Virus record (IMG/VR): IMGVR_UViG_3300020043_002178
Coordinates: 1-28,375 of that record
Direction: 5' to 3' (one strand)
Source of the DNA: a virus
Taxonomy: Duplodnaviria; Caudoviricetes
Length of the DNA: 28,375 nt
Part shown: positions 1 through 28,375 of the stretch, piece by piece
Numbering within the stretch: position 1 is the first letter of the stretch
Layout of the letters: each line of letters opens with the position of its first letter
The notes under the pieces: generated by a model
Databases searched by the model: none
What the model was told of the DNA's origin: nothing
Seen by the model: only the letters and a program-made list of their open reading frames with translations
Translations under genes and position numbers: made by a program

Positions 1-63
1 GAAATGATAAAGGAAGGATGGGTACAAACACCACAAGGAATGGTTAAACGATTAAAAAAATGA
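1..63 (+). CDS. 3' end of an upstream gene (partial)
   Basis: Frame 1 is open from the window edge (EMIKEGWVQTPQGMVKRLKK*). Its TGA overlaps the helicase ATG (ATGA). Confidence 0.45.
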   Translation, partial: EMIKEGWVQTPQGMVKRLKK

Positions 64-1037
64 AAGAAAACTTTTTTTGTGACCCGTCCGAAGCATTAGA
101 TGTTTTGGATAATATCCGAGAGGGTAGGGTAAAAATGGGGCTAGGCATTGGCGATGATATGTCAGACCAATATCTAAGATACAAGCAAGGGCAATTCGTA
201 ATGATTAATGGCGCAGATAATACGGGAAAGACTACGTGGATTCTTTGGTACTTCGTTGTGTTGGCTTTGAAACATAAAATAACCTTTGATATATTTTCAG
301 CTGAAAATTCTATTGCATCATTGAAGCGCGATATAATGCAGTTCATGACTGGAAAAGAACTAAGGAAGTTGAGCGATATTGAATATCGGAGAGCGTTCGA
401 TGAAATGAACTTTTACTTTAAATTCATTCGCAACGATAAGACATACACCGTACAGGAATTATTGAAGATAAGCGCACAAAGCCCTAACAAATGCCTATTG
501 ATTGACCCTTGGAACTCACTAAGAGGGAACGGGGGTAATAAGCACGAGGAAGATTATGATGCCTGTGGAGATATTAGAGTTTTCTGCAACACAACGAAAA
601 AGAGCGTGTATGTTAACGCTCACTTGGTAACAGAGGCAGCAAGAAAGAAATTCCCTAAAGACCACGAATACGAAGGGCATCAAATGCCACCATCAAAAAG
701 TGATACGGAGGGCGGTCAGAAGTTCGCTAACCGTTGCGATGACTTTATAACCATTCACCGTATGACGCAATTTGAAGCGCGTAAGAACTTCACTGAGGTA
801 CACGTAAGGAAAGTCAAAGAAACCATAACTGGAGGAGGGGTTACTCAATTAGACCGACCGATTATATTCAAGTTTTGGAATTACACTAGGTTTGAAGTTG
901 GCGAACGAAACCCAATAGCAAACGAAACAGGACAAGGCACGCCAGTACAACAAACATTATCAACACTTAACAACAAGAAAAATGAAGGATTTGAAACTGA
1001 AAGCGTTCAAGAAGATGCAGACCCTTTCCCGTTCTAA
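60..1037 (+). CDS. DnaB-like (SF4) replicative helicase
   Basis: Walker A GADNTGKT, FSAEN motif, Walker B LLIDP, VNAH and the late KVK motif typical of SF4 helicases; acidic/aromatic C-terminal tail (EDADPFPF). Confidence 0.8.
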   Translation: MKENFFCDPSEALDVLDNIREGRVKMGLGIGDDMSDQYLRYKQGQFVMINGADNTGKTTWILWYFVVLALKHKITFDIFSAENSIASLKRDIMQFMTGKELRKLSDIEYRRAFDEMNFYFKFIRNDKTYTVQELLKISAQSPNKCLLIDPWNSLRGNGGNKHEEDYDACGDIRVFCNTTKKSVYVNAHLVTEAARKKFPKDHEYEGHQMPPSKSDTEGGQKFANRCDDFITIHRMTQFEARKNFTEVHVRKVKETITGGGVTQLDRPIIFKFWNYTRFEVGERNPIANETGQGTPVQQTLSTLNNKKNEGFETESVQEDADPFPF

Positions 1038-1389
1038 GATAGCGGAAGAGAGAGAAACGGATAGCCTTAACGACCTATTCAAGGAGGAGGTAATGATTGA
1101 TTTATCATTTGACTTAGCACTTTGCAACATCATGGCTAAAAAGTCAACAGGTGCAAAAAAGAATAATTGGGAAAATATGGCTTTAAGAATCGAAGGATAT
1201 AAAACATACATCGATAAAATCCATTCTAAGGCAAAAAGAGAGTATCTGTTGAACGATATTAAGCCGAGTGAAGTAATCACCCTGCTCGATGAAAATAATC
1301 GCTTAAAACGGCTTAATTTAAGTTTAGCGCAACAAAACGATAAATTGAAAACGCAAATTGATAACTATGTGGCAAAATTCGGATTGTAA
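982..1389 (+). CDS. hypothetical protein with a C-terminal coiled coil (alternative start ATG 1015)
   Basis: ORF track; fits the chain of overlapping + strand genes. Confidence 0.6.
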   Translation: MKDLKLKAFKKMQTLSRSKIAEERETDSLNDLFKEEVMIDLSFDLALCNIMAKKSTGAKKNNWENMALRIEGYKTYIDKIHSKAKREYLLNDIKPSEVITLLDENNRLKRLNLSLAQQNDKLKTQIDNYVAKFGL

Positions 1390-1600
1390 TTGGTTAAGTG
1401 GTGACTATGAAAAAAAGATATGGCAGCTTTGCGTATCGCTTGAAGTTGGAAAGGTTTTCGATATTGAGGTTTATGTTGCGCCACAGAGACGAGAAAAGTT
1501 TATTGAGATAGTAAAAAAATACATTGACCACGAAAACAGCGATGGAACTTACATCGAATTCAACAACGAATACACGAAAATTAAAAAATATTTAAAATAA
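1367..1600 (+). CDS. hypothetical protein
   Basis: The track gives a TTG start at 1358; the in-frame ATG at 1367 is preferred. Ends before an intergenic gap. Confidence 0.6.
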   Translation: MWQNSDCNWLSGDYEKKIWQLCVSLEVGKVFDIEVYVAPQRREKFIEIVKKYIDHENSDGTYIEFNNEYTKIKKYLK

Positions 1601-1611
1601 TGATGAAAAAG

Positions 1612-1642
1612 TTTGCAAATCAAAATAAAGGTTATATCTTTG
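1612..1642 (+). promoter_or_regulatory. Bacteroidota primary-sigma promoter (-33 TTTG / -7 TAnnTTTG)
   Basis: TTTG at 1612-1615, a 19-nt spacer, then TATCTTTG at 1635-1642, in the gap before ATG 1665. Matches the consensus in both sequence and spacing. Confidence 0.75.
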
Positions 1643-1664
1643 GGTATAATTAAAAACAAACGAT

Positions 1665-1817
1665 ATGAAAACAGAAGATAAAAAATATTTCAAAGCAGTT
1701 TTAAGTGCATACGAATCACTTGAGAAAAAACAAGAAAACGGAACTATCACAATGGATGAAGAAGCGTCAATGAATAGCTTGTTTCAAAGATTGGAAATGT
1801 ATTTATATGAAAACTAA
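1665..1817 (+). CDS. small hypothetical protein (50 aa; not in the ORF track)
   Basis: MKTEDKKYFKAVLSAYESLEKKQENG...LYEN*; A-rich leader just downstream of the promoter. Confidence 0.6.
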   Translation: MKTEDKKYFKAVLSAYESLEKKQENGTITMDEEASMNSLFQRLEMYLYEN

Positions 1818-1971
1818 AAAAGGCTGGGGAGGCGCTCGACAAGGTTCGGGTAACAAGCCTAAGTATAATGAGAAAACAACTACCATCGCTTTTCGTGTAC
1901 CGATTAGCAAGGTTAATGAGGTTAAAGAAATAATCAAACAAAAACAAACACAATGGAAAATAAAAAACTAA
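1807..1971 (+). CDS. small basic, putative DNA-binding protein (54 aa; not in the ORF track)
   Basis: MKTKKGWGGARQGSGNKPKYNEKTTTIAFRVPISKVNEVKEII: a GGxRxGxGxKP-type N-terminus followed by a strand-helix pattern reminiscent of ribbon-helix-helix proteins. Confidence 0.6.
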   Translation: MKTKKGWGGARQGSGNKPKYNEKTTTIAFRVPISKVNEVKEIIKQKQTQWKIKN

Positions 1972-2225
1972 TCTACGTTTACACCAGCACAGGTCAGCTA
2001 GTGAATAACACGCCATTTATTGGTGAACAAAAAGCACTTGAATTCTTAGTTAAGAAAGCCGAGATTGAATTTGATGTAACAGAAGCCGACAAAACTTGTT
2101 GGCGTAATGGAATAATGGAACGATGCAGAACGAACGGTGAAAAATACGCTGGTTATTATTGGCGCACCAGACCGACAACGGTATTCAAAACAGCGCAGAA
2201 ATTTAAAACGGTAAAAGTGTATTAG
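1953..2225 (+). CDS. hypothetical protein, NUMOD1-like DNA-binding pattern
   Basis: IYVYTSTGQLV...IMERC...YAGYYWR resembles NUMOD1 modules. Confidence 0.5.
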   Translation: MENKKLIYVYTSTGQLVNNTPFIGEQKALEFLVKKAEIEFDVTEADKTCWRNGIMERCRTNGEKYAGYYWRTRPTTVFKTAQKFKTVKVY

Positions 2226-2226
2226 T

Positions 2227-2574
2227 ATGAAAGCACCAGAAAGAACAACGTACATCTATCGAATAGTAGGTGAGCAAAGATACTTAGAGCGCGTTTGCCC
2301 GACCGTAATGGCAGCATCGAGATTTGTGGCTAAAGAATTGGAGTTGAACGTGGCTAACTTTAGAGTAGAGCCGCACATAGACACAGAGATACCAGTAGGA
2401 AATACCTACGTATTAACATCTTACCTTAAATGGAAGTCAAAGGAAAAGCAACAGAGCGATGATATTATAGAGCATTTCAGCAATCCTAAGCCACAACATT
2501 TGCGATTTACTGGATTTAATTTTAAGTTTGACACATGCGAAGAATTGCAAGAACAGACGACAACCAACAATTAA
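2227..2574 (+). CDS. hypothetical protein
   Basis: ORF track; tightly packed between neighbours. Confidence 0.55.
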   Translation: MKAPERTTYIYRIVGEQRYLERVCPTVMAASRFVAKELELNVANFRVEPHIDTEIPVGNTYVLTSYLKWKSKEKQQSDDIIEHFSNPKPQHLRFTGFNFKFDTCEELQEQTTTNN

Positions 2575-2825
2575 TAGTTAAGCAGTTGCGCCAGTTAGGT
2601 TGTAGCGTTGCCATTACTTCAATGATTGGTAAAGGGTTTCCTGATTTGGTTGTTGCTTATCAAGGAAAAAATTTCCTCATCGAGTTAAAAGATGGAAGCA
2701 AACCGAAAAGCCAAAAAGGACTTACAATGGATGAAGCGAAGTTCTTCACCGCGTGGAATGGGCAAATTGATAAATGCGAATCACTAGACGAGATTTGCAA
2801 AGTAATAGGAATAATACTTTTTTGA
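2535..2825 (+). CDS. PD-(D/E)XK nuclease (VRR-NUC/resolvase-like)
   Basis: GFPDLVV...LIELK motif in a 96-aa protein. Confidence 0.75.
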   Translation: MRRIARTDDNQQLIVKQLRQLGCSVAITSMIGKGFPDLVVAYQGKNFLIELKDGSKPKSQKGLTMDEAKFFTAWNGQIDKCESLDEICKVIGIILF

Positions 2826-2826
2826 T

Positions 2827-3342
2827 ATGGAATTCTTTGATATTATACACATAGGAGCGCATAAAGCAGAAGAGGTAGAAAAATACAAAGATAAATCTGT
2901 TTTATGGGTAGAGCCTAATCCATATTTAGCCGAAAAAATAAGAGAAAGAAAGCTTAATGTACTTGAATGTGCAGTAGGTGGTAAAAACGGAAAAGCTATT
3001 TTAAATATAGCTAATGATACACAAGCATCAACTTTAAATGAATGGACAGGATTAAAGAGTTTGCATACTGAACTTAAAATAGTTAAGCAAGTAGAAGTTA
3101 AAGTAATAAAATACGATGAATTACCAAAATGCACACAAGTGATAATTGATGCTGAAGGTAGTGAGTACGATATAGTAAAAAATGCTAAAAAACTTCCTAA
3201 CATTGTTACAATAGAATTAAATTGGGATAGATTTAATACACCTAACGGAAACGATGTGATAGAATTAATGATTAGCAAAGGATATAGAGCAAATCCGTAC
3301 AAAATAAAACATGGTCATGCAGATGTTACATTTACAAAATGA
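2827..3342 (+). CDS. FkbM-family SAM methyltransferase
   Basis: IHIGAH, WVEPNP, CAVG and IDAEGSEYDIV motifs. Confidence 0.75.
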   Translation: MEFFDIIHIGAHKAEEVEKYKDKSVLWVEPNPYLAEKIRERKLNVLECAVGGKNGKAILNIANDTQASTLNEWTGLKSLHTELKIVKQVEVKVIKYDELPKCTQVIIDAEGSEYDIVKNAKKLPNIVTIELNWDRFNTPNGNDVIELMISKGYRANPYKIKHGHADVTFTK

Positions 3343-3698
3343 AAATACTTATACCAGCGATATTAGATAATTACTCACCCAGAAAGGATAATACCTTTAG
3401 TGTTAAGTTTCTTACACAGGAGTTAAGTAATGAGCAATTATTGAATATTAACTCGGCTAGGGATAAGTTTGGGATATTGTATTTCAAAGCTGAATCTGAT
3501 ATAACAAACGAAGAACTAGAAAAGCTTGATGAGGTTGATATTGATATAACCGACAAAAGCAAAACACCATCTAAAAGGATTAGAAGCGTATTGTTCCGTA
3601 ACTGGCAGCAAGACAATAAAGGCTTTACAGAGTTCAAAAATTTTTATATATTTGAAACAGAAAGGATTATCGAACACTATAAAAGTAAATTGGAGTAA
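3339..3698 (+). CDS. hypothetical phage protein upstream of terS
   Basis: ORF track; ATGA and TAATG overlaps with its neighbours. Confidence 0.65.
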   Translation: MKILIPAILDNYSPRKDNTFSVKFLTQELSNEQLLNINSARDKFGILYFKAESDITNEELEKLDEVDIDITDKSKTPSKRIRSVLFRNWQQDNKGFTEFKNFYIFETERIIEHYKSKLE

Positions 3699-4102
3699 TG
3701 GCTAAACATAAATACATAGAATCACCTGAAAAGTTTTGGGACTTATTTGTTGAGTTTAGAGAATTAAAATTATCTCAAAAGATTAAGCAACAAGTAACAT
3801 CGAGAGCAGGAGTAGAAACATTAGAACATACACCACCTCTTACATGGGCAGGGTTTGATGCTTGGTTATATGAGAAGAAAGTTATTACAGATACAGGTGA
3901 TTATAGAACTAATGAGAAGGGGAAATATGACGAATTTTCGGAGGTCATACGCGCAATAACCAATATAATGTACACTCAAAAGTTTGAAGGTGCGAGCGTT
4001 GGCGTGTTTAACGCTAACATTATAGCGCGTGATTTAGGACTTAAAGACAGCACAGAAACAAATCTAAAAGTGGAGCAACCATTGTTTCCAGAAAATAAGT
4101 AG
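3698..4102 (+). CDS. terS: terminase small subunit (P22 gp3-like)
   Basis: PLTWAGF...QKFEGASVGVFNANIIARDLGL, typical of gp3-like packaging proteins; position upstream of terL. Confidence 0.85.
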   Translation: MAKHKYIESPEKFWDLFVEFRELKLSQKIKQQVTSRAGVETLEHTPPLTWAGFDAWLYEKKVITDTGDYRTNEKGKYDEFSEVIRAITNIMYTQKFEGASVGVFNANIIARDLGLKDSTETNLKVEQPLFPENK

Positions 4103-4125
4103 TAGGAGGTACGAAAAATAATACC

Positions 4126-4133
4126 TATATTTG
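4126..4133 (+). promoter_or_regulatory. possible -7 promoter element (TATATTTG) for the HNH gene
   Basis: TAnnTTTG in the terS-HNH gap, 3 nt before ATG 4137. No clear -33 element. Confidence 0.4.
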
Positions 4134-4136
4134 ATT

Positions 4137-4643
4137 ATGGAAAAAAGTATAATTGGATATGAAGGACTTTACACGGTATCAGATACTGGAGTAGTAAAAT
4201 CAACTCCTAGAAAAGGAACAAAAGGAGGTGAAATAAAAGTAATCAAAGATGAATACTATGAAGTAGTGTTGTGTAAAGACATGAAAATGAAAAGATTTAA
4301 TCTTCATAGATTAATAGCTACAGCATTTATTCCGAATCCTGAAAACAAACCACAAGTAAACCATATTAATGGTGATAAATACGATAACAGGATTGAAAAC
4401 TTAGAATGGTGTAATAATTCAGAAAACCAATTACATAGTTACAGAATAGGATTAAGAAAAAGCGTAAGAGGTGAAAAAAATGGCAACGCAAAACTAACAG
4501 ATAAACAAGTTGTTGAAATATATTCAATAATAAAAAGTAGAGGTAAGAACTACGGTAGAAAAGAATTAGCGTTAAAGTATAGCGTGTCTGAATGCACAAT
4601 AAAGGAAATAGCGACAAACAGAAGATACACATCTCATGTTTAG
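4137..4643 (+). CDS. free-standing HNH homing endonuclease (NUMOD4 + HNH + C-terminal HTH-like)
   Basis: IIGYEGLYTVSDTGVVKS (NUMOD4), LHRLIATAFIPNPENKPQVNHINGDKYDNRIENLEW (HNH), GEKNGNAKLT...ELALKYSVS. ATG 4137 is preferred over TTG 4131. Confidence 0.9.
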   Translation: MEKSIIGYEGLYTVSDTGVVKSTPRKGTKGGEIKVIKDEYYEVVLCKDMKMKRFNLHRLIATAFIPNPENKPQVNHINGDKYDNRIENLEWCNNSENQLHSYRIGLRKSVRGEKNGNAKLTDKQVVEIYSIIKSRGKNYGRKELALKYSVSECTIKEIATNRRYTSHV

Positions 4644-5847
4644 AAGAACTACAACAATAGATAAAATTCTGCGGATACAAGCCCGAAAAAAAGTAATACA
4701 GGGCGGTACTTCCGCAGGAATGTAAGCCCCTTTGTGAAAATGAAGGGGCAAAGGAAAAACTTTTGGTATATTGCCTATCTTAATAGATAAGGCTTGCAAA
4801 ACGCCAAACTTAGAAATATCTGTTGTATCTGAAACAATACCACATTTAAGAAGAGGTGCGCTAAAAGACTTCCTTAAAATAATGGTTTGGACTAATAGGT
4901 ATATTGACTCTCATTACAATAAATCACTTTTAACATATCGTTTTGCTAATGGTTCTTACATCGAGTTCTTTAGTGCTGAACAAGAAGAGAAGCTAAGAGG
5001 TGCAAGAAGAAATATTTTGTACATAAATGAGTGCAACAACCTTCCATTTGAAGCATACCACCAACTAGCAATAAGAACAAGCCACGATATTTATTTAGAC
5101 TTTAACCCTACAAATGAGTTTTGGGCGCATACCGAAGTATTGAATGAACCCGATAGCGAACATTTAATAGTTACGTATATGGATAATGAGGCTTTGCCAC
5201 CAAACGTAATAGGAGAAATGGAGGTGGCAAAGAAAAAAGCTGAAACATCTGATTATTGGCGTAATTGGTGGAGAGTGTATGGCTTAGGCTTGATAGGCAC
5301 ATTAGACGGCGTAATATTTCCAGATATTAATTTAGTAGATGAATTTCCAAAGGATTGTAAATGGATAGCTTATGGTCAAGATTTCGGATTTACAAACGAC
5401 CCGTCTGCATTAATTAAAGTAGGTTTTGTAAATGGTGAATTGTGGCTACAAGAAATGATTTACGCTAAAGGCTTAACAAATCAAGATTTAAGTAAGAAGT
5501 ATAAGGAAGTTGGACTAGTTCCTTTAGATGAGATTTACGCGGATAGTGCCGAGCCTAAAAGCATCGAAGAGTTAAAGCGTGAAGGGTGGAGGAACATAAA
5601 GCCAACGCTTAAAGGTAAAGATAGCGTAAATACAGGGATAGGATTAATGCAAAGCCATAAAATAAACATCACTAAGGATAGCGTTAATTTAATTAAAGAA
5701 TTTAGGAATTACCAATGGGAGAAAGATAATGACGGGAAAACTACTAATAAACCTATTGACGACTACAATCACGGAATAGATGCGATTCGTTATGTATGCC
5801 TTATGAAAATATTGAAGAAAAAAAGTTCTGTTGTTAGTTCCTTATAA
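4636..5847 (+). CDS. terL: terminase large subunit (PBSX-like), interrupted by a 36-nt insert in Walker A; 391 aa if the insert is skipped
   Basis: ATG 4636 gives MFRRTTTIDKILRIQARKKVIQGGTSAG, in frame with KTFGILPILIDK from 4756. Walker B ILYINE, DFNP, and nuclease motifs GQDFGFTNDP, DSAEP, NHGIDAIRY are intact. Confidence 0.9.
4717..4755 (+). other. candidate programmed translational bypass element (GGA take-off 4717-4719, GGA landing 4753-4755, 36-nt gap)
   Basis: GGA ATG TAA GCC CCT TTG TGA AAA TGA AGG GGC AAA GGA; hairpin 4726-4749; AGGAA direct repeats at 4716-4720 and 4752-4756. The interruption is directly visible; the mechanism is inferred. Confidence 0.65.
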
Positions 5848-5858
5848 AAATAAAATTA

Positions 5859-5866
5859 TATATTTG
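5859..5866 (+). promoter_or_regulatory. possible -7 promoter element (TATATTTG)
   Basis: TAnnTTTG in the gap between the terL stop and ATG 5888. Confidence 0.45.
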
Positions 5867-5887
5867 TTCCATAACACGGAATAAAAT

Positions 5888-6049
5888 ATGGCACGTCCTA
5901 AAAAAGAGCAAACAGATAACCTAACAATCAAAGAACAGATTGAAGTATTGTTAGAAAACATCGGAGAGGAAATGAAAAAGAAGCCGCAAGATGCAGTTAA
6001 ATACTTTGGCGCTCAAGCAGATATTCGTAGAGCATTAATGAAGCTATGA
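5888..6049 (+). CDS. small hypothetical protein (53 aa; not in the ORF track)
   Basis: MARPKKEQTDNLTIKEQIEVLLENIGEEMKKK...ALMKL*; ATGA overlap with 6046. Confidence 0.65.
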   Translation: MARPKKEQTDNLTIKEQIEVLLENIGEEMKKKPQDAVKYFGAQADIRRALMKL

Positions 6050-6801
6050 TAATCGTATCAATTAACGATAAGCAATACAATGTTTGTAGCGACTGGAAGG
6101 ACGTTACGATATTGCACATTGAAAAAGGCTATGCGCTTAAAGAAAAACTAAGTGAATCACTTAAAAAGTTCTTCTATTCAGCCGATGAATTTTCATTTAG
6201 TAAAGAGCAAGAAGTCGAGTTAATCAAGTTCGAAAAAGAATGGATTGAAATATTTAGCAACATTCCTAAGAATATACTGAACAAAACGGTATTGGTAAAC
6301 GAAGAGGGTGATAATATCACATCGCTATTTAAGTTGTGCCAAAAGTTTATGTATGAGCCGCAACAAAACGAAATAGTAATAAACGAGTGCATAGAGTTTA
6401 AAGGCGTTAAATACTATCTACCAGAAAGCGTGACAAGTGTTAAAGGAGTTAAGAAACTATTTGCTAAGGGAACTTATGAGGAATACATGGAGAGTAGCGC
6501 GCTATTTGATGTGTTTAATGAGAAAGGCGACCTAAGTAAACTATCAAGGCTAACAGCTATTTTATTTCGCCCTAAAATTAAAGTAGGTTTCTTTTGGAAT
6601 AAAAAGGAAGTGATTGAAGAGTTTTATGATGAGAAAGTAAACCAAAGAGCGGAGTTATTTAAACAACTTCCAATGAATGACGTTTGGGCGGCATACTTTT
6701 TTTTTATTCTTTCCAATTGGAAATTGTTAAGCGGTTTTCAAACATCTTTAAAGGAGGCAAACAGCCTATCAAAACTGGAAGCACTAGCGAAAGAATTGTA
6801 A
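6046..6801 (+). CDS. putative tail assembly chaperone (gpG-like)
   Basis: Overlaps a -1-frame ORF across a T9 run (YFFF), the lambda G/GT arrangement. The function is inferred from this architecture. Confidence 0.6.
   Translation: MIIVSINDKQYNVCSDWKDVTILHIEKGYALKEKLSESLKKFFYSADEFSFSKEQEVELIKFEKEWIEIFSNIPKNILNKTVLVNEEGDNITSLFKLCQKFMYEPQQNEIVINECIEFKGVKYYLPESVTSVKGVKKLFAKGTYEEYMESSALFDVFNEKGDLSKLSRLTAILFRPKIKVGFFWNKKEVIEEFYDEKVNQRAELFKQLPMNDVWAAYFFFILSNWKLLSGFQTSLKEANSLSKLEALAKEL
6697..6705 (+). other. -1 frameshift slippery site (T9)
   Basis: TAC TTT TTT TTT ATT in frame 1; the -1 frame is open to 6992. Palindrome TTTCCAATTGGAAA at 6710-6723. Confidence 0.7.
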
Positions 6802-6992
6802 GCAAACTATCATGGCAAATAGAATCGTACAAAATAGCGGAGAAAGGGATATACAACAAGGAAGGATTAACACCAATAGAAAGCGTTAAACGAACAAATA
6901 TCTATGAAATAATGCTTTATACCTCGTTAATGATTGCAGAAGGCACACTACAAGGAGAAAGAATGGAACTAGAATATAAAAAGAAAAAATGA
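6705..6992 (+). CDS. gpT-like extension reached by -1 frameshift (fusion about 315 aa)
   Basis: The ORF at 6684..6992 has only a weak TTG start just before the T-run; its stop overlaps the next ATG (ATGA 6989). Confidence 0.6.
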   Translation, partial: YSFQLEIVKRFSNIFKGGKQPIKTGSTSERIVSKLSWQIESYKIAEKGIYNKEGLTPIESVKRTNIYEIMLYTSLMIAEGTLQGERMELEYKKKK

Positions 6993-7696
6993 TACCGAAA
7001 ATATTAGTAGCCGCCCCGACATCGAACCTTAAAGACTATTGTTTTGATGAGTATGCCGAGCAAGTGAGAAACTTCACCTATCCGCATTACGATATTTTGC
7101 TAGTAGATAATAGCCAAGATAAAAAGTATCATCATAAGATTTTAGAGGCTGGCATTAGATGTATATACCACAAACCGAAAGGAAGCCCGATTGAGTATAT
7201 CACAGAGTGCCAAAACATCATTAGAGGGGTAGCAATAGAAGGCGGCTATGATTATGTGTTGATGTTAGAAAGTGATGTGTTTGTACCTAGAAACATTATT
7301 GAACATATGCTTTGCGGTGGTGCAGAAGTGTACACTATCACATATCTAATCACTAAGAAAGGAAAACACAGCGTTTGTTTACATGGTATGCCTACCAATG
7401 AACTAAGAACCTCAACAAAGGTACTAGAGGAAGATGTAAGCGCGGCCGTTTGGACTGGTGAAATAAAAGATATTAAGCAATTTAAGATAGGCGAAGATTT
7501 TAGACTGTATGGAACAGGGATAGGTTGCACGCTTTTTAAAACATCTGTACTAAAAGAAATACCATTTAGAATCGATAAACAATTTCCTGCTGCATTTTCA
7601 GATTCATATTGGTATTTGGACGCTGAACGAGCAGGAATAAAAACAATTTTAGACACTTCAATAATAGCAACACATAAATCATTTAAAATAAAATAG
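6989..7696 (+). CDS. GT-A fold glycosyltransferase-like protein (family 2-like)
   Basis: ILLVDNS, YDYVLMLESDV, GIGCTL, FSDSYW. Confidence 0.7.
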   Translation: MIPKILVAAPTSNLKDYCFDEYAEQVRNFTYPHYDILLVDNSQDKKYHHKILEAGIRCIYHKPKGSPIEYITECQNIIRGVAIEGGYDYVLMLESDVFVPRNIIEHMLCGGAEVYTITYLITKKGKHSVCLHGMPTNELRTSTKVLEEDVSAAVWTGEIKDIKQFKIGEDFRLYGTGIGCTLFKTSVLKEIPFRIDKQFPAAFSDSYWYLDAERAGIKTILDTSIIATHKSFKIK

Positions 7697-7697
7697 T

Positions 7698-8171
7698 ATG
7701 CAAGACAAAACGAGCGCCCAAACATTAATCGATGTTAAGAATCAAATCCAAACACTAGAAAATAGGATAGTGTTTTTAGATAGTTATTGTAAAACATTGT
7801 TAGAAGCATCACAAAAAGAAGGGCTTTCAGATGTAGAAAGATGTGAACTTTTAGATAAACACTATAAATTTAGCATTGAAAGACAATCTAAAATCGATTT
7901 GTTACAAAACAAAAAGCAAACAGAGTACTTGCACGAAGAAATGAGCCGTAGAAATGCGGAGCTAAAGTACATGAGCGCTAATATGGCCGCAATGGTTAAA
8001 GCTGTTAGAAACGCTCCAATGACATTAGAAAACAGCAAACTACGCGGCGGAATAATTGATAGATTTAGCAAAGGATACGCTAAAATAGAAGAGCAACGCA
8101 ACGACTTTAAATTGCTCGGTGCTATCATTAACGAAAGCAAAATTGAATTCACGCCTGTAACGCCTGAGTAA
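7698..8171 (+). CDS. hypothetical alpha-helical/coiled-coil protein
   Basis: ORF track; no enzyme motif seen. Confidence 0.65.
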   Translation: MQDKTSAQTLIDVKNQIQTLENRIVFLDSYCKTLLEASQKEGLSDVERCELLDKHYKFSIERQSKIDLLQNKKQTEYLHEEMSRRNAELKYMSANMAAMVKAVRNAPMTLENSKLRGGIIDRFSKGYAKIEEQRNDFKLLGAIINESKIEFTPVTPE

Positions 8172-8722
8172 TGAACATTTGGTACAACATACCGTGGAGC
8201 AATTCAAAGGATTTAGGAAAGGCGTATAATGATTTCATGCGCTTAATTCCTAATGATGATTACGCTTGTTTTATCGACCGTGACGCAATGTTCTTAACGC
8301 CTTTTTTCGGAAAGCAACTAAGCGATATTGTAAACGCTAATAAAGACTGCGGTATATTTGTGGCTAAAGCGAACCGTATAGGCTGCCAATGGCAAAGAGA
8401 GCCTAAAATGTGGGACGAACTAGATATGGGCAAACACATACAGAAAGCAACCGAACTATTTACTACTAAATACGATGAGTGTACGGAAGTATCAACCCCT
8501 CCGATTGGTGGTAATTATCTAGGTGGCTTTCTTATGTTGGTATCAAAAAAGGTTTGGGATAAAGTAGGCGGATTTAAAGAGGGCATCGGTATGTTGGGAG
8601 TAGATAATGAATTGCATTATGCAGCACAAAGACACAACGAAAAGATATTATTAATGAATGGCGTTTACCTTTATCACTGGTACAGGGGAGGAAAAGCCGA
8701 AAGAAAAGAACACTTACTATGA
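8171..8722 (+). CDS. GT-A fold glycosyltransferase-like protein
   Basis: LGKAYN, CFIDRDAMF (DxD), GFLMLVSKKVWDKVGGF, GVDNE, YLYHWY. Confidence 0.7.
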   Translation: MNIWYNIPWSNSKDLGKAYNDFMRLIPNDDYACFIDRDAMFLTPFFGKQLSDIVNANKDCGIFVAKANRIGCQWQREPKMWDELDMGKHIQKATELFTTKYDECTEVSTPPIGGNYLGGFLMLVSKKVWDKVGGFKEGIGMLGVDNELHYAAQRHNEKILLMNGVYLYHWYRGGKAERKEHLL

Positions 8723-9489
8723 AATATATCGTAATTGCACACACTAAAGACTACCACGAAAAGGCAAAGCAGTATCTATACTCTTTGAATAAATACGCAA
8801 AAGACATTAAGATAAGAATTTTGTGCATTGACTTCATGCCCGACAAAAAAGAAGATTGGATAGAATATGCAACCTGCCAATTAACACAACTTCCTTCGTT
8901 CCGTAGAGGTTGGCCACACAATAGAAAGTTTTATGTATGCTTAGAAGGCGGTGATTTTCTACCTTATTTTAAATGGAATGATGATGATGTGATTATACAC
9001 ACAGACAGCGATATGCTTTTGCAACGTCCTTTCGATATTGACGAATTAACTGCACTTGATAATCTACAAACGGGTGAAATTGGCGCGAGTAAATCGGGCT
9101 ATAAATTAACGCTACGTGAGGAATATTGGAGATTGAAGCCTAAAGCTGGCAACGTGTACGCAAAACAATTCTTTCCTGATGGGTGGCTAGAGGAAATGTA
9201 TTGCGCTGGCATCATAGTGGGTCGTGTTGATACGTATAGAATGTTAAGCAAATTCTACCTAGAAAAGATTGATTTAATGATGCACCTATTCGACCACCAC
9301 GCGGCAGGCCAATGGATATTTAACCAAGCTATTCACACAGAATTACAATTGGTTGATTTAACTAGCGTGTTTCATTGTGCGGATTGGTTTATAGATATTA
9401 AGACCGAAAAGAAAGAAGGTAAACTGTACTATAATAACTCAATGTGTTTATTTAACCATACTAAATTTGAAGGAGAATGGACGGTGTAA
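8719..9489 (+). CDS. putative glycosyltransferase (DxD)
   Basis: IIHTDSDML (DxD), YCAGIIVG, QWIFN and late NH; cluster context. Confidence 0.55.
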   Translation: MKYIVIAHTKDYHEKAKQYLYSLNKYAKDIKIRILCIDFMPDKKEDWIEYATCQLTQLPSFRRGWPHNRKFYVCLEGGDFLPYFKWNDDDVIIHTDSDMLLQRPFDIDELTALDNLQTGEIGASKSGYKLTLREEYWRLKPKAGNVYAKQFFPDGWLEEMYCAGIIVGRVDTYRMLSKFYLEKIDLMMHLFDHHAAGQWIFNQAIHTELQLVDLTSVFHCADWFIDIKTEKKEGKLYYNNSMCLFNHTKFEGEWTV

Positions 9490-10145
9490 AAAAAATATGT
9501 TATACCGCTATATTTGGCGAGTATGACGATTTAAAAGAGCCTAAGGTAATTACTGAAGGCTGGGAGTATGTTTGTTTTACAAATAGTCCAAATCTTAAAA
9601 GCAGTATTTGGAATATTGTACAATATAACCCACAAGAAAAGCCACAAAACAAAAGAGAACATTCGTTGATAGCGCGTTTTCTAAAAATTAACCCACATTC
9701 ACAATTTGGCAAAGAAAATGTGTTATCTGTTTGGGTTGATGGTTCGATAGAAATTAACTGTAACCTAGATGAATTTGTAAATAAATACAAAGGCCGCGCT
9801 TTAACTATAATGAAGCACCCAACGCGAAATTGTGTATATCAAGAAGCTAATGCTTGTATTGGACTTAAAAAAGATGATGAAGGCATTATAATATCGCAAA
9901 TGGCAAACTATAAGCACTTGTATATGCCTGAACACGTTGGAATGGTTGCAAGCGGTGTAATTATTAGAAACCACAATGAAGATGTTAATTCATTCTGCGA
10001 AAAGTGGTGGGCGCAGGTTAATAGATTCAGTATTCGCGACCAGCTTTCTTTCAACTTTGTTGCGTGGATTAGCGATTTCAAATATACCGTTATGCCTTTC
10101 GATATACTTCGCAACGAAATGAGAATTAAAAAACATTTGAAATGA
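9477..10145 (+). CDS. DUF616/TOD1-MUCI70-like glycosyltransferase
   Basis: CYTAIFGEYDDLKEP, ARFLKINPH, WVDGS, KHPTRNCVYQEA, RDQLSFNFVAW. Confidence 0.75.
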   Translation: MDGVKKICYTAIFGEYDDLKEPKVITEGWEYVCFTNSPNLKSSIWNIVQYNPQEKPQNKREHSLIARFLKINPHSQFGKENVLSVWVDGSIEINCNLDEFVNKYKGRALTIMKHPTRNCVYQEANACIGLKKDDEGIIISQMANYKHLYMPEHVGMVASGVIIRNHNEDVNSFCEKWWAQVNRFSIRDQLSFNFVAWISDFKYTVMPFDILRNEMRIKKHLK

Positions 10146-10882
10146 TTACAGGAATAACCAATATAATCTTTAGTAAAAACAGAGCGATGCAGTTGCACGC
10201 GTTACTTGAAACTATTTTAGTACGGTGTAATATATTTGAAAACAATGTTGTTATTTACACACATGATGAAATTTACGCTAAATCTTATGATTTACTCATA
10301 GATAGATTTCCTAAAGTTACTTGGGTTAAAGAAACTATCTTAAAGGAAAACATATTACAAGCAATGAAAACGCAATACACTTGCTTTATGTGTGATGATG
10401 ATATTATTTTTGATGGTTTTATAGGTGATGTTACTATGTGCGATAAAACATTTTGTTATTCGCTAAGGCTAGGACATAACGTAAGCAATAACATAGGGCA
10501 GCAATGGAACTGGAGGCAAACTAAAACAGCGCATTACAACTATGCTTTCTCTACCGATGGGCATATTTATTCAACCGATGTAATTAAACCAATGGTTAGC
10601 AATATTCGCTTTGATAATCCAAATGTATTTGAATCGGCAATGTTTAAACACGCCGATAGTTTCCCACCTTTGATGAGGTCGCCTGAATTATCTGTTTTAA
10701 CTTCGTTTAGTGTTAATCGTGTAAGCGATAAGTCACATTGCGCCACATCTAACCAGTACAGAGAAAACGAATTACACACAATGTACTTAGAGGGCTATTT
10801 AATTGACTGGCATAATATGGATATGACGGGAGTAGATAGACCGATTTACGAAGAGTACGAATTAAAATTTAAACTATGCTAA
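10142..10882 (+). CDS. putative GT-A glycosyltransferase
   Basis: IIFSKNRAMQL...FMCDDDIIF, SLRLG, STDGHIY. Confidence 0.6.
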   Translation: MITGITNIIFSKNRAMQLHALLETILVRCNIFENNVVIYTHDEIYAKSYDLLIDRFPKVTWVKETILKENILQAMKTQYTCFMCDDDIIFDGFIGDVTMCDKTFCYSLRLGHNVSNNIGQQWNWRQTKTAHYNYAFSTDGHIYSTDVIKPMVSNIRFDNPNVFESAMFKHADSFPPLMRSPELSVLTSFSVNRVSDKSHCATSNQYRENELHTMYLEGYLIDWHNMDMTGVDRPIYEEYELKFKLC

Positions 10883-11460
10883 TAGACATTAAAACCATCA
10901 AAGACATTAAAGGCGTTATTCATGTAGGCGCTTTTATGGGTGAAGAGAAAAAGATATATGATGAAATGGGATTGCCTGTAATATGGGTAGAGGCGCAAAA
11001 GGATTTGTGTGATAGGCTTATTTCAAGGGGTGATCGTGTAATAAATGCAGCTGTTTCTGATAAAGAGTTTGAAACTACATTAAAGATTAGCAGCAACGGA
11101 GCATCTACATCTATTTTAGACTTTGGAACTCACGCTGACAAATACCCAAATATAACGGTAGAGAAAGAAATTAAAATAACAACTACGACACTCGAAACAA
11201 TTATCGATGAAAACGAAATTGATTTAAGTAAATTCAACTTTATTAATATAGATATTGAGGGACACGGTTTAGCGGCTTTAAGAGGATTAGGCGAATATGT
11301 TAGCGCGTTTAAGTACTTATACATGGAGGTGTACAAAGACGAATTATACAAGGGATGCGATATTTTCGGCGACTTAGAAAAAGAATTCCCACAATATAAA
11401 TTACAAGAAACCGCATTTACTGGCAGGGGCTGGGGCGATGCACTATACATTAAGAAATGA
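10876..11460 (+). CDS. FkbM-family methyltransferase
   Basis: VIHVGAFMGEE, WVEA, NAAVSD, NIDIEG, YLYMEV, WGDALY. Confidence 0.85.
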   Translation: MLIDIKTIKDIKGVIHVGAFMGEEKKIYDEMGLPVIWVEAQKDLCDRLISRGDRVINAAVSDKEFETTLKISSNGASTSILDFGTHADKYPNITVEKEIKITTTTLETIIDENEIDLSKFNFINIDIEGHGLAALRGLGEYVSAFKYLYMEVYKDELYKGCDIFGDLEKEFPQYKLQETAFTGRGWGDALYIKK

Positions 11461-12359
11461 AAATACTAATTACAGGTGGCGCAGGTTACAAAGGATGCTT
11501 GCTCACACAGGAGTTATTAAACAAAGGTAATGAAGTTACTGTATTAGATAACTTCATGTATGGACACAGTTCAATAATGCCTTACCTATCAAATCCAAAC
11601 TTTAAAGCTATAAGTAAGGACATTCGTACGATTAACGAAAGTGATTTAAAGGAGTATGATGTTATTTATCATTTGGCAGGAATTAGCGGATATCCAGCTT
11701 GTGAGGCGAACCCGAATAGCGCGCACATGATTAATGTAGAAAGCACAAAGAAAATAGTTGATTTATTGGGTAAAGAACAGAAACTAATTTATGCTTCTAC
11801 AACATCATTTTACGGAAAGGCTGGGGTTGAATGTGATGAACAAAGCGAATGCAGCCCAGTCAGCACTTACGGAGTAACCAAACTACAAGCGGAAGAAATA
11901 TGTATGCAGAAAGAAAATGCTTTAGCGTTACGATTTGCAACTATCTTTGGAGTTACTCAAAGAATGCGCCCCGATTTATTACTAAACGATTTTGTGTATC
12001 GCGCGATGTACGAAAGAACGCTAGTATTATTTGATAGTGCAAGCAAAAGGACATTTATACACGTTAAAGATGCTATTAAAAGTTATACCGATTTCACTCA
12101 CTTAAAAGGGGTTTACAATGTGGGTAGCAATGATATGAATTTTAGTAAGCGTGAATTGGCCGACATGGTTGCTAAACACATTAACTTCGAGATTATAGAG
12201 GCGTCAACACCCGACAAAGATAAGCGCGACTTCATTATAAACTTCGACAAAATAGAGAAAGAAGGTTTTAAAATTACCGTATCAATGGATGAAGGTATCA
12301 AAGAATTGATTAAATTGTACTCATTCTATAACCCATACCCAGTTTATGCAAAGATTTGA
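11457..12359 (+). CDS. NAD-dependent NDP-sugar epimerase/dehydratase (extended SDR)
   Basis: ITGGAGYKG, HLAG, YAST, YGVTK (YxxxK), RTFIHVKD. Confidence 0.9.
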   Translation: MKILITGGAGYKGCLLTQELLNKGNEVTVLDNFMYGHSSIMPYLSNPNFKAISKDIRTINESDLKEYDVIYHLAGISGYPACEANPNSAHMINVESTKKIVDLLGKEQKLIYASTTSFYGKAGVECDEQSECSPVSTYGVTKLQAEEICMQKENALALRFATIFGVTQRMRPDLLLNDFVYRAMYERTLVLFDSASKRTFIHVKDAIKSYTDFTHLKGVYNVGSNDMNFSKRELADMVAKHINFEIIEASTPDKDKRDFIINFDKIEKEGFKITVSMDEGIKELIKLYSFYNPYPVYAKI

Positions 12360-12735
12360 AGAACATGGAATATTACTAGCAATTGCTAGTATTTCAGAGC
12401 CAATTAACGAAGGTACGCAGTTTATAACCTCTAACCACCATGATATACAGGTAGGAACATGGAAGTATGAAGCAGGAAAAAAGCTAAACAGCCACTACCA
12501 TAAAGACAATGAGCGCAGCATAACGCGCACGCAGGAATTTATCTACATTAAGAAAGGCAAAATAAAATGCCTTGTTTATGGTTTGGATTCCATTTTAATT
12601 AATAGTTTTGTTTTGAGTGAGGGTGATTACGCTACATTCTTTAATGGTGGTCACGGTTACGAATTCATAGAAGATAGCGAGGTTATAGAGGTTAAATGTG
12701 GAGAGTTTAATTATGATGATAAAGTAAGGATATGA
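12346..12735 (+). CDS. cupin-fold protein (sugar isomerase/WbuC-like)
   Basis: HYH...TQEFIYIKKG and GGHGYEF...EVKCG cupin motifs. Confidence 0.7.
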   Translation: MQRFEEHGILLAIASISEPINEGTQFITSNHHDIQVGTWKYEAGKKLNSHYHKDNERSITRTQEFIYIKKGKIKCLVYGLDSILINSFVLSEGDYATFFNGGHGYEFIEDSEVIEVKCGEFNYDDKVRI

Positions 12736-13256
12736 GTTTAAAGTTACATCTTGGCTGCGGCAAAAGAAAAATAGAAGGATTTATTCATATTGATAATGAT
12801 TCATACCCTCATCTAGACTATTGCAGAGATATTCGCGATTTATCTATATTTCCTGATAATAGCGTTGATTTAATCTATTCATCACACGCTTTTGAATATT
12901 TCAATAATCCTGCTGAAGTATTAACGGAATGGAAAAGAGTGTTAAAAGAAGGTGGCAAATTAAGGCTTTCAGTTCCCGACTTTGCACAACTTGTAAAAGT
13001 GTATCGTAAAACTGATGATATAAGTAAAGTTAAAGGCGCTTTATACGGACATTGGGGAGATAAACAACACTTCACTTGTTACGATAAAAGAAGTTTAGGT
13101 ATGTTGCTATGGGATGCAGGATTTAGTGCAATTGAAGAATGGGACTGGAGATTAACGGAGCATTGCAATGTAGATGACTATTCGCAGGCTTATTTCCCTC
13201 ACATGGATAAAGAAAATGGAATTCAAATAAGTTTAAACATACAAGCAATTAAGTAA
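12732..13256 (+). CDS. class I SAM methyltransferase
   Basis: LHLGCG, FPDNSVDLIYSSHAFEY, WKRVLKEGGKLRLSVPD. Confidence 0.85.
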   Translation: MSLKLHLGCGKRKIEGFIHIDNDSYPHLDYCRDIRDLSIFPDNSVDLIYSSHAFEYFNNPAEVLTEWKRVLKEGGKLRLSVPDFAQLVKVYRKTDDISKVKGALYGHWGDKQHFTCYDKRSLGMLLWDAGFSAIEEWDWRLTEHCNVDDYSQAYFPHMDKENGIQISLNIQAIK

Positions 13257-13966
13257 TGGAGCAAAAGAAAATTGAATACCCATTAGGACAAGGACGCTAT
13301 GAACGCCCCGAAATTCAAATGTGTAAAGATAAAGGTTACGACATTAAAGACCCACGCGATGCTATAAGTATCTTTGAAAAGAAGATTGCCGAGTTTACAG
13401 GCGCAAAGTACGCGGTGGCAGTTGATAATCTAACAGATGGGTTATTTTTATGTTTAGGCGTACTAAATAAGCTATTAGACCCTATTATAATTCCAAATAG
13501 AACGTATTGCAGCGTACCAATGACAATACTTAACGCTGGCTACGGATTACAACTTAAAGATATTGCGTGGAGTGGAATGTACCAATTAACACCAATGCCT
13601 ATTTGGGATTGTGCCGTTTCCTTTAAAAAAGATATGTATAAAGAAGGGCAGTTAATGGTGCTTTCATTTCAACACAAGAAAAGGCTTTGTATTGGTAAAG
13701 GCGGTATGATTCTTACTGACCATGAGGGATATTATAAATGGCTTATTGCAGCACGTTACGAAGGGCGTAATTTAGATGTTAACCAGTGGGACGATGAATA
13801 TTCAATGATTGGATGGAATATGTACATGAGTCCTGACGATGCGGCAAGAGGAATATTAATCTTTGATGATTTAATAGAAAACAACACAAAATGGGAAGAT
13901 TGGGCAGGAAGTGAAAACTATCCCGATTTAAGTACAAAAAAAATATTCCAAAAATATGCTTCATAA
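13256..13966 (+). CDS. DegT/DnrJ/EryC1/StrS-family sugar aminotransferase (short form)
   Basis: FEKKIAEFTGAKYAVAV, TYCSVP, SFQHKK (PLP-lysine region), GKGGMILTD, GWNMYM. Confidence 0.85.
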   Translation: MEQKKIEYPLGQGRYERPEIQMCKDKGYDIKDPRDAISIFEKKIAEFTGAKYAVAVDNLTDGLFLCLGVLNKLLDPIIIPNRTYCSVPMTILNAGYGLQLKDIAWSGMYQLTPMPIWDCAVSFKKDMYKEGQLMVLSFQHKKRLCIGKGGMILTDHEGYYKWLIAARYEGRNLDVNQWDDEYSMIGWNMYMSPDDAARGILIFDDLIENNTKWEDWAGSENYPDLSTKKIFQKYAS

Positions 13967-14591
13967 AATTATTGAACACCTAGAAAAAGGAGAAAATTTC
14001 AGCTTTAGCCGATTTGGGGACGGTGAGTGGGCGTGTCTGTTAGGTAAGAACGGGGCAAACTGTGACGGGCACGCTTATTTTCACGATATGGGCGATAGGC
14101 TTTTAAAGATTGTAGAAAGTAATCCTAAGTACTACATGGGATTGCAGACACTAGCCGAAAACACTTACCCCGATGAGATAGCTAAGTATCCTATTGAATG
14201 GGTCGAAAGCGATTGTTTACATAGAGCAAGCATAAGAGGGGAAATACAGCCTTTCTTTGATGTGTTAAACAAAAAGAATATTGTATTTGTAGGCAACCAC
14301 AGACACCAAAAACAAAGCATCATTAAGGTAGATAAATTTATTGAAGTGCCTATAAATGATTGTTGGAGAAAGTATAAAGATGTATTAGAAGAAATACGAA
14401 CTAGCATTGATAAAGACGATGTAATAATCTATTGCGCGTCAATGATGGCAAATGTGCTTATTGATGATATTTACAATGAGTTTGGCAATACTGTTACTCA
14501 AATAGATTGCGGCAGCTTATTCGAGCCTTACATGGGAATATCAATTAGAAGTTATCACAGTAAATTAATTCAAAAACTAAAACAGAAATAA
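13956..14591 (+). CDS. GT-D fold (DUF1792-like) glycosyltransferase
   Basis: SFSRFGDGE at the N-terminus and QIDCGSLF near the C-terminus. Confidence 0.75.
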   Translation: MLHKIIEHLEKGENFSFSRFGDGEWACLLGKNGANCDGHAYFHDMGDRLLKIVESNPKYYMGLQTLAENTYPDEIAKYPIEWVESDCLHRASIRGEIQPFFDVLNKKNIVFVGNHRHQKQSIIKVDKFIEVPINDCWRKYKDVLEEIRTSIDKDDVIIYCASMMANVLIDDIYNEFGNTVTQIDCGSLFEPYMGISIRSYHSKLIQKLKQK

Positions 14592-15175
14592 TGACAAGAG
14601 CAACGATTTTAAACAGCCTAATTAAGAAGTTTGGATATAAAACCTTTTTAGAGATTGGCGTGAATAACGGGATTAATTTTGAATCAATCAATGCAGAATA
14701 CAAGGTAGGCGTTGACCCTGACCCCAAAAGCCCAGCGACATTAAAAATAACTAGCGACAAGTTTTTTGAAACTAACAATCAAAAGTTTGATTTGATTTTT
14801 GTTGATGGCTTACATCATGCCGACCAAGTGTACAAAGATATTTTAAACTCTTTGGATTTCTTAGAAGATGGCGGCGCAATATTAGTTCACGACTGCAACC
14901 CATTAACAGAAGCTAGTCAAGTTGTGCCACGTATGCAAACCTATTGGCATGGTGACGTTTGGAAAGCATGGGTAAAATTACGCACCGAAAGAAGTGATTT
15001 ATCAATGTTTGTAATAGATACAGATTGCGGTTGCGGACTTATTACCAAAGACTCTCAAAACAAATTAGTTACGTCTGAAGAAATTAATTATAAAAATCTT
15101 GAAAAGCATAGAGAAAATTGGTTAAATTTGAAAACAAAAGAATATTATATCGAATGGTTAGAAAAATCAAAATAA
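14591..15175 (+). CDS. class I SAM methyltransferase (Methyltransf_24-like)
   Basis: FLEIGVNNG, GVDP, FDLIFVDGLH, GGAILVHD. Confidence 0.85.
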   Translation: MTRATILNSLIKKFGYKTFLEIGVNNGINFESINAEYKVGVDPDPKSPATLKITSDKFFETNNQKFDLIFVDGLHHADQVYKDILNSLDFLEDGGAILVHDCNPLTEASQVVPRMQTYWHGDVWKAWVKLRTERSDLSMFVIDTDCGCGLITKDSQNKLVTSEEINYKNLEKHRENWLNLKTKEYYIEWLEKSK

Positions 15176-15201
15176 TGTTTGTTTTCCTTTGTTTGAAAAG
15201 G

Positions 15202-15226
15202 AGGGGGTATTTTTGCCCCCTTTTTT
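15202..15226 (+). terminator. intrinsic terminator closing the glycan cluster
   Basis: AGGGGGTA-TTTT-TGCCCCCT stem followed by a T-tract (T6 at 15221-15226). Confidence 0.8.
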
Positions 15227-15237
15227 AATTTATTTAT

Positions 15238-15717
15238 ATGGCAAATATTGATACTATAATAACCGAACTAGAAACTATTGCAAACGCGAGTACTGCAATA
15301 GAATCGTTTATGTATAAGCGTGTGAGTGAAGTTAACGCAACACTTAATACGCCTTTCCCTTTATTACTTGTTGATTCAGTACCTAAGATTACTAGGGGCG
15401 AAGTAAATAATATATTCTTACCACGCAAAAAGAGGTACAATATTGATGTTTATCTGTACAATACATACAATTTTGATACAAGAAGTACCACCGATTTAAG
15501 CGCGAAACAAGCTGAATTAGAAACTATTTTAGACCAATATACCGCAGAAGTGATAAGAAGATGTGTAAATGTAACAACTTCGATAATGCTAGTAGAAAGA
15601 GCGGCTATAAGCGGTTTTGTTGCTAACGATGTACACAATCAAAAGCTAGTGCAAGTAAGTTATAGATTTACATTCGAGGTAGATAGTAGTTGCACGTTGG
15701 GAACTTTTAACTATTAG
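15238..15717 (+). CDS. putative tail terminator/neck protein
   Basis: Size (159 aa), FPLLLV motif, beta-rich C-terminus and position at the start of the tail block. Confidence 0.5.
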   Translation: MANIDTIITELETIANASTAIESFMYKRVSEVNATLNTPFPLLLVDSVPKITRGEVNNIFLPRKKRYNIDVYLYNTYNFDTRSTTDLSAKQAELETILDQYTAEVIRRCVNVTTSIMLVERAAISGFVANDVHNQKLVQVSYRFTFEVDSSCTLGTFNY

Positions 15718-15719
15718 TT

Positions 15720-16229
15720 ATGGGCTTAATACTAACAGAGCAACTTAAATCTATCGGTAAGCTACTTCAAAAGGAGTTGGTTGATGAGTTGGTAAGACAA
15801 GGACACGTAAATACTGGTGAATTAGCTGGCTCGATTGACTTTAAAATAGATATTACAAACGAAGGTGCTGAAATATTCGCAGGGTCTAATTTAGACTACG
15901 CGGAATGGGTAAACAATGGAAGAAAAGCAGGAGGTAAGAAAGTCCCTATTGCCGTTTTGATTCAGTGGGTAGAAGATAAAGGACTTTCAACAAATGACGA
16001 TGAAATAAAAAGTATCGCGTATGCTATTAGACAAACAATATACAAGGAAGGTATTCCATCGCCAAACTCTTTTAAGTTTAGTGAAACGGGAAGCCGAACT
16101 AAATTTGTTGAAACAGTGGCAGGAGAGCAATATTACACGGTAGTTAAAATGGTAGAAGATTTTGCTATCGGACAAGTACAAAAGAGTATAAAATCAATGG
16201 TGACAAACTTTAATAAGAATAACGCATGA
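15720..16229 (+). CDS. putative tail completion protein (HK97 gp10-like)
   Basis: TGELAGSI...YAEWVNNGRKAG...PIAVLIQWV...IYKEGI pattern. Confidence 0.6.
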   Translation: MGLILTEQLKSIGKLLQKELVDELVRQGHVNTGELAGSIDFKIDITNEGAEIFAGSNLDYAEWVNNGRKAGGKKVPIAVLIQWVEDKGLSTNDDEIKSIAYAIRQTIYKEGIPSPNSFKFSETGSRTKFVETVAGEQYYTVVKMVEDFAIGQVQKSIKSMVTNFNKNNA

Positions 16230-17482
16230 CAGTAGTATTATTAGAATATCAAAGTAGGTTAACATCGCCTGCGTGCGCTTATAAGCCGTTAATATGGAAA
16301 TTCGCTAGTACAGATGAGAGCATTGTTAGAATGAAGTTTGACGTGTATGTAACTAATGAAGAATATCCAACAGCCAATTTAGCATCTACTATTTATCATG
16401 ATTTCGATATAGATAGCACTACGTTCACTTTTGATTTATCGGATGTTGCAAAAGATAATTTAGGATTTAAACTAATAGATATTGATTCATCGACTAGCAA
16501 TTACGAAGATAGGGTAGGCGCTATTTGGATGCACGGAGGCATCACAGAAATAATAGAAAGTTCTTCAGGATTGTTAGAGGAGGGAACTACTACCGCACTA
16601 GGTAAAGTTGACGTTTACAATATTACAGGAACAGTAGGGCAAATAGTAAGCTATACTAGAGATGAAAATTTCTGCAACTATGCAAATATGAAGAAGTTTC
16701 TAACTTCATATCCTACTGGAGTAGCAAGCGACTCACCAGCGCAGCCACCAACAAGATTAAAAGAAATAGGTTTAGATGAAAACGAGTTCTTGGGTTTTGG
16801 TATTACGCCGACCATTGGCGCTCTAGATACAATGAAAATAGAGATATACGGGTACAATGCAGCAGGAAGTTTAATAATTAACTCTGTATTGAAAACGTGG
16901 TCAGCTAGTACATTAGGTGCTTTTGACGGTTACAGTAATAACTATTTTACATTTCCAGTAGGCACGGCGAATTTAGAGGCAGCAGGAATAGATACAAGCC
17001 AGGTATATAGATACTACATACTTATATCTAACCAAACAGCAGGTTTGGGCGCTAGTGAGTTTTTCGGATATAAAGTAGTTGATAGATGCGAAGAAAGTAC
17101 GCGCATACACTGGCAAAATAGATTTGGCAAGACAGATTCATATACATTTGAAGGAAGAAAAATATATTCGCGAGATTCAAAAAGTGAAATAGCTATAAGA
17201 CCATTGAGGAGTGGTTTTACTACAAAAGATGTAGGCAGTTTTTCTTTTAACACTAATACAGAGGAAGTATATGAAATATGGACGAAAGCGATAGGTAGGG
17301 ATGAATTACAATGGCTTTCAGAAATAAACATAAACAACAGGGCTTTTATTGAGATTGATAAAGAGTACTATTCTATTATTATAGAAGATAGTTCATATAG
17401 CCTTATTGATTCTGAAGAGGTAGTGTATCAATTCAAACTTAATTTTAGAATAGCTAACAGTATAAAAGGATTAAGAGGATGA
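16226..17482 (+). CDS. putative tail structural protein (distal-tail-like)
   Basis: 418 aa, acidic and beta-rich, with WQNRFGKTDSYTF; precedes the large tail protein. Confidence 0.55.
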   Translation: MTVVLLEYQSRLTSPACAYKPLIWKFASTDESIVRMKFDVYVTNEEYPTANLASTIYHDFDIDSTTFTFDLSDVAKDNLGFKLIDIDSSTSNYEDRVGAIWMHGGITEIIESSSGLLEEGTTTALGKVDVYNITGTVGQIVSYTRDENFCNYANMKKFLTSYPTGVASDSPAQPPTRLKEIGLDENEFLGFGITPTIGALDTMKIEIYGYNAAGSLIINSVLKTWSASTLGAFDGYSNNYFTFPVGTANLEAAGIDTSQVYRYYILISNQTAGLGASEFFGYKVVDRCEESTRIHWQNRFGKTDSYTFEGRKIYSRDSKSEIAIRPLRSGFTTKDVGSFSFNTNTEEVYEIWTKAIGRDELQWLSEININNRAFIEIDKEYYSIIIEDSSYSLIDSEEVVYQFKLNFRIANSIKGLRG

Positions 17483-20184
17483 GTACAGAGATAAAAATAC
17501 TAGACACGGTAAACGATATACTTGGTACTTTAGATATGGATGATACTATCCAATCGCCTTTTAAGATAAGTAAAAGTAGCGCAACAATTAGCAATATTAA
17601 AGCGCGTTCAGGTACATTCTCAACATCGTTTACAGTACCTAACACAAACAACAATAACAAGTTATTACAGAACATTAAAAACATAAATCAAGATGTAACA
17701 ACAAAAAACATTCTTGATAGAAAAGAGGCGGCGATTTATGAAGATGGGTTATTGGTTGAGCGTGGTTTTATTAAAATCAAAACCGTAATCAATAAAGACG
17801 GTGTAGGCGGTTATGAAATAGTGTTCTTTGGTGATAACCTAAAGTGGGCTACTGAAGCTGAAGAGTTGAAAATAAAAGATATTGATTTTAGAAACAATAC
17901 TTTTACTTTAACAGAGGCAAATATAAAAGCAGCGCAGGCAGGAACATACGATAGTGGTTATGATTTTACTTTTGCTCTAATAAATAGAGGTCAATACCAC
18001 AGCGACACCACTTTAACGGTAGAAGATTTCTATCCAGACTTGTATATAAAAGCCATTGTAGAACGTGGATTGAATCAATTAGGGTATGTTTTAGAATCTG
18101 ATTTTATGGATTCTTCAGCATTTGAAAGGCTTATATTTCCATTTAACGGGGTATTTGCGCCAAGTGATACACTGAAAGAAGATAATATTACACAAGTTAA
18201 AACAACAAGTGATATTACTATTGATTCATTGGACTACGGGCAATTTTCAGTAGATACTACGCCGAACCCAAATAAGAATATCTTAATAGCCAAAAGGATA
18301 AAGTTTCAAGGCATAATTACAGACCAAGAACTTAACTACGATTCAAGTACAGGTTATTATACAGCGCCTTTTACTGGGACGTACAAAATGAAAGGAACTA
18401 TTAAATACAGGTCACTAGTAAATAAAAGTAACTTTTGTGTTTTTGTAGTAAAAGGAACAACACCAGCAGATAATATTTATGTAACTCAACAGGATTTTCA
18501 AGATAACTCACCATTTGATATTGACGGACTTAATTCATATATACACCCGAACGCATTAGGATATTGGCAAAATGTAAACGCTAGGGTGCTTAATTTCTCG
18601 GCTGGTTCTTATGAATATGATTATGAATATAACTTTGATTTAGATGCTGGGGATGTAGTAAGTTTATACATTACAACAGATGTACGATTTCCTAACCTTA
18701 CAAACTATGGTGATGAATTAGGAACGCCAATTAAGATATTAGCTGGCACAACGATGGAAAGTTACTTTGTATCTTCTACGTTTTCGACTGGTACGGTGGT
18801 ATCTGTTAGTGATTTGTACGATAGTGATACAACTCTACTAGATATTATCAATGACATCACTAGGATGTTCAATTTATATTTTGAAACAAACAATAACAAT
18901 AGAACTGTACGTATTGAGCCGAGAGATAATTTTTATAAGTCTATCGAATTTGCTTTAGATTGGAGCGATAAGATAGATATTAAAAAGGAATACACGATAG
19001 ATTATGTTGAGCAATACCCGAAAGAATTAATATTTAATTACAAGAAAGATTCAAGTGATGGATATGTTGAGGGATGGGAAAAAGAAAAGAATCTTACACT
19101 AGCAGAATATAAGCACGAATTGCCAGAGAGATTTGAAAAAGGAACAGCTAATTATGAATTAGATTTGTTTTGCCCTTCGATGCACATTATAGACGGAAAA
19201 GCGAGGTATAAAATAGCTGGTGTTGGTAAACCTATTACCGCTAGGCTATGGAAAAACTATAATAAAGATGAAACATACCCAGACTTTTCTACTGAATTCG
19301 CTCCTAGAATATTGAACTACGTCTACGGTACGCAAACAGACTATTCAGGAAACCCAGCGCAAATACATTTCAATGAAGTATTAAGCAATATACCAGCAGC
19401 TTTATTTGAATCGTATGAATATGTTAACGCTCCAATGAATTTAAATTGGAACGGTGCAGACGGTTTATTCGCAACGTATTACAGTAGAACATTAAAGCAT
19501 ATCGAAAGCACGCCTAGAGCAAGCGCGTATTTTGATTTAAACAGCAGCGATATACGCAATTTCTCATTTAGAAACCCGATATATTTAGAATATCCTGCCG
19601 AATTAAAAGGGTATTATGTTGTAGAAAGTATAGAAAATTTTGATTTTAAAAAGAATACAATCAAAGTTAATTTGCTAAAATATATCAATGTTGACCCTGT
19701 TAGCATAAATTCAGCGCCAGTAATAAATAGCAATATATCTTCAAATCAAAAGAATGATGTAACAACATCAACTAAAGGGCAATTAATAAGTATTAACCAA
19801 GAATGGGGTTCATTGCCGCCACCACCATTAGACGATGCAGGTATATCTGGAGATAATCCCTCTACCGTGCTTCAAAACAATAGCGGAAACCAAACAGTTA
19901 AAGGTTCGGGTTCTGTGGTTTGGGGTGTGGGTTTGACATCAACAGGGTATTATCAAACAATATACGGTGTAAATAACATACCCGACCCTGACGCGCAAGT
20001 AATAATAGGTGGAGGAACTAAAAGCGAGCCATTAAATGCAATAACGATAAAGGATGGTAATGTACAATTCTTTGGCGGACAAGTGTACATTCAAAAAACA
20101 CTAGCAGACGCATCAAAAATATGGTTGCCTGTTGTTATTATTGGAAATGATGATAAGTTACAAAATGTATATTTAAGTGAATAG
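17479..20184 (+). CDS. large tail tip/hub protein
   Basis: 901 aa; N-terminal RSGTFSTSFTVPNT.NN, DITRMFNLYF...IEP...DWSDKID; internal C1q-like motifs. Confidence 0.65.
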   Translation: MSTEIKILDTVNDILGTLDMDDTIQSPFKISKSSATISNIKARSGTFSTSFTVPNTNNNNKLLQNIKNINQDVTTKNILDRKEAAIYEDGLLVERGFIKIKTVINKDGVGGYEIVFFGDNLKWATEAEELKIKDIDFRNNTFTLTEANIKAAQAGTYDSGYDFTFALINRGQYHSDTTLTVEDFYPDLYIKAIVERGLNQLGYVLESDFMDSSAFERLIFPFNGVFAPSDTLKEDNITQVKTTSDITIDSLDYGQFSVDTTPNPNKNILIAKRIKFQGIITDQELNYDSSTGYYTAPFTGTYKMKGTIKYRSLVNKSNFCVFVVKGTTPADNIYVTQQDFQDNSPFDIDGLNSYIHPNALGYWQNVNARVLNFSAGSYEYDYEYNFDLDAGDVVSLYITTDVRFPNLTNYGDELGTPIKILAGTTMESYFVSSTFSTGTVVSVSDLYDSDTTLLDIINDITRMFNLYFETNNNNRTVRIEPRDNFYKSIEFALDWSDKIDIKKEYTIDYVEQYPKELIFNYKKDSSDGYVEGWEKEKNLTLAEYKHELPERFEKGTANYELDLFCPSMHIIDGKARYKIAGVGKPITARLWKNYNKDETYPDFSTEFAPRILNYVYGTQTDYSGNPAQIHFNEVLSNIPAALFESYEYVNAPMNLNWNGADGLFATYYSRTLKHIESTPRASAYFDLNSSDIRNFSFRNPIYLEYPAELKGYYVVESIENFDFKKNTIKVNLLKYINVDPVSINSAPVINSNISSNQKNDVTTSTKGQLISINQEWGSLPPPPLDDAGISGDNPSTVLQNNSGNQTVKGSGSVVWGVGLTSTGYYQTIYGVNNIPDPDAQVIIGGGTKSEPLNAITIKDGNVQFFGGQVYIQKTLADASKIWLPVVIIGNDDKLQNVYLSE

Positions 20185-20186
20185 TT

Positions 20187-23183
20187 ATGGCAGAGGAAAT
20201 AGGAATTAAAATAAAGATTGAAGGCGATGCGCAAAGCATTAAAAAAATCCATGATTTACAAATTGGATTAGACCAACTTCAAAAAGAATTAAAGGCAGTA
20301 AACAAAGCCGAGAAAGACAATATAATTACCGCAACGGAGGCTAGTAAAAAACGCGCTGAACTAAATCTAAAAATAGGCGCGACTAGAAACGCTTTACGTG
20401 ATGCTAATGTTGAACTATTAAAACAAAACGATGCGCTTCGTAAATCAACTGGATTAACTGGACTTTTTAAGGATGGGTTAAAAGATATTGGTTCTTCTTT
20501 GGCTACTGCTGCTTTGGGGTTTTTCGCATTAAATAAGGCTATTCAAGTTCTAGGCTCAAGCATTAAGACAATGAAAGAGTTTGAACAACAGATGGCTAAA
20601 GTAAAAGCTGTTACTGGGGCTAATGAAGAGCAATTCACGCAACTAAAGAAAAGCGCAATTGATTTGAGTGGTGCTTTTTCTGCATTAGAGATAGGTAAGC
20701 TGCAAGAAGAGTTCGCTAAACTAGGTTTTACTACTGATGATATTTTAGCTGCAACAGAGGCAACTATACAGCTATCGGTTGCAACTGGTGAAGATTTAGC
20801 TAACTCTGCTAAAACATTAGCAGCTACATTGAATGGGTTTGGACTAGCGGCAACCGATACACAAAAGGTAGTTGATATAATGGCTAAGTCATTTAATGAT
20901 TCGGCTTTAGGCTTAGAATCGTTTAGTAATGCTATGTCGCAAGTAGCACCAGTTGCTAAAGTTGCTGGAAGTAGTATTGAGGAAGCTACCGCATTAATAG
21001 AGGTATTGGTTAATGCTGGTTTTGAAGGTGGAAAAGCAGGAACAGCACTAAGAAAAATATTTATTGAAGTTTCTGAACAAGGATTAAGCCTTGACCAAGC
21101 ATTTAGTCAAATACGAAATTCAGTTGACCCGTTAACAGAGGCAGTTAAATTGTTTGGTGTTGAGGCAGCTTCACAAGCTGTTACATTGGCTACAAATACT
21201 GAAGAGTTAGCGAAGTTTGAGGAAGGACTGAAAAACGCTGGAGGAACAGCAGCGCAGACAGCAGGAATAGTTGGCGATACATTAGCTGGTGATGTGGATA
21301 AACTTTCTGCTTCGTGGGATAAGTTTGTTTTATCAATAGGAAGCGGTGATGGTGTTATCAATCAAGTATTGAGAAGTTTATCACAAGATTTTGCATCATT
21401 ATTAAATTCATTTTCTGATGATACGGTAGATAGAACACTAAGCAGGCTAACTGCAATGAGTGTTAATGGAGTGTTTGACGAAGAAGAGATACGAAGATTT
21501 AATTCAGAGTTTGAATTCTTAGATGAATCAATAAAACTAGCAGCAGGAAGCGTAACGAAATTAAAGTTTGAACAACAAGCATTAAATAACGATATTGCTA
21601 GGTTTACTGAAGAATTAAAAAACACTAAAGACGAAGATGCGATAGAGGTTTTAAATGGTAAAATAGCCGTAAGAAAACAGCTTTACAGAGATATAAATAA
21701 AGAAATAGAGAAAGCCAAAAAAGTAGAAACAGAAAAAGCTGAAGCAGAAAAAAAAGCAGCAGACCTTAAAAACCAACAATTACAAATAGAGAAGGCGTTT
21801 ACTGCGCAAATAAATAAAGAATCTGTTTCACAGTTAAAAGCAAGATTAGAGCAAGAAGTTAGCGAAGAAGAAAAAGCGATAATTAAAAAAGCGTTAAAGA
21901 GAAAAGAGGCTGCTGAAAAAGAACTAGAGGAACGTAAAAAAGCGAATGAAAGCGTATTATCTGAAACGGTAAAGCTAAATGCTGCACTAGAAGAAAACAC
22001 GCTGCAAAGAACGCTAAAAGAAATAGAGATTGAACGCGATGCTAATATTAAAAAGATTGAAGAAAGTAAAGCGAATGAGAAATTAAAGGCTGATGCAATA
22101 AATGCTATAAAGGCAACCGCGTTAAATAAAGAAAAGAAAGCGAGGGAAGTTGATTCTAAAGAGCAGTTCGATAAAGAGTTAAAAGCACTAGAAGAGCACA
22201 ACAAAGCGCTTGTATTATTAACTGAAAACGGAAGCAAAGAAGAGCAAGAAGCGCAAGTAAAAGCAATTGAAGCTAAAAGAGATTTTGAGTTACAAAATGC
22301 TGAACTAACTGCCGACCAAAAGATAATAATCGAACAAGAGGCGGCCGATGCTATTGCGGCTATAAACAAAACAACAGCCGATAAACAGATAGAAGAATCA
22401 AAAAGAGTTGAGGAAGCTAAAAGAGAAATACTACAACAATCAATAGAAGTTGCGAGTCAATTCGCTACTACATTAGTAAACTTAGCAGGACAAAGAGCCG
22501 ATAGAGAAAAGCAAATTGAACTAGATAATTTAAAGGCTAAGAACGAGCAAGGTTTAATAACGCAAGAAGAGTATGAAACAAAGAGAAAAGAGATAGAAAA
22601 GAAAGCGTTTGAAGATAAAAAGAAAAGAGATTTAGCTTTTGTTGCTATTGAACTAGCAAAACAAATTGTATCTATTCAAACTGCGGCAGCTGCCAATCCT
22701 TCAAACGCCGTAACATTTGGAGCGGCTGGTATTTCGCAGGCTGCAATATTAACTGGTTTGGCTGTTGCAAGTGCTGGTATTCAATCGGCAGCTATTTTAA
22801 GCCAGCAATTCGCAGAAGGTGGTTATACTGGTGACGGGTTCGGTAAAAAGGATAGTACAGGATTTAAACAAGCTGGGGTAGTTCACGAAGGTGAGTATGT
22901 TGCGCCTAAGTGGGTGCTAGGTACTCGCGAAGGTTCTGAACTTGTTAATAGATTAGAAAGTATTAGAACAGGGAAACCGAATTTAGTTCCTAACTTTGGC
23001 TATGCAAATGGAGGTTTCGTGAAGCAACAGCAAGCGCAATTAAATATGGATGAAATGGAGTTTAGAATTACGAAAGCCGTAGTAAACTCAATAGGTGCTA
23101 TTCCTGTAATAAATAACGCAGTAGATACGGCAAACGTAGCGCGTAAAGTAAGTAATGTACAAGCACAAGCAACTTTTGGATAA
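20187..23183 (+). CDS. tail tape measure protein
   Basis: 998 aa, Ala-rich; TP901-type core (FEQQMAKVKAVTGA...AGTALR), long E/K coiled coil, C-terminal FAEGGYTG...GVVHEGEYV. Confidence 0.92.
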   Translation: MAEEIGIKIKIEGDAQSIKKIHDLQIGLDQLQKELKAVNKAEKDNIITATEASKKRAELNLKIGATRNALRDANVELLKQNDALRKSTGLTGLFKDGLKDIGSSLATAALGFFALNKAIQVLGSSIKTMKEFEQQMAKVKAVTGANEEQFTQLKKSAIDLSGAFSALEIGKLQEEFAKLGFTTDDILAATEATIQLSVATGEDLANSAKTLAATLNGFGLAATDTQKVVDIMAKSFNDSALGLESFSNAMSQVAPVAKVAGSSIEEATALIEVLVNAGFEGGKAGTALRKIFIEVSEQGLSLDQAFSQIRNSVDPLTEAVKLFGVEAASQAVTLATNTEELAKFEEGLKNAGGTAAQTAGIVGDTLAGDVDKLSASWDKFVLSIGSGDGVINQVLRSLSQDFASLLNSFSDDTVDRTLSRLTAMSVNGVFDEEEIRRFNSEFEFLDESIKLAAGSVTKLKFEQQALNNDIARFTEELKNTKDEDAIEVLNGKIAVRKQLYRDINKEIEKAKKVETEKAEAEKKAADLKNQQLQIEKAFTAQINKESVSQLKARLEQEVSEEEKAIIKKALKRKEAAEKELEERKKANESVLSETVKLNAALEENTLQRTLKEIEIERDANIKKIEESKANEKLKADAINAIKATALNKEKKAREVDSKEQFDKELKALEEHNKALVLLTENGSKEEQEAQVKAIEAKRDFELQNAELTADQKIIIEQEAADAIAAINKTTADKQIEESKRVEEAKREILQQSIEVASQFATTLVNLAGQRADREKQIELDNLKAKNEQGLITQEEYETKRKEIEKKAFEDKKKRDLAFVAIELAKQIVSIQTAAAANPSNAVTFGAAGISQAAILTGLAVASAGIQSAAILSQQFAEGGYTGDGFGKKDSTGFKQAGVVHEGEYVAPKWVLGTREGSELVNRLESIRTGKPNLVPNFGYANGGFVKQQQAQLNMDEMEFRITKAVVNSIGAIPVINNAVDTANVARKVSNVQAQATFG

Positions 23184-23386
23184 TGCTAGTAAGTGACGAA
23201 GAATATAATAAGCGTTTAGAGATTTGTGCCAATTGCGAATTAAGCAAGAAAGATGCAACTTTTCTAAAAGGAAGTATTAAATTTAAAAACAAATTACAAT
23301 GCGGTGTTTGTAGCTGCTTCATTAGTGCTAAAGCATTATTCGAGGCCGCTAAATGCCCACATAAAGACGGCAATAAATGGCAATAA
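23183..23386 (+). CDS. small Cys-rich, putative Zn-binding protein
   Basis: RLEICANC...CGVCSC...KCP...KW. Confidence 0.7.
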   Translation: MLVSDEEYNKRLEICANCELSKKDATFLKGSIKFKNKLQCGVCSCFISAKALFEAAKCPHKDGNKWQ

Positions 23387-23607
23387 AGTTAAGCGTAACT
23401 GATAGGGTAAACGCGATACCCATCGAAGAAAAGCAAAAGATAAAAGAGGCGGCTAATAAAATAGCTGGCAAAATGCAACCCGATGCGCAAGCATTACGAT
23501 TTTTATTCGAAATGTTTAACAAACATATTCACACGTACGATAATAAATGCGGTGAGTGCAGAAAGCACGTAAGAGATTTTTGGATTAACACAAGTAGTAA
23601 ATGGTAA
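23377..23607 (+). CDS. small hypothetical protein with CxxC
   Basis: KCGECR; overlaps both neighbours. Confidence 0.6.
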   Translation: MAIKLSVTDRVNAIPIEEKQKIKEAANKIAGKMQPDAQALRFLFEMFNKHIHTYDNKCGECRKHVRDFWINTSSKW

Positions 23608-23870
23608 ACAAAGAAACATTAAAAAAATACCTTCAACAGAGAATAGAAGGACGGAACATTGATGAAATAGTTTTATTGCTAGTAGATACTTCTATGGCCG
23701 ACTTTCAAACACTTAGAAATCATTGCATAGTAAAGGATTTTGAGGCCATGTATAAGATGCCAGCAGTATATAAAACAAACCAATCTATCTACGATGATTT
23801 GTGTTTCAAATGGGATATATCCTACACGCATTTAAAGCGAATAATTGCGGACAAAAATAATAGGGTATAA
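23601..23870 (+). CDS. small protein with a possible C-terminal HTH (Mor-like)
   Basis: QSIYDDLCFKWDISYTHLKRII helix-turn-helix pattern. Confidence 0.5.
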   Translation: MVNKETLKKYLQQRIEGRNIDEIVLLLVDTSMADFQTLRNHCIVKDFEAMYKMPAVYKTNQSIYDDLCFKWDISYTHLKRIIADKNNRV

Positions 23871-23937
23871 AATATCGCCCAAAAAATGAACTAACAAATT
23901 TTATATTGTATAGTAATATTACCACAAAATTATATTT

Positions 23938-24957
23938 GTGAGTAAATTACTAAACATAAAAAACCAAACAGCCGATTCAATCGATTTATTGATTGATACC
24001 GAAATAGGCTCTTATGGTGTTTCTGCTAAAGGATTTATTTCAGAGGTTAAAAACGCAGGAGTTAAGAATATCAACCTAACTATTAACTCAGTAGGTGGAA
24101 GTGTTTTTGATGCTTTTGCGATTTATGACTTTTTAGTTTCTCCTCAAAATAACTTTAATGTATCTGTAAAAATCGAAGGTTTAGCGGCTAGTGCTGCTAC
24201 TATTATCGCGTTGGCTGATAGAAAGAAACCTAAGATGACAGAAAATAGCTTCTTTATGATTCACAACCCTTCATTGTTGGTTATGAACTTTTCAGATATG
24301 GAAGCAAGTGATTTAAGAGAGCAAGCGAAAGAATTTGAATCAACTGCTGACTTCTTAGATTCTATTAAAAATAGATTGGCTTCTATTTATTCAAATATAA
24401 CTGGAAAAAATAAAGCTAAAATCAATCAAATGATGGATGATGAAACATGGATGGATGCACAAGAAGCATTATCAAATGGTTTTATTTCATCAATTGAAAA
24501 AGGTGTTGCTATTGCGGCTATGGCTGATGAGCAAACGCTTAAAAAGTACGGCTATAATAAAGCATCATATATTAACAATAAAACCAATTCAGAAATGGAT
24601 AACAAAGTACAAGAACTAATAACTTCATTAAAAGAGGTTGTTATGAACTTTGGCAAAAAGCCAGAAGAAGTTCAGAATGTTGTTACTGAGGTTAAAATCT
24701 TAGATAACGAAGAAGTAAAAAATAAAATTGCTTCAATCGAAAGCGTAATTGCATCGCATGAAACAGAAGTTAAAAACAAGATTCAAGAAATTGAAGATTT
24801 GAAAAACAAACTTTCTGCTTTAGAAGATGAAAACGCTCTTTTGAAAGCAAGTAAATCAGAAATACCAGCAGCGCAAAATACAGCTAATACAGAGCCTCAA
24901 AACTCAGAAAAAGGTGCATTTGCTCAATGGTTAATTAAAGCGGCTCAAAACAGATAA
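23938..24957 (+). CDS. ClpP-family prohead protease with a C-terminal scaffold-like coiled coil
   Basis: INSVGGSV, GLAASAAT (Ser), FMIHNP (His), ETWMDAQEAL..GF; GTG start; directly upstream of the capsid gene. Confidence 0.9.
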   Translation: MSKLLNIKNQTADSIDLLIDTEIGSYGVSAKGFISEVKNAGVKNINLTINSVGGSVFDAFAIYDFLVSPQNNFNVSVKIEGLAASAATIIALADRKKPKMTENSFFMIHNPSLLVMNFSDMEASDLREQAKEFESTADFLDSIKNRLASIYSNITGKNKAKINQMMDDETWMDAQEALSNGFISSIEKGVAIAAMADEQTLKKYGYNKASYINNKTNSEMDNKVQELITSLKEVVMNFGKKPEEVQNVVTEVKILDNEEVKNKIASIESVIASHETEVKNKIQEIEDLKNKLSALEDENALLKASKSEIPAAQNTANTEPQNSEKGAFAQWLIKAAQNR

Positions 24958-24980
24958 TAACAATTTAATAAATAATCAAG

Positions 24981-26000
24981 ATGGCAAATTTAATCGCAAC
25001 CAGTTTTTCGCACACGTACGCAGGAGTTGAGTACTTGTCGCAATTATTCTACAAACCTCAAGAGGGTAGAGATAACGTATTCGCTAACTACAAAGTTATG
25101 CCAAACGTTAAAACAAAAATTAATCTTTATTTACCAGGCACTTTAGCTAAAGTTGTTCGTGCTTACACTACTTGCGGTTTTTCTGCAACTGGTGGAACTA
25201 CTACAATTACAGATAGAGTACTTGACGTAAACAAAGTAAAAGTAAACTTAGAAGAGTGCGTTGACGCGGTATTCGATACTGTATTCGAAGAAGCAATGAA
25301 AGCAGGTGTGCAAATCACTGACCTTTCAGGTACTATCATCGAAACAATCGCAAGAACAAAAGTAGTTGAAGCAATTAAATCGGACGTTGGCCGTATCGCT
25401 TGGTTCGGTAAGTCTGGTGCTGTTTCTGCTGACTACTCAATGGCTGATGGATGGGTTGAGTTGTTTATCGATTCTTCTGCTACTCTTGGACAGTTCTTCA
25501 ATATGGATTCAAGTTCATACGAAAGTTCAGGTACTTTGGTAACAAACGGTGCATACAACGCATTGAAATATATGTACGAAAACCAAACTAAGGTTTTACG
25601 TCAAGTTGCTAAAAAAGACAAAGCTTTCTATGTAACAGCTACGGTAATTGATAACTTAACTACTACTTACGAGCAATTGGGTACTGGTAACAACCTAGGA
25701 TTAACTATGTTGATGGATGGTAAACAATCGTTGATGTTCAGAGGTATTCCATTAATCGAAGTAACTGGTTGGGACACTGACTTAGCAGATTCTGACAATC
25801 CACAAGCTGCATTCGTTGGTGATAACATGATTGTTTTAACAATGAAAGACAACTTGGTAATTGGTACTGATGTAACAGACCCAAGCGCAGAATTGAAATT
25901 CAGATTTAACGATGATGATGATGAGAAAATGAAAATCACATCTAAGTTCAAAATCGGTTTCCAAATTATTCACCCAGAATTAGTATCATTCGGCTACTAG
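24981..26000 (+). CDS. major capsid protein
   Basis: 339 aa after the protease; FRGIPLIEV and NLVIGTD; codon choices of a highly expressed gene (frequent GCT, GGT, TTC, AAC). Confidence 0.8.
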   Translation: MANLIATSFSHTYAGVEYLSQLFYKPQEGRDNVFANYKVMPNVKTKINLYLPGTLAKVVRAYTTCGFSATGGTTTITDRVLDVNKVKVNLEECVDAVFDTVFEEAMKAGVQITDLSGTIIETIARTKVVEAIKSDVGRIAWFGKSGAVSADYSMADGWVELFIDSSATLGQFFNMDSSSYESSGTLVTNGAYNALKYMYENQTKVLRQVAKKDKAFYVTATVIDNLTTTYEQLGTGNNLGLTMLMDGKQSLMFRGIPLIEVTGWDTDLADSDNPQAAFVGDNMIVLTMKDNLVIGTDVTDPSAELKFRFNDDDDEKMKITSKFKIGFQIIHPELVSFGY

Positions 26001-26012
26001 GCCGAGTGATAC
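25983..26012 (+). other. 12-bp RNA hairpin with the capsid stop codon in its loop
   Basis: GTATCATTCGGC-TACTAG-GCCGAGTGATAC (one G-U pair); no U-tract follows. Confidence 0.65.
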
Positions 26013-26033
26013 CATTCTACAAAACTTTAAGAT

Positions 26034-26603
26034 ATGGCAAATATTGATGAAGATATTTTAATCACGTGCGCGGACGAAAACCGTAGAGGCGGCATAAAAC
26101 GCGTGTTCTTGGCAAATGCCGATAAGATTACTTCTTTTACACCAAGCGGAACAAATCACAGTTATACTTCTGTAACTATGGATTCAACCGCTGATGAATG
26201 GTTCGAAGTACAAGGTGAGTTCGAGAAAAAAGTATTAACTGGTGAAGGTTCTATCGAGAATGGTTCATCTGTAAGTACAAACACTTTAACTATCCATGTT
26301 CCGAAAATTGAGAAAGTAAAAGGTAATGCAATTCAAGAATTGTTCAACTCATGTAAAGTAGTTGCGATTGTTGAAACATATACCGACACTGGAACTTACA
26401 ACCAAGCGTTAGTTATTGGTTACGATGATATTTTAGGCGTTGACGCTGGTTTAAGAATGTCAGTAAATCAATCAATTGAAGGTGAGTTGCAAGGATTAAA
26501 CGGGTACGATTTAACCTTTACTGGTAAATCTGCTGAAGTTTTCCGCGAGTTTGTTGGCGCAATCACTAGCAATAGTTCAGGTTCTGTGAGCTTTGGTTCA
26601 TAG
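26034..26603 (+). CDS. putative major tail tube protein
   Basis: 189 aa, beta-rich; C....GGIKRVFL and NGYDLTFTG; followed by a terminator. Confidence 0.65.
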   Translation: MANIDEDILITCADENRRGGIKRVFLANADKITSFTPSGTNHSYTSVTMDSTADEWFEVQGEFEKKVLTGEGSIENGSSVSTNTLTIHVPKIEKVKGNAIQELFNSCKVVAIVETYTDTGTYNQALVIGYDDILGVDAGLRMSVNQSIEGELQGLNGYDLTFTGKSAEVFREFVGAITSNSSGSVSFGS

Positions 26604-26625
26604 TTAAATAGTCAATAATAAAATT

Positions 26626-26659
26626 AGGGAGAATCGTAAAAAAGTTCTCCCTTTTTTTT
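26626..26659 (+). terminator. intrinsic terminator
   Basis: AGGGAGAA...TTCTCCCT stem running into a T8 tract (26652-26659). Confidence 0.8.
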
Positions 26660-26666
26660 AAATTTG
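26659..26666 (+). promoter_or_regulatory. possible -7 element (TAAATTTG) for the portal gene
   Basis: TAnnTTTG starts at the end of the terminator T-tract, 5 nt before ATG 26672. Confidence 0.4.
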
Positions 26667-26671
26667 TTGTT

Positions 26672-27979
26672 ATGGTAGAAGGCACAAAAAAACATAACGT
26701 AAAAGCATCTTCTTTAGTTCTTGTAGATACTAATGTAAAGCAGGAGAAAAAGAATGAGCAAAGCGTTTCAGATACCCCGTGGATTCCGTTTTTCAAAGAT
26801 TCAAACAATATTTATATCAATGATTTAGCTTTACGCGCTAGACGTTCTCCTGTTCATGGCTCAATCATTAGAAGTAAGATTTCTTATGCTTGCGGTCAAG
26901 GATTTGAATTCAAGGTAAAAGGCAAAGAATATAAGTTCGATGAACTAGATATTAAATACAAAAAATGGTTTCAGCAATGCAATGCGGATGGCCAAAGTTT
27001 TAATGATGTGTTTCGCAATATAATGACAAACTTTATAATGCTTGCAAATGCTTATCCTTGGGTTGTTAGAACAGCTAGAGATGGTGTGTTTGGCTTGTAT
27101 AGTGAAGATGGTACAAAGGTTAGAATATCAAAGGATAAAAAGAAAACATATCGCTCTTCATTTTGGAGAGAGAATTTGAACAATAAAAGCGTAAGCAAAG
27201 ATACGCCGATTGATAGCGATGTTGATTTATATAGAGGCATCAAAACGCAAAGAGAGTATTTAGTACACATCAAACAATACTATCCTGAATTCGATTACTA
27301 CGGAATACCTGAATATATACAGGCTTTAGAATGGGCAGACGTTGAGTATAATATTCCTAGATTTAACAACAATAAGTTTAAAAACGGGTTCTTTCCTAGC
27401 GCATTAGTGCAATTGTTTTCTAATCCACCTGAAGGAATGGAAGCAGAGGATTATGTACGTAAAATAGTGAATAGATTTAGTGGTGAAGATAACAACAGCA
27501 AGATAATTGTTGAAATGTTAGATTCCCCTGAACAAGCTGCTAAAATACATGAGTTTGGAAGCGGAAAGGATGGCGAATTTATCGACTTAGATAAGTTAGC
27601 TACAGAAAACATTATATCTGGCCATAGATGGTCATCAGCTTTAGTTAAAGAAACGGGCGGTAAATTAGGAGGCAATCAACAGCTTATTAATGAGTATCAA
27701 AAAGTAATGAACGGAGTTGTAGTGCCTGACTTTCAAACGCCAGTATTAAGAGAAGTTAATAAGATATTGAGCCGAGAATTTAACGAAGATATAGAGATTA
27801 GTATTATTCAATTAGCACCGCTTGGTGTTGATTCAAATATTGATGTTAATGCTGTTATGACTATTAACGAAGCGCGTGAAAGAATAGGTTTAGAATCGTT
27901 TATGGAAGAGGGAGAAGAAAGAGGAAATGAATTGGTGAAGAGTACAAACAAACAAAACACTTCTAACAATGGCCTTTAA
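26672..27979 (+). CDS. portal protein
   Basis: SPVHGSII..K..Y..GQG, YYGIPEY, FKNGFFPS, FSGEDN, IISGHRW, MTINEARERIGL (HK97-like portal motifs). Confidence 0.85.
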   Translation: MVEGTKKHNVKASSLVLVDTNVKQEKKNEQSVSDTPWIPFFKDSNNIYINDLALRARRSPVHGSIIRSKISYACGQGFEFKVKGKEYKFDELDIKYKKWFQQCNADGQSFNDVFRNIMTNFIMLANAYPWVVRTARDGVFGLYSEDGTKVRISKDKKKTYRSSFWRENLNNKSVSKDTPIDSDVDLYRGIKTQREYLVHIKQYYPEFDYYGIPEYIQALEWADVEYNIPRFNNNKFKNGFFPSALVQLFSNPPEGMEAEDYVRKIVNRFSGEDNNSKIIVEMLDSPEQAAKIHEFGSGKDGEFIDLDKLATENIISGHRWSSALVKETGGKLGGNQQLINEYQKVMNGVVVPDFQTPVLREVNKILSREFNEDIEISIIQLAPLGVDSNIDVNAVMTINEARERIGLESFMEEGEERGNELVKSTNKQNTSNNGL

Positions 27980-28375
27980 CACTGAAATAATTACATCGCA
28001 AGAATGTGTAGATATTGCTTTGCAAAACAATATTAATTTTGATAAGGCAATACTAGATAAATACATTATAAACGCTCAAAGAACGTATTTAAAAAGTACA
28101 ATTGGAGAAGATTATTATGATGAGATTTTGGACATGGTAGAAACAACATCTACAATGACTAGCGACAATCAAACCGTAATCGACAATTTTATTAAGCCAA
28201 TGTTGGCTTTCTTTGTTGTTTGGGAGGCAATGCCCGAAAGTAGAAACAACATAACCAATCAAGGCATAATGATTAATAGAACCGAGTTCACGAATCAAAG
28301 TGACAAGTTCGATTTTAGTACACTAAGAAATGCGGTATTTAGACAGGGTGAAATTTACATGAGAGATTTAGTTGA
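27969..28375 (+). CDS. putative head-tail adaptor protein (partial; runs off the window; not in the ORF track)
   Basis: ATG 27969 gives MAFNTEIITSQECVDIAL...YIINAQRTYLKSTIGEDYYDEI...FIKPMLA...ITNQGI, open to the window end; follows the portal. Confidence 0.65.
   Translation, partial: MAFNTEIITSQECVDIALQNNINFDKAILDKYIINAQRTYLKSTIGEDYYDEILDMVETTSTMTSDNQTVIDNFIKPMLAFFVVWEAMPESRNNITNQGIMINRTEFTNQSDKFDFSTLRNAVFRQGEIYMRDLV

Follow-up and report, generated by a model that had tools for sequence, protein, structure and literature searches.

A hairpin-filled gap in the Walker A motif of a phage terminase gene, a candidate mobile element for programmed ribosomal bypass

The interrupted terminase gene

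We analysed a 28,375-nt stretch of DNA from a 28-kb virus record, referred to here as the window, in which the small terminase gene terS, a NUMOD4-HNH endonuclease gene and the terminase gene terL follow one another in that order on the plus strand. terS (positions 3698–4102; 134 aa; Pfam GP3_package, E 1.9e-8) is the upstream flank of the cassette. The free-standing endonuclease gene (4131–4643; 170 aa; Pfam HNH_3, E 2.1e-11, with NUMOD4) overlaps the start of terL. terL itself comes in two parts: the first (4636–4719) has 28 codons, which match the N-termini of uninterrupted relatives and end in GGTSAG; the second (4756–5847; Pfam Terminase_3 and Terminase_3C) comprises 363 codons, begins with the Walker A lysine and reaches the stop codon at 5845–5847. 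Between them lies a gap of 36 nt (4720–4755), ATG TAA GCC CCT TTG TGA AAA TGA AGG GGC AAA GGA, after which KTFGILP resumes in the same frame. An earlier reading of the letters (hereafter the sequence-only reading) had proposed that a GGA...GGA insert splits the Walker A motif, that it holds three in-frame stop codons, and that rejoining at the second GGA gives a terminase of 391 aa; letters and translation agree on the split, the three stops are present in the insert, and 28 + 363 codons do give 391. Its remark that the ORF called from TTG 4771 is devoid of the P-loop is also true.

The predicted take-off codon, GGA (Gly28, 4717–4719), was assigned from the sequence and the family geometry. 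It is followed by a 6-nt spacer, the sense codon ATG and then the stop TAA (4720–4725), and by a 10-bp hairpin (4726–4749) with a C-rich 5′ arm, a GAAA loop (4736–4739) and a G-rich 3′ arm containing a Shine-Dalgarno-like GGGG run (4745–4748). The final three nucleotides of the gap are the predicted landing triplet, GGA (4753–4755), supported by the sequence and by the register test given below; a single tRNA can read both GGA triplets. The hairpin has a folding energy of −16.1 kcal/mol (z −4.3), which none of 200 shuffled sequences equalled, and is the sole CCCC...GGGG hairpin of its kind in the window. Neither this hairpin, which starts 6 nt past the take-off codon, nor the NUMOD4-HNH gene overlapping the terL start had figured in the sequence-only reading. 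Two other ways of rejoining the window gene were rejected: a take-off placed at the stop, one codon later, would remove or misplace the catalytic lysine, and excision of a 32-nt GT...AG intron yields GGTSAGMKT. No tRNA gene was found in the window.

A 114-nt contig from a public run, X1, spans 4705–4818 gap-free with 4 differing letters, so that the whole insert is present in it; this contig extends 15 nt 5′ of the insert, against a bridging rule of 31 nt, and X1 is possibly related to the source sample. Another contig of the same run holds an insert-free terL relative. RNA run X21 and DNA run X11 had no match to 4560–4960, and runs X2, X4 and X9 did not cover the insert; these negatives count neither for nor against it. 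Elsewhere in the window, the stretch that separates terL from the structural genes (6989–15175) holds about 14 genes which, judged by eye, resemble glycosyltransferases, methyltransferases, an NAD-dependent epimerase and an aminotransferase.

A family of hairpin-filled gaps and its gene context

Firstly, the 80 closest IMG/VR terL relatives (51–63% identity) were compared at this site. The contiguous GGTSAGKT that the sequence-only reading had expected of homologues is found in 74 of them, and the other six carry an insert at the Walker A site, as it had suggested some phages might. Secondly, two pattern scans for QGGTS...KT(F/Y) with 24–54 extra bases, in which no hairpin was demanded, produced 160 loci and 77 distinct interrupted terL junctions, 76 of which contain a hairpin made of a C-arm and a G-arm. 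Removed from these scans were 41 of 166 pattern matches, which are not terL, 7 distinct junctions that proved to be intact P-loops with a second KT, and one locus of 30% identity without hairpin (L188). Thirdly, a hairpin-based scan enlarged this terL family 1 to at least 83 distinct inserts, located at three adjacent codons, after the loop Ser (10), Ala (50) or Gly/Ser (23). Other P-loop types, GGAIRGGKT and GGAAGGGKS, make up terL families 2–3 and carry the element at at least 20 junctions, collected with the hairpin required and the codon match not required.

The element also occurs in motif B of the family B DNA polymerase (PolB; Pfam DNA_pol_B) of large phages. Among 56 PolB loci gathered by protein similarity alone, 36 have an insert (28 distinct), 17 are insert-free and three (L847, L863, L830) could not be scored, leaving 53 scorable; the inserts (L814–L869) sit at Ala, Leu, Val, Ser and Tyr codons, mostly 33–48 codons from the start. 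The family then comprises at least 131 distinct junctions with gaps of 32–50 nt, some of which are near-identical; its members are related, and the counts and p-values given here overstate their independence. On these comparisons the window insert is one member of a large family and not a lone case. Hairpin-only scans returned mostly terminators or chance matches, which were discarded, and terL and PolB were the only host genes that inspection by eye recognised in them. Four loci (L487, L493, L497, L548) contain long, almost perfect palindromes with a CCCCT...GAAA...AGGGG hairpin at their centre; these are distinct from the element. We found no description of the hairpin-gap family in the literature searched, which took in few subscription journals.

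The gaps share a simple anatomy. In all 131 junctions the C-run begins 5–7 nt 3′ of an in-frame codon and the C-arm precedes the G-arm; junction classes were set by this codon-to-hairpin distance, the codon match serving as an independent check. The gaps fold stably (median z −4.1; z below −2 in 128 of 131), frequently with GNRA or UUCG loops, and in 118 of 131 the G-run ends 5–9 nt before the landing triplet, the spacer being A/U-rich. Not one of the 131 can be read through in frame, each having a stop or a frame shift. The codon directly after take-off is a stop in 17 of 131, and the following one in 74; A-site codons are otherwise mostly nominally common NNU sense codons. Eight amino acids are represented at take-off (A 57, S 24, G 14, L 13, Y 8, R 8, I 5, V 2). 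Take-off and landing triplets are identical at codon position 1 in 123 junctions, at position 2 in 116 and at position 3 in 24, as against 33 and 18 of 131 for the flanking offsets. The GGA identity of the two codons, to which the sequence-only reading had pointed, varies within the family; the match at positions 1–2 is conserved. The AUG between take-off GGA and stop, in which it saw the sign of a possible variant mechanism, is incidental: it is present in 1 of 83 family-1 inserts, and the idea of a functional role was dropped. What is conserved is the positions 1–2 codon match, the 5–7-nt spacer and the hairpin.

We assessed the register by deleting a stretch as long as the gap at every possible starting point and asking whether the conserved motif was rebuilt. 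All 131 motifs were rebuilt solely when the cut fell right after the take-off codon (offset 3); the other offsets rebuilt 129 (offset 2), 115 (offset 1), 110 (offset 0) and 32 (offset 4) of 131, offsets 3 and 2 being distinguished by just two junctions. The landing triplet is TAA in L814 and L860 and GTN in 12 cases with an Ala take-off; hence, it is not decoded. The 15 position-2 mismatches (C>T in 14, A>G in one) all retain a G-U pair with the anticodon. Position-1 mismatches are eight in number. Six are Tyr take-offs (L825, L828, L829, L837, L844, L866), whose landing triplets AAC, AGC or GAC match only at positions 2–3; the other two, L214 (TCG>GCA) and L331 (GCG>ATA), match poorly at their ends and could represent defective alleles, errors in the sequence or cases of unmatched landing. 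A C occupies position 3 in 6 of these 8, compared with 2 of the 123 others, as a G34 tRNA-Tyr would need. In five Tyr cases a TA dinucleotide lies earlier in the spacer, where landing would give the wrong product, and simple scanning leaves these cases unexplained. Across the family, earlier matching dinucleotides in the 3′ spacer are depleted (6 of 131 versus 15.7 ± 3.5 in the control); for Gly take-offs, GGG triplets are also present inside the G-arm. Reading of both triplets by one tRNA under ordinary wobble fails for many pairs (ATT>ATA, NNC>NNA, TAT>TAA, as well as TCC>TCA and GCN>GTN), and the idea that pairing is in every case better at landing than at take-off was abandoned, being broken by ATT>ATA. 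At six loci (L481, L508, L527, L556, L504, L606) the end match covers two codons with a stop directly after the second (ATT CGT TAR versus ATA CGN; CGA GGT TAG versus CGT GGT), so that take-off would be possible at either codon with the product unchanged; solely in these two subgroups is take-off one codon later feasible.

Relaxed selection on the rest of terL, which by the sequence-only reading would have spoken against its proposal, was not seen. The median dN/dS is 0.054 for 220 carrier pairs and 0.051 for 148 insert-free pairs (900 nt after the Walker A lysine, ungapped Nei-Gojobori, pairs above 85% amino-acid identity), the window terL having no close partner for this comparison (62% at best). 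In contigs aligned to the window terL, carriers and insert-free genes not being distinguished, 32 of 38 differences among the matches listed (40 of 146) fall at third positions. In a quick tree built with IQ-TREE from 87 C-terminal parts, carriers are interleaved with insert-free genes (16 changes versus 27 with shuffled labels), and strong branches force at least 12 insert changes. The locus L033 illustrates the layout: it is 92% identical to the insert-free L020 in terS and from the landing codon onward, and between those flanks L033 alone has the HNH gene, a 5′ terL segment 82% alike to that of L020, and the insert. L221 and L046 are arranged likewise, the similarity of their flanks being 84% and 91%.

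An HNH homologue lies directly upstream of terL in 18 of 70 carriers versus 1 of 62 insert-free genes (p 4e-5, a value that overstates the case because the loci are related), and is absent from the other 52 carriers; with Pfam run on 64 of the 132 upstream ORFs, 16 of the 18 homologues belong to HNH_3. In three loci (L085, L088, L207) the upstream gene has a weak LEM-3 GIY-YIG match in place of HNH, which suggests nuclease exchange in the cassette. Beside PolB, an opposite-strand DUF7487 or GIY-YIG gene accompanies 13 of 28 carriers and none of 12 insert-free loci: DUF7487 in 12 (two under the curated cut-off), GIY-YIG in one. The DUF7487 gene (L815, L816, L828, L838, L842, L843, L845, L851, L856, L864, L866, L868) is divergent, just upstream of PolB and confined to carriers, measures 254–389 aa where complete, and might, as a guess, be a homing nuclease of an unnamed family. 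A phage-encoded IF3 gene was also observed directly upstream of the PolB C-terminal gene (L814:1772–2287), and likewise in L820, L821, L824, L826, L827, L829 and L849, carriers and non-carriers among them. From its position and its carrier association, the NUMOD4-HNH gene at the terL start of the window is likely part of the element and the predicted mobiliser of the insert. Our verdict is that the 36 nt are a real, selected and mobile coding gap.

The window phage likely has a Bacteroidota host. The closest cultured terL among the matches listed (best 40 of 1209) belongs to Flavobacterium psychrophilum phages (52.6%), and the P-loop of phage FpV9, the one cultured record checked at the DNA level, is contiguous there. 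A GTDB scan gave two carriers among the matches listed (120), L261 and L331, both on short contigs within Bacteroidota MAGs, which as evidence for the host is weak; one of 401 Bacteroidota genomes sampled matched the pattern, had no hairpin and looks like chance.

Bypass and its alternatives

Since the insert stands in essential genes of many related phages under selection, a ribosomal jump is its most likely explanation, and we regard programmed bypass by P-site tRNA re-pairing, within a homing-nuclease cassette, as probable. In the window, the peptidyl-tRNA-Gly would release GGA 4717–4719, the ribosome would pass the hairpin at 4726–4749 without decoding it, the peptidyl-tRNA would re-pair at GGA 4753–4755, and decoding would restart at the catalytic lysine to give the predicted 391-aa terminase. 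Re-pairing of the P-site tRNA predicts that an undecoded triplet copies the last decoded codon at positions 1–2. Such copying, seen for eight amino acids in two classes of gene, is hard to account for by polymerase slippage or known splicing. The sequence-only reading had advanced an independent bypass element; bypass stands as the best explanation of the comparative evidence, and the isolated case has given way to a large family.

Several observations sit less easily with bypass. The A site holds a stop in only 17 of 131 junctions and mostly sense codons otherwise, the G-run of the window is merely 4 nt from the landing triplet, and two conserved bases, the T in fourth place of the gap and its final A, could be processing signals. 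Bacteroidota ribosomes make little use of Shine-Dalgarno pairing. The G-arm might act as a Shine-Dalgarno-like aid to landing; since the G-run doubles as a stem arm, we only infer this role, from the spacing and from what the cited parts of two T4 papers describe (10.1101/2022.08.31.505936, section 17; 10.1101/2024.12.09.627546). The trigger could be the hairpin's docking in the A site, by analogy with published docking hairpins: the stem-loops of dnaX and HIV dock there at 11–12 nt from the P-site codon, compared with a spacing of 6 nt here, and in the source as cited they cause pausing or −1 frameshifting and no hop (PMC7282821). They indicate that tRNA binding can be blocked whatever the A- and P-site codons.

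An unlikely alternative is a protein-dependent micro-intron, in which a nuclease and a ligase of host or phage would recognise the hairpin and excise the 36 nt from the mRNA. In its favour, the architecture is fixed (C-run and G-run together span 24 nt in 59 of 131 junctions, gap base 4 is T in 124 and the last base is A in 97), and no A-site stop or rare codon would be needed. However, any of the four bases can open the gap (T 70, G 26, C 25, A 10), and the last triplet follows the preceding codon at positions 1–2 over eight amino acids, with changes in the wobble direction only; we know of no splicing system that demands this. Flank pairing is inconstant in the folds, by eye. Neither the catalytic core of group I or II introns nor the fixed splice-site structure of a bulge-helix-bulge is apparent: at 36 nt the insert is below the size of a group I or II core, its first base is free, and Rfam has no match in the window. 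Were the insert to leave the RNA after all, the micro-intron system would be of an unknown kind.

Bypass or, less likely, RNA excision would account for how the gene is read past the insert, and other readings are, even together, distinctly unlikely. One of them, very improbable in our view, is that an RNA or DNA polymerase skips the extruded hairpin by way of a short repeat, so that minority insert-free transcripts or genomes supply the terminase. The strong hairpin and the repeated ends, with AGGAA at both ends in the window, would suit this, and the sequence-only reading had named the AGGAA repeat as a route for deletion in DNA; the repeat is not conserved, though, being reduced across the family to 2 nt that are always codon positions 1–2, and the alternative is disfavoured. 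With the cut placed inside the repeat, the motif is lost at 21 (offset 0), 16 (offset 1) and 2 (offset 2) of the 131 junctions: Ala becomes Val, Tyr becomes Asn, or a TAA stop appears. In the closest pairs with and without insert, 5′ terL is about 80% alike compared with 91–92% in the downstream flanks, which argues that the insert-free genes are not simple deletion products.

Also highly improbable are a dead allele (an alternative of the sequence-only reading), an assembly artefact, or a terminase made from two separate pieces or supplied by a helper: the contig is uncultured, no cultured carrier was found among the matches listed (best 40 of 1209, 60 of 280, 60 of 163 and 28 of 28), and L214 and L331 may be defective, but 83 distinct inserts at three adjacent terL codons, purifying selection on the carriers and the X1 contig with the insert speak against these readings, and the window has no second terL among its ORFs and no in-frame start near the Walker A lysine before TTG 4771.

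Comparison with known bypass systems

To our knowledge, T4 gene 60 is the single well-studied natural family of efficient long-range bypass on bacterial ribosomes, and Streptomyces phage Hau3 offers one candidate with short gaps. In its proposed working the element comes closest to T4 gene 60 and the MobA cassette, yet misses several defining T4 features. In T4, 50 nt are bypassed, and the MobA cassette has homologues (Manning and Atkins, 10.1101/2022.08.31.505936). The matching ends are shared (GGA/GGA in the window, positions 1–2 in 123 and 116 of 131), as is the homing-endonuclease cassette, to judge from gene context. The T4 mini-Shine-Dalgarno is described as lying 5–7 nt before landing with an A/U-rich spacer, and the G-run here, 5–9 nt away in 118 of 131 and 4 nt in the window, may be its counterpart. 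The differences, as far as the cited parts of the T4 papers go, are these: the hairpin here lies wholly in the gap, whereas the 5′ arm of the T4 stem-loop includes the take-off codon; T4 has a stop directly after take-off, found here in 17 of 131 and replaced by AUG in the window; T4 take-off is at Gly or Asp, compared with eight amino acids; T4-like cases use pairs read by the same tRNA, often not so here, although it is so in the window; the T4 gene encodes a topoisomerase, while the genes here are hit at terL Walker A and PolB motif B; and T4 relies on a nascent-peptide signal, whereas the host genes here have unrelated N-termini. Gaps here span 32–50 nt, in any frame.

The Hau3 terminase resembles the window gene in having a bypass within a conserved terL motif and matched codons. 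Its gaps are 7–10 nt, with a rare UUA as trigger and signals proposed to lie 5′, and the junction peptide was detected by mass spectrometry in E. coli (PMC10732093). A hairpin-filled gap of 32–50 nt is not part of that case as described in the cited portion.

Mitochondrial byps have an internal hairpin. In Magnusiomyces capitatus mitochondria they are 27–55 nt long, mobile, and found at many sites and codons (PMC5009743; 10.1101/2022.08.31.505936). The likeness, on the parts of those sources cited, covers size, mobility, imperfect two-out-of-three matches and apparent independence of context. In contrast, an unused A-site codon and a mitochondrial ribosome operate there, and common sense codons in phage genes are involved here; bacterial ribosomes, homing-type nuclease genes and catalytic motifs are features of the present element.

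If bypass is confirmed, the 131 natural variants would constitute a second bypass family, one in which eight amino acids serve at take-off and the geometry is simple and fixed, and would show that far fewer signals suffice than the T4 model suggests. Whether a hairpin alone triggers take-off, how many codon–anticodon pairs landing requires and where byps originated would become directly testable. In carrier phages, terL and polymerase genes are truncated by gene callers and hence look dead. We somewhat favour the broader reading that the element is a portable hairpin module of about 40 nt that may let bacterial ribosomes hop from almost any codon, with no stop, rare codon or special nascent peptide, and that would give homing nucleases, in addition to introns and inteins, a third means of residing without harm in catalytic motifs of essential phage genes. 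Such a module would be common in wild Bacteroidota-type phages (36 of the 53 scorable PolB loci) and would form the bacterial counterpart of mitochondrial byps.

Follow-up and report, generated by a model that had tools for sequence, protein, structure and literature searches.

A hairpin-bearing gap in a phage terminase gene: a probable programmed bypassing element in a homing-endonuclease cassette

How might a phage make a terminase from a gene whose catalytic motif is broken by stop codons? In the window, by which we mean the whole 28,375-nt stretch of DNA analysed here (a linear 28-kb virus fragment, 76% complete), the gene for the terminase large subunit, terL, carries 36 nt with three in-frame stops (TAA, TGA and TGA) between two GGA codons, inside the Walker A motif (GGTSAG|KT). 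Comparison with homologous loci makes it probable that a hairpin in these 36 nt is the core of a programmed translational bypassing signal, carried in a homing-endonuclease cassette. We also consider it likely that such inserts form a bypass family analogous, not homologous, to that of T4 gene 60 and mobA.

The interrupted terL gene

Read from the ATG at 4636, the terL frame gives ...QGGTSAG M * A P L * K * R G K GKTFGILPILID..., and joining the pieces on either side of the gap would yield a TerL of 391 aa (Table 1). The genes for the terminase small subunit (terS), a NUMOD4-HNH nuclease and TerL follow one another in that order. The insert is not an assembly artefact, because positions 4705-4818 are covered, insert included, by a 114-nt contig of an independent freshwater run, gapless and with four differences. 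No second terL match was found in the window by tblastn; the statement that terL is single relies on this search, since PF04466, searched against the window, failed to pick up even the known gene.

Table 1. Features around the terL gap in the window
Feature	Position	Strand	Basis
Terminase small subunit gene; 3' end is the left cassette border	3698..4102	+	PF16677 E 1.9e-8, phrog_606
Inferred mobile cassette with nuclease gene, its own copy of terL's first codons, and gap	4093..4751	+	contig joins
NUMOD4-HNH gene, predicted homing nuclease, overlaps terL start	4137..4643	+	PF13392 E 2e-11, PF07463
terL first piece, 28 codons, ends ...QGGTSAG	4636..4719	+	matches N-terminus of intact homologues
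5' stem-loop within the coding sequence; three helices, 16 bp	4667..4719	+	fold of 4636-4760, z -5.6
Predicted take-off codon GGA (Gly)	4717..4719	+	reading frame, codon-phased match
6-nt spacer ATG TAA, with the first of three in-frame stops	4720..4725	+	sequence; spacer length conserved across inserts
Gap hairpin, 10 bp, GAAA loop	4726..4749	+	fold, homologue loops, covariation
A-rich tail	4750..4752	+	sequence; tails 79% A/U across types
Predicted landing triplet GGA	4753..4755	+	reading frame, codon-phased match
terL second piece from the Walker A lysine on, 363 codons	4756..5847	+	PF04466, PF17288

The closest cultured relatives of this TerL come from Flavobacterium phages (52% identity), with Bacteroides phages next, and two carriers of the insert lie on short contigs binned with Bacteroidota; we infer a host in this phylum. 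In FPSV-S2, the record with the closest cultured TerL, terL is intact. No cultured carrier phage was found, and DNA searches of 50,697 phage records returned no useful matches. Among 401 genomes of the phylum of genome G002 there were three strong TerL matches, two of them new, with frames that stay open over 408 and 410 aa. Among the genes just after terL, 9477-10145 encodes a glycosyltransferase-like domain (PF04765) and 6989-7696 a second one as judged by eye, with no Pfam match. About 21 kb from terL, the gene order at 20187-27979 is tape measure, Clp-type protease, likely capsid gene and portal.

Anatomy of the insert family

Of 600 confirmed relatives found by protein similarity only, the best 80 comprise 74 intact ones and six with an insert at the Walker A site. 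Further loci came from pattern scans, some without a hairpin requirement and others in which CCCC had to lie 4-12 nt downstream; a degenerate pattern made from the hairpin of the window itself matched 0 viral contigs. A TerL match was present in 381 of 495 sequences; parsing succeeded for 378, of which 128 are intact and 250 carry an insert. Three TerL sequences were dropped from parsing, and one of them, L464, likewise has an insert. The 250 insert loci include many duplicates from the same contig and collapse to 80 unique gaps and 32 types; the types share ancestry, and counts by type are not independent.

Every one of the 128 intact homologous loci keeps the Walker A spacing GGT-x-x-x-KT (8 residues), so that exact removal of the gap is needed. 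Across the 32 types the insert measures 32-50 nt and falls in all three frames (13, 9 and 10 types), shifting the frame in 19 of them; by unique gaps, 44 of 80 are multiples of three. An in-frame stop is present in 79 of the 80 unique gaps, and the remaining gap shifts the frame. The parts come in a set order, namely take-off codon, U-rich spacer, C-run/G-run hairpin, A/U-rich tail and landing triplet. The preliminary description proposed that folding would bring take-off and landing sites together; what is conserved is how far the stem lies from the take-off codon. In 31 of 32 types the C-run starts 6-7 nt past this codon, as it does in 88 of the 90 insert loci that came from scans made without a hairpin requirement.

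The gap hairpin

The hairpin at the centre of the window's gap reads GCCCCTTTGT-GAAA-ATGAAGGGGC. It lies directly after the TAA at 4723-4725 and ends 3 nt short of the GGA at 4753, as the preliminary description had stated, and its ten pairs (five G-C, three U-A, two G-U) agree with the earlier tally of seven plus one Watson-Crick pairs and two wobbles. Its minimum free energy is -14.6 kcal/mol, it makes up 92% of the ensemble, and with z -5.06 it was equalled in stability by none of 200 shuffles; the minus strand reaches only -10.0 kcal/mol. Folding found no structure 3' of the landing triplet (z -0.76), the window sequence has no U-run behind the stem, and no Rfam family matches positions 3500-6500 at E<=1. 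The hairpin is the single match to CCCC-N8..24-GGGG in the window. Such a motif appears in 13 of 100 shuffles and is not rare by itself, and the argument for selection therefore depends on the homologues.

The homologues bear out the earlier proposal that selection acts on RNA of the coding strand. Across types the hairpins have 6-15 contiguous base pairs with a median fold z of -4.0, and the plus strand folds better than the minus strand in 30 of 32. In 18 tetraloop hairpins aligned on their loops, 7 of the 10 pairs have changed on both sides, and the covariation score is 0.81, compared with 0.21 when shuffled and at most 0.28 when slid. We chose these 18, out of the 36 (of 80) unique gaps whose loop has 4 nt, and registered them on their loops ourselves, so that the percentage of paired positions in this set is circular. 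Within types, stem substitutions comprise 8 double changes, 5 single changes that keep the pair and 2 that break it. RNAalifold on a MAFFT alignment of 40 inserts gave three consensus pairs and zero covariation, a poor result because the stems were out of register, and the loop-centred alignment replaced it.

Two further features to which a role had been given fared differently. The GNRA loop is there in the window, as GAAA, but as a requirement of the family it does not hold: by type the loops are GNRA in 10, UUCG in 2, UUAG in 2 and other in 18. Since it is found in only 10 of 32 types, the GNRA loop is an optional stabiliser. The suggestion that the 3' arm (AAGGGG) acts like a Shine-Dalgarno (SD) sequence for landing, as a mini-SD, finds no backing. 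The distance from G-run to landing triplet varies from 1 to 16 nt, the G-run is accounted for by its pairing with the C-run, and a GAG- or GGAG-like word lies within the expected window in only 8 of 32 types. Likewise, an SD-like word precedes only 2 of 37 genes of the window, and ribosomes of the inferred host group are reported to sequester the anti-SD (PMC7797042; PMC10798248).

The upstream stem-loop

A second structure, which like the linked nuclease goes unmentioned in the preliminary description, lies in the coding sequence before the gap, and its 3' arm ends in the take-off GGA. Against synonymous shuffles the window's 5' stem-loop has z -7.3, and it is built with the phage's rarest codons (CGG, 1 of 181 Arg; CTG, 8 of 439 Leu; TCC, 4 of 366 Ser). 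A 5' fold with z<-2 occurs in 28 of 40 carrier clusters (median -3.1) as against 5 of 59 intact clusters (median -0.2). Judged by these folds the 5' stem-loop marks insert carriers, with 12 of the 40 carrier clusters showing no significant fold. The last codon before the gap is paired in 13 of 40 carrier clusters compared with 9 of 59 intact ones; with only 13 of 40 paired, hiding of the take-off codon is not general.

Take-off and landing codons

What marks the far end of the gap? In 31 of 32 types the last triplet of the insert equals the take-off codon at positions 1-2 or is related to it by a G-U wobble. By type, the first two bases at take-off and landing are GG>GG in 13, GC>GC in 8, GC>GT in 6, TC>TC in 4 and GC>AT in 1, and the six GCN>GTN types are compatible with G-U wobble of the anticodon. 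Identity at codon positions 1, 2 and 3 is 31, 25 and 7 of 32, and falls to 10 of 32 at offset -1 and 5 of 32 at offset +1. Codons identical in full occur in only 12 of 80 pairs, and the third bases often differ beyond standard wobble, for example GGT/GGA. Because the match is confined to codon phase, it is hard to ascribe to a DNA duplication or a splice signal, neither of which would end at a wobble position. The pair switches together among Gly, Ala and Ser, and where take-off has shifted from an Ala or Ser codon to the next Gly or Ser codon the hairpin has shifted too. Mismatched pairs are L407 (GCG>ATA) and L171 (TCG>GCA). The proposed bypass frame, from GGA to GGA in the window, is thus backed by codon-phased matching across types.

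The codon that follows take-off is not fixed. It is any of 19 different codons in the 32 types, TTA in 3 of them, and a stop is the first codon after take-off in 1 of 32 types and the second in 16 of 32. As this codon is usually an ordinary sense codon, pausing would have to come from structure.

Related inserts in other genes

A scan for the spacer-hairpin motif gave 67 matches, 41 at the terL Walker A site and 26 elsewhere. In a second TerL family (YGGAAGGGKS) the insert sits at two Walker A codons with Ala or Gly pairs; the loci are L506, L542/L574, L549/L571 and L551/L575, and an HNH gene lies upstream of L574. In a third, Terminase_1-type family (L511/L568, L557, L564 and L565) it sits just before Walker B, with TGT>TGC (Cys). 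The remaining off-site matches are intergenic, in-frame or unclear by appearance; L561, L533 and L517 are more motif matches, in genes or spacers.

The hairpin design also occurs in motif B of family B DNA polymerase (PolB) of large phages (L577-L649; for example L570:1495-1546 and L569). Of 73 PolB loci, 10 were unparsed; among the other 63, 40 carry an insert and 23 are intact. The inserts lie at six motif B codons (Ala, Leu, Val, Gly, Ser and Tyr), and the spacer rule derived from terL yields an intact PolB motif in 29 of 29 distinct inserts. Take-off and landing match at positions 1-2 in 22 of these 29, and all seven mismatches fall at the Tyr site, where 7 of 9 distinct inserts are unmatched (AAC four times, AGC, CAA and GAC). 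The Tyr site is the strongest result against strict codon matching, and landing may be partly positional. With two HNH/GIY-YIG profiles, no nuclease was detected within 1450 nt upstream of the 73 PolB loci.

The Tyr-site inserts would require no tRNA match if the gap were a micro-intron, excised from the mRNA by a nuclease and ligase or by a trans-acting ribozyme that reads the two hairpins. Two stems around a fixed 6-nt linker could serve such an activity as a ruler, and the inserts are located in conserved catalytic motifs, which introns typically occupy. We nevertheless regard excision as unlikely. The end bases are not conserved, the match is limited to codon positions 1-2, and no Rfam match was obtained; with a 3' tail of 1-16 nt and no conserved ends, the codon match alone marks the 3' junction. 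A group I or II intron or an intein was considered and rejected: the window's gap has 36 nt, three stops and no Rfam match, and 32-50 nt is too short for either group of intron.

Loss of the gap in some molecules, at the DNA level by replication slippage over the hairpin or by skipping of RNA polymerase, could likewise supply terminase. A hairpin between short repeats favours deletion, and AGGAA is repeated at both ends of the gap in the window. Across types, however, the repeat is 2 nt and codon-phased, the G-U pairs favour the coding strand, the 5' stem-loop at synonymous sites is given no role, and precise loss from DNA would purge the element. We consider this explanation very unlikely.

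Selection on terL

The terL gene is under purifying selection in carriers, as estimated from substitution rates. For the second piece, the median dN/dS is 0.037 in carriers (61 pairs) and 0.042 in intact genes (52 pairs), and the first piece is constrained as well (mean dN 0.07, dS 0.46). Of the 184 carrier loci with enough sequence, 179 have an open second piece and 5 (2 contigs) a broken one, which occurs in 0 of 107 intact loci. The carriers with a broken second piece are L118/L423 and L150/L366/L493, which may reflect error, decay or a second insertion. Six loci have no Met in the start window and have Leu or Val there.

These values weigh on the view that terL is dead, in decaying prophages or in phages complemented by a helper, with a hairpin that is terminator-like or parasitic. 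Such a view would fit the two carrier contigs with a broken second piece and the lack of a cultured phage with the insert among those found, and a window record 76% complete allows a second terL outside it. A dN/dS like that of intact genes, the constraint on the first piece, the open second piece in nearly all carriers and a stem with no trailing U-run make it highly improbable. Readthrough of the stops, a reassigned code, or two chains with a restart past the hairpin would suit the in-frame gap of the window and of the 44 unique gaps noted above, but is extremely improbable given the frame shift in 19 of 32 types. Readthrough was rejected, since it would need TAA, TGA and TGA to be read and 12 residues to be added to a P-loop of invariant length; restart was rejected, 1 of 32 types having a start codon that precedes the Walker A lysine in the frame of landing.

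Nuclease linkage and mobility

The programmed bypassing that we favour would be carried by a mobile cassette. Contigs in three of five DNA runs connect 4092 to 4752; by arithmetic, the record lengths imply 79 letters between these points, the size of an intact terL start, and the joins may stem from other organisms. No joint in the DNA contigs removes the gap alone, and such contigs show presence, not absence. One RNA run gave 0 records, which is evidence neither for nor against expression. ORFs upstream of many carriers are NUMOD4-HNH or GIY-YIG-like, with GIY-YIG Pfam scores below the cut-off. With profiles built from the carriers' own upstream ORFs, a nuclease was detected upstream in 39 of 102 distinct carriers, leaving 63 in which none was detected, compared with 2 of 90 intact loci, both of which belonged to the profile training sets. 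After clustering at 80% the figures are 16 of 33 and 1 of 28 (p 1e-4). L008 and L034 have an intact terL with an HNH or GIY-YIG-like gene upstream, the insert being absent.

The insert has a patchy distribution among relatives, as read from its presence on a TerL tree (FastTree, 124 proteins), which forces at least 17 gains or losses. Its state is also clustered on the tree, with 24 changes compared with 41 when shuffled. Four pairs, the closest that differ in having the insert, share 72-80% identity over the first 81 nt of terL and 87-97% in the DNA downstream; the lower similarity of the terL start indicates that the N-terminal codons travel with the gap. The cassette likely spreads with the neighbouring homing endonuclease.

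Discussion

We propose that the ribosome would make MFRR...GGTSAG and bring tRNA-Gly into the P site on the GGA at 4717. At that point the C-G-rich base of the gap hairpin would reach the mRNA entrance and cause a pause, and the peptidyl-tRNA would detach from its take-off codon. Exiting mRNA would refold as the 5' stem-loop, pushing the ribosome forward and hiding the take-off codon; forward drive of this kind is the model of Wills, Parsawar and Atkins (10.1101/2024.12.09.627546). The gap hairpin would then pass through, and the anticodon would scan the short A/U tail and re-pair at the GGA at 4753. Decoding would restart at AAA (Lys), restoring GGTSAGKT. Ribosomes that decode the ATG instead would stop at the TAA and release a 29-residue peptide. 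Since terminase is probably needed in small amounts, a modest efficiency of bypassing may be enough. By analogy with MobA, the carrier's nuclease would cut intact terL during mixed infections, and the insert would protect the carrier itself against it.

Do the inserts in terL and PolB belong together? We lean slightly towards a widespread bacterial family of portable bypass elements, built from two hairpins and a roughly matched triplet and used by unrelated HNH and GIY-YIG nucleases. If this is true, jumps of 32-50 nt could take place at almost any codon, with no fixed stop, SD or special peptide, and the targets would be catalytic motifs of aquatic phages' terminases and DNA polymerases. Homing nucleases would have an added route into conserved motifs, a fourth way of occupying catalytic ones besides introns, inteins and split genes. 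Essential phage genes annotated as broken or truncated would also be suggested to be functional. A second, independently built phage bypass family would show which signals are truly needed: take-off residue, gap length, loop and stop position vary naturally, and the spacer and the two stems are constant. Two open models, forward drive by exiting mRNA and docking of the hairpin in the A site, could be tested in a 90-nt cassette.

Comparison with known systems

For T4 gene 60 and the yeast-mitochondrial byps, programmed bypassing over long distances is an established fact. In the largely open-access literature searched on bypassing, coding gaps, terminase, homing nucleases and byps, we found no description of the terL insert family. 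In the main text of a 2022 preprint, from which the word terminase is absent, the T4 bypass element is reported only in topoisomerase genes, and the T4 cassette is called unique (Manning and Atkins, 10.1101/2022.08.31.505936).

The closest parallel is T4 gene 60 with MobA (10.1101/2022.08.31.505936; PMC7026636). As there, a non-coding gap lies in a conserved phage gene, take-off and landing codons match with the third base free, a 5' stem-loop accompanies a gap stem-loop with UUCG or GNRA tips, and the 3' part is A/U-rich. The element shares with MobA that it moves together with an HNH nuclease and brings its own N-terminal codons, and that the nuclease is often lost or swapped for GIY-YIG; both systems have a homing endonuclease in one cassette, here the HNH gene at 4137-4643, whose cutting activity is predicted. 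The T4 element splits the topoisomerase large-subunit gene, with N- and C-terminal extensions; here the site is Walker A of terL (and PolB). The T4 take-off codon lies within the 5' arm of the gap stem, whereas here that stem begins 5-6 nt later in 26 of 32 types, and the window's take-off codon lies, unlike that of T4 gene 60, in the 3' arm of the upstream stem. T4 has a stop or rare codon right after take-off, and here there is usually neither (in the window ATG, then TAA). The T4 mini-SD stands about 6 nt before landing; here no mini-SD is fixed (8 of 32 types). The T4 gap is 50 nt, as against 32-50 nt, and the take-off residue here is Gly, Ala or Ser, with Cys, Leu, Val and Tyr at other sites. 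As to a nascent-peptide signal like that of T4, the N-terminal columns in 43 carriers broadly resemble those in 56 intact genes, though Thr at -8 and Gly at -3 show some shift. In its predicted action the terL insert works like T4 gene 60 and MobA, but it is not a member of that family, because target gene, stop position, stem placement and SD differ.

The byps of Magnusiomyces capitatus (Lang et al. 2014, as cited in 10.1101/2022.08.31.505936 and PMC7026636) are likewise hairpin inserts, of 27-55 nt, at many sites and in many genes, and the mitochondrial byps share loose codon matching, an A/U-rich 3' part and no SD. The inserts described here have a byps-like spread over several genes, with three TerL families and PolB, but only one C-run/G-run match in the window. 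Byps depend on a sense codon without a tRNA after take-off, a position filled here by the 19 codons counted above. The terL inserts are also unlike byps in their bacterial host, their phage genes, their link to homing nucleases and their single copy per gene in conserved motifs.

In Streptomyces phage phiHau3, too, a block of non-coding sequence within a terminase gene that is essential has been proposed to be bypassed (PMC10732093). Its blocks are of 7-10 nt, triggered by a rare UUA and with a proposed regulatory role, in contrast to the 32-50 nt hairpins here; the TerL family is another one, and the trigger codon is not fixed, TTA coming first in just the 3 types mentioned. Finally, the gap hairpin resembles the frameshift stem-loops of dnaX and HIV, in which a stem of about 11-12 bp lies 5 nt behind the recoding codon (PMC8861025). 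The dnaX element (5-nt spacer, 11-bp stem) slows translocation, pauses ribosomes and can dock in the A site (PMC8861025). These signals direct a 1-nt backward shift on a slippery heptamer (PMC8861025), whereas the terL inserts have no slippery run and are predicted to carry the ribosome 32-50 nt forward.

Follow-up and report, generated by a model that had tools for sequence, protein, structure and literature searches.

Paired stem-loops at an interrupted Walker A motif in a phage terminase gene: a candidate family of translational bypass cassettes

The interrupted terL gene and its stem-loops

The DNA analyzed here, called the window throughout, is a stretch of 28,375 nucleotides, the linear virus record IMGVR_UViG_3300020043_002178, which is a phage fragment estimated to be 76% complete. 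Its plus strand carries, in a row, a terminase small-subunit gene (terS, 3698-4102; GP3_package, E 2e-8; phrog_606 terminase small subunit, E 2e-19), a gene for a free-standing NUMOD4-HNH endonuclease of 170 amino acids (4131-4643; HNH_3, E 2e-11; NUMOD4, E 8e-6) and the terminase large-subunit gene terL (4636-5847), the start of which is overlapped by the 3' end of the endonuclease gene. Read from the ATG at 4636, terL begins with a first segment of 28 codons (4636-4719) ending in G-G-T-S-A-G, the first six Walker A residues. It is followed by 36 nucleotides with three stop codons (4720-4755) and then by K-T-F-G, which opens a second segment of 363 amino acids (4756-5847) that starts at the Walker A lysine and reaches the nuclease domain (Terminase_3 and Terminase_3C). 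In insert-free relatives, which also possess the N terminus of the first segment, the Walker A motif is uninterrupted and aligns with the P-loop of the solved terminase 4idh. Since the three stops are in frame, no start codon lies ahead of the Walker A lysine in the second segment and the record holds no terL copy besides the interrupted one, the gap must be skipped. An independent run yielded a contig that covers 4636-4853, with five substitutions and no gap, and the insert is thus not an assembly artifact. No joined sequence lacking the insert was among the matches listed for that run or for one metatranscriptome set against the relative L314, which yielded no contigs; coverage of the site was thin, and the result favors neither view of what happens to the insert in the RNA.

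Among cultured-phage proteins, the best matches are to Flavobacterium phages (53%); blastn of 4636-4860 against cultured phages gave no match. None of the 36 gene starts in the window has a Shine-Dalgarno (SD)-like site and the upstream regions are A-rich, as expected for a phage of Bacteroidota, the host group that we infer from these starts and the Flavobacterium phage matches. A search of the window for tRNA genes found none, and promoter and terminator scans stayed at chance level, the coding strand showing no terminator at all. Positions 8171-15175, which separate terL from the tail and head genes, hold genes for a glycosyltransferase, FkbM-type and other methyltransferases, an NAD-dependent epimerase, a DegT aminotransferase and GT-D-like proteins, likely a sugar-making and sugar-adding cassette. 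The gene order at 23938-27979 is unusual in that the tape measure, head protease and probable capsid genes precede the portal gene, which lies about 21 kb from terL.

The upstream stem-loop (plus strand, 4667-4719) is written into terL codons and begins 31 nucleotides past the start codon. Its predicted minimum-energy and centroid structure consists of an outer helix (4667-4675 with 4711-4719, with one G-U pair at 4668-4718), a middle helix (4676-4678 with 4706-4708) and an inner helix (4681-4684 with 4701-4704). An earlier note on this DNA had proposed these pairings and had let the stem end on a take-off GGA; every pair is indeed present and equals the predicted fold, and the end falls on the GGA at 4717-4719. 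The inner and middle helices, ending 12 and 8 nucleotides before the take-off codon, are both parts of one longer stem, whose outer nine pairs include that codon. At -21.9 kcal/mol (z -4.37), the structure is matched in stability by 1 of 200 dinucleotide shuffles and by none of the window's 609 other coding 54-mers (best, -21.8). With the peptide held fixed, no synonymous shuffle folded as well, under either phage codon usage (0/2000; mean, -4.9) or uniform usage (0/2000; mean, -8.9; best, -22.1 versus -22.2). Of the stem codons that the note had called GC-rich for this genome, CTG (2% of Leu), CGG and CGA (1% and 5% of Arg), GCC (6% of Ala) and TCC (1% of Ser) are rare in this phage, but GGC (19%) and GCA (35%) are not. 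The window's own stem core has no exact viral match.

The predicted take-off codon, GGA (Gly28, 4717-4719), is separated from a second hairpin by six nucleotides, the spacing of the family described below. This spacer (4720-4725) consists of a sense ATG and the stop TAA, the latter placing a U at +4. The gap hairpin itself (4726-4749) has 10 bp, is capped by a GNRA tetraloop (4736-4739), includes two more in-frame stops, and folds at -16.1 kcal/mol (z -4.74). Matching the take-off codon, the predicted landing codon is likewise GGA (4753-4755), the final codon of the 36-nucleotide gap, and directly precedes the Walker A Lys-Thr codons.

A family of hairpin inserts with matched codons and an upstream stem

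An insert of this kind was found in 6 of 80 relatives selected on protein similarity alone. Among the loci listed in pattern scans, insert-bearing terL genes made up 17/121, 81/106, 75/120, 0/10 and 25/119; the 17 of 121 belong to a first hairpin pattern that was loose, and the 0 of 10 to a GGA-GGN pattern. The resulting family comprises at least 76 distinct inserts of 32 to 44 nucleotides, all at the Walker A motif and falling into 30 clusters at 80% identity; the count leaves out duplicates, the copy in the window itself and one locus in which the motif could not be read. The insert is out of frame in 34 of the 76 and in frame in 42, each of the latter with a stop. All 76 contain a gap hairpin (-13.3 to -23.3 kcal/mol) with a 6-nucleotide spacer ahead and a short AU-rich tail behind, and 43 of these hairpins bear a tetraloop, mostly GNRA or UUCG. 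At +4 after the take-off codon (4723 in the window), 75 of 76 inserts have a U, which may or may not open a stop codon, a feature for which we have no explanation. A host and prophage search in GTDB, with a pattern limited to the CAG codon, returned 13 matches, none of them terL.

The genes that carry these inserts are intact and under purifying selection. The second segment is open in 100 of 101 distinct insert-bearing sequences with enough DNA, dN/dS has a median of 0.049 and a maximum of 0.114 (407 non-independent pairs), and first segments without an ATG have a TTG or GTG start at the same place. One locus, L264, has a second segment that stops after 79 amino acids and may be an error or a dead copy.

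To place the take-off codon we used only the hairpin, taking the in-frame codon that ends 5 to 7 nucleotides before its C-run, and we set the landing codon by protein homology. So defined, the two are identical at codon positions 1, 2 and 3 in 75, 67 and 17 of 76 inserts, versus 18, 2 and 20 for the control codon before and 3, 4 and 21 for the one after. With one representative per cluster, identity is 30/25/7 of 30; in the metagenome subset, for which the scan left the take-off side unconstrained (the viral scans constrained part of it), it is 24/22/2 of 24. Such a two-of-three match locked to the frame is the mark expected of tRNA re-pairing, and neither a splice site nor the decay of a target duplication predicts it. 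Nine of the 10 imperfect pairs go from GCN to GTN, a C-to-U change at position 2 that leaves a G-U wobble for tRNA-Ala; reading GTN literally would put Val into the motif, and Val occurs there in none of 74 insert-free rows. The tenth pairs TCG with GCA at a single locus (L286), whose unmatched ends may reflect an error or a dead copy. Several pairs need loose third-position pairing or worse, namely GGT/GGA (3 inserts), GCC/GCA (6), TCC/TCA (2), GCC/GTA (2) and TCG/GCA (1), and these count against a bypass reading.

The take-off codon occupies one of three registers in the motif, Ser4 (4 inserts), Ala5 (43) or Gly/Ser6 (29), and in every register the C-run of the gap hairpin starts 5 to 7 nucleotides past it. 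The Ser register (TCN to TCA) was seen in the metagenome scan only, at L473, L480, L502 and L510. The codon next after take-off is a stop in 8 of 76 inserts; in the others it is a normal sense codon (ATG in the window), and in 39 inserts a stop comes second. The triplets in the first position are of 20 kinds and are common codons, with TTA in 3 of 76. As a sense codon mostly follows, neither the stop of T4 nor a hungry codon explains what triggers take-off. No premature landing triplet occurs in the 76 gap tails, a weak sign given that the tails are short and AU-rich, and 57 of the gaps contain another copy of the first two bases inside the hairpin. G-runs end 1 to 9 nucleotides before the landing codon, mostly 6 to 8 (4 in the window). 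A mini-SD function for them is doubtful, and the host is probably SD-blind: Bacteroidia ribosomes are described as ignoring SD sequences, even at the prfB shift site.

The upstream stem is tied to the insert across the family. We compared the 20 codons ending at the take-off codon with synonymous shuffles (p<=0.05; segments with a stop or with fewer than 60 nucleotides upstream were left out), and 83 of 86 insert-bearing segments beat their shuffles, versus 12 of 125 insert-free ones. The proportion is high in each register (Ser4, 4/4; Ala5, 38/40; position 6, 41/42). A first insert-free control set, without the window's peptide type, passed in 3 of 57 cases, and genes matched for the A-R-K-K peptide stretch passed in 9 of 68 (median z, -0.73 versus -3.64 for insert-bearing genes). 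Among the latter is L677, the window's nearest peptide-matched insert-free relative (83% over 101 amino acids), whose segment folds at -5.4 with a z of +0.4. In all 86 insert-bearing segments, the end of the stem and that of the take-off codon are 0 to 4 nucleotides apart, the stem moving along when the register changes, and other lineages have different stems in different pairing registers. For the window's pairing register, 21 distinct sequences were available, from 24 of the 42 register-6 segments; 87% of cells are paired, four pairs have changed on both sides and none of 500 shuffles does as well, values that kinship inflates. Slid-structure controls reach 38 to 46% of cells. The middle pairs 4677-4707 and 4678-4706 are not conserved, being unpaired in 17 and 13 of the 21 sequences. 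A downstream barrier stem differs weakly (-7.5 versus -6.1 kcal/mol; p 0.015), and we make no claim for it.

Insert-bearing genes are nevertheless not the only ones with the stem, which can be maintained where no insert is present. The stem is whole in 5 of the 68 peptide-matched genes (L602, L628, L661, L665 and L676), which have cassette-type sequence on both sides and share a short patch at the junction resembling the one in insert-free alleles; most simply, these would be cassettes that lost the insert through short-patch recombination. The absence of the structure from insert-free homologues, to which the earlier note had tied its idea of a coding sequence adapted to the insert, therefore holds as a tendency and not as a rule. 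Its further suggestion that the basic nascent peptide contributes found no support: Lys plus Arg per 20 residues is 6.7 in insert-free and 6.1 to 7.0 in insert-bearing segments (p 0.38), and a targeted scan found the A-R-K-K stretch in about 250 insert-free records. An ancestral peptide effect shared with insert-free genes may exist. On the same grounds, we dropped Lys-to-Ala at -7 and Leu-to-Met/Val at -9 as stem adaptations, which they had seemed to be by comparison with the first insert-free set, A-R-K-K being a lineage trait.

Movement of the cassette and its nuclease neighbor

Comparison of insert-bearing genes with their nearest insert-free counterparts points to movement of the first 28 codons and the insert as one conversion tract between terL genes. 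In 22 such pairs, the first segments are 72% and the second segments 92% identical, while in 72 insert-free control pairs the values are 94% and 93%. A single gene, L010, displays the pattern most directly: flanking the first segment it is about 95% like insert-free L003, and within the segment it is 78% like L003 and 98% like L205. On a TerL tree the inserts are scattered, requiring 11 gains or losses, 8 of them forced by well-supported branches; this was a quick tree of 71 rows from which near-copies and short rows had been removed, and related sequences mean that the counts are not independent.

A nuclease gene lies directly upstream, by Pfam, at 11 of 38 insert-bearing and 1 of 30 insert-free loci, and by tblastn at 33 of 99 insert-bearing loci versus 2 of 62 and 0 of 61 insert-free ones, the latter search being biased toward insert-bearing loci since these supplied 10 of its 11 seeds. 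The nucleases include HNH as well as GIY-YIG types, and the HNH protein of the window is closest to those beside Ala-register inserts. Two thirds of the insert-bearing loci have no upstream nuclease gene. At L008:1457-1924 and L034:1469-1924, an HNH or GIY-YIG-like gene stands immediately upstream of a terL gene that has no insert, which shows that nucleases occupy this site in the absence of inserts as well. From this genomic arrangement, the neighboring NUMOD4-HNH nuclease likely spreads the cassette, and the insert would destroy the nuclease target in the conserved Walker A DNA.

This mobility also qualifies an argument of the earlier note, namely, that the adapted codons speak against a recent inactivating insertion. 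The gene is not dead, and the cassette is old and selected; because the adapted codons travel with the insert, however, they indicate the age of the cassette and not when this phage acquired it.

A bypass model and its alternatives

Taking these observations together, we consider it very probable that ribosomes bypass the 36-nucleotide gap in terL, and the best reading of the inserts is as a new family of programmed translational bypass cassettes. In the literature on bypassing accessible to our search, no hairpin inserts of this kind in a terminase Walker A motif came up, and an earlier report may exist elsewhere.

The closest functional precedent is T4 gene 60, with its 50-nucleotide bypass and MobA-linked homologues in myovirus topoisomerase genes (bioRxiv 10.1101/2022.08.31.505936; 10.1101/2024.12.09.627546; PMC11194080). 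According to these sources, the T4 5' stem-loop ends 9 nucleotides before the take-off codon and is not conserved between clades, whereas the codon itself lies within a separate take-off or extended stem, whose folding upon exit is the proposed driver of the slide; in the MobA cassette the insert blocks self-cleavage, and the nuclease may be swapped or lost (10.1101/2022.08.31.505936; 10.1101/2024.12.09.627546; PMC11194080). Both exit-side pairing as a driver and a nuclease-linked cassette, as we propose for terL, thus have a T4 precedent in those descriptions, and the adjacency and enrichment of homing endonucleases at terL inserts parallel MobA. The earlier note had likened the terL stem to the T4 5' stem. 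The stem is tied to the insert, but it reaches into the take-off codon and so comes closer to the take-off or extended stem of T4, which means that most of it can form only after the ribosome has moved on; by analogy, it may combine the two T4 elements. The differences are several. The T4 family resides in a topoisomerase large-subunit gene with NTE/CTE extensions, and we saw no sequence homology to it in terL. The terL take-off codon pairs with upstream codons and that of T4 with gap sequence, and unlike in T4, a separate gap hairpin starts 6 nucleotides downstream of take-off. The upstream stem position is conserved family-wide in terL, unlike what is reported for the 5' stem of T4. T4 has a stop or hungry codon next to take-off, neither of which is found in 68 of 76 terL inserts; a mini-SD 5 to 7 nucleotides before landing, for which the terL family has no fixed counterpart; and a dedicated nascent-peptide signal, while no insert-specific peptide signal was detected in the 28-codon first segment. 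Finally, the terL gaps measure 32 to 44 nucleotides against 50 in T4.

In the mitochondrial byps of Magnusiomyces, a hairpin follows shortly after take-off, as it does in the terL inserts. The byps of Magnusiomyces capitatus and M. clavatus average about 37 to 39 nucleotides, have GGA as the commonest take-off codon, and have codons for take-off and landing that match loosely and an AU-rich 3' part, according to the reports (PMC5009743; PMC13461519). The terL inserts are thus similar to them in length, in GGA as a take-off codon, in their loosely matched ends and in their AU-rich 3' part. As described there, byps require an unused A-site codon and are apparently independent of mRNA context, whereas the terL inserts have a common A-site codon and co-adapted upstream codons; moreover, terL inserts are found in a bacterial phage, in one motif and linked to a nuclease. 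By analogy, the terL cassette would work like T4 gene 60 and be built like a byp, and it falls outside what defines either family. Among phages, the terminase bypass of the Streptomyces phage phiHau3 also places a coding gap in a large terminase at a conserved junction, but its gaps are described as 7 to 10 nucleotides long and triggered by a rare UUA, in contrast to 32 to 44 nucleotides, two hairpins, no rare codon and an unrelated host group here (PMC10732093). The A-site-docking stem-loops of the dnaX and HIV frameshift sites are likewise long hairpins whose distance from the P-site codon, downstream of it, is fixed, and are reported to be able to hinder A-site tRNA binding; they act at 11 to 12 nucleotides, compared with 5 to 7 for the terL spacer, so the terL hairpin may not dock in that way (PMC7282821). 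Cluster O mycobacteriophages are described in the literature as a possible bypass case. Finally, a group I or group II intron is not indicated, as the 36-nucleotide insert has no catalytic core and 4400-5000 yielded no Rfam match at E<=1.

We propose that bypassing probably proceeds with the upstream stem as an exit-side driver, as follows. When the take-off GGA (4717-4719) occupies the P site, the hairpin of the gap, beginning 6 nucleotides downstream, would sit inside the mRNA channel, which is reported to hold 11 nucleotides (PMC7282821), and would stall the ribosome or hinder A-site decoding. At this point only the inner helix, whose 3' end lies 12 nucleotides behind the take-off codon, could have formed. 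The peptidyl-tRNA-Gly would release, and the rest of the stem would zip up behind the sliding ribosome. This would yield about 14.6 kcal/mol over the first 15 nucleotides, near the 16.1 that melting of the gap hairpin costs, and would put the take-off codon out of reach for renewed pairing. The tRNA would then re-pair at GGA 4753-4755, and decoding would resume at the Walker A lysine to give a TerL of 391 amino acids, whereas ribosomes reading on would stop at the TAA after 29 residues. In this calculation, which assumes 9 nucleotides covered 5' of the P site, a 15-nucleotide advance of the P site takes the free upstream RNA from a predicted -9.5 kcal/mol to -24.1. The median energy gain behind the ribosome is -12.6 kcal/mol in the insert family versus -3.0 in insert-free genes. 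The efficiency of bypassing may be low, and TerL is needed in few copies.

Some of these observations could be accommodated differently. Bypassing might be real and the upstream stem a brake or ribosome spacer ahead of the ribosome, or a mere backstop that hides the take-off codon. A stem that starts 31 nucleotides after the start codon would suit a brake, T4 ribosomes are described as pausing when stems reach the entry channel, with ribosome spacing mattering, and the end of the stem at the take-off codon could equally be accounted for by a backstop and nothing more. We nonetheless regard this as unlikely, since the energy gain of the stem tracks the stability of the gap hairpin (rho 0.38, confounded by GC content and kinship). 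More improbable still is removal of the 36 nucleotides from the RNA, by a protein-dependent mini-intron, cleavage and ligation, or a polymerase jump, with the hairpins as a recognition structure. Two adjacent conserved helices, a fixed 6-nucleotide spacer and the near-invariant +4 U could well form an enzyme substrate, and most members have no stop or rare codon after take-off. Yet the insert ends have no fixed sequence and instead follow codon positions 1 and 2 and shift with the register. Take-off position 2 is unpaired in the stem in many Ala-register members, so that the 5' arm of the stem cannot explain the match. In addition, 32 nucleotides are too few for a ribozyme core, and there was no Rfam match at E<=1.

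The upstream stem might also be a by-product with no translational role, its GC-rich codons reflecting nuclease escape or origin in a donor gene. The first segment is, after all, a probable conversion tract beside a nuclease gene, five insert-free genes have the stem, and 5' stems of the T4 family are reported to be poorly conserved and maybe accidents. Recoding for nuclease escape does not, however, predict complementarity, and the different stems of different lineages all end at the take-off codon, with compensatory changes, and we give this reading very little credence. Least probable of all, and largely refuted, is a dead terL or an assembly error, with the terminase supplied by a helper. 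The record being 76% complete, a second terL is possible, and one of the 101 insert-bearing second segments is truncated (L264); against this stand the insert in the independent contig, the 100 intact second segments, a dN/dS of at most 0.114 and 76 diverged inserts at one motif.

Under the preferred reading, bypassing with an exit-side driver, a bolder formulation can be offered tentatively, as one that could well prove wrong: a portable cassette of about 130 nucleotides (28 recoded codons plus the insert of 32 to 44 nucleotides) that homes between aquatic-phage terminases, in which the hop is powered by two hairpins trading places, with no stop, hungry codon, SD pairing or special peptide, and with Gly, Ala and Ser tRNAs serving at three adjacent codons. 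Programmed bypassing is established in very few genes, in bacteria those of T4 gene 60 and its homologues and the UUA gaps of Streptomyces phages, and exit-side folding as the driver of the slide has so far been argued from T4 mutants. Thirty diverged natural cassettes, in which the stem has been rebuilt from essential codons in three registers, would provide a direct and testable case for such a driver, in a family that apparently does without the stop codon that T4 needs. As inserts were present in 6 of 80 relatives selected by protein, such terminases are annotated without their ATP-binding loop or as broken. The combination of an insert with its bypass suggests how homing endonucleases might, as a general strategy, shield a site that is essential.
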